Shown here in pieces: positions 1-64,000 of a DNA stretch of 64,000 nucleotides. The stretch comes from Mobula hypostoma (lineage: Eukaryota). The notes under the pieces were generated by a model, which saw only the letters and a list, made by a program, of their open reading frames with translations, was not told where the DNA came from and did no database searches. The position numbers and the translations under genes are program-made. Location: assembly GCF_963921235.1 (NCBI RefSeq), contig NC_086108.1, positions 39,806,001 through 39,870,000 on the forward strand, given 5' to 3'. Position 1 is the stretch's first letter. Each line of letters starts with the position of its first letter.

Positions 1-670
1 CGAAATACAGCAGCATCTTGATCATTTCTAAGTTTGCCAGTATCTCCACTGTTATTAGGTTGGATCAACAACAGTGATACAATGGAGTACAGGTATGAGA
101 TCGTAAACCTTGTATCATGGTGTGAGAATGACAACCTAGCTCAAAATGAAAGAGCTGGTTGGGGTATGGGATAGGGTAGGGTGGGGTCGTGTGAGGGTGA
201 TCACAACCCTGTCCTTGTCAGTGGAGCTACAATAGAGCTGGTTGATAGTTTCAGGTTCCTAGACATTCATATCATCAGTCACCTCATCTGGTCCATCCAT
301 ACTGATGTGGTGATTTAAAAAAAACATTGGTTTCTCGGGCATCTGGAAAATTTAACTTATCCTCAAGAATTCTCTTGAACTATTACAGATGCACTTCAGA
401 AAGCATTTTTATTGGTTGCACATCGATATAGTGTGGCAACTGCTATTCTCTGGACCAATGGAACATGCAGAGAGAAGTAAACACAACCCAGTCCATACTG
501 GATCTTCACTTTCTTCCATGTGATCTATCTTCATAGTGGATTGCTTTAGGAAGGCTTATGGTATCATCAAGGATGCCTAATACCTTTTATCTCTTGTATT
601 TTCTGGGAGAAGATACAGGAGCTTGAAAGACTGGATGACCATATTCCCCATTGCCATAAAATTACAAAAA
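1..670 (+). mobile_element. Degraded Rex1/Babar-type LINE 3' fragment
   Basis: Decayed SKFA..VIRL, WCENDNL, FRFLDIHI and SGRRYRS motifs. Confidence 0.7.
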
Positions 671-1019
671 CAATCACCTCTTTCACATACCTTTCCTTGT
701 GGTACTGCTGCCACATTATTGGACTCTTAATTCTACTTTTCTTGGTTACACAATTATTGTCACTAGCATTTCTTGCACTACTTCAAATTTCACTACAATC
801 TTTGTATCATTCTGTTCTTTCGTAGTAGTTGTATTACCATGCATAGCGTTTACTCTGTGAGCTTTGTGTGAAAAGGAATTTCATTGCACTCCAGCATATA
901 TAACTATAGGTTAGTCTGAATCTGAGAAATGGAAGTGATGGACTTAGTAAAGAGAAGAAGAAGAGGGGAAAATATTGAAAAAGTATACTAATATTTAAGT
1001 AGGAAACCTTGCTAATGTA

Positions 1020-1570
1020 CAAATTATTATGTTTTATACAGAGCATTTGGAGTATTCTGTACAATTTTAGTCTCCTAACATAAGAAAGGAATATACTATT
1101 AGACGGAGTGAGTCTTCAGTGCACAAGATTGGTTCCAGACATGCTGTTGTAACAGGGGAGATTAGAGAATATAGTCCAACTGTATTTTCAAGAATAAGAA
1201 CTGCTTTTTTTTTAATTGAAGCGAAAGGGATGACAGGCAAAACGCAGATACTCAGACCTAAATAGCTTATGTCTTATTCTGAGACTGAACTCTGGCTGAT
1301 CAATTCAAACCCAGAGTTGGAGCCTCACAAATAGGGGTAGGGCATTTAGGAGTGAAATGAGAAGTTTTCATACTCAGTGAGTAGTGAACTATTGGAATTC
1401 TGAGGGTTGTGGAGGCTTGGTCTTTTATGTTCATTCAAAACAAGGATTGGTAGATTTCTGGATTTTAATTGAATCAAGGAATATGTAGATACTGCAGTAA
1501 AATGGTACAGGTGTAAAATTGGCAATGATCTCAATGAATAGTGAGGAAGGTTTTAAGGACTAGGTGGCTG
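1020..1570 (+). mobile_element. Old CR1 LINE 3' fragment
   Basis: Decayed HLEYSVQF.SP and 'ttggaattct...gttgtggaggc' CR1 3' motifs. Confidence 0.65.
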
Positions 1571-1730
1571 CTGTTATTTTTTGGTTGTTTTGAAAAAGAT
1601 TATAGTAATAGGGAATGATTGAGATCTAGACTTAATATCCAAAGGTAGTATGGTTAAAGATGAGGTGTAGTCTATATGAAGTATTGGTGAACCATCTTCC
1701 AGCTTCAAAAATAGGTGACTCATTTGAATG

Positions 1731-2160
1731 AAGTTCAGAATCGGAATCAGAATCAGATTTAATATCACCAACAAATTAGTTGTTATGTGGTAGCTGTACA
1801 TTGCAATACACAATAAAAATTATTAAAAACATTAAGTAAATAGTGCATGAAGAGAAAAAAGCATTAAGAGCATTAATGATGGCAGAGGGGAAGAAGCTAT
1901 ACCTGAATCATTGAGTATGTGCCTTCAGGCTCCTGTACCACCTCCCTGATGGTAGCGGTGAGAAGAGGGTATGTCCTGGGTGATGAGGGTCCTTAATGAT
2001 GGATACTGCCTTTTTGAAACATTGCTCCTTGAAGATGTCCTGGATGCTGGGGAGGCCAGTACCGATGATGGAGCTAACTGAGTTCACAACTTTCTACAGC
2101 TTATTTTTATCCTGTGCGCACCACCCCCCCAACCCAGCCCATACCAGATGGTGGTTAAGC
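1731..2160 (-). mobile_element. Rex1/Babar-type LINE 3' end
   Basis: (AATCAG)n tail near 1735-1757; the reverse strand reads SIIKDPHHPGH..LPSGR. Confidence 0.75.
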
Positions 2161-2695
2161 TTTTGAAAAGAAGTAGTTTTGATGTTAAAGTACAGTTTAT
2201 AGAGCAGAAAAACAAATGGCAACAGTTCAGAAGCCGTGGAGAATATTCCTTTGCCCAAGATAGGCAGTGTGTTCCACATCATTGAACCTGTGATGTAAGC
2301 TGAAATGTGCCTTTATTCAAGACCATGTTTCTGAAGCAGTCAAACTACATTGCTGGAGAAATGCTAAAGGATGTAAATGAAGAGAAAGGAGATCTATTAG
2401 GAACTTGCTTCTCAGCAACTATCTTTAGGACAATTGATGTAAATTTTTAATATGGATAGGTTTGGTTAAATCAGATGGTCTATTCTTCTGCATGGTGTCT
2501 TTGTATATCTTTTGTATTTTCACTGCTGTGCCACTGATTATTGTTTGTTGTTGACTGAGAGATCACTTTCTGAATGAAACTTTGAAATTTCATTCATGGC
2601 AGATACAAAATCAATTTGTTCAAACATGTTTAAGTTCTGAAAGTATTAATTATAAATAGTGACAACATTGAAGTGGTGATATATTTTATTAACAG

Positions 2696-2801
2696 TAGAA
2701 TGCTGCTCTTCAATCAAGACAACATGTAAAGTGACAAATCCACACGCGTCTCCTGGAACGTTTCAATAGCAGAAGACTCATCCATTGTGGTATCAGGCAA
2801 G
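2696..2801 (+). other. Candidate 5'-UTR exon of the NEK7-like gene
   Basis: ttttattaacag acceptor (CAGTAG tandem) and strong AAG|GTAAGC donor. All three frames contain stops; includes a short upstream ORF (MLLFNQDNM*). Confidence 0.35.
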
Positions 2802-3998
2802 GTAAGCATTTGCAACACAAGTTCTGTCCATTTTTTTGGTAATAAAATGCTGATGAAATGGGCAACAAAATTAAATGAATAGCAATTTAAATTGAAAGAC
2901 TTTTCCCTAAAAAGTGTTATTGGTAATATAGCAGATAGTAATGAAAGACGAGCGATTATTAACTGTTAAGAAGCGCTGAATCACTATGCTATTTTTCCTC
3001 CTGATTTCCATGCTGTGAATAGTTTCTTTCAACGAAATAATGAAGTTAGCATTTTGAAGAGCTTGACATAAAAACATTAAAAAATTAATATCAAAATAAC
3101 AAAATTTGAACATATTCTTGCAGTATGATAGGAGTATCAAAGATGCCTTCTTTTAGAATTAAGTTTCAAAGTTTTTCTTCTTAAGACTGTTGGCGTATTA
3201 TAGTTAAATATAAAATAGTATTGCAGATTGGATACTTCCTGCTTGTATTACTACAACAGCTCCTGAGCATATTTAGAATCTTCATCCAGGCTAATGTTCC
3301 TAAACTTAATGGTACTAATCAGATGTTTAGGTCACTGCTCTCTTGATAATCTAAACCCTCCTACTAATGTGCAAAATTTGTATCTTTTCCTTGTTATCCT
3401 TTATATCTTTTTACGAATTTTTTGATATTACTTGCATGTGGTAAAATTGGACATTTTAAAGAAATTTAGTTGAAATTCATTAACTTTCTGTCTCTAAGAA
3501 ACAAAATCAAACTCTATAATATGCATTTTCAAAGTCTCAAGTTTTTAATTTCTTGTTTGTGCTTCCAAAATAATGGTAAGACTGGGATTAAGATGCTGCT
3601 GTTAACATGCAAGTTTCAAAAATTGGTGTTAAAATTTTGGTATTTTGAATGAAACTGCAGACATTTGTTCTGCTCATTTTGCAGGAACAGGTGCTACATA
3701 TGTGAGATGATAAATGACATTTTCACATGTTACTGCTGCCAACAGCAAAGGATATGTTGGCTAATTCTGGCTATTAATTATGTTACCTTTACAAGTATAC
3801 ATGTTGTAACATCCAGATCTTAGGGTTGGAATGAATATGGCTTCAATTAACTGCTCCTGCAATACTACTTGATCTTCTTTCCATGCAAAACACTTAAAAA
3901 TCAAACTAATCTTGTAGGGTTGGGCAAATTACTCCACAGATGCTGCATTATTGACTTTCATATCAAACTGAATGACTTTTCTCCTCCATAGTGTATGC

Positions 3999-5412
3999 CA
4001 TAGAAACATAGAAAACATACAGCACAATACAGGCCCTTCAGCCCACAAAACTGTGCTGAACATGTCCCTACCTTAGAACTACCTGTGCTTTACCCATAGC
4101 CCTCTATTTTTCTAAGCTCCATATAGCCATCCAGGAATCTCTTAAAAGACCCTATCGTTTCCGCCGGCAGCCCATTCCACGCGCTCACCACTCTCTGCAT
4201 TTAAAAAAAATTACCCCCGACATCTCCTCTGTGCCTACTTCCAAGCACCTTAAAACTATGCCCTCTTGTGCTGGCCATTTCAGCCCTGGGGAAGAGCCTC
4301 TGAACTATGCACAACGATCAATGCCTCTCATTATCTTGTACACGTCTACCAGGTCACCTGTCATCCTCCATTGCTCCAAGCAGAAAAGGTCTAGTTCACT
4401 CAACCTATTCTCATAAGGCAGGTTCCCCAATCCAGCCAACATCCTTGTAAAACTCCTCTGCACCCTTTCTATGGTTTCCAAGTCTTTCCTGTAGTGAGGT
4501 GACCAGAATTAAGCACAGTACTCCAAGTGGGGTCTGACCAGGGTCCTGTATAGCTGCAACATTAGCTCTTGGCTCTTAAACTCAATCCTACAGCTGAAGA
4601 AGCCCAATGCACCGTATGTCTTCTTAACCATGGAGTCAACCTACATAGCAGCTTTGAGTGTCCTATGGACTCAGACCCCAAGATCCCTCTGATCCTCCAC
4701 ACTGCTCAGAATGTTACCATTAATGCTATATTCTGCCATCATACTTGACCTACCAAAATGAACCATCTCACACTTAATCTGGGTTGAACTCCATCTGCCA
4801 CTTCTCAGCCCAGTTTTGCATCCTATCGATATCCCGCTGTAACCTCTGACAGCCCTGCACGCTATCCACAACATCCCCAAACTTTGTGTCATCAGCAAAT
4901 TTACTAGCCCATCTCTCCACTTCCTCATCCAGGTCATTTATAAAAACCACGAAGAGTAGGGGTCCCAGAGCAGATCTCTGAGGCACACCACTGGTCACTG
5001 GCCTCCATGCAGAATATGACCCGTCTACAACCACTCTTTGCTTTCTGTGGGCAAGCCAGTTCTGGGTCCACAAAACAATGTCCCCTTGGATCCCATGCCT
5101 CCTTACTTTCTCAATAAGTCTTGTATGGGGTACCTTATCAAATGCCTTGCTAAAATCCATATACATTACATCTACGACTCTACCTGCATCAATGTGTTTA
5201 GTCACAGCCTCAAAAAATTCGATCAGGGTCGTAAGGCACAACTTGCCTTTGACAAAGCCGTGCTGACTATTCCTAATCATATTATGCCTCTCCAAATTTT
5301 CATAAATCCTGCCTCTCAGGATCTCCTCCATCAACTTACCAACCACTGAAGTAAGACTCACTGGCCTATAATTTCCTGGGCTATCCCTACTCCCTTTCTT
5401 GAATAAGGGAAT
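3999..5412 (-). mobile_element. CR1 LINE, 5'-truncated (RT domain)
   Basis: ORF 4774-5361 with SLTSVVGK, QHGF, DFSKAFDKVPH, GVPQ, SKFADDTK; ATAGAAAC-type tail at the left end. Confidence 0.95.
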
Positions 5413-7348
5413 ACTTCAACGTGCCATGTTGAAGTATTCTGTTGTTATCTACATTGTAGTAAATAATAAATGAGACAGAGATTTAAAATGTACTGCTTGG
5501 TCTTCATTTGAATTGAGTACCTGGAATTTTTGCAGAGCCAAATTTCCATGTCCAAGATCATCATATTTTTCTTACAAACTGCAATTTTAATTCAAAATTC
5601 CTAAGCACTGCATAAATCTATTAAAGCAATCTTGTTTTATTTTCTGGAACTTCAGAACTGAATTTGCTGAATCCAGAGGATGTGTTTGAGAGGCTGTTAC
5701 CTAGCAGGAAATTTTTTAAGTCCTCAGTGTTCAGCCAAGCCATTAACAATAGCACCGAGAGAAAAGCAACGAAAGAAGCAAAATTAAGACCAATCTTCTT
5801 CATCAACATCTTAAAGAAGTTAATAGGAGTCCCATACCTGTATTGCTGTAAAATCTGGATTGTTGGATTTTAAATTGGAGAAAAGCTTTTTGTAGCTTGT
5901 AGAATCTATGCATAAATAAGACTTCAAGATAACGTTTTTTAAACAATATTGCGGTAAAGGGAATTGTATTCTTGCACAATTTCCACATCTACCATTGCTT
6001 ATTCTTCCTAATTTTGGTGTCATCATAGAATTTAATAGGGAATGTATAACTTGATCACAAAGTACTTCAGGGTTTTCATCAAGGGAATGGGGCTTTTTAC
6101 TGTTATCCATTATCCCTGCAGTGCAGCTCAAATTATTTCCTAAGTCCTGGCAAGTACATCTTAAAACTGGTGTGCCTGTGCTGTAGGAGCTCTTGTGAAA
6201 CAACTCACCGGGGGATCCATCTGTTTAATTCACTGTCATCCCAAATGCACTATTGCCTGCACAAATTCATGAGTGATCCCTTTTTATTCTTCTGGCCTTA
6301 TTTCATTTTTGCTGCAGTTTCTGTGTGTGACATTTGTATAGCCTCAGACTGAAGCTATAGTTAATTTATGTGCCAACGTGTGGGGGTGTTTCAAAATTCA
6401 ATACACAGTTTTTCTGAAACTCTACAACTATGATAATTATAGATTCAGGCATTTCTTTGAAGAATTTTACAAATAAATTGTCATTTGCAAATCTGAAACA
6501 TCTTTTGTTTTCTTTCTGTATTATACCTCTCCACCTTTGTTTACTATTATATCATTAATCCGCACAGCACAAATGAATGAAATTGGTCAGAAGTCTACAT
6601 GCAGAAATCAACTGCATTTTGAAAGGCACGTGTTGCATTCTTTTAAAGCAAAGTACACAAATATAGTGTAAGCTTTGCATATTTGACATGCATTACCAGC
6701 ACAAAATTGTCAGTGGTGTAATAAAACATTATTGTTAAGTTGACATTTTTCCCCATTGGTTAACGCTGGATTTAGGAAAACCTAGACACTGGTATTTTAT
6801 TTCTACATGTGCCATAGTTCTTTTCCAAATGCACAGTCTTGAAATGGACAATCTCTCAAATAAAAACTCCTATTAGCTTGTATTCTTACATATTTGATTA
6901 GTGGTAAGGCAAATGAGCCTGCATTTAAACTGTGTTAATTGAACTCTCTCTGTAGAGGTAATTTTATGGATTCACTCTGCCTATCTTGTGATTATTTGTG
7001 TAATGAAAACAAGATTGTGTTTTAAACAGTTAAAATCAGAGGATTTTATCAAAAGTTAAGTTTTATATGAGAAATAATATGTTAACAAACATGAGAAAGA
7101 GATTAGAATTGTTATTACTTCCACAGGCAGTTTATCTCCATTAATTTGGGCTGTTTGATTCCAATATCTGTGACACATATGTCTATATATGTGGGAACAA
7201 AATACATTAGAGACCAGAAACTTGAAATAAAAGTTTTAAAAAAAGTTGTATGAAATTTACCAATGGGGAGAGAAGGATTTCTCCTGATGAAGAATTATCA
7301 GCCTGGAAGATTAACTCTGATGTGTGGCATAATGGGTAAATGCCTTTA

Positions 7349-8021
7349 GGTTATGAGAACACTCAGTCCTCTTTTATTGTCATTTAGAAATGCGTACATG
7401 CATTAAGAAATGATACAATGTTTCTCCGGAGTGATATCACAGAAAACAGGACAGACCAAAGACTAACACTGACAGAACCACATAATTACAACATATAGTT
7501 ACAGCAGTGCAAAGCAATACCATAATTTGATGAAGAACACACCATGGGCACAGTGAAAAAAGAAGTCTCAAAGCCCCGAGTCGATCGACTCCCAAGTCCC
7601 CGATAGCAGGCAGCAAAAGGGAGAAACTCCCTGCCATAAACCTCCAGGCACTGTCAACTTGCTGATACCTTGGAAGCAGCCGACCACAGCCGACACTGAG
7701 TCCATCCGTTCGAAAAATTCAAGCTTCTGACCAGCCTCTCCGATACAGCCTCCCGAGCGTCATCCTTTGTTGAGCGCCTTTGACCTCTCCCCAGCCACTG
7801 AAACACGCAAAGCCGAGGATTTCGGGGCCTTTAGCTCTGGAGATTCCGGTTACTACACAGTAGCAGCGGCAGCGAAGCGGGCACTTCAGAAGTTTTCCAG
7901 ATGTTCCTCTGCACTCTCACATCTGTCTCCATCAAATCAGGATTGTGCACGGTCCCCTACTTGACAGATAACAGATATTATGAAGTGGCCGCGCGTGCCG
8001 CCATCGCGCCGCCATCTTCTC
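7349..8021 (-). mobile_element. Non-autonomous LINE-like element, copy 1
   Basis: Begins GGAGAAGATGGCGGCG on the minus strand and ends AATAAAAGAGGACTGAGTG..ATAA; no long ORF; homologous to 40380-40990. Confidence 0.7.
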
Positions 8022-8567
8022 CCCCCTCCCCTTTTACTCATTACCCTTTTACGCCTTTTTACTCATTAGCACAGTTTCAGTGAAGTATCTTTTATGACAA
8101 TCTTCCAAAATGCTGTTATTGATACAAAGAGAAGGGGGCTTTGAGTATTCAATATTCTTTAATATTCTCCATTTAAATTACTTAAATTTATTTGTTCATT
8201 CTATCGGATAACAACAATCAGATAATCCTGTGCTTCACCATTTAACTAGAGCATGAGTATTTTGCATATAGATCATGCAACCTCAGGTACGACATATGGC
8301 AGACAAGATAATAGTTAAATGTGGATAATGCCTTCACTGTATAAAGTCAATATTTTGAATTAATATATTCATATGTCACATATAGCTATGAACTTGAGTT
8401 GAGAAACCTGAAAAATGTTTAAAATTATAATAACCATTTCCCTTAAATGTAGTGTTGGTACATAATGAAAGAGAGCATTTCTTACCAAATTTGGAATCCT
8501 TATAGAAATTGAATGTTTATGTCTCAAATTTATTTTGTTTTAAAATGTAACATCCAGCTGCAATAGG

Positions 8568-9440
8568 ATCATTAGACAAGGGAGCAGAATTAGGCCATTC
8601 GTCCCATCGAATCTGCTCCACCTTTCCATCATAGCTGATTTATTATCCCTCTCAAACTCATTTTTCTGCCTTCTTCCTGTAACCTTTGATGTCCTTTTTA
8701 ATCAAGAACCTATTAACTCCGCTTCAAATATACCCAATGACTTGGCCTCCAGAGCCATTAATGGCAATAAATTCCACAGATTCATTACCCTCTGGCTAAA
8801 GAAATTCCTCCTTATCTCTGGACTAAGTGTACGCCCCTCTATTCTGAAGCTGTGCTCTCTGGTCCTAGATTCCCCCAATATAGGCAATATCCTTTCCATA
8901 TTCACTCTATCTAGAATTTACAATATTCGATAGGTTTCAATGAGATTCTTTTCTCCTTCCCCCCCCCCATTCTTCTGAACTCTAGGCCAAGAGTCATCAA
9001 GCATTTCTCATACTTCAACCCTTTCACTCCCAGAATCATTCTTGTGAAACTCCTATGGATCCTCTCCAATTCCTGCACATCCTTTCTTAGATAACGGGCC
9101 CAAACTTATCACAGTACTCCGTGCAGTCTGACAAATGCTTTATAAAGCCTCATTATTATATCCTTCTATCCTTTTATATTCTAGTCATCTTGAAATAAAT
9201 GCTAATATTTCATTTGCCCTCCTTACCACTGACTTAGCTTGCAAGTTAACCTTCAGGTATCCTGCAAGAGGACTCCCAAGTCCCTTTGCCTCTTTGATTT
9301 TTGAATTTTCTCCCCTTTTATAAAATAGGCTACATCTTTATTATTTCTACCAAAGTACATGACCATATATTTTCCTACACTATATTCCAGCTGCTAGTGC
9401 TTTACCCATTCTCTCAACTGGTCTAAGTCCTCCTGCAGAC
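8568..9440 (-). mobile_element. CR1 LINE 3' fragment
   Basis: ORF 8702-8905 GESRTREHS..RRNFFSQRVMNLWN. Confidence 0.9.
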
Positions 9441-9859
9441 CTTGCAATTTATAGATATCTATGATCAGTGATTGCTGGAAGCCCTTATTTCTAGCATTAC
9501 TTAACGTACTAAGTACACAATGGCATTTTGTAATTTGGGTATGAGGTGCTGGTTATTTGAAACTGAGAAACAACTTCTGTATAAAGAATTAGGACAACAG
9601 GATGAAGAGAATTCATTATTTTTTGGAATTGGGGTGAAAAATCTGAGTTTGGCAATATATAATTGGACAGTCCTGTATAGAAAATTAAGTCCTTCAAAAA
9701 AGAATACAAGCATTACACAACAATATTTGAATTCATTGTTGTTTATCAAATGTGGTATACGTTACTTAACTAACTCCTGGGAGAGCAGGAATATTACTAT
9801 ATTAATCCAGAAAGCTCATTAATGAGCTGATTATATAAAACAAAATTATGGAGATAAGG

Positions 9860-10245
9860 ATTTGATGCTTAATTGGAGTAGTTGGTTGGAATTCAAAAGT
9901 AGTAGCGTCATTGCTGAATTTATAGATGGTGTTTGAGCTGTGCTTGGTTGCACAGTCATAAATGTGGAGAGAATAGGACATGGGCAAAGCATGCAAACCC
10001 TGGTATGCCTGCGTTGACAGTCCGTAAAGAGGAAATTTTATTATTGATCTGTACTGACTGTGGTCTCCCAATAAGGAAGTCAGGGATCTCATTGCAGACA
10101 GAGGTATAGTGGCCCAGGTTTTAAAGCTTGGTTATTAGTACTGAAGGAATTGTGTTTTGAATGTTGAGCTGTAATCGGTAAACAGTAATTTGATATGTCT
10201 TGTAGTTGTCTAGGTGCTCCAAAGTAGACTGGAGAGCCAGAGATG
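9860..10245 (-). mobile_element. Degraded Rex1/Babar-type RT fragment
   Basis: YSLHIYDCATKHSSNTIYKFSNDATT (YT.DC..KFADD motif). Confidence 0.7.
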
Positions 10246-10479
10246 AATGAGGAATTAGTAGGCTTAAGAGAATTCATTAGAAATCAATATTCTTTGGAAG
10301 TCTCAATGGAAATGGGGAAAATAATCTGCATTGGTCAATATATAATTAGACGTTCCATTTTAGAAAATTAAGTTCTTCAATAAAAAAGTCAAAACATAGT
10401 TACCCTACAATACTTGAATTCATTATTTTTTTTCCAAAGTATAGTTCTGCAGTATATATTAATGAATTTTTGAGCGAGT

Positions 10480-11590
10480 GGACAGATTATTTGAGTAGTT
10501 GGTAAGGGGTCTTACGGGGTGAGATAGATTGGCTGGTTGAGTGATGTCACAGCAACAACCTTGCTCAATGTCAGCAGCACCAAGGAACTGAGTATGGACT
10601 TCAAGAAGTGGCAGTCAGGACAACACATGCTACATATTGAATTGTCAGAAGTGGAGAGGGTGAGCAGCTTCAAGTTTCTGGGCATTAATATCTGAGGATC
10701 TATCCTGGACCCAACGCATTGATGCATTTATGAAGAAGGGATACCAGCTGCTTGACTTAATTCTTAGTTTGAGGAGATTTTATATGTCACCAGGGACTCA
10801 TAACTTTCTATATATGTGTAACATACTGTAACCCAGGCTGCCCACAGATAGCACCCCCCCCCCCACTTCACCTGCCCCAAATTCCTTATGAGGATTCTGT
10901 CTCCTGGCAGGAAGTGGGAGAACATCACCTTTTGATCATACCTCCTCTTATTCCCTTGATTCTGCTTGGCAGTTGCGATCCCAGCCCTGAGAGGGATATT
11001 GATTCGGAGGATGAACACTTGGATGTGTAGGTTATGCTGCCTTTTGCTAACTCCCCATTGATTGAGGAAGAGACTCCCGACCCTTCTCCCATTGAGTCAG
11101 GTGAAGTGGGGGGCGGTGTGCTATCTGTGGGCAGCCTGGGTTACAGCGTGTTACATATGTATGGCAGAAGGTGTTCTGACTTTTTGCATTTTTAGCTTGG
11201 TATGGAAGCCCAATGCTCAGGAAGATGAGGGTGCAGATGGTTATAGACTCAGCCAGCTCCATCGTGGTCATATTCCTCCCACCATTGAGGACCTCTTTAG
11301 GAGACAGTACCTCAAGAAGGTGACACCCATCTTAAAGACCTTTACCATCCGGGACATGCCCTCTTCTTGTTACTACCGTCATGGAGGATGTGCAGGTACC
11401 TGAAGACCAACATTCAATGATTTAGGAACAGCTTCTTCCCCACGCTGCAATCAGATTATTGAATGGTCCATGAACACTACCTTGTTATTCTAATTTTGCA
11501 CCCTTTATTTAATTTTCTAATTTATAGATTTTAATGTCTTTGCAAATAACAAGTTCCACATCATGTCAGTGATAATCTGATTGTGATTAT
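10480..11590 (+). mobile_element. Rex1/Babar-type LINE 3' part, interrupted by the 10817-11155 element
   Basis: NVSSTKEL.MDF, VERVSSFKFLGINI; NFYI|CMAEGVLT is continuous across the insertion. Confidence 0.85.
10817..11155. mobile_element. 339-bp miniature element with 58-bp TIRs, TGTAACA...TGTTACA ends, 4-bp TSD (TATG) and Gypsy pol-like interior
   Basis: 10817-10874 is an imperfect reverse complement of 11098-11155; TATG at 10813-10816 and 11156-11159; the minus strand reads NKRRYDQKV..LPGDRILIRNLG. Confidence 0.85.
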
Positions 11591-11964
11591 ATCTTTAGGG
11601 TAGTTTTTACTGGTATCAGTGTAAAAGATTGTTTGATCTTTACAGTGTGTTTACTTGTTGAATCTTGATATGCACAAATTTGCCATTGCTGTTCTATTTC
11701 AAAAGTGTAAGCACTTGGCAGTAAGTATTTTGAGTTTCTTTAAGTGGAAAAATGCAATACATAATTGCCAATTATTTTAATTTTATTTTGATGAATACAG
11801 GCACTTTTGGGGATGTAGAGCAAAGTTCTTGATTTGTGAACAGTTTAGATGCCACAAATAATATGTGAATGATCAGATTTTATGTTCTCTTCCACCCTAC
11901 CCCTTTCAGGTTTTCAAAGGAATCTTGGCTACAGCCACACAAAAACTTCTGTGCTTAAATTTGA

Positions 11965-12030
11965 ATTATTCTATGGGATCTTTTACATCCACCTGAACAG
12001 GTAAACTGGAGGTTGGTTATGTGTCCTATG
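11965..12030 (-). mobile_element. Ancient DeuSINE-like core remnant
   Basis: ATGGGATCTTTTACATCCACCTGA matches my recollection of the Deu-domain core; not verified by search. Confidence 0.5.
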
Positions 12031-12403
12031 GTTTCACCCTCAATAGGATATCAGTCTCTTGATAGACATTGAAATGCCAATTTTAAAAAAAGCATTTAAC
12101 TGGAAAATATAAAAATCAAACTAGGTTGCCAGTAAATGAGGCATGCTGATGGGTGAACTGCATTGATCCATTGTAAATATGAAAACTTAATTGACAGGTA
12201 TTTTTGTATGTATAAAGCACCTGTTACAATTTATTACAATTAATCATTTGGTGTGAGTACTGCAAGTAAACAAAATGCATGTAATTAGCTCACTGTATTA
12301 AGATTAGCTGAAACATTGGAATATTTCTGGGTATAATAATGTCATGTCGGTAAATTTGCTACATTTACTATCTTAGGTAAAAGGATCCTACTTTTCTTGC
12401 GTT

Positions 12404-12466
12404 ATGGATGAGCAGCCTCCTCAACAGTTTGCTGGTCATGTTGCAGTTTCTGCATTTCAATCACAG
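12404..12466 (+). CDS. NEK7: NEK7-like kinase, first coding exon (MDEQPPQQFAGHVAVSAFQSQ); exon probably starts at 12377
   Basis: Acceptor tcttag ends at 12376, ATG at 12404, donor CAG|GTAC at 12466/7, phase 0. The MDEQ...FQxQ peptide resembles the NEK7 N-terminus. Too short for the ORF track. Confidence 0.85.
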
Positions 12467-15270
12467 GTACAAATTTTAAAGTTATAAATGTCATTGCAGT
12501 AAAAATAATCCAAAATTGCTTTCTTTTTCACTGCGATTTTTAAAATTAACCAATTCACTTTCATAACTCAGGATTATTTCATTGGAATTTATTTCCTTTG
12601 AAGTACTTTCGAAGTGAAGTTATGGTTGTGATCTGAGAAACGCTGTGTTCTATTTATGGCCACATTCTACAACGACCTTTGTGATGATACCCATACAGTC
12701 TTTTCCTGGGTTTATGGAAAATCTTTGGCCTGCATCAATATGTGGAACCTTTTCAACTCAGCTGAGGATGTTGTGTCTGTGCTTAACCAAAAATTGCATC
12801 TCTGAAAGTGAAGCAACCACTTGCTTTTGCACTGAATTAACAACATGGATAATGTTGCAACATCTCTGGAGTGCCATTGAATTACTTCATCAAACTTAGA
12901 CTAATAAGTTTTTAGCATATTTCAACAAGTATGTGAGCTGATGCCACATAATCTAATGGAAGAACATACTAAACCCATTATTAAAAACGCATGTCTCGGA
13001 ATTCAGATGTGTGAGACAATCCGTGAAGATCATTTTGTGATTAAAAACATAATGGGGGAGTGTACTGGTGTGCAACGTGTTTGGAAGTGAACCAACAGCA
13101 ACATTTACCTTCTGTGAAGTTGTGATTTATTGGATACCAATATTGAACTAATTCAGTTTCAAAAAAATCCTATTTCTGAAACTTGGAAGTGCATATTTGA
13201 TTGCAATATTTGCTTTTGTTGTTTTTGCTTCAGTAGTGTGTTTGATAGTCTTGAATCCTATTAGGCATTTGAACTGTGGGCAATTAAATTGGATAGTATT
13301 GGGATGACAGTGTGTGATTAATGCAGACTTTTTGATGATCGGGACACAGACTAAACTTTGTGCTACAATCTCTGGTTTGTTTTCAGCCACCAAGGAGTAA
13401 TAATTGTAAAATTTATGAATGTAATTGTGCCTTTTTTGTGTATCTACCATCAATTAAAATTAGCTTCACTGATGTTATGCCTGCACTGTTTCAAGGACAG
13501 GTGCTTTGTGGCTGCAGATGGTGGTAGAGGTCATTCTATGGGTCTCTGAAGCTTTCTGGATGACGTGGCTGATCATGAGGGATAGCTGGCATGTGATTTT
13601 TACTGACATAACTCAGGTGGCCTTGGTAAATGAGGCAGAGAGAATGCCCTTTACCATAAGAGAGTCTGCAAGTGCACCAGGAAAATAGTAGCTTGAGAGG
13701 GCTATCATGACCTTGAGGAATCAAACCTGAAGCTTAATGGCCTTGCATGCATGGCTAGAGGATACATTTCTACCAGCTGCACTGTTAACTCATTGTTCTG
13801 TGCAATGCATCCCATCCCTTGTCTTAACAAAACATCTTATCTATCTAGATTCATATTTGAAATTGATTGGATCATCTCCTCAGATACATAGCATTTACAC
13901 TTCAACTTCCAAATGCTAATAGCTATTTGGACACAATGGACATATTGAAATATTGCTATTAACCACTTTTCTCCCTCTTAACGGAGAAGTCTACATAACA
14001 ATGTTGCCAGCAGCAAAGCAGTGGTGTATACATGTGATTTCAATGAATCAAAATGGTGGATGGAATGTTGGTCTTTATTGAAACAGGCAACACAGAGTAC
14101 TTAGCACAAGCCTAGGGATAATGAAAAATAAGGATTTACTCTTAACCGTGACCCATTTTTCATCATCTCAAATATCTTATGTTTTGGAAACTGCAGTGGT
14201 GTAAGCATGAATCTTTAACTTGCCCATTCCACCTCCCCTTACTTTCACTCTACCCCTACATCTTTCTTTCAGGTGGCCAAGATCATCTGCCTGCTCGGCA
14301 ATGGCAGCTGATCAAAAAGAGAATGATGAAGGTACCTCAACACTCAATTTGGCAGTAATAGCAACACAGCTCAGAATCAAGCTCTTAATGTAACTCAGAG
14401 GTGGCACCTGCATGTGATGTGTCACCAAGCAGAGCAGGGAGAAAGCGTAGCCCAAACGCTTGCTTCCTTGGAATGAGATTACACATGATTATCATTCCAG
14501 TTGACTTGTCTGCTGGCTTTACCACATACAAGGATTTTGAGTTTATATAATACGTTAAAATTCTTCACGCATAAGCTGATGCTTAGCATCCTATTTGACT
14601 CTTCCTTTATTAACCATCACACTGCTATGATAGATGACATCTTTACATTATAATATAAGTAGAAGACCCAGTTTCTGAGTGGGTCATTAAATGCTCAACT
14701 TCAGCCACGTAACTTCAATTTGCTGGCATTCGATATCCAATCGTTGCCTTTATAGTTCTAGATATATTTTCAAAGGGGCTTTGCAGATAACATGACACTA
14801 TAATTCTAATAGGTTACCAGAATGCTTAGACGGTGCTTTCAGGGAGTGACACTGGCAAGATGAAGTACCAATCATCATCCTCTCAAAGGATAACAATAAT
14901 CATGTTCTTAACACTGTTAATCCACATTTGGCCTAACCTGTTTTATATCAGTCAGCTTCACTGAGATGAGTCTTCTGGACCTGGTTGTTACCTTGCAAAG
15001 CTGTTTATGACTTTCATCATTGTGTGTCAGTACCATCTCACCGGTTATCTTGTGGAGTACATAGAAGATGCGCGATAAGGATCTGCACACTGATTTGTTC
15101 ATTTCGTTTAGTTTTGGATAAGAAGACTCAATTTCATGAGAAACCAAGGTCTGATAAGTTGGGAACAACTGTGGAATAATGATTTTTTATAGAAGTTCAT
15201 TCATGGAATATGGATGTAATGGCATAGCCACAATTCATGCTGATTATTATTTTTAGAGAAATAGCACTTT

Positions 15271-15589
15271 GGGCCGGCTGATGGCGCAATGACATCAGCG
15301 CCGGACTCTGGAATGGAGGTTCCCGGGATCGAACCCAGTCGGGTCTGCTCCCGAGTACGCTCTCCATCCGTGCCGGGTCGAGTGTCGAGATCGCAACTCA
15401 ACCTCGTAAAATAAAGGGAAAAATGCTGCAAAATGTCTGTGTGGGGAGTGGCGCGCTATGCTGTCTCTCTCTCTCTGCGCCTTGTAAAGACATGAAAAAG
15501 ACATCGTCCCGCCAAAATTGCACACGCACGGACACACGCATGCAGACGCACATGCACGTACATGCCAAAAAAAATTATATTAAAAAAAA
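15271..15589 (+). mobile_element. tRNA-derived SINE, full length
   Basis: A-box-like TGGCGCAATG, B-box-like GGATCGAACCC, A-rich tail; 14-bp TSD AGAAATARCACTTT at 15257-15270 and 15590-15603 (1 mismatch). Confidence 0.9.
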
Positions 15590-16134
15590 AGAAATAACAC
15601 TTTAAAGCATATCAGTACTCATGGAAAAATTCTTCCACAGTTCCTTGGGGTAGGAGATTTCAGAATATTGACCATTACAAATAGAGAAGTGCAGATATAT
15701 CTACAAGTCTACTATGTTATTTAAAGGTAGACTTCCAAGTCATCATATGACTGTGTGCTTGATGCCCCTTTCCTTGCATGGGTGGAGTTGAAGAAAATTA
15801 GTTGCATTTTGTAGATAGCCATTCCATATCATTAGTAGAGAGAGGGAAATTTAAAGGTTGGCTAAGAATCAAACCAAGTCGATTATTTTTATTTCTTGGA
15901 TAACCTTGAGCTGGGAGTTTCATGCATCCATGCAAGCAGAGACAGTACCATCATAATTCTATTTGTACCTTGCTGATGTGGAAGAAGTTTTGGAAGTTAG
16001 CAGGTTAAGTACATCACTGCAGGGTATTCATATTTACAACAGCTGACTTTTTACTTAATTGGCAGTCATTAATAATTATCTTCTCATTAAAGGGATCTGT
16101 TGTTAGTTAATAAGTTTTAATTTCAAGAAATAAT

Positions 16135-16640
16135 AAACACGAGATTCTGCAGATGCTAGAAGTTCAGAATAACACACACAATGCTGGAGGAACTCAGCAG
16201 GTCAGCCAGTATCCACGGAAAGGATTAAACAGTGGATGTTTTGGGCCGAGGCCCTTTATCAAGACTGGAAAAATGGTTGAAGAAGCCAGAGTAATAGGTG
16301 GGGGGAGTGGTAGGAGTTTAAGCTAGAAGGTGATGACCGAAGCCAGGTGGAAAGGGTTGGGGATATGAAGTTAGAAGTTGGGAGATGATAGATTGAAAAG
16401 GCTGAAGAAGAAGATGAAATCTGATATGAGATGACAGTAGACCATGCAATAAAGGGATAGAAGAAGTGATAGGCATGTGAGGAGAAGAGGTAAAAGGGGA
16501 GCCAGAGTGGGGGATAGAAAAACTATAAAGTGTTGCTCCTCCAATCTGAGATTGGTTCAGCCTGATAGTTAAGGAGGCATGGTTCAACATGTCAGAATGG
16601 GAATGGGGATTGGAATAAAAATGGTTGGCCACCAGGAAGT
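16135..16640 (-). mobile_element. Penelope-like element terminal fragment with a decayed hammerhead motif
   Basis: CTGCAGATGCT..ACACACA..TGCTGGAGGAACTCAGCAGG end motif shared with 43536 and 59040, followed by a purine-rich tract. Confidence 0.8.
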
Positions 16641-16881
16641 TAATTTTTTTAACTTTAAGTAGGGCATTTAATAGGGAGCTAATGGTCTTTCCTGTAATCT
16701 TCATGAGAACAATGCAATATAGAGTAAGATGTAGATTTTGCAATGAAACATTGGATTAATGCAAATTGTTGACTTGTACATGTTGAATTGCAATTTTGTT
16801 ATTGCCTAGGGAGAAGTTGTTGATGCAAGCTGTGAATTAATACTGGTTTGCATAACTTAGGAACTAGTTGGTTTTTCATTG

Positions 16882-17757
16882 TGTTACATGCTCAAGGAGA
16901 TTTGTTTTTTTTTTGTGAGAATGATGTAATGGTCTTTTGGAGGTCACCTGATGTGATTTTCCTGCTGATGTGAGGTCACGTGATGACATGTGCCCCGTGA
17001 CTATATAAGGGTCGACCCAGGTGACGCAGTTGGTTTTTTTAAGTTTGTAGATTTCCAGGTAGAACGTGCTGTGCCTCCGTTTCTGTTGTGTTTGTTTTTG
17101 TAACACAGTTTCATTTTTTAAAATGGTTGTGCGTTTTGTTGAAAGATTCCATATTACTTGGACTGGAAATTTGTGGCTGGATGTGCCAGTTTATTCAATT
17201 TCAACAGTTGAAGGGAGAGTGAAGAATTTATCGAAGGATCGAGAGAAGTCGGCATTGTTTGGCGGTTTAATAAAGAATCAACCTTATTGAGTCTTCGCTG
17301 GAGGAGTACCTGCATAGAGATAACTCTTGCCAGAAAGAGCAGAGTTCATGCAAAAAGATGCTTTCTCTCTCTAAAGGAATTTAAGGTCAGTTGATTTAAA
17401 CTGTTTACTTTCGGCATCGGGAATCCTGTGGACAACCAGCAGTAAAGGTGCGTCTGTGAAGAAATCCTTCTCCAGAGAAGTCTCTCCCAATTGAATGTGT
17501 AAAACTGTTCGACTTTCGAAGTTATCGTTTTAAGAACTATATCTGACTGTACCGCTTTAAGAACTGTTTTTGCATTTAACACTTTAAGAACCAGAGCCGA
17601 GTGGCGAGTTGGTAAACAACTGCATATCTGTTAACTTCCGGCTGAAGTCTTCGTTTGTTTTCTTTTTTCCCATATCGTTTATCGGTGTTTAATAAATGTT
17701 TGGTTATTTTTATATAACCTGTCTCGATTGATATTCATTGTTGCTGTTTCCATAACA
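16882..17757 (+). mobile_element. Solo LTR (Gypsy-like), 876 bp
   Basis: TGTTA...TAACA termini, 4-bp TSD ATTG (16878-16881, 17758-17761), TATATAA near 17002, AATAAA at 17691. Confidence 0.9.
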
Positions 17758-18469
17758 ATTGAATCCAATCTTAGTCATTGAGATCTAGGGTATAGGCAGT
17801 ACTTAGGGATCTTCACATCAGAAGTACAGCTCAAAGTCATTGTCACTTGTTCACAAATGCAGATGGCAGAATAAGCTATTCATATAATATTTGCAAAAAT
17901 CATCTTCTGCCAGTCTGCTTAGGATGATCAACACTATACTTAGCTGATGAAAGTTCATGAGGTTCTGGGAAATAATGCCTGCTTCCTGAATCTCAGCCTC
18001 TTCCCAATGAGGGCAGACATTGGTGATAATTCTTGGCTGCTTTCAACATAGAAGCACAGTCTTTGGCTCTCTGGAACAGAGATTCCAGATCATGACTTCA
18101 AACCCTTTGGAAAAGCAATTTATTGCCCAGCTATCTACTGGACAATAGTGATCTATGCCCTGCTGTTCGATTCTGAGATGTGGTCTACCTATAGCAGGCA
18201 CTGATAGGTACCACCAATATCACCATTGCAAAATCCACTGGAAGTTTATTTCCTCTCAGGTCATCAAGTTCTCAGTTACATCATGTCAGCTTTTTTGGCA
18301 GATCATGTAATTAACATAACTGACGTGAGATTTTTGAGATGCACACTAATCCAACCTCCCTCCAGGAACAATCAGAGGAATTTCTTTTGCCTATGGCATC
18401 CTTCTGCAGTTTTCTCTTTTTTTCCTGTTGTTATAATGAAGATTCTTTGAATAAAACAAATTATAAAAA

Positions 18470-18810
18470 CAAGCTGGTTTCTGCTTTCCCTGAAATGAAG
18501 AGGGCTGAGGGGTGAACTTATCAATGCTGATAAACCATGGGGGACGTAGATAGGGTAGATTTTTTTTCCCCCAGTATAGAAGTCCAAAATAAAAGTGCAA
18601 AGATTTAAGAATGTGAAGGGAATAATATAAAGGGAACCTGAGAGGCAGGTTTTTGACACAGTGAGCATTTGCACAGGTTCATGAATAGGAAAGGTATAGA
18701 GGTCTATGAGCCAAATACAGACAAATGGGGCTATCTCAGGTCGGTACCTTAGTAGGCATGGACAAGGTGACCCAAGTACCACTTTCACGCTCTGTAACTC
18801 TATGTCTATG
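18470..18810 (+). mobile_element. Degraded CR1 3' fragment
   Basis: 'gaggggtgaacttat', 'gggaacctgagaggcaggttttt', CTATG tail. Confidence 0.7.
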
Positions 18811-19085
18811 ATTTTGAATTAAAAGTTGGAAATTTCAATGAATCATGCAACTGATGTTCTATTTTAACTCTCATGTGCAAGAATTCCTAACAGGAATGTA
18901 GGAAATTACCTCGCATATCTACACCAGGAACCTGTTCTTTTCATGGACATAAATTTATCTTTTGAATAACTAAAATGATCAAAACTCAATATTGGTGACA
19001 CTGATGAGAACATATTATTTCAAGACTTACTTTAGACTATGGCTCTAGGTCTTGCGCTCACTATAAATCTGTCAAAGAATGATAC

Positions 19086-19176
19086 CTTCAGTGGGAGGAA
19101 TTGATTCTTCGATCACAAACACTGCTCCGACTTCAGTCAAAATCTGTTCTTGAACAGTTAGCAATTCGTTAATATC
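19086..19176 (-). pseudogene. 3' remnant of a second vWA-type exon
   Basis: DINELLTVQEQILTEVGAVFVIEESIPPTE followed by G|GTATCA (phase 1). Resembles the last helix plus linker of collagen VI vWA exons and ends in the same ACTGAAG|GT as the upstream exon. Confidence 0.5.
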
Positions 19177-19649
19177 GCACAAGATCCAAGTTGGCTAATG
19201 ACAACAAATTGAATCTTGCAGCAAAATGGGTGGATTGGAGCAGAAAATTGGGAAGTAATATTGATGGACTGAATGCACCCACAAAAGGGTTGAAATTGTG
19301 AAGCTGATTCCTCCCTGATAGGATATCAATTTGTTCCTAGGTAATACATATTGTTAAATTGATCTTCTGTTTACATTGATTCTTTGGCACAGAAGGACTG
19401 TCAGTGTAACTGGAGCCTTTTGTGGCTAAGCTTCCTCTTGGCACTGTTCATCCTACCGGCATTGTTTATCATTCCATTTGTTTTTGGTCTGGTTATCAGC
19501 TCACCTTAAGTTCATTTGGACAGGTTATTTGAGGTAGCATCTTCTCCCAGATTCTTGTCAAGCCTTGGGTAACTGCACCTTCATTGGCATTTTCTCATGA
19601 CTTTGATACCTCTATTTGCGAAGTGCATATAATAATGATTAAGAAAGAC

Positions 19650-20253
19650 CTTCAGTACTAGCAACCGTTGGAGTAATCGTCATTGTCAAAGGCACCATAA
19701 GTATTGCTGTTAATAGAGTCAACACTTTATTCAGTATAATTGGCAGGGAGTAGAATTCATTTGCTCTGAAAACCCAAGTTGGGTCACTTGCGATTTCCTT
19801 CAGTTGTGCTATTTCAGCGTTCTTGTTTCCTGCACCCAAGGATCTTTACAGCAGCTTGTTTCAAGGCATCTGCTGGTGATTTGATATCATCCATAGCCCT
19901 TGCACCAGTAAGTTGCAACAGTATATGGGGAGCACATTTTCTACTTCCTGCAGATTTGGTAAAGTGATTTTCAAGGACGTGGTTAAGTGCTGACCCAGTG
20001 TTGACTGTCCTGCCACCTTTAAACTTAAGTCCTTACAGGTGATTCACAAGTTCAGTTTTTGTTGAGTAACAGTTCAGGTAGCAATCTGTTCTTACACCAT
20101 CGCTGTACTGTGCTACACCTACTTGCACTCTATCTCTTCTAATATCCAATTGATCAATTAACCAAGTGATGTAAGTGAAACTAACATTTCCAGTGGTAGC
20201 AGAGCCATCAATAAGGAATACAATGTTTTCCCTGTCCACATCCTGTGGTACAA
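19650..20253 (-). pseudogene. Collagen VI alpha-3-like von Willebrand A domain pseudo-exon, antisense within the NEK7-like intron
   Basis: Translates NIVFLIDGS..DRVQVGVAQYSD..YLNCY..KGGRTVNTGSAL..FTKSAGSR..PHILLQLTG..DDIKSPADALK..GNKNAE..LKEIASDP. In-frame TAA at 20033-20035 and a frameshift near 19840. Phase-1 acceptor ttttccag and candidate phase-1 donor G|GTCTTT. Confidence 0.85.
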
Positions 20254-20479
20254 CTGGAAAATTGATAGGATTCTAATTCACAACAGATCATACTGTATGT
20301 TGTAGGATGTGATGCACAGAAATGGGAACCTTTTACCCAAACTCCCAAAGTAGTTTGCTGCATCAGACTCAGTTAATGGAAGTCTGGATCATTTAAATAA
20401 TTGATATTATTTAATAAGTTAAACTCAGTAAGAAATTATTGTATAAGTATGCATGCATTTGATCATGGATGGGGCCTGA

Positions 20480-21330
20480 CCATGGATCTTTTGGGAAATA
20501 AGCAGAGAAATTATTGGGGTTTGGCAGAAATTTTTGTATCTTTGTTAGAACAGGTGAGATGCTGGAAGACTGGTAACTGGCTAGGTTTTTGACAAGGTTT
20601 CACATACTAGACTGGTTGGTAAGGTTCTATCACATGGGATCTAGGATGTGCTAGCTAAGTGGATACCAAATTGACATGGTTACAAGACTTCTACGAAAAG
20701 TAGTGGAAAGCTGTTTTTCAGATTGGCATTCAGTGGCCAATGTCTACTGCAATGCCCTCATCAATTGTGAGACACTACTTACGGAGACAAACAGAGGAAC
20801 AGGCAGAGAATAGACACTCAAGACTGTGTTCAGGTAGATGGGATTAGTTTGGATTGACATCATCGGCTAAGGACCTGTCTTTGTTGGGTTGTACTGATCT
20901 CTGTTCTTAGAGGTTATATGGCATGCTTCTCTTCATCATTCAGGACACTGAATACAAGAGTTAGGATGTTACGTTACAGCTGTACAAGATGTTGATGAGA
21001 CTGCACTTGAAATATTGTATGCAGTTCTGGTCACCAACTATAGGAACAAACTAAGTCATAGAGGGTGCAGGGGAATTTATTTCATATTTCAAGCATCTAC
21101 TGTTTTTATTTTGGATGTGGGGATGATGTTTTGCCTCTGAGGTGAAAAGGACTAGTGAGTCACTGTCACGTTAGGGTGATTGAGGAAATGAGAAGAAATG
21201 TACTAATTTGAAGTGTAGTAAATTGTAGGGTCCAAGAGGGCTGCAGATGCCTCAGTTAATTGAGTATATTGAAGGCAGAGATGATAGATTTTCACATATT
21301 TAGGGAATCAGTGGATACATGGAGGTACTG
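20480..21330 (+). mobile_element. Patchwork of degraded CR1 fragments
   Basis: FDKVSH.RL, YKMLMRLHLKYCMQFWSP remnants. Confidence 0.65.
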
Positions 21331-21710
21331 AGTTTGGCTGTTTTTGGCTTTTGGCCTTTCTTTTGACACTGATCAACAGAAAAAGACTTTTTTGTATTAA
21401 AGTGAAATCAGATCTCTACAAAGTGATCTAAATTAATTGCAAAATTAAACACTAAATATTAATTGCATAAATATTCACCCCCTTCAGGTCAGTATTTAGC
21501 AGATGCACCTTTGGCAGCAATTACAGTCTTGAGTCTGTGTGGATAAGTCACTATCAACTTTGCACATCTGAACACTGCAATTTTTCCCCATTCTTCTTTA
21601 CGAAACTGCTTAAGCACTGTCAGTTTATATGGGATATGGGGATCGTGAAAAGAATAGCCCTTTTCCAAGTCCAGCCACAAATTCTCAATTGGATTGAGGC
21701 CTGGACTTGA

Positions 21711-22583
21711 TGAAACTATGTACAGGGAGGAGGTCAAACACCTAGAGAGCTGGTGCAGGGATAACAACTTGATGCTTAATGCCACCAAAATCAAGGAGAT
21801 GATCGTCGATTTCAGACGGTCTCAGCCTGAGCACACACCCTTCAGCATCAGCGGCTCCACAGTGGAGAGAGTGGAAAACATCAAGTTCCTTGGGGTGCAG
21901 ATCTCGGACAATCTCACCTGGTCCAGGAACACCACTGGGATTGTGAAACGGGCCCAGCAGAGATTGCACTTTCTGAGGAAGCTTAAGCAAGCATCACTCC
22001 CCACTAACATCTTAACTACATTCTACAGAGGCGTGGTTGAAAGTGTGCTGACCTTTTGCATCACAACCTGGTACTCCAGCTGCAGTGCTGTCGACAAAAA
22101 AGCCTTGCAGAGGGTGGTTAGGGGAGCAGAGAAGATTATTGGGGTCTCGCTACCTTCTGTCCAAGACCTCTTTCAGAGTCAATGCCTCCAGAAGACAAGG
22201 TACATCATTAAAGATCCCTCACACCCTCTCCATGAACTGTTTGTTCTTCTGCCATCAGGCAAACGCTACTGGAGCATCAAAACTAAAACCATAAGGCTAC
22301 TAAACAGCTTCCTCCCACAGGCAGTCAGACTGCTAAATAGCCGCACCACCTGACTCTGCTTTGGACACTTTTAACTTGCACTGGACACTTATAACTGATT
22401 TTAACTGACATGTGGCTGTTGTGTTTTACTGTTTATTGTTGTGTTTATTATTTAGTGTTGCGTTTGTTATGTTATGATTGCACTGCCCCTGAGAAACGCT
22501 GTCTCATTCTGCCCTGCAGAGCTGATGTATGGTTAGAATGACAATAAAGTTTTTTGAATCTTGAATTTGAATCTTTGAAATCT
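21711..22583 (+). mobile_element. Young Rex1/Babar-type LINE 3' end nested in the Tc1 transposase
   Basis: Uninterrupted 219-aa ORF (WCRDNNL..KEMIVDFRR..KFLGV..LPSGKRY), AATAAA and TTGAATC-type tail. Confidence 0.92.
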
Positions 22584-23842
22584 TGACTTGGCCATTCCAG
22601 GTCATTAACTTTATTGTTTTTAAGCCATTTCTGTGTAGCTTTGCCTTTATGCTTGGGGTCATTGTCTTGCTGGAAAACAAATCTTCTCCCAAGTCGCAGT
22701 TCTCTTGCAGACTGCGTCAGGTTTTCCTCCAGGATTCCCCTGTATTTTGCTCCATTCATTTTATCCTCTACCTTCACAACCCTTCCAGAGCCTGCTGTTG
22801 TGAAGCATCCCCACAGTATGATGCAGCCACCACCATGCTTCACATTGGGGATGGTGTGTTTTTGATGATGTGCGGTGTTTGGCTTACACCAAGCATAGCA
22901 TTTAGTCTGATGGCCAAAAAGCTCAATTATCGTTTCATCAGACTATAGAACCATCTTCCAGCTAACTTCAGAGTCTCTCACATGCTTTCTGGCAAACTCT
23001 GCCCAAGATTTCACGTGAGTTTATTTCAACAGTGGCTTCCTCTTTGTTACTCTCCCACAAAGCAGTGAATGATGAAGCACCTGGTCAACAGTTGTTGTAT
23101 TCACAGTCTCTCCATTCTCAGCCACTGAACTCCTCCAGAGTTGTCATAGGTCTCTTGGTGGCCTTCCTCACTAGTCCCCTTCTTGCATGATTACGCAGTT
23201 TTTGATGACAGTCTGCTCTAGGCAGATTCACAGTGGTGCCATATTCTTTACATTTCTTGATGACTGACTTAACTGTACTCCCAGGGATATTCAGTGACTT
23301 GGAAATTTTCTTATGTCCATCTCCTCACTTGTGCTTTCCAGTAACCTTTTTGTGGATTTGCTTGGAATGTTCTTTTGTCTTCCTGGTGTAGTTTTTGCCA
23401 GGAAGAGATACTGGGATGGTGAGCTTTGATACGAGAAATTGGCATTGAACTAGAAATATCTAAATCAATCAAAGGTATTTAGTCTTTGAACAGCTGCTGA
23501 CAGCAGTTGGACCTTCCAGATACAGATATATTTTTACGACAATCAATTGAAACAAACACTTTTACTGCACATAGGTCACCAAGAACAGATCTCTACTTAA
23601 TTAATAATGTGACTTCTAAAACCAATTGGCTACACCAGTGATGAATTGGTGTGTCATATTAAAGGGGGTGAATACTTATATAATCAATTATTTTTGTGTT
23701 TTATATTTCTAATTCATTTAGATAACTTTGTAGAGATCTGTTTTCACTTTAACACAAAGGGGTCTTTTTCTGTTGATTATTGTCAAAAAAAAAAGCCAAA
23801 TTAAATCCACTGTGATTCAGTGTTGTAAAACAATAAAGCATG

Positions 23843-24190
23843 ATAGGTGTATAAGATGATGAGAGGCATTGATCATGTGTATAGTCAGAGGCTTTTTCTC
23901 GGGGCTAAAATGGCTAGCACAGGAGGACACAGTTTGAAGGTGCTTGGAACAGAGGAGATATCAGGGTAAGTTTTTTATGCAGAGAGTGGTGAGTGCGTGG
24001 AATGGGCTGCTGGCAACAGTGGTGGAGCCGAATATGATAGGGTCTTTTAACTCCTAGATAGGTACGTGGAGCTTAGGAAAAATAGAGGGTTATGGATAAC
24101 CCTAGGTAATTTCTAAGGTAAAGACATGTTCAGCACAGCTTTGTGGGCCAAAGGGCCTGTATTATGCTGTAGGTTTTCTATGTTTCTATG
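23843..24190 (+). mobile_element. CR1 3' end inserted in the Tc1 TIR
   Basis: YKMMRGID..RVVSAWNGL; TTCTATGTTTCTATG tail. Confidence 0.88.
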
Positions 24191-24436
24191 AAAACTTCCG
24201 GGGGGGGGGGGGGGTGAATACTTTTTATAGGCACTGTATTTCAAAGTTTATAACTGCAATTGTCCATAAAAATACTAAAATACTAACAATTGAATAAGCC
24301 CTGGTTTAGCCAGCTGTCAGCAGCTGTTCAAACGCAAATATCTTTGTATGATTTGGACATTCTTGGTCCAATGCCTGTTTCTCTCTTCCAAGTTCTTATC
24401 CCTGTATCTCTTCCTTTTTATCTAAATATACTGGAG

Positions 24437-24600
24437 GCACAAAGGACTCAGATGCTATAATCTGGAATTAAAAAAAACTGCTGGAGAAGCTCAGCAGGTC
24501 AAGCAGTATCCTGTTGCAGTCTCAACGCAAAGCGTCACATATCTCTTTTTCCTCACAAATACTGCCCAATCTACTGAGTTCCTCCAGCCATTTGCTTTTG
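24437..24600. repeat. Palindromic Penelope-end derivative
   Basis: CTGGAGAAGCTCAGCAGGTCAAGCAGTAT is an inverted imperfect copy of ATACTGCCCAATCTACTGAGTTCCTCCAG. Confidence 0.65.
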
Positions 24601-25094
24601 TTATATAATTAGGCTCTGTAGCTCTAAAATACTGTCACAAATAGTATTGTCATTCTTCACACCATCATCTACTTGTCTCTTACTGTATAACTTTACTTAG
24701 TTCCATTCTTATCAGAAATATCAAGGTAAATGATGGTAATTTTGAATAAAAAGCCAAATGACAATGTATTTATAGAGAGGGTCATTCGGTTGGGGGTGTG
24801 AGGAAAGTGGGAGTAGTTCCTAAATGAAGAAAACTTGCACTATGTTAACTAATATTAGTATAAGGAATGAAGCTTGGTGGTTAGCAATTTTCCTGGGATA
24901 TTGAGAGAATGCAGGGTGAAAAATAAGGACAAGATGAACTTGGGAAATGCAAGAACGACAATGGCATAGAATGCAGGGAAAATGCTGATTCACGGAGAAA
25001 CATAGGGATGAACTTAGACAATGTAGGTGAAGGGTACAACAGTTGAAGTTGAATAATCTTGTATTTTGTGATGTAAATGGCCTTTATTGATTGG

Positions 25095-25510
25095 AATAAC
25101 CTTTTCATAGAGTTGCTTGGAGTGTTCTTTTGTTTTCATGGTGTAGTTTTTTGCTAGGATACTGACTCACCAGCAGCTTGACCTTCCATATACAGGTGCG
25201 TTTTTACTGCAATCAGTTGAAATACTTTGACTGCACACAGTGATCTCAATTTAACTAATTATGTGACTTCTAAAACCAATTGGCTGCAATAGTGATGGTT
25301 TGGTATGTCATATTTCAAGGGGATGAATACTTATGCAATCAATTATTTTGGGTTTTATATTTGAATTAATTTAGATCCATTTGTAGAGATCTGTTTTCAC
25401 TTTCAGATGAATGAGTCTTTTTCTGTTGATCAGTGTCAAAAAAGCCAAAGTAAATCCACTGTGACTCAATGTTATAGAGCATAAACCACAAAATCTTTTT
25501 ATAGGCACTG
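25095..25510 (-). mobile_element. Second Tc1 fragment (same end as 23340-24236)
   Basis: Colinear with 23341-23840; ends TTTTATAGGCACTG. Confidence 0.88.
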
Positions 25511-25595
25511 GTAGAGGACCTGAGATTGAGGGGAAAAATGCACATACAAGCCACCCAAAAGGGGTGAGGGGGAAAGATACTTATTTAATTATTTT

Positions 25596-27885
25596 CTCAT
25601 CCCTTGTGGGTGGTGTGTATGTGTATTTTTCCCTCAATCTTGGGTCCTCTACCAGAGGCCTGGGAGCTTGAGGGTTCAGTGCAGTATCCTTGCTGTTACT
25701 AGTAGTGCACTCTTCTAGACCGAGATCTCAGATATTGTTCAGGGATTTGTTGGATCCACTCTCCCTGTCCAGATGTCACAGCTCCAAGTGCTCCTGTCAC
25801 CACCATGATTACTCTGAGTTTAACTTCCCACATCATTTCTATCTGCTCTTTCAAGCCCTTGTATTTCTCCAGCTTCTCGTATTCTTTCTTTCTGATATTA
25901 CTGTCATTCAGGATTGCCACATTGCTTTCTTCTGTTCCTTGTCCAGTATTACTATGTCTGGTTGGTTGGCCAGTACCTGCTTATCAGCCTGTATTTAGAA
26001 ATACCATAATACCTTAGCTCTGTCATTCTCCACTACCTTCTTAGGTATTTCCTATTTGGACTCAAGAATGTTCAATTCATAATTAGCACAGATGTTCCTA
26101 TACACAATTCTTGCAACTTGGTTGTCCGGTTCAATGTATGCTGTCTCTGCCTGTACCTTACACCCTGTTACTATGTGCTTGATAGTTTCAGTGGGTTCCT
26201 TGCTCAGTCTGCCTCTTGGGTCTTGTCTGGTATGATAGACCCTTGCTTACAATATATATTAATGACTTGGATGAGGGAATTAAATGCAGCATCTCCAAGT
26301 TTGCGGATGACACGAAGCTGGGTGGCAGTGTTAGCTGTGAGGAGGATGCTAAGAGGATGCAGGGTGACTTGGATAGGTTGGGTGAGTGGGCAAATTCATG
26401 GCAGATGCAATTTAATGTGGATAAATGTGAAGTTATCCACTTTGGTGGTAAAAATAGGAAAACAGATTATTATCTGAATGGTGGCCGATTAGGAAAAGGG
26501 GAGGTGCAACGAGACCTGGGTGTCATTATACACCAGTCATTGAAAGTGGGCATGCAGGTACAGCAGGTGGTGAAAAAGGCAAATGGTATGGTGGCATTTA
26601 TAGCGAGAGGATTCGAGTACAGGAGCAGGGAGGTACTACTGCAGTTGTACAAGGCCTTGGTGAGACCACACCTGGAGTATTGTGTGCAGTTTTGGTCCCC
26701 TAATCTGAGGAAAAACATCCTTGCCATAGAGGGAGTACAAAGAAGGTTCACCAGATTGATTCCTGGGATGGCAGGACTTTCATATGAAGAAAGACTGGAT
26801 GAACTGGGCTTGTACTCGTTGGAATTTAGAAGATTGAGGGGGGATCTGATTGAAACGTATAAGATCCTAAAGGGATTGGACAGGCTAGATGCAGGAAGAT
26901 TGTTCCCGATGTTGGGGAAGTCCAGAACGAGGGTTTGAGGATAGAGGGGAAGCCTTTTAGGACCAAGATTAGGAAAAACTTCTTCACACAGAGAGTTTGA
27001 GGATAGAGGGGAAGCCTTTTAGGACCGAGATTAGGAAAAACTTCTTCACACGGAGAGTGGTGAATCTGTGGAATTCTCTGCCACAGGAAACAGTTGAGGC
27101 CAGTTCATTGACTATATTTATGAGGGAGTTAGATATGGCCCTTGTGGCTACGGGGGTCAGGGGGTATGGAGGGAAGGCTGGGGCGGGGTTCTGAGTTGGA
27201 TGATCAGCCATGATCATAATAAATGGCGGTGCAGGCTCGAAGGGCCGAATGGCCTACTCCTGCACCTATTTTCTATGTTTCTATGTTTCTATTCCCCTGT
27301 GCTGTCACTCAGCCCTGCCATTTCCAGTCATTGGTAGGACTTGCTTATGTCAGCCACCTCTGATATCTGGCAATGGTACATCCTGTGCAGAGACTTCTCC
27401 TGCTATGGCCCCTGGCTCTGCTTCACCCACTTCTATTTCTGTATCCCCTGCCAATTGTTTGAGGTATTCTCCTGACAGGTTGTCCTTGGGGGTCATCTTT
27501 GTGACATACTCATAGATATTTTGCATTTCTTCCAGGACTGTGTCCTTAACACTTCCAAGTCACTGTCCTCCTCTATTCCTGCGGGTGTACAGTCACTTGC
27601 TGTTGAACTTTGGATGTAATCCTCCGTGAATTGTTAGTAGTTTCTGGATCTTGATGTCAACGGTTTCCAATTCGTTCCTTGGCCAGCACAATATTGTGGC
27701 TGGGTATCTCATGACCAGTAGGGCGAATGTGTTGACTGCTCTGATCTTGTTCTTCCCATTCAGCTGGCTTTTTAGAATCAGTCTCACTCTACGGAAGTAC
27801 TTGGATGTTGCAGCCTTCCTTGTGTCCTCATTGTGGTTCCCATGCACCTAAAGGATCCCCAGGTATTTGTAGCTGTCCTGTACAT
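25596..27885 (-). mobile_element. R4/Dong-type (restriction-like endonuclease) non-LTR retrotransposon fragment, interrupted by CR1
   Basis: DSNIRKKEYEKLEKYKGL..VVTGALGAVT (REL-type endonuclease) and KYFRRVRLILKSQLNGKNKIRAVNT. Confidence 0.85.
26243..27291 (+). mobile_element. Young CR1 3' part nested in R4/Dong, with a 62-bp internal tandem duplication
   Basis: 240-aa ORF YINDLDEG..SKFADDTKL..VRPHLEYCVQFWSP; duplication at 26933 and 26995; CTATGTTT tail. Confidence 0.95.
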
Positions 27886-27957
27886 CAGAAAGTATAAACT
27901 GTAAACAAAATATTTTGAGGTTAGCTTCTGTCTGCAAAAAATCCTACAAAAGTAATA

Positions 27958-28395
27958 GATTTGGCCCAGTACATCACAGGTAAAACCCTCCCAACCATTG
28001 AGCGTGTCTACATGAAATGTTGCTGTAGAAAATCATCAAAGATCCTCACTACACAGGCCTTTCTCTTTTCTCACTGCTGCTGTCAGGCAGAAGGTACAGG
28101 TGCCTCAGGACTCACACCACCAGGTTTAAGAACAGTTACTACCCCTCAAGCATCCGACTCTTGAACTAAAGGGGATAGCTACACTCATTAAGAACTATGT
28201 TGTATTGTTATTTTATGCTCATTCCATTACTATTTATTTATATCTGTATTGCAGAGTTTGTTTACAGTTTATAGTTTCTGATATTTACAGTTACTGTTCT
28301 ATAGATTTGCTAAGCATGCCTGCAGAAAAAGAATCTCAGGGTTGTATATGGTGATATATATACTCTAATAATAAATTTTACTTTGAAATTTGAAA
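27958..28395 (+). mobile_element. Rex1/Babar-type LINE 3' end
   Basis: AQYITGKTLPTIE; AATAAA followed by a TTTGAA tail. Confidence 0.8.
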
Positions 28396-28819
28396 ATTCA
28401 GTATACAGTACCTACCATTCAGTGCATCTCATTGATCAGCGAAAGAGTGATAAACATTGACGGTAGTGTTGGTGACTTTGAAAATTGCATTTGAATATAT
28501 ACATCTTGTCTCCTTGGTTTCTGTCACATACATCTTAAATAATAGTGAGTGAATTTTCTCTATCAAGAAAGGTCCATCAGCATTTCAATAAGAATTAATT
28601 GTTGATTCTTCCAAGAAAACTTTACTGATAATCGCTTCAATACCTTAGACCTTTTCAACGGTGTATGTACTGTGCAGGTGTTTGTGTTTAATTCATAGTT
28701 GGAAAAACAGCGTTTGTACTGATTTGTCAGAAATTGCTATAGCTGATTGGTTTAATTGTAAAGCCATAGTTTTGGGAAGTATTGCTGCATCCTATTTTGG
28801 AGATCTAATCAGTGCAATA

Positions 28820-31800
28820 ATGAAGTGCAATACAGAGAACTAGACAGACAGATCAGACAACTGTGCAATATTGCAAAGGAAGAATGGCTGACTCAAAATG
28901 CAATGAAGTAGAAGGCCATATTAACAACAGCAAAGAAATGCACAAGAAAGTTAAGGAAATTACTGGAATTAAGAAAACCTCCTCAACAGGATGCAAGATC
29001 AGCAGCTGGATCCATACTAACAGATCCAGATAAAGAATGTGAGAGGTGGATTCAGTATATAGAGCAGCTTTTTGAAGATAATAGAGGGAAACCCCCAGAT
29101 ATTAAACACACTAATTCTGGCCCACCTATTACCAAAGAAGAAACAACTAAAGCAATGAAAAGCATGAAACATGGTAAAGCCATTGGACCTGATGATATTT
29201 CAGTGGAAATGATACAAGCCCTAGAAGATCTGGGCATAGATATTCTTTTTGAGCTGTTTAATGGCATATATGAGTCTAGTGTATTGCCTGACGATATCTT
29301 GAAATCAGTATTTATAACTCTGCCAAAAATTCCTGGAACTATTGACTGTGAAAATTATAGAACAATCAGTCTTATAAGTCACATAATAAAGATTCTGTTG
29401 AGAATTGTTCTGAGTCGAATTAAAAACAAGTTAAGGCTAGAGACTTCTAAACTGCAATAGGGGTTTATTGAAAATAGAGGAACTAGGAATACAATTTTCA
29501 TACTATGAATGCTTTTAGAAAGGGCAATTGAATATCAAAATGATGTCTTTATGTTATATTAATTTCAGTAAAGCATTCGACAAAGTGCAACATGAAAAAT
29601 TATTTCAAATTCTCACTAAACTAAACATTGACAGAAGGGACCAACAACTGCTTCAAAATTTATATTGGAATCAAACAGCGGCGGTAAACATTGATGATTA
29701 AGCAGTTGGACTAAAATTCTTTTTTTTTAATCTTTTTATTAATTTTCAGGTTCATAAACATAATAACAATAGTGATACAAAAAGATTGGAATTACCTTAT
29801 TGTTAATAGACATATACAAAAAAGACTACAAATAGTACAAGTGTAATAGACTTCCAAACTCTTGGTATAGTTAATCATGAAGAAAAAAGAAATAAAAAGA
29901 AAAGGATATTGCAAAGAAAAACCCCAAAAAACAAAAAAAAAATTTTAAAAATAGAACTAATGGCTAAACCCAAAAAAAGCAAACAGAACAAAACAAGGCT
30001 GAATGAATTAGATGGAATACATTCATTAATGTCGTCAACTCCGCTGCTCTATTCATATATTCTACGTTAATAAAAAGGGTTCGGAAAAAGTCAAACTACA
30101 TCATATGAAAATGTTGAATAAATGGCTTCCAAGTCTCTTCAAGTTTAACCGAAGGATCAAAAATTTAGGTAGAATAATCATTTTAATAGCATTGATTTGG
30201 CCAATCAGTGATAGAGACAATGGGGACTATTTAGTAAGCAATTGTTTAACCTGGCTAATTAAGGGTAAAAGATTGAGCTTAAATAAGTCTTTATGTCTCT
30301 TAGCAATTGTAACCCCCAAATAAGTAAAATAGTCAGTAATCAATCTGAATGGTGAACATCTATAACCTGCATATTTAATAGAAAAAGTTCACTTTTACCA
30401 AGATTCAATTTGTAACCAGAAGAACTACTAAACTGAGCAAGCAGAGATAATATTGCCGGAATGGATTTCTCAGGGTTAGAAATATATAGTAAATCATATG
30501 CGTATAGTGATAATTTATGTATCTCATTCCCACGGGTAATACCAAATGTATTAGGGGAGTCACGATTAGCAATAGCTAATGGTTCCAGGGCAATACCGAA
30601 TAATAATAGACTAAGAAGGCAACCCTGCCTAGTACCACGGAATAACTGAAAAAGGGGAGATCTTTGATTATTGGTAAATACCGAAGCCAAAGGAGTAAGG
30701 TATATCAATTTAATCCAAGATATAAACATCGGACTAAAATTAAATTTCTCAAGCGTATTAAACAAATATGTCCATTCGACTCTATCAAAAGCTTCCTCAG
30801 CGTCCAATGAGATGACGCATTCTAGAATTCTAGGTGAAGAAGTGTAAACAATATTCATTAATCTCCTAATATTAAAGAAGGAGTAACGCTTTTTAATAAA
30901 TCCAGTCTGATCAATGGAAATAATTTGAGGCAATACATTCTCCAGTCTTGTTGCCAATATTTTAGAAAAAATCTTAGAATCTGGACTAAAATTCGATGAG
31001 GAGTTAGACAGGGATGCGTTGCCTCACCGGAATTATTTAATATCTATAGTGAAATGATTCTCAGAGAAATAGAAGATCTAAATGGGATAAAAATTGGAGG
31101 TGTTAACATCAACAGTATAAGATATGCAGACGATACCACCCTAATAGCAAGTGCTGCAGAAGACCTACAAATCCTCCTAGACAAAGCAGTACAAACAATT
31201 GTAGATTTTGGTCTGACCATCAACTGTAAAAAAAACAAATGTATGGTAATATCGAAACGGCAGGATACTCCCAACTGCCAATTGTACATCGGTAACCAAG
31301 AGATTGAACAAAAGACCAGCTTTAGTTAACTTGGTAGCTTTATATCACAAGATGCTATAAGTAAAGTAGAAATAAAAAGAATTGCCATTGCCAAAACCAA
31401 CTTCCAAAAAATGAAACCCATTTTACCAACAGACACATTTCTATGACAACAAGGCTTAGGCTACTAAAATGTTACATCTGGTCAATCTTGCTGTATGGAC
31501 TATAACACCAGAACTCCAAAGAAACTTAAAAGCAACAGAAATGTGGTTTCTTTGAAGAATGCTGAAAATATCATATAGAGATAGGGTAACTAATGTGACA
31601 GTACTCCAATGTGCCCAACAAAAAGATCTTTAATGAGAGCATTAAATAAAAGGAAACTTAAATTCCTGGGCCATGTCATCAGAAAGGGAGAAATAGAATG
31701 CCTTACATTACAAGGCCGTATGCCTGGGAAACGCGGAAGAGGAAGGCAAAGAAGAAAATATTTGGATACTGTGAAAGAACTAACAGATCTAAGTGTGCAA

Positions 31801-31889
31801 GATACCATTGATGCTGCGAGGGATCGTTTGATATGGAAAGGCATGATCGCCCAAGCGTGTAACATGCAAGGCGCATGAAGAAGAAGAAG
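28820..31889 (+). mobile_element. RTE-clade LINE, 5'-truncated, interrupted by L1
   Basis: GKAIGPDDI, CENYRTISL, INSIRYADDTTL, GKRGRGRQR; (GAA)n tail; 13-bp TSD AATCAGTGCAATA (28807-28819, 31890-31902). Confidence 0.93.
29720..30981 (-). mobile_element. L1-clade LINE, truncated and internally deleted, nested in RTE
   Basis: DQTGFI..SLDAEEAFDRVEW..RGTRQGC..; poly(A) and AATAAA; 13-bp TSD TGGACTAAAATTC (29707-29719, 30982-30994). Confidence 0.93.
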
Positions 31890-32025
31890 AATCAGTGCAA
31901 TAGCCGACTGGTTTGATTGATTAATTCTGAAATATGATTAATTGAAGCTGCATTAGTCACTTGTTAAATGGACTTGTAGTTTAACAACAGTCACTTAATT
32001 ATGATAAATGGATGTATTTTAAATG

Positions 32026-32552
32026 TACTCTGTGGCCACTTTATTAGGTACAGGAGTGTACCTTAAAAAGTGGCCACAGAAGTGGAACCCAGTGTGGTCT
32101 TCTGTTATAGTCTATCCACTTCAAGGTTCCCTGTATTGTGCATTGAGAGATGCTCTTCTGCACATCACTGTTATTATGTGTGGTTGAGTTACTATCGCCT
32201 TCCTGTTTGCTTGAACCAGTCAGGCCATTCTCCTCTGACCTTTCTAATTAACAAGGTAATTTTGCCCACAGAACTACCATTCACTGGATGTGTTTTGCAT
32301 TTCACACCGTTCTCTGTAAATTCTAGAGACTACTGTGTGTGAAAATCCCAGGAGATCAGCAGTTCTGTCTGGCACCAACATTCTTAAAGTCACTTAAATC
32401 ACATCTCTTCCCTGTGTTGATATTTGGTCTGAACAACAACAACCTCTTAATCATGTCTGCAAGCGTTTATGCATTGACTTGCTGCCACATTATTAACTGA
32501 TTAGATATTTGCATAAATCAGCAGGTGTACCAAATAAAGTGGCCACTGAGTG
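32026..32552. mobile_element. Non-autonomous Tc1-like element
   Basis: TIRs ACTCTGTGGCCACTTTATTAGGTACA and TGTACCAAATAAAGTGGCCACTGAGT. Confidence 0.85.
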
Positions 32553-32639
32553 TTGATTTTAACTGAGTCACTTAAGCAGTAAAGCCTTCTTCATTGAGGA
32601 GTTTGATCATAAAATATGTTTCAAGAAAAGTCATTTTTA

Positions 32640-33467
32640 TTTTTAAATCTTTTTTATTAATTATTATTGAAGATCAACAAAAAATTCATTAAAGTAATCA
32701 AGTCAACGTGTCAATATGTACAATGAGGAATTAAATTATCAAATAACTGATTAACAAAGCTAAACAATATATCATTAATAATAAGAAAAAATAAAGAATT
32801 TTTTTTGGAAAAAAGAAAGAAGGAAATAAAAGAAACCCTACTAACTAAAACAAAAAAACTCTGCTAACAAAAAAAAACGAAAAGAGAAAAAAGAACCCAT
32901 TGGGAGCACAACCCCGGAGCTATACACCATACAAGCTTCCATAAAAGAAAAACACCAATCCGCCAACTCAAATCCATTTAAACAAGAATCAGAAGGAAAC
33001 CATCTTAAGTCCAATGGTAGTAGCGGGCAAAAGAACCCCACCTTGTCTCAAAATCAAATCGAGGATCAAAAATTCGACTTCTGACTTTCTCCAAACTAAG
33101 ACACAGCATCACCTGAGAGAACCATTGTATCAAAGTGGGAGCAGAGGCATCTTTCCATTTCAGTAAAATAGCCCTTCTGGCCAATAATGTAACGAATGCA
33201 ATTACATGTTGGTCTGATATAGAAATACCATGAATATATTGAGGGATTATACAAAACAAAACGGTCAATTTATTAGGTTGTAAATTAATTTTTAAAGCTT
33301 TTGAAATTGTAGAGAAAATAGATTTCCAAAACTGTTTCAATACAGAACATGACCAGAACATATGTGTCGATGTAGCTGTCTCGGTTTTACATCTATTACA
33401 CTGACTATCAACATTAGGAAACATTTTAGACAGTCTCTCCTTTGTCAAATAGTAACTATGTACAATT
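32640..33467 (-). mobile_element. L1-clade LINE 3' end
   Basis: C-terminal Cys domain CNRC..HMFWSC; T-rich 3' UTR and A-tail. Confidence 0.9.
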
Positions 33468-33469
33468 AT

Positions 33470-35155
33470 TTTTTAGAAAGTGAGGTAGTGCCCAAGGATT
33501 CAATGTCCATTTAGGAATTGGATGGCAGAGGGGAAGCAGCTGTTCCTGAATCGCTGAGTGTGTGCCTTCAGCCTTCTGTACCTCCTTGCTGATGGTAACA
33601 GTGAGAAAAGGGCATGCCCTGGGTGCTAGAGGTCCTTAATCATGGAAACTGCCTTTCTGAGACACCGCTCCCTGAAGTTGTCCTGGGTGCTTTGAAGGCT
33701 AGTACCCAAGATGGAGCTGACTAGGTTTACAACCCTCTGCAGCTTCTTTTGGTCCGGTAGTAGCCTCTCCATACCAGATAGTGATGCACAACTATAGAAG
33801 TTTTTGAGTGTAGTATTTGTTGACATGCCAAATCTCTTCAAGCTCCTAATAAAGTATAGCCGCTGTCTTGCCTTCTTTATAACTACATCAATATGTTGGG
33901 ACCAGGTTAGATCCTCCGAGATCTTGACACCCAGGAACTTGAAACTGCTCACTCTCTGAACTTCTGATCCCTCTATGAGGATTGATATGTGTTCCTTCAT
34001 CTTACCCTTCCTGAAGTCCACAATCAGCTCTTTTGTCTTACTGACGTTGAGTGCCAGGTTGTTGCTGCGGCATCACTCCATTAGTTGGCATATCTCATAT
34101 TAGTTGGTACGCCCTCCTGTTACATGCTAAGATTCTACCAACAATGGTTGTATCGTCAGCAAATTTATAGATGGTATTTGAGCTATGCCTAGCCACACAG
34201 TCATGTGTTTATAGAGAGTGGAGCAATGGACTAAGCACACACCCCTGAGGTGCGCCAGTATTGATCGTCAGCGAGAAGGAGATGTTATCACCAATCTGCA
34301 CAGATTTTGGTCTTCCGGTTAGGAAGTTGAGGATCCAATTACAGGGGGAGGTACAGAGGCACAGGTTCTGCAACTTCTCAATCAGGATTGAGAAGAGGGC
34401 ATACCCTGCATTGGGAGGGTCCTTCATGGTGGATACGCTGTGTTGATGCACTACTTTCTAAGCTTGTGATTGAACTGGCTGAGTCTACAACTCTCTGAAA
34501 GCCTCTTATGATTCTGTGTACTGGTAGTTCCAAACCAGATGGTGATGTAACCACTCAAAATGCTCTCCGTGGTACATCTGGAAAAATTTGCTGGAGTCTG
34601 TGATGTCATAACAAATCTCTCCAAATTCCTAATAAAGTACAGCTGCTGGAGTGTTTTTGTCATGCTTTTATGGATATAGTAAATGGAGGATATATCCTCT
34701 GAGTAGTTGGCAGCCAGGAACTTGAAACTGCTCAGCCTTCCTACAGGTGACCCCTCAATGAGGATTTGTGCATGTTCCCTTGATTTCCCCTTCCTGAACT
34801 TAACAATCTTTTCTTTGACCTTGTTGACAATGACACCACTTAATAAGCCAATCTGTTTCATTCCTTTATACCTTCTCTTCACCGTCAGAGATTCTGCCAA
34901 CAACAGTAGTCTCATCAGTGAATTTACAGATGGTATTTGAGTTACGCCTAGCCACACGAATGTGAGTGTGATGGGAGTAGAGCAGTGGGCAAAGTATGCA
35001 TCCTTGAAGTGCACCTGTGTTGATTGTCTGGAGGAGATGTTATCACCAATCTGTATTGACTGAGATCTCCCAATGAAGAAGTTAAGAATCCAATTGCAGA
35101 GGGAGGTACATAGGCCCAGGTTTTGAAGCTTCCTGATTAGTACTGTGGGGATGTA
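33470..35155 (-). mobile_element. Two adjacent Rex1/Babar-type LINE fragments (junction near 34390)
   Basis: [40 protein letters not shown] appears twice. Confidence 0.88.
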
Positions 35156-35203
35156 CAGAGCTGTAACTTGAACAGAGCTGTAACTTGAACAGAGCTGTAA
35201 CTG
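35155..35203 (+). repeat. 17-bp tandem repeat, about 3 copies (ACAGAGCTGTAACTTGA)
   Basis: Directly visible at the truncated end of a LINE fragment. Confidence 0.9.
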
Positions 35204-35600
35204 GAAAACAATACCTCACCTGTTTCTGATTCTTTTAGTCTTGCTTATGAAGATAGAAATTCTACCTTTCATGCCCGATTGCTATAAAGCAATGAGATGG
35301 AAAAATATCTTTAACATATTGAACTTTTGGCTTACATTTTAACATTTTTACTTATTAATATAATTTAATAATTCTTATTCAGGCTGGGTTTTGAATCTTG
35401 CATCTCATTATGGTCTTCAAAATATTCAGCAGTTTATGAACTGGACACTATTAAGTATATCTTGCTAATATTGTTATAAATTGTCTACAATGTTCTCTTT
35501 ACTGTGTCTACAAAATGCATTTCGCTAGCTGCTTAGTTCTCTACAGATGTTACCTGACTTGTTTGATGTTTAACGGCTTTGTTAGAGATAGTTTTTTTTA

Positions 35601-37407
35601 ATAGAAACACAGAAACATAGAAAATAGGTGCAGGAGTAGGCCATTCGGCCCTTTGAGCCTGCACCGCCATTCAGTATGATCATGGCTGATCATCCAACTC
35701 AGAACCCTGTAACTGCCTTCTCTCCATACTTCCTGATCCTTTTAGCCATATTAACTCCCTCTTAAGTATAGCCAATGAACTGGCCTCAACTGTTTCCTGT
35801 GGCAGAGAATTCCACAGATTCACCACTCTCTGTGTGAAGAAGTTTTTCCTCATCTCGGTCCTGAAAGGCTTCCCCTTCATCCTCAAATTGTGACCCCTCG
35901 TTCTGGACTTCCCCAACATCGGGAACAATCTTCTTGCATCTAGCCTGTCCAATCCCTTTAAGATTTTATACGTTTCAATAAGATCCTCCCTCAATCTTCC
36001 AAATTCCAGAGAGTATAAGCCTAGTCGATCCAGTCTTTCATCATATGAAAGTCCTGCCATCCCAGGAATCAATCTGGTGAACCTCCTTTGTACTCCCTCT
36101 ATGGCAAGAATGTCTTTCCTCAGATTAGGGGACCAAAACTGCACACAATACTCTAGGTGTGGTCTCACCAAGGCCTTGTACAACTGCAGTAGTACCTCCC
36201 TGCTCCTGTACTCGAGTCTTCTTGCTATGAATGCCAGCGTACCATTCGCCTTTTTCACCGCCTGCTGTACCTGCATGCCCACTTTCAATGACTGGTGTAC
36301 ATCCACTGGTTCTCCCCTATCCACTCTACTAGTTACGTCCTCAAAAAATTCTATGAGATTCGTCAGACATGATTTTCCTTTCACAAATCCATGCTGACCT
36401 TGTCCGATGATTTCACCGCTTTCCAAATGTGCTGTTATCACATCTTTGATAACTGACTCTAGCATTTTCCCCACCACCGATGTCAGGCTAACCGGTCTAT
36501 AATTCCCTGGTTTCTCTCACCCTCCTTTTTTAAAAAGCGGGGTTACATTAGCTACACTCCAATCCTCAGGAACTAATCCAGAATCTGAAGAGTTTTGAAA
36601 AATTATCACTAATGCATCCACTATTTCTTGGGCTATTATCACTAATGCATCCACTATTTCATTAAGCACTCTGGGGTGCAGACCATCTGGCCCTGGGGAT
36701 TTATTGACCTTTAATCCCTTCAATTTACCTAACACCACTTCCCTACTAACTTGTATTTCCCTCAGTTCCTCCATCTCACTAGACCCTCGGTCTCCTACTA
36801 TTTCGGGAAGATTATTTATGTCCTCCTTAGTGAAGACAGAACCAAAGTAGTTATTCAATTGGTCTGCCATGTCCTTGTTCCCCATGATCAATTCACCTGT
36901 TTCTGACTGTAAGGGACCTACATTTGTCTTAACCAATCTTTTTCTTTTCACATATCCACAAAAGCTTTTACAGTCAGTTTTTATGATCCCTGCCAGCTTT
37001 CTCTCATAACCTTTTTTCGCTTTCCTAGTTAAGCCCTTTGTCCTCCTCTGTTGGACTCTGAATTTCTCCCTATCCTCAGTTGTGTCGCTTTTTCTGGCTA
37101 ATTTGTATGTTTCTTCTTTGGAATTGATATTACCCCTAATTTCCCTTGTCAGCCACGGGTGCACTACCTTCCCTGGTTTATTCTTTTGCCAAACTGGGAT
37201 GAACAATTGTTGTAGTTCATCCATGCGATCTTTAAGTGCTTGCCATTGCATATCCACTGTCAACCCTTTAAGTATCATTTGGCAGTCTATCTTGCCTAAT
37301 TCACGTTTCATACCTTCAAAGTTATTCTTCTTTAAGTTCAGAACCTTTGTTCCTGAATTAACTATATCACTCTCCATCTTAATGAAGAATTCCACCATAT
37401 TATGTTC
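35601..37407 (-). mobile_element. Young CR1 with an internal RT deletion and a 33-bp duplication
   Basis: ORFs 36517-37413 and 35680-36477; PVDV|HQSLKV junction near 36300; EIVDALVII repeated. Confidence 0.95.
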
Positions 37408-37911
37408 CACCATAGTTCAGCAAGTTTGCACTAAAGCTATGGGTATCAGAGCTGCAGTTATTAGAATGTTCAAGGGGGAAGTAGCGATATAATATATTTG
37501 GACTTGTGGAAGGGTTTCAATATGGTCCCAACTAAGACAATAGTGCAAAATATTAAAGCTTCTAGTTTAAATAAAATATATTTACATCAATAGAGACGCA
37601 GTTGACAAACAGGAAATAGTAAGAATAAACATGTCGTTTTTTGTATGCAGGGCAGTGACAAATAGAATGCTGCTTGAAGCCTGAGAGGTTCACAACGTAA
37701 ATCAATGTTTTGTATGAGGAAACTAAATGTATTGTTTTATGTTTTGTAACTCTAAAACGTAAAGATAAAATAAAAACAAGGGCAAGCCAGTGATAACTCA
37801 TGTACTTGGTTTTTACTTTAAACGAGGTGCGCATGTATCACGTGGTAGGTTCATGACGTAGGCAATTCACGTAATTTTACATATAAATATAATGAATTGT
37901 ATAAACAATGA

Positions 37912-39563
37912 AGAATCTGAATCAGGTTTAATATCACCGGTATATGTTGTGAAATTTGTTAACTTAGCGGCAGCAGTATACACTGCAATACATGATAAAT
38001 ATAGAAAAATATAAGTAAATCAATTACAGTATATATGTGTGTATATTAAATAGTTAAATTAAAAATACAGTCGGCCTTCCTTATCCGTAAATTCCATATG
38101 CACAAATTCAACCAACTGCGAAACGAGAAAACCCGGAAGTGCTCTTTCAGAACTTGTTTTTCGAACATGTACAGACTTTTTTTTCTTGTCATTATTCCCT
38201 AAACAATGCAGTATAACAACTATTTTACATAACATTTACATTGTATTAGGTATTATAAATAAACTAGAGATGATTTAAAGTATACGGGAGGATGTGCGTA
38301 GGTTATCGTGGATCAGGATCGAAAAAGAAACGGAAGTTCTCTTACTAAGTTGGAACAGGTACATCCGGTATTATTTAGCGTCAGTTAGTCAAACGTTTGT
38401 CTTAGTATATAGTACATATTTTATCTTTCTATGCATATAAAACACTTAAGAAACTATATGTTTCAGCGCCGGGCTCGGGAACGAAAATTCCCGAGTTCGA
38501 TCCAGTGAGAGATCGCTCCCGAGCACACTCTCCATCGGTGCTGGGTTGATGTGGAGGATCAAAAACCCAAAACCCAATAATTAAACCACTGCGTTGCTTA
38601 GTAATAATCGTAGCTTTAATCGGGCAGGGCCTTTCTCACTTCATCCTTTAAAATTGTTCAGATCGTTGACCGACTGTAGTCTACCGCTTTTCCAATGACC
38701 GATGGCGTTTCACCTCTTTCACCTCTTTCTGATCACTTCATTATTTCCACTTTATTTTAAATCGCGATCATGATTATTTTCATGAACAGAAACACTGCGG
38801 ATTCAGAGCTCCATCGCTGAGTCCTAATGTCCACCGCACCGACACAGGTTAAATAAGGCCCGGGGTTCCGCGGGGTCCTAAGGTCCACCGCACTTAGACA
38901 GGTTGAATAAGGGACTTGAGCATTCGCGTTTTTTGGTATCCACATGGAGTCCCGGAACCAATCCCTCGCAGATAAGGAGGGCCGACTGTAGTGCGAAAAC
39001 TTAAATAATGAGATGAGGGCATGAACTGGGTGATGGGGATCCTTAATAATGGACGCCTCCTTTTTAAGACACCGCATCTTAAAGATGTCTTGGATTATGG
39101 AGGCTAGTACCCAAGAAGGAGCTGACTAATTTTGCAACTTTCTGTAGCTTCTTTCAATCCTGTGCAGTAGAACCCCCTCCCCAATACCAAACAGTGATGC
39201 AGTTTGTCAGAATGCTCTCCATGGTACATCTGTAGAAGTTTTTGAGTGTTTTAGGTGACAAGCCAAATCTCCTCAAACTCCTAGTGAAATATAGCAGCTG
39301 TGTGCCGCCTTTATAGCTTCCAATATGTTGGGACCAGGTTAGATCCTCAGAGATCTTGACACCCAGGAACTTGAAATTGCTCACTCTTTCCTCTTCTGAT
39401 CCCTCTATGATGATTGGTTCGTGTTCCTTTGTCCTACCTTTTCTGAAGTCCACAATCTGCTCTTTGTTTTTACTGAAGTTGAGTGCAAGGTTGTTGCTGC
39501 GACACAATTCAGCTAGCTGATACACCTAGCTCCTGTATGACCTCTCATCTCCATCTGAGATTC
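37912..39563 (-). mobile_element. Rex1/Babar-type LINE 3' part inside the Gypsy element
   Basis: ORF 39154-39525 NNLALN..VDFRKG..FKFLGVKISEDLTWS; AATCTGAATCAG tail. Confidence 0.88.
38068..38988. mobile_element. Non-autonomous Tigger/pogo-like DNA transposon
   Basis: TIRs CAGTCGGCCTTCCTTATC and GATAAGGAGGGCCGACTG, with TA on both sides (38066-7, 38989-90). Confidence 0.9.
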
Positions 39564-39614
39564 AAAGTTGCTGGTGAACACAGCAGGCCAGGCAGCATCT
39601 CTAGGAAGAGGTAC

Positions 39615-39650
39615 AGTCGACGTTTCAGGCCGAGACCCTTCGTCAGGACT
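39615..39650 (-). ncRNA. Minimal type-I hammerhead ribozyme motif in a Penelope-like fragment (about 39564-39705)
   Basis: Minus strand AGUC-CUGACGA-AGG(GUCUCGG)CCU-GAAAC-GUC-GACU: full core, stem I AGUC/GACU, stem II AGG/CCU, palindromic ACGU stem III. Confidence 0.8.
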
Positions 39651-40379
39651 AACTAAAGGAAGAGCGAGTAAGAGATTTGAAAGTGGGAGGGGGAGGGGGA
39701 GATCAATAGCAAACAGATTAGTGCTCTTTTGAAACTGCAACTTGTCTGCCCAACATCCTTTTTGTTTGTGTCCTACTTGGTTACATTTTCTGCAAGGTTT
39801 GCCTTTAAACCTGTATGTGAGCCCCTGCCACAACAGTAACACAGTTTGTTTGGTCAGGCCATTACAATTTTATTCACACTCATTTTCATTCCTGACTGCA
39901 ACTCAATTGCTTCTCTCTCTGCAGTTTCCATTGACACAGCTATTTCAACTGCTCTTTTAAATGTAAAATGTGCTTCAGTTAGAAACCGTTTTTGAATATT
40001 TTTATGTAAAATTCCACAAATTAAACAAATTTCTCATTGCATTGTTAAGCCAATCACTGAACTGACAATGCTTAGACTATCACTTCAATTCAGCTATGGA
40101 CACTGAAATGGACTCCCCTTCCGTTTGATTCCACATATGTAACCTAAACAATTCTGCAATGAACAATGGCTTCATTTCTAAATGTTCCTGCATTACTTTC
40201 ACAATATCAGCAAAACTTATTTCTGCTGGTGTAGTTGCAGCAGTTAAACTTCAAGGCAAACTGTGTGCCTTTAAACCCAATGCACTCAGCAAAACTGGTA
40301 CTTGTTTCTAATTGGTTATTCCATTCGCTTTAAAATACTGTTCAATTCACTCCATATACAATATACATGTCAATTTTAT

Positions 40380-40990
40380 GATTATGAAGACACGTAGTCC
40401 CCTTTTATTGTCATTTAGTAATGCATGCATTAAGAAATGATACATTATTTCCTCTGGTGTGATATCACAAAACACAGGACAAACCAAGACTGAAAAAACT
40501 GACAAAACCACATAATTATAACATATAGTTACAACAGTGCACAATACCATAACTTGATGAAGAAGTCTGTGAGCACAGTAAAGTTCAAAGTTTCTCAAAT
40601 ATCCCACATCTCATGCAGACGGGAGAAGGAAGAAAAACTGTCCCTGCCATGTCGACCACAATCCGACTGAGTCGTCCGAAAACTTCGAGCTTCGATCAGC
40701 TCTCCGACACAAAGTACTGAGCGCCATCTCTGTCCGAGCAATTCGACCTCCTTCTCGGTTGCCAAAAGCAGGCAAGGCCGGGGATTTTGAGGCCTACCCT
40801 CCGAAAGGTTCATGACCACACAGTAACGACAGCAGCGAACGGGCTTTTCAGAAATTTCTCTAGATGTTCCTCTGTGCTTTCATGTTCATTCTCCATCAAA
40901 TCAGAATTGTCCATGGCCCCTATTTAACGGATACGATATCATTTTCACCGGAGAGCTGCGCAAGTGCGGCGCGCCGCCATCTTCTCCTCC
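40380..40990 (-). mobile_element. Non-autonomous LINE-like element, copy 2, inserted in gag
   Basis: Same 5' GGAGAAGATGGCGGCG start and same 3' region as 7349-8021. Confidence 0.7.
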
Positions 40991-42489
40991 CACATCCGAT
41001 ATAGCCAGCCATTTCTGCTTTTTGCATGATTATTATCACCCGGTTCGTATTGGTTATGAACCAGTGAATTCTTTCATTGTCCGGCTTTTTTAAACTTGAT
41101 CGTGTCTTCCCTTCTGAAGAGACGCATGTTGCACTGTTTTCATTAAAACAAAAGTGTCTCACTATGTCACCTCAAGTTTATTTTAAAAATATCTCATTGT
41201 CACTGTTTTATAACTGCAAAACGTTAAACTAATTCAAAGGAAAATACGAGAACCAGGTAATGCAAGTCTTAGTTTTACCTTACTTTAAGTGAGGTGTGCG
41301 CCTATCATGTGGCGATGTCATGACATATGAAATTCACGTATATTTACATATAACCTGTAATAAATTATTTAAACAAATGAAGACCTGCTTACTCAAATAA
41401 TATATTTACGATATTACTCAAATATTACTGAACTATTAAATACATAACATATTGTATCCAAGTTTGTACACTACACAAAGCTGAAAATGGGGGAATGTGA
41501 GCTCTGAGGAAGACAGAAAGAGGCTACATTATTATTTAGACAATTAGGGTGGAGTATGCAAATACACGGCAGATGCAGTTTGAAGTGAATAAATATTAGG
41601 TAGGTCATCCATTTTATTTTGAAATGAGAAATACAGGTTATTAGTAGAGGAGTGATAGATTAAGAAACAAGAAGGTACTGCAAGACCTAAAGATCTTACA
41701 GCATTTGATGAAAGTAAGTGTATAGATGCAGAAAGCTGTTAGGTATGTTACCCTTTATTATGAGAGGATTTGCACAAACGAGCAGTAATGCAGCTTACAG
41801 GCCTTGGTAAGATGTCATCAAGAGTTGTTTATAATTTTGGTCTCCTTACCTGTAGAACGTTTGCCATGGAGGGAGTGTAATCAAGGTTTTCTGGACTGAT
41901 GAACGAGGAGAGATTGAGTTCATTGGGTTTATATTCACTGAAGTTAAGAGAAGTGGGAGGTGGGATCACATTGTTACCTATAAACTTTAAACATGTCTAG
42001 ACTTGTCCAGGTGTCAGATCTTGAAGATGCTGGGTATATTTTTTTTCAGAACAGATCAGGGGAAATTTCTTCATCTGAAAGGTGATGAACCTGTGGAATT
42101 CTCTGCCACAGAAGGCAGTGGACACCAGGTTATTAAGTGTATTCAAGAAGGAGGTAGATATTTTTCTTAGTGCTAACTGGATTGACAGATGAAGGTAACA
42201 GGGTACTGAAGTGGATGAACAGCCATAATCATTTAAAATGGTAAACCAAGCCTGAAGCTGTTCTCTGCACCTACTTTCTATGTCAACATGAGTCTAGCAA
42301 ATATGCCCAGGGCTGCTATTTAATCAAAACAATATGACCTTAGTGAAAACAGAGTAAATATCCTATTGGTAGACAAGTAATCCCACATATCTATCCAGCT
42401 AAAACTCATAGGCATTTGGATGGGATAGAAAGAAACATACAACCTCTAAAAATGCTGCACAGGTTGTTGCTCCATATACCTCATATAAA

Positions 42490-42725
42490 AGACCTAAGGC
42501 ACTGTTTAAAGGAAAGCAAATAAGTTAACAGGTGTCTAAGTCAATATATATTCACCAATAAAGACAACTTGATTAGTTTATCTGGTCACTGTCACTAGTG
42601 TTGCAATGCAGTGTTCAAATTGGCTGTCGCCTTTTTTCTTCATGACAAGGTGCACACTTCAAAATTACTTCATTTTCTGGTAAAACATGTTGGGGAACCT
42701 CTGAACTTGTGACAAGCAATGTCAC
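42490..42725 (+). mobile_element. Ancient DeuSINE-like 3' remnant
   Basis: TTATCTGGTCA..CAAATTGGCTG..ACACTTCAAAATTACTTCATT resembles the SacSINE1/DeuSINE tail as recalled; unverified. Confidence 0.5.
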
Positions 42726-42799
42726 AATGTCACAAAACATGAGGTGTTTTTTGTCAGCACAATCCGAAATAAGAAATTTAAACACAAGATTCTGAATTA

Positions 42800-43182
42800 T
42801 CTCATTGAAACCTTTTGAATCTTGAAAGGGCTAGACAGAGTAGTTGTGGAAAGGATGTTTCCCATGGAGGGGGAGTCTAGGACAAGAGGGCACAGCTTCA
42901 GGATAGCGGGGCGCCAACCCAAAACAGATGTGGAGAAATTTCTTTTAGCCAGAGAGTGGTGAATGTGTGGAATTTGTTACCACAGGCAGCTATGGGGGCT
43001 GGTGTTGGGTGTACTTAAGGCAGAGCTTGATAGGTTCTTGATTGGACACAGCATCAAAGGTTATGGGAAGAAGACAAGGAAGTGGGGCTGAGGAGGGGGA
43101 AGAAAGGATCAGCTATGATTGAATGGCAGAGCAGACTCGATGGACCAAATGGCCTATTTCTGCGCCTATGTCTTATGGTCTT
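42800..43182 (+). mobile_element. CR1 3' end
   Basis: ILKGLDRV..GESRTRGHS..QRVVNVWNLLPQ; CTTATGG tail. Confidence 0.88.
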
Positions 43183-43187
43183 AATGG

Positions 43188-43512
43188 AGATAGAACATAG
43201 AGTAGTACAGCACAGTACAGGCCCTTCGGCCCACATTGTTGTGCCAACCCTCAAACCCTGCCTCCCATATAACCCCCCACCTTAAATTCCTCCATATACC
43301 TGTCTAGTAGTCTCTTAAATTTCACTAATGTATCTACCTCCACCACTGACTCAGGCAATGCATTCCACGCACCAACCACTCTCTTAAAAAACCTTCCTCT
43401 AATATCCCCCTTGAACTTCCCATCCCTTACCTTAAAGCCATGTCCCCTTGTATTGAGCAGTGGTGCCCTGAGGAAGAGGCGCTGGCTATCCACTCTATCT
43501 GTTCCTCTTAAG
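43188..43512 (-). mobile_element. CR1 3' end (same subfamily as 45636-46095)
   Basis: LRGTDRVDSQRLF..RVVGAWNALPESVVE. Confidence 0.9.
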
Positions 43513-44111
43513 ATGGTGCACAGGTTGTTGCTCCTGATGCTGGAAATCCAGAGCAACACACACAAAAAATGCTGGTGGAACTCTGCAGATTAGGTGTCAT
43601 CTATGGAAATGAATAAACAGTTGATGTTTCAGGTTGAGACGTTTAATTGGGACTGGGAAGAAAGGGGAAGAAGCCAAAATAAGAATGTTGGGCAAGGGAG
43701 TGGAAGAAGCATAAACTAGAAGGTGATAGGCGAAGCCAGATGGGTGGGAGAGGGGGGTACAAAGCAAGAAGCAAGGAAGCAATAGGTAGGACCATGGGAG
43801 AAAAGTAACGAGGAGGTGAACTGGAGGTGGGGGGTGGGGGAGGAGAAGTAATAAAAGGGGAGCCAGTGTGGGGAATTGAAGAAGAGAGAAGGGGGGGTGT
43901 GGAGGATTATTAGAAGTTGGAGAAATCTATGTTCATGCCATCAGGTTGGAAACTACCGAGATGTAATATGAAATATTCCTCCTTCAACCTGAGAGTGGCC
44001 TCAAGATGGCAGTAGAGGAGGTCATTGGTGGAGGAAGGGAAACCTTGTTCTTTCAAGATGGAGGACACCTCTGATGTTCTGGAAAGAAAAGCCTCATCTT
44101 GAATTTGGATA

Positions 44112-45419
44112 GTAGTGGCAGGATAGGTCCGATTCAGCATGGATTTATGAAGGGGAAATCATGCTTGACTAATCTTCTGGAATTTTTTGAGAATGTAACT
44201 ATGAAAACGGACATGGGGAAGCCAGTGGATGTAGTGTACCTGGACTTTCAGAAAGCCTTTGATAAGGTCCCACATAGGAGGTTAGTGTGCAAAATTAGAG
44301 TAAATGGTATTGGGGGTAGGATACTGACATGGATAGAAAATTGGTTGGTAGACAGGAAACAAAGATTAATGGGTCCTTTTCAGAATGGCAAGCAGTGACT
44401 AGTGGGGTACCGCAAGGCTCGGTGCTGGGACCGCAGCTATTTACAATATACATTAATGATTTAGATGAAGGGATTAAAAGTAACATTAGCAAATTTGCAG
44501 ATGACACAGAGCTGGGTGGCAGTGTGAAATGTGAGGAGGATGTTATGAGAATGCAGGGTGACTTGGACAGGTTGGATGAGTGGTCAAATGCATGGCAGAT
44601 GCAGTTCAATGTGGATAAATGTGAGGTTATCCACTTTGGTGGCAAGAACAGGAAGGCAGATTACTATCTGAATGGTGTCAAGTTAGGAAAAGGGGAAGTA
44701 CAACAAGATCTAGGTGTCCTTGTTCATCAGTCACTGAAAGTAAGCATGCAGGTACAGCAGGCAATGAAGAAAGCTAATGGCATGTTGGCCTTCATAACAA
44801 GGGAAGTTGAGTATAGGAGCAAAGAGGTCCTTCTGCAGTTGTACAGGGCCCTGGTGAGACCACACCTGGAATATTGTGTACAGTTTTGGTCTCCAAATTT
44901 GAGGAAGGACATTCTAGCTATTGAGCGAGTACAGCGTAGGTTCACGAGGTTAATTCTCGGGATGGCGGGACTGTCATACGTTGAAAGATTGGAGCAACTG
45001 AGGTTGTATACACTGGAATTTAGAAGGATGAGAGGGGATCTGATTGAAACATAAGATTATTAAGGGATTAGACACGCTAGAGGCTGGAAACATGTTCCCA
45101 ATGTTGGGTAAGTCCAGAACCAGAGGCACAGTTTAAGAATATGGGGTAGACAATTTAGAACGGAGTTGAGGAAAAACTTTTTCACACAGAGAGTTGTGGT
45201 TCTGTGGAATGCTCTGCCTCAGAAGGCAGTGGAGGCCAATTCTCTGGATTCTATCAAAAAAGAGTTAGATAGAGCTCTTAAAGATAGCGGAGTGAAGGGC
45301 TATGGGGAGAAGGCAGGAAAAGGGTGCTGATTGTGGATGATCAGCCATGATCACAGTGAATGGTGGTGCTGGCTCGAAGGGCTGAATGGCCTACTCCTGC
45401 ACCTATTGTCTGTTGTCTA
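44112..45419 (+). mobile_element. CR1, 5'-truncated
   Basis: QHGFMKGKSCLTNLLEFF, SGVPQGSVLGP, SKFADDT; CTATTGT tail. Confidence 0.95.
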
Positions 45420-45635
45420 AATCAGATGTGGTGGAACCAAAGGAACTAAAAAAGGAATGGCATTTTTACATGAAACAGGGTGGGAAGACATATAGTCAAT
45501 ATAGCAATGGAAATCAGTGGTTTATAAAATATATCATTAGGCACTTTATCTCCAGAGATTGAGAGAAGAGAGAGAGAGGTGTCAGAAATGGACCAACTGA
45601 ATTTAAGGGCAGGTTGGAAGCTGAAGACAAATTTG

Positions 45636-46095
45636 ATAGATTTACCAGGATGCTGCCTTGTTTAGAGAATATGCATTATGATCAGAGATTAAGGGAGCTA
45701 GGGCTTTACTCTTTGGAGAGAAGGAGGATGAGAGGAGACATGATAGAGGTATACAAGATATTAAGAGGAATAGATAGAGTGGCTAGGCAGCGCCTGTTCC
45801 CCAGGGCACCACTGCTCAATACAAGGGGACGTGGCTTTAAGGTAAGGGGTGGGAAGTTCAACAGGGATATTAGAGGAAGGTTTTTTACTCAGAGAGTGGT
45901 TGGTGCGTGGAATACCCTGCCTGAGTCAGTGGTGGAGGTAGGTATACTAGTGAAATTTAAGAGACTACTAGACAGGTATATAGAGGAATTTAAGGTGGGG
46001 GGGATTATATGGGAGGCAGGGTTTGAAGGTCGGCACAACAATGTGGGCCGAAGGGCCTGTACTGTGCTGTACTATTCTATGTTCTATGTTCTATG
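45636..46095 (+). mobile_element. CR1 3' end
   Basis: RFTRMLP..LGLYSLERRRMRGD; (TTCTATG)n tail. Confidence 0.92.
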
Positions 46096-48154
46096 ATGAG
46101 CTCAGCATGGATGCATGAAGCAGCACCAATGCAGTCATCAAGTAGAGTTTGGGAGTATTACCAGTGAAGGCTTGGAACATGGATTTCTTCACGTAGCTAG
46201 TGAAAAGGCAAGCATAACTGGGGCCATGTGTGTGCCCATGCTACACCTTGAATTTGGAGAAAGTGGGGGGAAACAAAACAGAAATTGTTGACTGCAAGAA
46301 CTGGTTCTGCCAGATGGAGGTGTTGTTGGTGGAGGGAAGTTATTTGGGTCTGTTTCTGATAGAGAAGCAGAGAGCTTCAAAGCAGTCTTGATGGTGGATG
46401 GAAGTGTACAGGGACTGGACTTCCGTGGTGAAAATGAGGTGGTCAGGGCGAAGGAATTGAAAGTTGTTGTGATCGAGAACATGTGAAGTGTCACCAATGT
46501 TGGTGAGAATAGACTGAACCAAGGGGGATAAAGTGGAGTTGAGGTATGCAGACATGAGTTCAGTGAGGCAGGAGCAAGCAGAAACAACCTGGATACTTGC
46601 TTTTGTGGATCTTGGGTAGACGGTAGAAATGAGCAGTGCAGGGTAAGGAAACAATGAGGTTGGTGGCATTTAATGGGAGATCTCCAGAGTTGATGAGGTT
46701 GTCTTTGGCACCATCATCAATGTCCTGATGGTCATGAGTAGGGTCCATTTCAAGGGCTAAGGAAGAGGAGGTGTCTGAGAGTTGCCTCCTGGCCTTAGGA
46801 AGGTAGAATTCAGTCCACCAGACCTTACAGTGCTGCCTTTGTCTGTGTGTTTGATGGTGAGGTGGAATTGGTGTGGAGAGAGTAGGGTGCTTTCAGATGG
46901 TGTGAGGTTCGAAGAGGAGAAGAGAGTGCTGAATTCAACACAGTTGATGTCTTATTAACAATTGGAGATGAAAATATCCAGAGCAGGCAGAGAACCAGAG
47001 CAGGGTGTCTAAGAAGAGGAGGAGGGTTGGAGACTGGAAATGCAGTTATTGGTGTTGAATGGGGAATCCTTGCTGTTGATGGAGGTGACAGAAAGAGAGC
47101 TTGGTGTCATCATGGGCATGGAACTCATTGATGCATGGGCAAAAGAAAACAAAAGTGAGACCTTTGAGGTCAGTGCATTCAGCCTCAGACAAGGGAAGTT
47201 CAGAGGGAATGGTGAAGACTCACTAGGGATAAGAACTGGGATCAGAGGGGAGAAGGGAATTGGTGGAATCAGAGGAGGGGGAGGATTGGGATATTTATGA
47301 AGTTAGGATGGGATGGCATCTATTTCCATAGGTGCTGCCTGACCTGAGTTCCTCTGGCATTTTGTGTGTGTTGTAAGGAATTACATTTTCTGCTAATAAC
47401 TGGATATATAAAATGTCTGAAATTTGGCCAAGACCATCATGTTTAATTAGTCCGTTACATTATTTTTATTGCAAGACTATGTGAAGGCTTTCAATAAACC
47501 TTCACCTGATTAGGTAGCAAATTTAATCCCAGTACGTGAGTAATTTATGGTTTCTGTGCCACATTTTAAGTTGAAAACTTTCTGTTGTGTCGTAGATTTT
47601 CTTTTTTTATTATGGAGCTTTTTCTAAGAAGACTTGTCCTTGGACAAGTGCAGTGAATGCACAATATGAAATGAAATACTTATAATGCTGGACATTTGGC
47701 AAGGTTCTTAAAGTGCTTGTTGATGAATACATTAGAAATATTGTTAAACTCAGCCTGTTACGTTTCCTGTTATTGGGCTTTTAAATATATGTTTATTTCC
47801 AAAAGTATTTTGCTAATAAGTACAGTGATTATCTTTTTTAGTTTTTTATCCTTGATTTACTGCTACTGTTACAGGATGTTGCTTAGCTTTTGTCACATAG
47901 AGCCAATTGAGCAGTTTGCCAGTTTCTGGGTGTCAAAAGCTTCCTGTCACTTTTAAAATGTTTGGGTGGAATTTATTTTGCCAAGTCATGAAAAATCTGT
48001 TTAGCATAATTTGCTACTTAACAGTAATTTGCACTTTACGTAATGTCCAGTATTTCAACATCTTTGTGGTATGATATTTAATTATATGATTATTTAAAAT
48101 AGCTTATTTTATGAAGTAGCATCCTGGAACATCTGCACAGTGAAGATTGATACT

Positions 48155-49412
48155 TCAAGATTGTCTTTATTGACTACAGCTTGGCATTCAATGCTATCAT
48201 CCCCTCAAAACTAATCAATTAGCTCCATGACCTCGGCCTCAATACACCCTCTGCAACTGGATCCTCAATTTCCAAACTTGCAGACCCCAGTCAGTTCGTA
48301 TTGGCATCATCTTCTCCACAATCTCCATAATATCCATCAACCCAGGTACACCACAAGGCTGTATGCTTAACTGCCTGCTTTGCACTCACTTTATACTTAT
48401 GACTGTGAGGCTAAATACTGTTCCAATGCCATATTTACTTTTGCTGTTGACACCACTGTCACTGGCTGAATCAGAGGAGGTGACGAATTATCATATAGGA
48501 GGAATATTTCAGATCTGGCTGAGTGGTGCCACATGAATAAATTCGCACTCAATATCAGGAAGACTAAGGAGCTGATTATTGATTTCAGGAGGAGGAAACC
48601 AGAGATCTTTGAACCAGTCGTCATTGGGGGAATCATAGATGGAGAGGATCGCCAACTTCAAATTCCTCGGTGTTATCATTTTAGAGAATCTGTCCTGGGT
48701 GTGGCATTTAAGTGCCATTACAAAGAAAGCACGGCAGTGCCTCTACTTTATTGGAAGTTTGCAAAGATTCGGCATATCATCTAAATCTTTGACAAACTTC
48801 TGTAGTTGTGCAGCAGAGAATATATTGACTGGTGGCATCATGGCCTGGTATGGAAACCTTGATTAGAAAATCCTACAAAAAGTCATGGATACAGCCCAGT
48901 CCATTGTGGATAAAGCCCTCAGCACCTCTGCATGGAATGCTGTTGCAGTAAAGCAGTATTACATCGTCAAGGACCCCCACCATCCCCGTCATGCTCTCTC
49001 TTTGTTGCCGCCATCAGGAAAAAGGTACAGGAGCTTCAGGACACACACTACCAGGTTCAGGAACTGTTATTACCCCGCAACCATCAGGGTCTTGAACCAG
49101 AGGGGATAACTTCACTTGCCCCATCACCAAACTGCTCCTACAATGTGTGGACTCACTTTCAAGGACTCTACAAAATCATTATCTCATTATTTATTGTTTA
49201 TTTATTACTGTTATTTTGTAATTTTTTTCCTAATTTTATAATTGCAGTTTTTTGTCTTTTGCACATAGGTTATTGTCCATCCTATTGGGGCTGTCTTTCA
49301 TTGATTCAGTTGTGTTTCTTGTATTTACTATGAATGCCCACAAGAAAGTGAATCTCAGGGTTGCATATGATTATGTATATGAACTTTGATAATAAGTTTA
49401 CTTTGAACTTCG
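48155..49412 (+). mobile_element. Rex1/Babar-type LINE
   Basis: FIDYSLAFNAIIP, CNWIL, KTKELIIDFRR, PPSGKRYRS; TTTGAAC tail. Confidence 0.9.
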
Positions 49413-51714
49413 AATATATTTGGTGGAAACAAATCTTTGGAGGCAAATAAACCTTTGCAGAAGAATGAACCAAAGACTTCACAGACTTTTTAAAAATAAG
49501 GTGGTTTTTAACAAATGCATATTGATTGGTATGTTTAGTAATTGCTGGGAATAGTATTCACATGATGTTCCACACAAAAAAGAATTATCAAATATAAACA
49601 TTTGTCATAATACAGTTGAAATACTAGCAATTCAAGATGGAAATTGTTATGAGATTGCTGGTCAATGCGCAGTCTGAAATGAAATTCTGTACCTCTAATG
49701 TTGAGTGGTAGCACCACTGAAATTTCTTAAAAGAAATATTGATCAAGCTTTGGATGAATGGGTATTTCAATACGCTATCTGCAATCTTTTGAGTACAATA
49801 AATTTAAAAGCACATTAATAATAATACATTGTTTTTTTTAAACTATTCATCCATTCAAATCACAGTTTGCACTGCTAATTGCTTATTTCCAAACTGGAGT
49901 TTTGGTTGATAAATTTGCATTGATTATATGTAACAAGTTATACGTGACCTGCTCATTTTACTTTGTACAGCTTTTGTTTATATGGCTTGAGGGATTTGAG
50001 CTGGTAAAGACGGTTTTAAGATCATTCTTTTTTTTCTTGGAGTTGCCTATGCTTTCTAGCATTCCCCCATCATAATTGCCTTCACTGAAGAGAGGGCTAT
50101 TTTTAGTTCCTAACATGAGAACAGCAGCAACATGCTAAAATAAATCTGCTGACCTGCAGTGCATCTGTGGATTCCTTGTATCTCATGGCTCTAGAGAGAG
50201 GAGAGGACCAGTAGTTGAAAAACATAATGAGTGGTTATCGGACAGAATATGGAAAAAATGGATATTAAGCTCTAACCATATTTGAGTTGCACGGAAACGT
50301 ATATCCCTTAGCCAAAAACTCAACACATTTTAGTAATTTTACATCACCCAGAAATTTTGAATGGGTGTATGTTTTGTTAATCATTATGTTATTCATATTT
50401 CTCCACGTTTGAGCAGTTGCATTGGAAAAATAATGTAAGACATATTCTGAATTGACACTTATAATGCTCAAGAGGCAACCAATGGTGAGATTTTGCCAAT
50501 CTGTTTATTGCAGAGAAAATATGTACCTCTTCATCTAAAAAACCAGTAACTTTATAGACCCAGCTTAACAATTGATTTTAATAAATAGGATATTTCCAGA
50601 GAATAAATTACCACACATGGATTGAATATTGTCTTGTCTAAGAAATCACATTTTTGTGACTTCTGGAATTCAACTATTTGCAGGTGTCATAACATTTTGA
50701 CAACCCAAGTTAATGCTATTTAGAATTACTTAACCTTTGCTAAATTATTCATTGCTTGAGGCTGACCATTTAATAATCAGTTAATATCTTAACTGGCATT
50801 TGGTATTACTGAATTGGGACTTGGCAAGTGCCATGTGATTTGAAATACAGAATGATACTTCAAATGAGACATAAAATCTTCACAAAATAAAGCAATATGA
50901 TATCTGACTCTCCATCTACAGACTATAAGACAAGTAATTTGGCTTCCTTAATTGCAGAATGACGAATGGTTTGAGTCTTTAAAATTCCAACTTACTTTTC
51001 ATAACTAATCTATGTGCTTAAGTTTTTTGAAGAAATTTCAACAGAAATTCATATTGTTGCTTTATCTTAATGCACCTGCTAAAAGGTACAAATATAGTTT
51101 TGAACATATTACAATATTTCATTATGATATTTCTGAGGAGGCATTGAAGTGTAAAGAATCTTTATTTCCAAAATAGTGTATGTTGATTGCATAAGGTCAC
51201 TTGCTGAGATATAATGGTTTGCAGGAAGATTTTTAGTTTGTCGTAGAGTGCATTACAAGGTTGCAATGCACTTTAGGCGTTCTGATAATTTCCTAAACTG
51301 AGAGACTGCAGCTCAAGCAGTTTAGAGTTTCAGCATCCCCCTATGATTATGTTACAGCCTGCAAAGCTGGCACATCATTTTTATGCTGTGTTTACTGTTG
51401 TTGATTTTTTAAAATTGACTCCCCAGGAGTTTACTTGCAGCTCTTGAGTGAGATGAAAGGCTTCTTCAGTCTTTTGTTTCTTACTGTAAGTAAAAAAAAG
51501 CGCGGCAGGTGTATCTGACCATTGGAACAGGGATATAAAACTTGATATTTTATGGTAAAGAACATTGAAATGATGGTTGAGGTATGTTTTTATGAATTTA
51601 CAGTTTTGCCTGTGACAGAAGCAATGTGCCATAGAGATAATCTAGGAGAAATAGGTACTCTAGTTATTGATGAGCTAAGATAATTTTGGATGAAACCAAA
51701 GAACTAAATATAGA

Positions 51715-52480
51715 CTACAGGAGGAAAAAGCTAGAGGTCTACAAATCTCCTCATTGGGGAAACAAAGGTGAAAAGGGTCAGTAGCTTTAACTTCCGTAGC
51801 ATTAACATATCAGAGGAGCTGACATGCAACTAGCAAACAAGGTCATCACAAAGAAGACAAGATGATGTCTCTACTTCCTTAGAAGTTTGCATAGATTAGG
51901 CATGTCACCAAAATACTTGACAAAACTTCTCTTTATGCACAGTGGAGAGTATCCAAACTGATCTCATGGCCTGGTATGGAAACACCAATGCCCAGGAACA
52001 TGAAGTGGTGGATACAGCCCAGTCCATCATAGGCAAAGTCTTCGCCACTACTGAGTACAGTACATTTACATGGAGTGCTGCCACAAAAAAACAGCATCTA
52101 TCATCATAGACCCCTATCAACCAGGCCATGACTTCTTGCTACCACCATCTGGCAGGAGGTACAGAAACCTTCGGTCCCACATCACCAGGTTCAAAAACTG
52201 TTAGTACCCTGCAACCATCAAGATAACTATTCATCACTATCCTGAATTGATTCCATGGCCTACAGCCTCACTTTCTAGGACTCTACAACTCATGATCACT
52301 GTATTGTTTTTATTTGTGCAGATTGTTTTCTTTTGCACATTGGCTGTCAGTCTTTGTTTATGTATAGTTTATATTTGTAAAACTCTATTTTTCCTATAAA
52401 TGCCCGCAAGAAAATGAAACTCAAGGTAGTATTAGGCAACAATTATGTATTTTGGTAATAGATTTATTTAGAATTTTGAA
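51715..52480 (+). mobile_element. Rex1/Babar-type LINE 3' fragment
   Basis: VKRVSSF, CTVESI, PSGRRYRN remnants. Confidence 0.8.
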
Positions 52481-52565
52481 TTACTGAATCAAAACTTTAC
52501 TGTCATGTTTCTATTGCTTTGAATTTGTAGCTTTCTCTTGATATTGCCTTACACGTACTAGATAG

Positions 52566-52830
52566 TTTAATTTAATTTATTTATTGAGATACAGTGCAGA
52601 ATAGGCCCTTCCGGCTCTTCGAGTCCCGTCATCCACCAATTCCCCGATTTACATGGGACGATTTACCATGACCGATTAACCTACCAACTGATATGTCTTT
52701 AGACTGTGGGAGGAAACCAGAGCGCCTGGAGAACAAGAACAATGTATACCTCCTTATAGGTAGCAGCAGGAATTGAACCCAGATCGCCTGTACTGTAAAA
52801 TGTTATGTTGACCACTGTACTAATGTACCA
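52566..52830 (-). mobile_element. HE1/V-SINE-like tRNA-derived SINE
   Basis: Minus-strand B-box-like GGGTTCAATTCC, GGTTTCCTCCCACAGTC core, (TAAAT)n tail. Confidence 0.75.
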
Positions 52831-53314
52831 TTTGTGTTATTGGACAAAGGATTGAAGTGTAATTAGAGTAACAATTATGATACTGTAACGCAGAAGGGGA
52901 AGAACTAGCAATCAATGTATTGATACTTACAAGATTTCAAAAAATATATTTAACTTTGATTTGAACTTAAGTAATGAATTCAAAAATATTTCTCATATTA
53001 TTAATTCTCCTGTAATATTGCCTGTTGAATTCTGTAAAATAAATTTTAAAAATACAAAATTCTTTTAAAGAAATCTGCTATCTAAGCATGAGTTGCTAAA
53101 TTAGATTTGAGTTTCTGTTTTATTGTTTGGACAGTGATGTTTATATTAATGTGAAATGAGGACGGTTTTAGAGTGGTGTTCCAGTGACCTGAATGATAGT
53201 CATTGGAAAACATTTGGAATTTGGAACATGAAATAAGCAAATTGTATTGTGAATAAAAGTGACTCAGTGGTGGTTAGGAATGTACAGTTATGCGCTTCCT
53301 CATGTCAGCTTTCC

Positions 53315-53407
53315 ATGTCTAAATTGTATGACAGGACAAGGCAGCAGATGAGACAAGCTGTCGCTCAGCTACTCTGGCCTTTTGAAGAGAGGCCATGGGA
53401 GGAAAAG
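53315..53407 (+). CDS. Candidate alternative first coding exon of the NEK7-like gene (MSKLYDRTRQQMRQAVAQLLWPFEERPWEEK)
   Basis: ATG at 53315, 31 open codons, AAG|GTGCTG at 53407/8; phase 0, compatible with the exon at 60816. Lies in non-repetitive sequence. The donor is weak. Confidence 0.45.
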
Positions 53408-54554
53408 GTGCTGCAAATAGGCTGTGAAGTTTACATACACTGCCCACTGTTAAACAGATTACCTCTAATGAAGTGTCTAATGCTCAGCCTGTATCAGCCT
53501 AATCCTAGGTGGCAGTTTGTCCCTCAGCTGCCAAGAAACACCACCCTCTGGCCTTATATCACCAATGTCTTCACAGTGCACTGGGAGGTGCCCGGCTTTA
53601 ATAAACCAAGACAGTGTGTGATCTGACATGCAAATGTAGGTCATTGCATATGTAAATGTGTGATTACAGGCTTGCATGCCAGAACACATTAGTGAGACTT
53701 TGCTCTCAGCATGTGGTTGTCATAGTTCCTCAAAAGCTGATGCTAACATTTGTCAAGTTATCACATACGCCAATAAGACAAAAAATTGTGCTGTAGATTG
53801 GGTATATTTATTGAATGTAAAATACCCAAATTCTGAAATAACCAAAAATGTGTACTTAATGTTGTTTATAACATCAATAACATCATTGCTAACACTGTTA
53901 CTTATATGTTGTCAAATACTTCAAAATTTTGTTGATCAGTGGCAGATATAGCTCATGCACAATTAAAAAGTTGCATTATTTTTGTTTCTATTTGCTTTAT
54001 TTTTACCGATATGCTGATGGTATGAGTTGGTGTGGTCAATCATATACACAATATATTGCATGTACTTTATATAAAAGTGGATACATATGAATATCATTTT
54101 GCTTCCAGAAATCTATTTTAAATTGGAATGCTGCCTCTTGAATGTGTCCCTTTTGTTTCATAAGGAAAAGTTTAAAGGATCAAGCAATTGCTTCATACAT
54201 TTGTAACACTGTCTCTGAATGCATTCTCACAATAAGGCAAATAATGTTGGGTGCCCCAAAGCAATCAAGATGGGGCTTGGTTTATATAAAAAATGTATAA
54301 AATTAGTTTTTTCAAAACTTATTAATCTATTGGAAGATATTGTACAAGTCTGAATGACTGTACTATTCATGTAAAAAGGTTAAGTCCTTTTGAATTTAAT
54401 AAAGTCCAAGGACATTAGAAAAAATAATCAATATCAATCAAGAAGATATAGCTTTAGTTATTGGAGATGGTTTATTTTTAGTGTGCCATCAAGTGAATGA
54501 TGGAACACAGAAATGATTTTATTTCCATCACGCACCAATTTAAGTGTTACAGAT

Positions 54555-57500
54555 AGAATGTAGAATATTGAACAGTAAGTACAGCAGGGTCCTTTGGCCC
54601 ATAATGTTGTGTCAAACCAATTAAAATGGTAATCAATTGGCTAACTAAAGTAATTTCTTCAGCCTCCACAATGTCCATATCCCTCCATATTCCTCACATT
54701 CATGTGCATGTATAAATGTCTCTTACAAGTTCCTATTATATCTGTCTCTAGCACCACCCCAGGCAGTTCATTTCAGGCACTCGCCACTCTGTATAGTTTA
54801 AAAATACTTCCCCTCACATCTTCTTTAAAATTACCCTGTCTTACCTTAAATGCATGTCTTCTGGTATAACACATTTCAACCTTCAGGAAAAACATACTGT
54901 CTGTCTACTCTATCTATGATCTCATAATCCTATAAACCTCTATCAGATCTCCCCTCAGCCTCTGCTGCCCCAGAGAAAACAACCTAAGTTTGTCCAACCT
55001 TTCATTATAGCACATGCCCATCCAGGCAGCGCCCTGATAAAACTCTTCTGCACCCTATTGAAAGCTTCGACATCCTTTCTATAATGGGGTGACCAGACCT
55101 GAATGCAGTCCTTCAGGTGCGGCCTAACTAGAGTTTTATAAAGCTGCAACATAATTTTCTGACTCATTCCCTCGAATAATAAATGCTAGCATGCATCTGC
55201 AAACTTACTAATCCACCCATCTACATTTTCAACCAGATCATTTATAGACATCACAAACAGCATTGGTCCCAGTACAGATCCCTGTGGAACACCAGTTATC
55301 TCAGGCCACCAGTTAGAATAAACCCCATTTTGTCTTCAATGAGCAAACAATTTCTGCAATTTTGGAATCCAAATAGGCAATTCTTCTTAATCTTCTGGAT
55401 GAGCTTCCCTTGAGGGACCTTGTGAAATGCCATACTAAAATCCATGTAGACAATATCAACAGCTCTATCTTCATCAATCACCCTTGTCACCTCATCAAAA
55501 AACTCAAACCAATTTGGTAGGACATGAATTACCCTGCAAAAAGCTATGCTGACCCTCCCTTATTAGGCCGTGGTTTTCCAAATGCTCATAAATCTTATCC
55601 TAAAAATTCTTTCTAGTAACACCCCTACCACTGGCATGAGACTCATCAGTCTTTAGTTTCCAGGATCATCCCTGGTTCCCTTCTTGAACAATAGAACAAC
55701 TCTAGTTACTCGCCAGTCCTCCAGGACCTTGCCTGTGGCTAGAGAGGATATAAAGAAATTGGTCAAGGTCCCAACAATCCCTTCATTTCCCTCTCTCAAT
55801 AACCTGGGGTGTATCCCACCAGTTCTTGGAGCCTTAACCACCTTATTGCTCTTTGCGAGACCCAACACTACCACCTCCTTTCCTTCAAAATGCCCTAGTA
55901 TATTAATATTCTCGGCATTGACTTCCCTATCTTCCACATCCTTCTCCGAGGTAAATACTGATGTAAAGTACTTAGTAGGACATCATTCACATCCTCTGCA
56001 TTCAAGCAAATGTTCCCCCTTCATCCTTGCGTGGTCCCACCCTCTTCTTAGTTATCCTCTTTCTTCTGATCTATGTTCAGAATGTTTTAATCCTACTTGC
56101 CAAGGACTTTTCATGGCCCCTCCTGGCTTTCCTAGTTCTGTTATTCAGTTATTTTCTGGCTTCTTTATAATCCTTTGCTTGATTCTTGCTTCCTAAGCTT
56201 TACATATGTTTCCTTTTTCTTCTTGATTAAATTCATCACCTCTCTTGACATCTAAGGTTCTCTTACCTTGCCATCCTTGTACTTCCATTGGACTGGAACA
56301 TACCTGTCTTGTACTCTGTGCAGTTTGTCTTTCAAACCTCCACGTATCAGATGTAGATTTGCCAGAAAACAGCTGTTCCCAATTAACTCTCCCTAATTCC
56401 TGCCTAATGCTCTTATTTGTTCTGCTCCAATATAATACTTTCCTGCAATGTCCATACTTATCCTTATCTATAGCTATCTTAAAACTTAAGGAGCTGTTGT
56501 CACTGTTCCCTGACTGCTCACCCGCTGAAAGGTCAGCCATCTGGCCAGGCTCAATTCCCAACAGCAGATCCAGCACAGCCTCTCTTCCTGTTGGCCTATC
56601 TACATATTGATTTAAAAAACCCTCCTGGATGCACCTAACAAATTCTGTCTCATCTAATCAACTTGCATTAAGAAGGTGAAGACTCAAGACCAACAACCTT
56701 ACTTAATTTGCTTGCATATCTGTTCCTCAATGCTCTGGTGGCTGTTGAGGGGTCTGTACTACAATCCATCAGAGTGGTTGCACACTTCCGAATTTTGAGT
56801 TCTACCCAGATAGATTCAGTGGACAAGCCCTGCATTGTGTCCCTTTGAGTGCAGATGTGTTATTGTTCATAATGAGTAATTCAACTCCATCCTCACCCCG
56901 CCTCCTTCCCACCTCTCTTTCTCCCTCTCTATCTTTTCTAAAACATTGAAACCCAGGGACATTAAGCAGCCATTCCTGTTCCTCTCTCTCAACAAAGTCT
57001 CTGTAATGACTGTAACATCATAGTTCCATGTACTGATCCATACTGTAAGTTCATCACCTTTACCCGTAGTACTCCTAGCATTAAAATGCACACACTTTAA
57101 ACTATCCGTCCTGTCGTATTTATGACTTTGTGTCCTGCCTGTCTTTACTGGCCCTGGACATCTACCTTCCTCTGTATCCCTCCACTTTCTGACTTGGTGC
57201 TCTGGTTCTCATTGCCTTGACAAACTACAAACGTTTGCAGTTTTAACCCTCCAAAGTAGCACTTCCAAACCTCCCGGCCAAGAAATTTTTTCCCCTCCAG
57301 TTTAGGTGCAACCCATCTCTCTTGTACAAGTCACCCCTGCCCCAGAAGAGGTTCCAGGGTTCCAAGAAGCTGAAACCCATGCCTACTGCACCAATTCCTC
57401 AATCACTCATTCATCTCCACTATCATCCTATTCCTGCTCTGACTTGCATGTGGCACTGGGAATAATTCGGAGATTGGAAGTCTTGCTCTTCAGACTCTTT

Positions 57501-58200
57501 CCTAGCCTAGTTCCCTACACTCTCTACAAAGGACTCCCCCCCCCACCCCCCCACAATGTAGTTGGGGTCAATGTGCACTACGACCTCTGGCTGCTCACCC
57601 TTCACCTTGTGAATATTCTGCAGCCACTTTGAGACATCCTGGACCCCAGCACCTGGGAGGTGACACACCATCCTGGCATTTCTTGTTCGGCCATAGAATC
57701 TGCTGTTCATCCCCCTATCGAGTCTCCTGTCACTATTGTTCCACCTGACTTTACCTTTTTCTGCTGAGCCTCCGAGCTAGTCACAGTTTCAGTTGCCTGG
57801 CTGCTGCTGCTGTGTGCTGATAGGTCATTCTCTTCTTCCTCCCACCTCCCCCATTCAGTATTCAAAGTGGTATACTTATTGTTGAGGGGAATGACCACAG
57901 GGGAACCCTGCACTGACTGCTTATTCCCCTTACTTCTCCTGGTGGTCACCCATCTACTGACTGAAGCCTGCACTCTGGGTGTGACCACAGCAGTAAAATT
58001 TTAATTTGTGATGTTTTCAGCTTCCTGGATGGTCCTGAGTACATCATCTCAAGCTCCAGTTCCTTGAACTTGTCAGTTAGAAGCTGAAGTTGGGTACAGT
58101 TCTTGCAGATGACTGGAAGTTACCTTAAAATCCCACATCTCACAGGAGGAGCATCCATTGCCTTAACCATCCTGCCTACAAAGGCTAAGGATTTATAGAC
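54555..58200 (-). mobile_element. Near full-length degraded CR1 (ORF1 esterase, endonuclease, RT)
   Basis: ORF1 IVTGDSI, VCHLPGAGVQDV, PEVVVHI; endonuclease FNARS..ITET; RT VDIVYMDFS, LVRPHL..WSPHYRKD. Confidence 0.9.
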
Positions 58201-58954
58201 AATAAAAATTACTTACTTGTTCTTACCTGTGCCTTCTCTTTGAAAACTTTGATTTTTCCACACAGTTGAGTCACTTACTCAGCTTCCTCTTACCAAACTT
58301 GTTATGCCTTTTGCTCCAACTGTTCAATCCCAAGTTCCACAATCAAAAACACAAACTACTCGGCACCCTTAGCCTGTTGAGCCATAACCTGACCACTCTT
58401 AACACTGGCCCACTCACACAATAGCCGCTCTGATAAATACCTCCCTTTTTTCACTGGCTCAAATAAATACATCTTAAACAATGAGTTGGTAGTGAATCAC
58501 AACAGCAATCTTGGGATCAAGTTGCTGCTAATTTAAAAAAATTGAATTGAGAGAGAAGGAAAAAAATTATCATTTGCCTTAGAGGATAAAACACAAAATA
58601 AGGAGATTTCAACTATAGAAGTTCTGCAGTTGAAATGTAAGATTTATGGTGTTCTAATGTACAGTTTACAGTATTCTAATGTAATGTAAAAAAGTACAAA
58701 TTCAAAACCACTGTTAAAAATCTGTTGGTTCTGCATTATGGGATTGGTTCATTGAATTAGATATTTTGGTGTAGTGTTTGTAGCCACTTCAGACTATATA
58801 TATTCAGACTATATATATAATCATTCTAGACTGATCAATTGAATTTCATTTTATTTTCATTTTCATTTTTTATACTAGTTTGATGTTATATATATATATA
58901 TTAGAGAAACTCGACACACTTGTGTGTGTTCTGTTGGTGCATCAACTAAAGCAT

Positions 58955-59065
58955 GAAACGTCGACTGTACCTCTTCCTAGAGATGCTGCCTGGCCTGCTG
59001 CATTCACCAGCAACTTTGATGTGTGTTGCTTGAATTTCCAGCATCTGCAGAATTCCTGTTGTTTG
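58955..59065 (+). mobile_element. Penelope-like terminal fragment (3' half of the hammerhead only)
   Basis: GAAACGTCGACTGTACCTCTTCCTAGAGATGCTGCC is near-identical to the reverse complement of 39564-39626. Confidence 0.85.
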
Positions 59066-60815
59066 CATTTTTAAAACTGTAACATGGTTGCTTTTACAAA
59101 ATTTAAATTTTGGAAATTTGGGAAATGGGAACAGTGAGACATAGAACATATCTGTCGGTATCTGAAGCTTGGAAGATTTGTGTGTCAAATATCAACTTAT
59201 CAAATATCAATCTTTAAAGTAACCTATCCTTTTTTGGCATAAGCTTTGTATGTATATTGAATTTCTATTTGGTATTAAAAATTATATCCTTCAAAATGGT
59301 GGTTCAGAGTTTATTTATAATGTTCCGAGCAGTTTCTTGCATAGATTCAGGGAATTAAAGGATTGAAGAAATCAAGGGCAAGCTTCGGGGAAGGGATAGG
59401 AGGCAATGGTCCAATATTCAAAGGGGTTGGAAATGATTGGATCCAAGACCTGCTCAGAATGTGAAACAGTATGAGATTGGCATTGATTGAGGAAGGAAGG
59501 AAGGAAAGCAGACAGATCTCGTGGAAGGTTGAACTAGGAAATTGTGAAGAGTGCAATTTAAAATGTTATATTTAGATGAATGATCGTATTGTTTGGGAAT
59601 AAAACTTAATTTCCCAGAATACTTGCTAATTTAATTGTTATCTTGATTTAAAATGAAAATTAGCATTGCATCAACAAAAGGAGCAACATTCAATCATTCA
59701 ATTTTAGTAATAAAGTACCTATGGCATCTTCCTAGCCCCTGTTCTCCAAATTTGTATTATGTTCACTGGGGTGCAAAGACTGCTAGCGCTTGATGCATAG
59801 AACATGCAAAGTTAAGGCAAGTCCAATTTCTCAAGGAAAGCTGACAGACTTGTAAAGCTGACTAGTGAAAAAATCATTTTATTTCCTAAAAATCTATTAG
59901 TGGATTACCTGTGATGTTTCTGTTGGTTTGTGAGACCTATGTTGGGACCCTAGTATAGCTGAATAAACAATCCATACTGTGCCTGTGTGTAAAAGATTAA
60001 ATATTTGTCTCTTATGCCGGATACCATCGGTTGCATTTAATCAAAGACATTTGAGCTGTTTGGACTAATGACTTCACCTTTATGCCATAATTAAGTTAAG
60101 ATTTCAAAGTTATCTCAAAAGTATCATTCCACTTCCCTGACCGGGTAATGCTATTCTGCAGACTCGTAAGTCAGGTGTACTTTGAGTCCTAGCATAGGCC
60201 CTATTCAAATAGAAAGGGAGAACATGTAAAGGTGGAAGTAGTAGAGCACTTCCAATAATATATCTCAACTTTTTTAGCAGCAGGTGTGAGTGGTCAATAC
60301 AATTTCAAAGTGACAACTTCCAGAGTATGAAGCTGCAATGGTAGAAATCCAGAAGTCGTTTTCCATTATCTTACAAAACTCAAAAGCACTTGCAATAATT
60401 TTTACTAAAATATCTTGAAAATGCAGTGTTTTAAGATGTTAATGGCAGATGAAGCTAAAATAATTGATTAAAACTTAGTTTTCCTTGAAATTTAAAAGCA
60501 TACATCAAAATATCATTGTTATCTTTAATCCTATTGAAAATTTAGTGTTTTTTTTAACTCCAATCACTATATTTTGTCCATTCAAATGTTTCAAATTCAT
60601 TAAAAATTGTCTTTTATTCCTATTAATGATTGTCTGCTTAATGATATTATCAATACACGCCAGGGATTACTTTGAACTGATGCTGAACAAGACCAGATCT
60701 GAAAAACCTGGTTAAAGTATATATAGGGGCTTGAATGACATTTCCTTATTTTTATATTGAAGCAAAATTTCTGCTTTCTGCGGTGTTTATCTTCACGTAT
60801 GCTTCTTGTTCACAG

Positions 60816-60956
60816 AAACCTCTGCGTCCTGATTTGGGCCTCAATACACTGGGAAATTTCCAAATAGAGAAAAAGATTGGTCGTGGACAGTTTAGTGAAG
60901 TATATAGAGCATCATGCCTAATAGATGGAATGCCTGTAGCTCTGAAGAAAGTCCAG
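60816..60956 (+). CDS. NEK7: NEK7-like kinase exon (KPLRPDLGLNTLGNFQIEKKIGRGQFSEVYRASCLIDGMPVALKKVQ), kinase subdomains I-II
   Basis: 141 nt between ttgttcacag and GTATGC; Gly-rich loop IGRGQFSEV and VALKK lysine, as in NEK6/NEK7. Confidence 0.95.
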
Positions 60957-62539
60957 GTATGCACACTTGAAATGTAATTGTTCTTGAAGCTCAACAATCA
61001 TAATTATAGATGTATGAATTAGAAGTAAGGACATCTATTTTTTATATTCTGAGAAATTAGAGAGATATTTCAGTACAGTTGTTTTACCTTAAACGTGATA
61101 TCAAGTCATGGAGTGAAAGTTTTCAATGCCTCTGACAATGACTGCAATTTTCATTTTTGGAATCTGACTCTTACTGCCAATGTCTACACTGATTACACTT
61201 TGCTGTCTTCTCTTGAACTTGTGTTCTCTTGTTCCATTACCTCTTTGCTACTCTAACCAACTATGATGCTATACAGTATGTTTAGCTAATTAATATTTAG
61301 GATCAACATTGTTAATAATCACTTAAAAAAGAAACCCAGAGAACACTTTATGATCAAGGAAGTTTTCATAGCTAAAAGATTGATCAAAGAGCGTGCTGGT
61401 GTATATTGCTGAGGACTCTCATTGAATTGTGGATCATGTGTTGCAGTAAGAATTGATAGACAACAGTGATGACGTTGTTTTACTTGGTGTAAATCTTGCT
61501 GTCAGGTAGTGAGTATACTTCAAAATTATTGTCATGAAAGCATTTGGTACATTTTGCGGTCATTGAATTTACCAGACAAATCCTCCTTTCAGGCATCCCA
61601 TAAGTTACTTTTTGAAAACAAAACTAAAAGGCCTCTAACCTTATGTGCTACAAAAAAGTTTTTAACTTTCAGACTTCCATTATGCTTAATTACATTTGAG
61701 AAAAAAAAGGATTGATTTACAGTTGTTCCTTTTTCTCCATCTACCTTTGGAGAATTTTGATGAAGCCAATTCCCCAATTTGGTTCTTTGTAGAATATGAT
61801 GCCACATCTATTTATGGAAGAGATTAAACTTTTTTAAAACTTGGGTACTGTTTACATTTAAAAAAATGTTGGTCTTCGTATTCCAGCAAACATTTTTAGT
61901 GATGAGGTTTGATGAAGTTAGAAAAGGTATTACAGTTTTATTTTTGTCATTTATGTTGCTTTAACAAGAATGGCACTCCTGAAGTATGTGCCATTCATGT
62001 ACTTTGTTGCTGAGCTAACAACTTACTTAGGCATATCTGGGTATAAGGTAATGTCCATGGAAAAGATAAATCTATCTACTTTGTTTAAAGTAATGAGAAC
62101 AATTGAAACACTTCATGTTTTGGCTGAAATCTTGGGTAACTTCACAAATTCTTGAATTTAATGATTATGGTACCTTTTTTTTAACAAGTGATTGTTGGCT
62201 CTTAATATGTTTTTTGTATCTGTATTTTTGTGTGACATGAAGTTCAAGTACTCTGCTGAAATGAAGTTCCTCTCCAAGCCATTGATAAGTCTCAACTATT
62301 TTTGTGTGTATATTTTGTTCGGATAAATCAAAATCAGATTTTGATTGATATGTAATACTTGTTCAGATATTTCAGTTGTGCTTCCATCACATCTGTGCAT
62401 AATTTTGCTGTAGTGTTTTACTACAAGAGAAAATACAGATTTTCACCATGTAGAGAAAATAAAATGACCCTTGTTGAATTTAGTGCTTTTTTTGTGTATT
62501 GGGTGTGAAAAAGAAACCTAAAATTAATATTTTTTCCAG

Positions 62540-62602
62540 ATATTTGAAATGATGGATGCCAAAGCTCGTCAAGATTGCATAAAAGAAATAGATCTTCTGA
62601 AG
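62540..62602 (+). CDS. NEK7: NEK7-like kinase exon (IFEMMDAKARQDCIKEIDLLK), alphaC helix
   Basis: 63 nt between tttttccag and GTAAAA, phase 0/0, in frame with the previous exon. The gene continues beyond the window. Confidence 0.95.
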
Positions 62603-63213
62603 GTAAAAAGAACATCTTAGAAAAAAGTTAGAAAAGGGAAGAACTCATTTTAAGAATGTATGCTTAATGTTTGTTGGCCAGATTTTAGCTTTTTCGAAGA
62701 TGTAGCCAAAATGCTGGAGAAAATTCATGTTAACTTTTACTTTGGATTCCGTAAATCAGCAGCAAGAGCTTCTGGTTGGTTCCGTGTCCATTACTGTGCG
62801 CAGAAACCATGTCATAGAACTGAAAGCTTGAACCTTCTGTAGTTCCAACAATTTTTATTGTATGTAATGATCTGGTACTCCATGTTGCTCAGTGCAATTA
62901 ATCTTGACTACAGCTTTATGACTTTTATCAGTCGCAAATCAACTTTTGGGCTTGTATCAAACCAAAGCATTCATTTGCCTTGTTCATATGAATAATTCTA
63001 GCCATGAAAGGTGAGCTGTTGTCATTGAGGAAATCTCTGTCAAGAAACAATGATGTGAAATGGATGACTCACTATGTGTGGAGGACAGTTAAATAAAGAA
63101 GTATTATATCAATGCTTTTCAGAATTGGAGCATTCCTTCTTTGAAGTTCTATTTTGTAGCTATTTTCTTCTCATTACTGAATAATTTAAATATTTCAAAG
63201 GTTCATTTTGTTG

Positions 63214-64000
63214 TGTGATGGGGTCCTGAATTACCCCTATGAACTGTGCTTTTGAAAAGAGAGAGAGAGAGAGAGAGTTGTTCAACACCAGACACCTTGT
63301 TATTAAGAGAAAAAGAAGCAAAGACTACTTGGATATGGTGTTATGTTTTCTCTGCAGCATGTTTACACTTCTGCAAGGACACTGGCAGCTTAAGTTCTTG
63401 CAGAGAGAGAAGGGAGGAGCTACTTGATGGACAGCTGGTGTTCAGCATGGTGAGATAAATAGAAGGTCAGATGATAGACAGACAGACACATGGTTTTGGA
63501 CACAGGCTGAGCTTTGTTGTGCCCACGTGAAAAGATGGGTTTTGGAGGATTGATTAAGCAGATCGATCAGTGGCTGTCGCAGTGTGAAAAGGGTGAGACC
63601 GGTGGGGAGTTATTTGTGTGTGCGACCCTCGCATGGGTTGATAATTCCACCACAGAAGAATGGTTCTCTTTGTTGTGTCACAGTCGGTGACTTCTAAAGG
63701 ATTTCAGAGGACAACGAGAAGATCGACAGCGTCAACTCACCTGAGGACTCAAACCTCTCTCTCTTCATCACTACTCAGCTCAATACCACGAACTGAACTG
63801 AACTTTACTCATCATCGTACGACTATCTGTTTACTCCTAGACTTGAAGAAGCTTGGTTTTCATATATTTCCACACTTATACATATCTAATCATTGCTAAC
63901 CTGTTTCATATATCTGATTTTATATTACTGTATTGCATAGTTACTAAAAAAATACCATTAGTTAATAGCAATACTCGACTCCAAAATGTTTTACATTTCT
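63214..64000 (+). mobile_element. LTR-like sequence running off the window end
   Basis: Abrupt compositional change starting TGTGATGGGG; (GA)n and (CT)n tracts; 3' end and TSD not visible. Confidence 0.6.

Follow-up and report, generated by a model that had tools for sequence, protein, structure and literature searches.

What kind of element combines terminal inverted repeats (TIRs), as in a DNA transposon, with the TG..CA ends of an LTR retrotransposon and a short interior reminiscent of Gypsy Pol? The question is raised by an insertion in a decayed LINE, found in a 64-kb window, by which we mean the whole stretch of DNA that was analysed. An earlier note made from the letters alone had offered two answers: a MITE-like family derived from an LTR retrotransposon and mobilised in trans, or a one-off fold-back cDNA that became integrated.

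Anatomy of the insertion

The element occupies positions 10817-11155 (339 bp), starts with TGTAACA, ends with TGTTACA and carries TATG on either side. Counted from the ends, its inverted arms share 54 bases out of 58 and, when extended, 58 of 64 without gaps; two of the mismatches are TA versus CG at one CpG, while the other two lie within a run of C. The clean insertion, 58-bp imperfect TIRs, tips and TATG duplication described in the earlier note are thus confirmed. Folded as single-stranded DNA, the element is strongly structured (z = -10.5, with equally good folds in 0 of 100 shuffles). Its architecture, TIRs and a target-site duplication (TSD) enclosing a short non-coding interior, is MITE-like, and the combination of TG..CA termini and short TSD expected of a Gypsy LTR element is also present (TGTAACA/TGTTACA, TATG). 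Direct repeat families longer than 15 nt were not found in 10300-11700; the terminal repeats are solely inverted, and there are no direct LTRs. The features of the locus are as follows.

10500-10816, plus strand: host LINE remnant, 5' flank (from window paralogues)
10813-10816, plus strand: left TATG copy of the TSD, seen directly; a single copy fits the unbroken site in four of six LINE paralogues
10817-10874, minus strand: left arm, 54/58 identical to the inverse of 11098-11155; the att-like TGTAACA at 10817-10823 forms its tip
10874-10985, minus strand: piece B, matching Gypsy Pol just past the integrase core (from protein alignments and one contig)
10980-10985, no strand: putative strand-switch joint of B and C, about 6 bases common to both parents (from contig ends)
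10980-11146, plus strand: piece C, acidic Pol-tail DNA of apparently the same Gypsy clade, holding the right-arm body and a stop codon (from contigs and alignment)
11098-11155, plus strand: right arm, with GTTACA twice, at 11140-11145 and 11150-11155
11147-11155, plus strand: terminal tip, ending in TGTTACA and lying outside the listed un-rearranged relatives (from contigs and the coverage estimate)
11156-11159, plus strand: right TATG copy of the TSD, seen directly
11160-11490, plus strand: host LINE remnant, 3' flank (from window paralogues)

When the two flanks were aligned separately to the six other LINE copies in the window, they abutted gap-free, one TATG being counted, in four of the six, and the remaining two gave offsets of -25 and -4. 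The exact abutment in four copies indicates that the element entered a decayed LINE cleanly and duplicated 4 bp of the target. The host, which we take to be of the Rex1 type, has stop codons in both flanks, and its flank at 10500-10816 is 70-73% identical to the other window copies; the paralogues match PF09004, one of them also weakly RVT_1. The proposal that removal of the element restores the LINE reading frame is borne out locally and breaks down beyond, where stops lie on both sides.

TG..CA tips with a 4-5-bp duplication are common by chance: the window contains two such pairs, and 30 block shuffles gave 1.27 on average. What makes the case is that here they coincide with 58-bp arms and with the break in the LINE. 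This chance frequency, about 1.3 per shuffled window, lends something to an explanation by DNA repair, in which a polymerase mended a broken LINE by switching templates on a genomic Gypsy copy and in which the tips and TATG are coincidental or result from a staggered break; the loss of no LINE bases in four of six comparisons speaks against it, and for this and further reasons given below we consider it improbable.

Farther along the window, positions 12378-12467 could be a coding exon, an open 30-residue frame lying between AG and GT, for which an Atlas search gave no usable match; if this exon is real, the insertion sits in an intron.

The Gypsy Pol source of the interior

Both peptides that the earlier note had read in the interior, one on the minus strand and an acidic one on the plus strand, are present in those orientations. 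Piece B (10875-10985, minus strand) was compared by phmmer with 1.84 billion representative proteins and matched 13, of which 11 are integrase C-terminal regions; P0003 and P0008, also among the 13, are repetitive proteins and were set aside. A profile search built from seven piece-B matches retrieved 1,533 proteins at E <= 1e-10, and among the 120 of these that were listed, many carry reverse transcriptase (RT), RNase H and integrase domains. Scoring of 162 proteins against both pieces placed four ray proteins on top (P0055, P0048, P0046 and P0144), and in each of them B and C share one orientation and are separated by about 90 residues. Piece B is 83% identical to P0055 residues 393-422 and 74% identical to P0048 residues 388-421, and piece C (10992-11105, plus strand) is 58% identical to P0048 residues 514-551. 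B and C thus come from a single Gypsy Pol tail. The element lacks the approximately 90 residues between them, a GPY/F-like stretch among these, and has the two pieces in opposite directions; piece B stops right before the GKHKLAD/GPY-F-like stretch of its relatives.

Domains scoring above the cut-off in P0144 are RVT_1, RT_RNaseH, Integrase_H2C2 (the integrase zinc finger) and rve. This annotated ray protein (XP_059838950.1) has 2,164 residues with two tandem RT-RNaseH-integrase units; the gene model was probably drawn across a Gypsy Pol that had been duplicated. The phmmer matches, ray-protein alignments and P0144 domains together confirm that the interior derives from the Pol of a Gypsy LTR retrotransposon. 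Vertebrate Gypsy elements of rays and teleosts (for example XP_072115422.1, XP_072138038.1, XP_059838950.1) are the group that supplied B, C and the body of the arms, and the TG..CA ends and short TSD fit a Gypsy integrase. Unlike a Gypsy element, however, this one lacks direct LTRs, gag, RT and an integrase core, and consists of two oppositely joined internal pieces whose ends are inverted repeats of Pol-tail DNA. The donor clade was presumably Barthez-like. Judged by these relatives, the window itself probably belongs to a ray or a near relative of rays. Teleost Gypsy clades are listed in PMC4746887.

Other searches added little. An Atlas search with the protein pieces of the element gave no usable match. 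Exact pattern scans of metagenome, viral and prokaryote contigs with the arm or piece B found no match, and a protein-based scan of viral contigs gave 56 pattern matches and no relative, both scans being uninformative given how little animal DNA these collections hold. The three Rfam matches all fell far below the gathering score.

A Ginger source, which the earlier note had also entertained, finds no support, since relatives of the two pieces carry reverse transcriptase and RNase H. The element does share TGTNR termini, a 4-bp TSD and TIRs in the range of 40-270 bp with Ginger1 and Ginger2/Tdd, including the 252-bp Ginger2-1N1_NV (PMC2836005), and this general fit could be explained if deletions in a Ginger DNA transposon, with its Gypsy-integrase-like transposase, had given rise to it. 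In the description given there, both groups have TGTNR ends, the TSD of Ginger1 is CCGG/CCGT, and Ginger2 prefers RTATAY and is without GPY/F (PMC2836005). The single target of our element comes close to RTATAY; its TATG duplication differs from that of Ginger1, and piece B adjoins the very GPY/F region that Ginger2 is described as lacking. Moreover, among full-length relatives the nearest is a polyprotein with RT, RNase H and integrase, so that the interior comes from RT-bearing Gypsy Pol and not from a Ginger transposase; the two pieces are inverted, which goes beyond mere deletion; and the arm is internal in relatives, the TIR of the element being internal Gypsy DNA. Descent from Ginger by deletion is therefore very improbable indeed. 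Further non-autonomous families could be held in the supplements of the Ginger papers. As for related groups, GingerRoot elements are reported to have 6-bp TSDs and mostly TA..TA ends (PMC6839031), and IS481EU is reported from parabasalids (PMC10045372).

Arms, tip and right junction

Contigs from 4 of 23 public ray-like DNA runs were placed on 10500-11500 at 80% likeness. Those listed comprise 32 of 44,395 pieces, 15 of 595 joints and 24 of 2,714 loose ends and are mostly LINE; plus-strand contigs were used, and in minus-strand records the side of unmatched letters is ambiguous. One contig (run X1 record 1) spans 10874-10985 with 16 other letters and ends there, and four C-type contigs among those listed begin at 10980. 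Piece C and the arm body, 10980-11146, are covered in one piece (run X20 records 26 and 27), record 26 having 120 unlike letters before 10980 and 106 after 11146; unlike letters also follow 11145-11147 in X2 record 21 (75) and X1 record 5 (19). Their divergence from the window outside 10980-11146 marks these contigs as un-rearranged Gypsy copies, and as such relatives leave the window sequence just before the tip, only about 7-9 terminal bases of the element are other than internal Gypsy DNA.

In each of the four runs, deconvolution of the depth bins left coverage past 11145 worth 1.8-2.1 arm-plateau positions. Given this collapse, at most 18-21% of arm-like coverage can reach the tip, a rough bound, contig depth not being the same as copy number. 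The ratio of B to C depth, to be read with the same caution about copy number, varies among runs, with C higher in X16.

It is the DNA contigs that point to an internal Pol origin of the arm body: compared at the protein level with distant ray Pol tails, the arm body aligned no better than shuffles (101 of 500 as good in the best case). The G-rich run at 11105-11118 was considered as a polypurine tract preceding an LTR and rejected, because ray Pol proteins run on for about 120 residues beyond it; the arm is thus not an LTR start after such a tract. Likewise rejected were the arms as LTR ends or Ginger TIRs, since relatives among the contigs listed carry the arm body internally and not at an end. 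The tip could stem from an LTR end that was fused prematurely to the Pol tail at the GTTACA common to both, or else the donor subfamily could contain a cryptic site there; when the window was scanned for the donor's solo LTRs, one further tip pair turned up, which is chance level.

These observations bear on the patching of a LINE break by template switching. Short overlaps at both internal joints, 10874-10880 and 10980-10985, suit switching guided by microhomology, but the two ends of the element finish on one and the same base of a canonical tip, TGTAACA, and this tip is absent from the internal relatives among the contigs listed. Repair insertions seldom combine a canonical tip ending at the same base, absence of that tip internally and no loss of target.

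Three contigs cross the right end of the element. That of organism B (X2 record 22) continues without a break from 11062 to 11373, differing by 5 letters and 1 gap, that of organism C (X16 record 12) is unbroken over 11120-11377 with 10 other letters and 3 gaps, and that of organism I (X20 record 31), a probable ortholog, covers 11131-11366 with only 25 bases inside the element. By these alignments the right junction is at the same locus in two, and probably three, other organisms, which makes the insertion old, predating the split of those organisms. At one end of the organism I contig, 37 letters are unlike the window; if they are on the element side, the interior of that copy may be altered or deleted. 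None of the contigs listed bridges the left junction or an internal joint. The simulated probability of obtaining the unbroken organism B contig in the presence of 5-100 other copies is 0.09-0.13 at 3.5% divergence and 0.44-0.65 at 7%, so that this contig argues modestly against many close copies; a few further copies could be hidden outside the contigs listed.

Possible routes of origin

Read on the minus strand, the element consists of the tip, C reversed, B forward, and then the last 58 bases of C and the tip again. On balance we think that it probably originated as a one-off aberrant snap-back cDNA, made from a Gypsy LTR retrotransposon of vertebrates and integrated on a single occasion by the integrase of that family. 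Reverse transcriptase would have been the polymerase and the switches would have followed one another in this order: synthesis would begin at the att-like TGTAACA and copy the Pol tail backwards (piece C), switch strands at the overlap of about 6 bases at 10980-10985 to copy piece B forwards, and then snap back onto its own 5' end, copying the first 58 bases and running off. At the B/C joint no special hairpin was detected (z 0.08). The resulting double-stranded product, with TG..CA at both ends, would be inserted by integrase, giving rise to the 4-bp duplication. Integrase requires two TG..CA ends for paired insertion, and a product of this kind would therefore be selected from among faulty cDNAs. 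The two arms end at the same base and are equal in length across 11114-11119, where many relatives have small deletions, as would be expected if both were made in one synthesis with snap-back. With no LTR, primer site or open gene, the element would have been a dead passenger ever since.

A polymerase returning to the nascent 5' end, and thereby generating complementary ends, accounts for copy-back (panhandle) defective RNA-virus genomes and for inverted defective retroviral cDNAs. The geometry proposed here is the same, whereas in this case a DNA product has become fixed in the germ line of an animal via att-like ends. Aberrant HIV integrations that rearrange host DNA (PMC5041404) represent a different outcome. 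In the literature searched, mainly the main texts of open-access articles, no description was found of a TIR element formed from Gypsy Pol by fold-back.

Alternatively, after the same fold-back birth the product may have multiplied into a non-autonomous TIR family of small size, on which a Gypsy integrase or Ginger2-type transposase acted in trans and of which the present locus is one old member. We regard this as unlikely but not negligible. The MITE look of the element (short, with 58-bp TIRs, TGTNR ends and a 4-bp TSD) is in keeping with such a family, size, TIRs, TSD and strong hairpin being held in common with MITEs, and as much as roughly a fifth of the arm-like coverage could extend to the tip. 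A 252-bp non-autonomous Ginger2 family with 52-bp TIRs exists, and the 6-bp target ATATGT, a single target, fits the Ginger2 preference RTATAY at five of six positions (PMC2836005). High copy number and shared ends at many loci, however, are MITE traits, whereas the 64-kb window holds one copy, and the read data lean against a family: among the contigs listed, neither internal joint is bridged and relatives leave the window sequence before the tip, and one ortholog contig crosses 94 bases of the right end unbroken. In addition, just 7-9 terminal bases other than Pol would offer little for a transposase to bind, and excision by integrase is thought to be inefficient (PMC2836005). The more specific proposal that a TIR family born from an LTR retrotransposon, with TIRs of Pol-tail DNA and a minimal att tip, has been repeatedly moved in rays by an integrase-type enzyme seems to us rather unlikely. 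If true, it would provide a worked example of "reverse evolution" from LTR element to DNA transposon, a chain of events called unclear in the account that suggested two opposed LTRs (PMC2836005), and by a route other than that one.

Between the two options of the earlier note, then, the fold-back cDNA is the most likely and the MITE-like family less so, a one-off event being favoured by the arm body, which is internal Pol-tail DNA in relatives, by the collapse of coverage at the tip and by the old orthologous insertion; the element would accordingly exist as a single copy. Even as a one-off, it suggests that an LTR retrotransposon can yield a MITE look-alike in one step, whose TIRs consist of the retrotransposon's coding DNA and whose att-like sequence may amount to as few as 7-9 bases at the termini. 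Such an element is a trap for structure-based annotation of MITEs and Ginger elements and could mark the beginning of a path that leads from Gypsy to TIR elements. Biologically, a lone insertion that is old, dead and located in a decayed LINE has no apparent effect; its importance would be far greater if further copies showed that products of this kind can spread.

Other inverted structures occur elsewhere in the window. Nested inverted and direct repeats at 21350-25490 surround an ORF remnant (22475-22942, minus strand) that resembles a Tc1-type transposase by eye and has no Pfam match at E 0.01. An imperfect palindrome of 148 bp at 25508-25655, 79% self-complementary and with a short loop, is possibly a small TIR element. 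The 52-bp palindrome at 32029-32080, which we take to be a Tc1-type MITE end from its appearance, has an arm that recurs inverted near 32526-32551. Finally, a pair of 26-bp inverted repeats at 27884-28282, 96% complementary and about 400 bp apart, may delimit another small TIR element.
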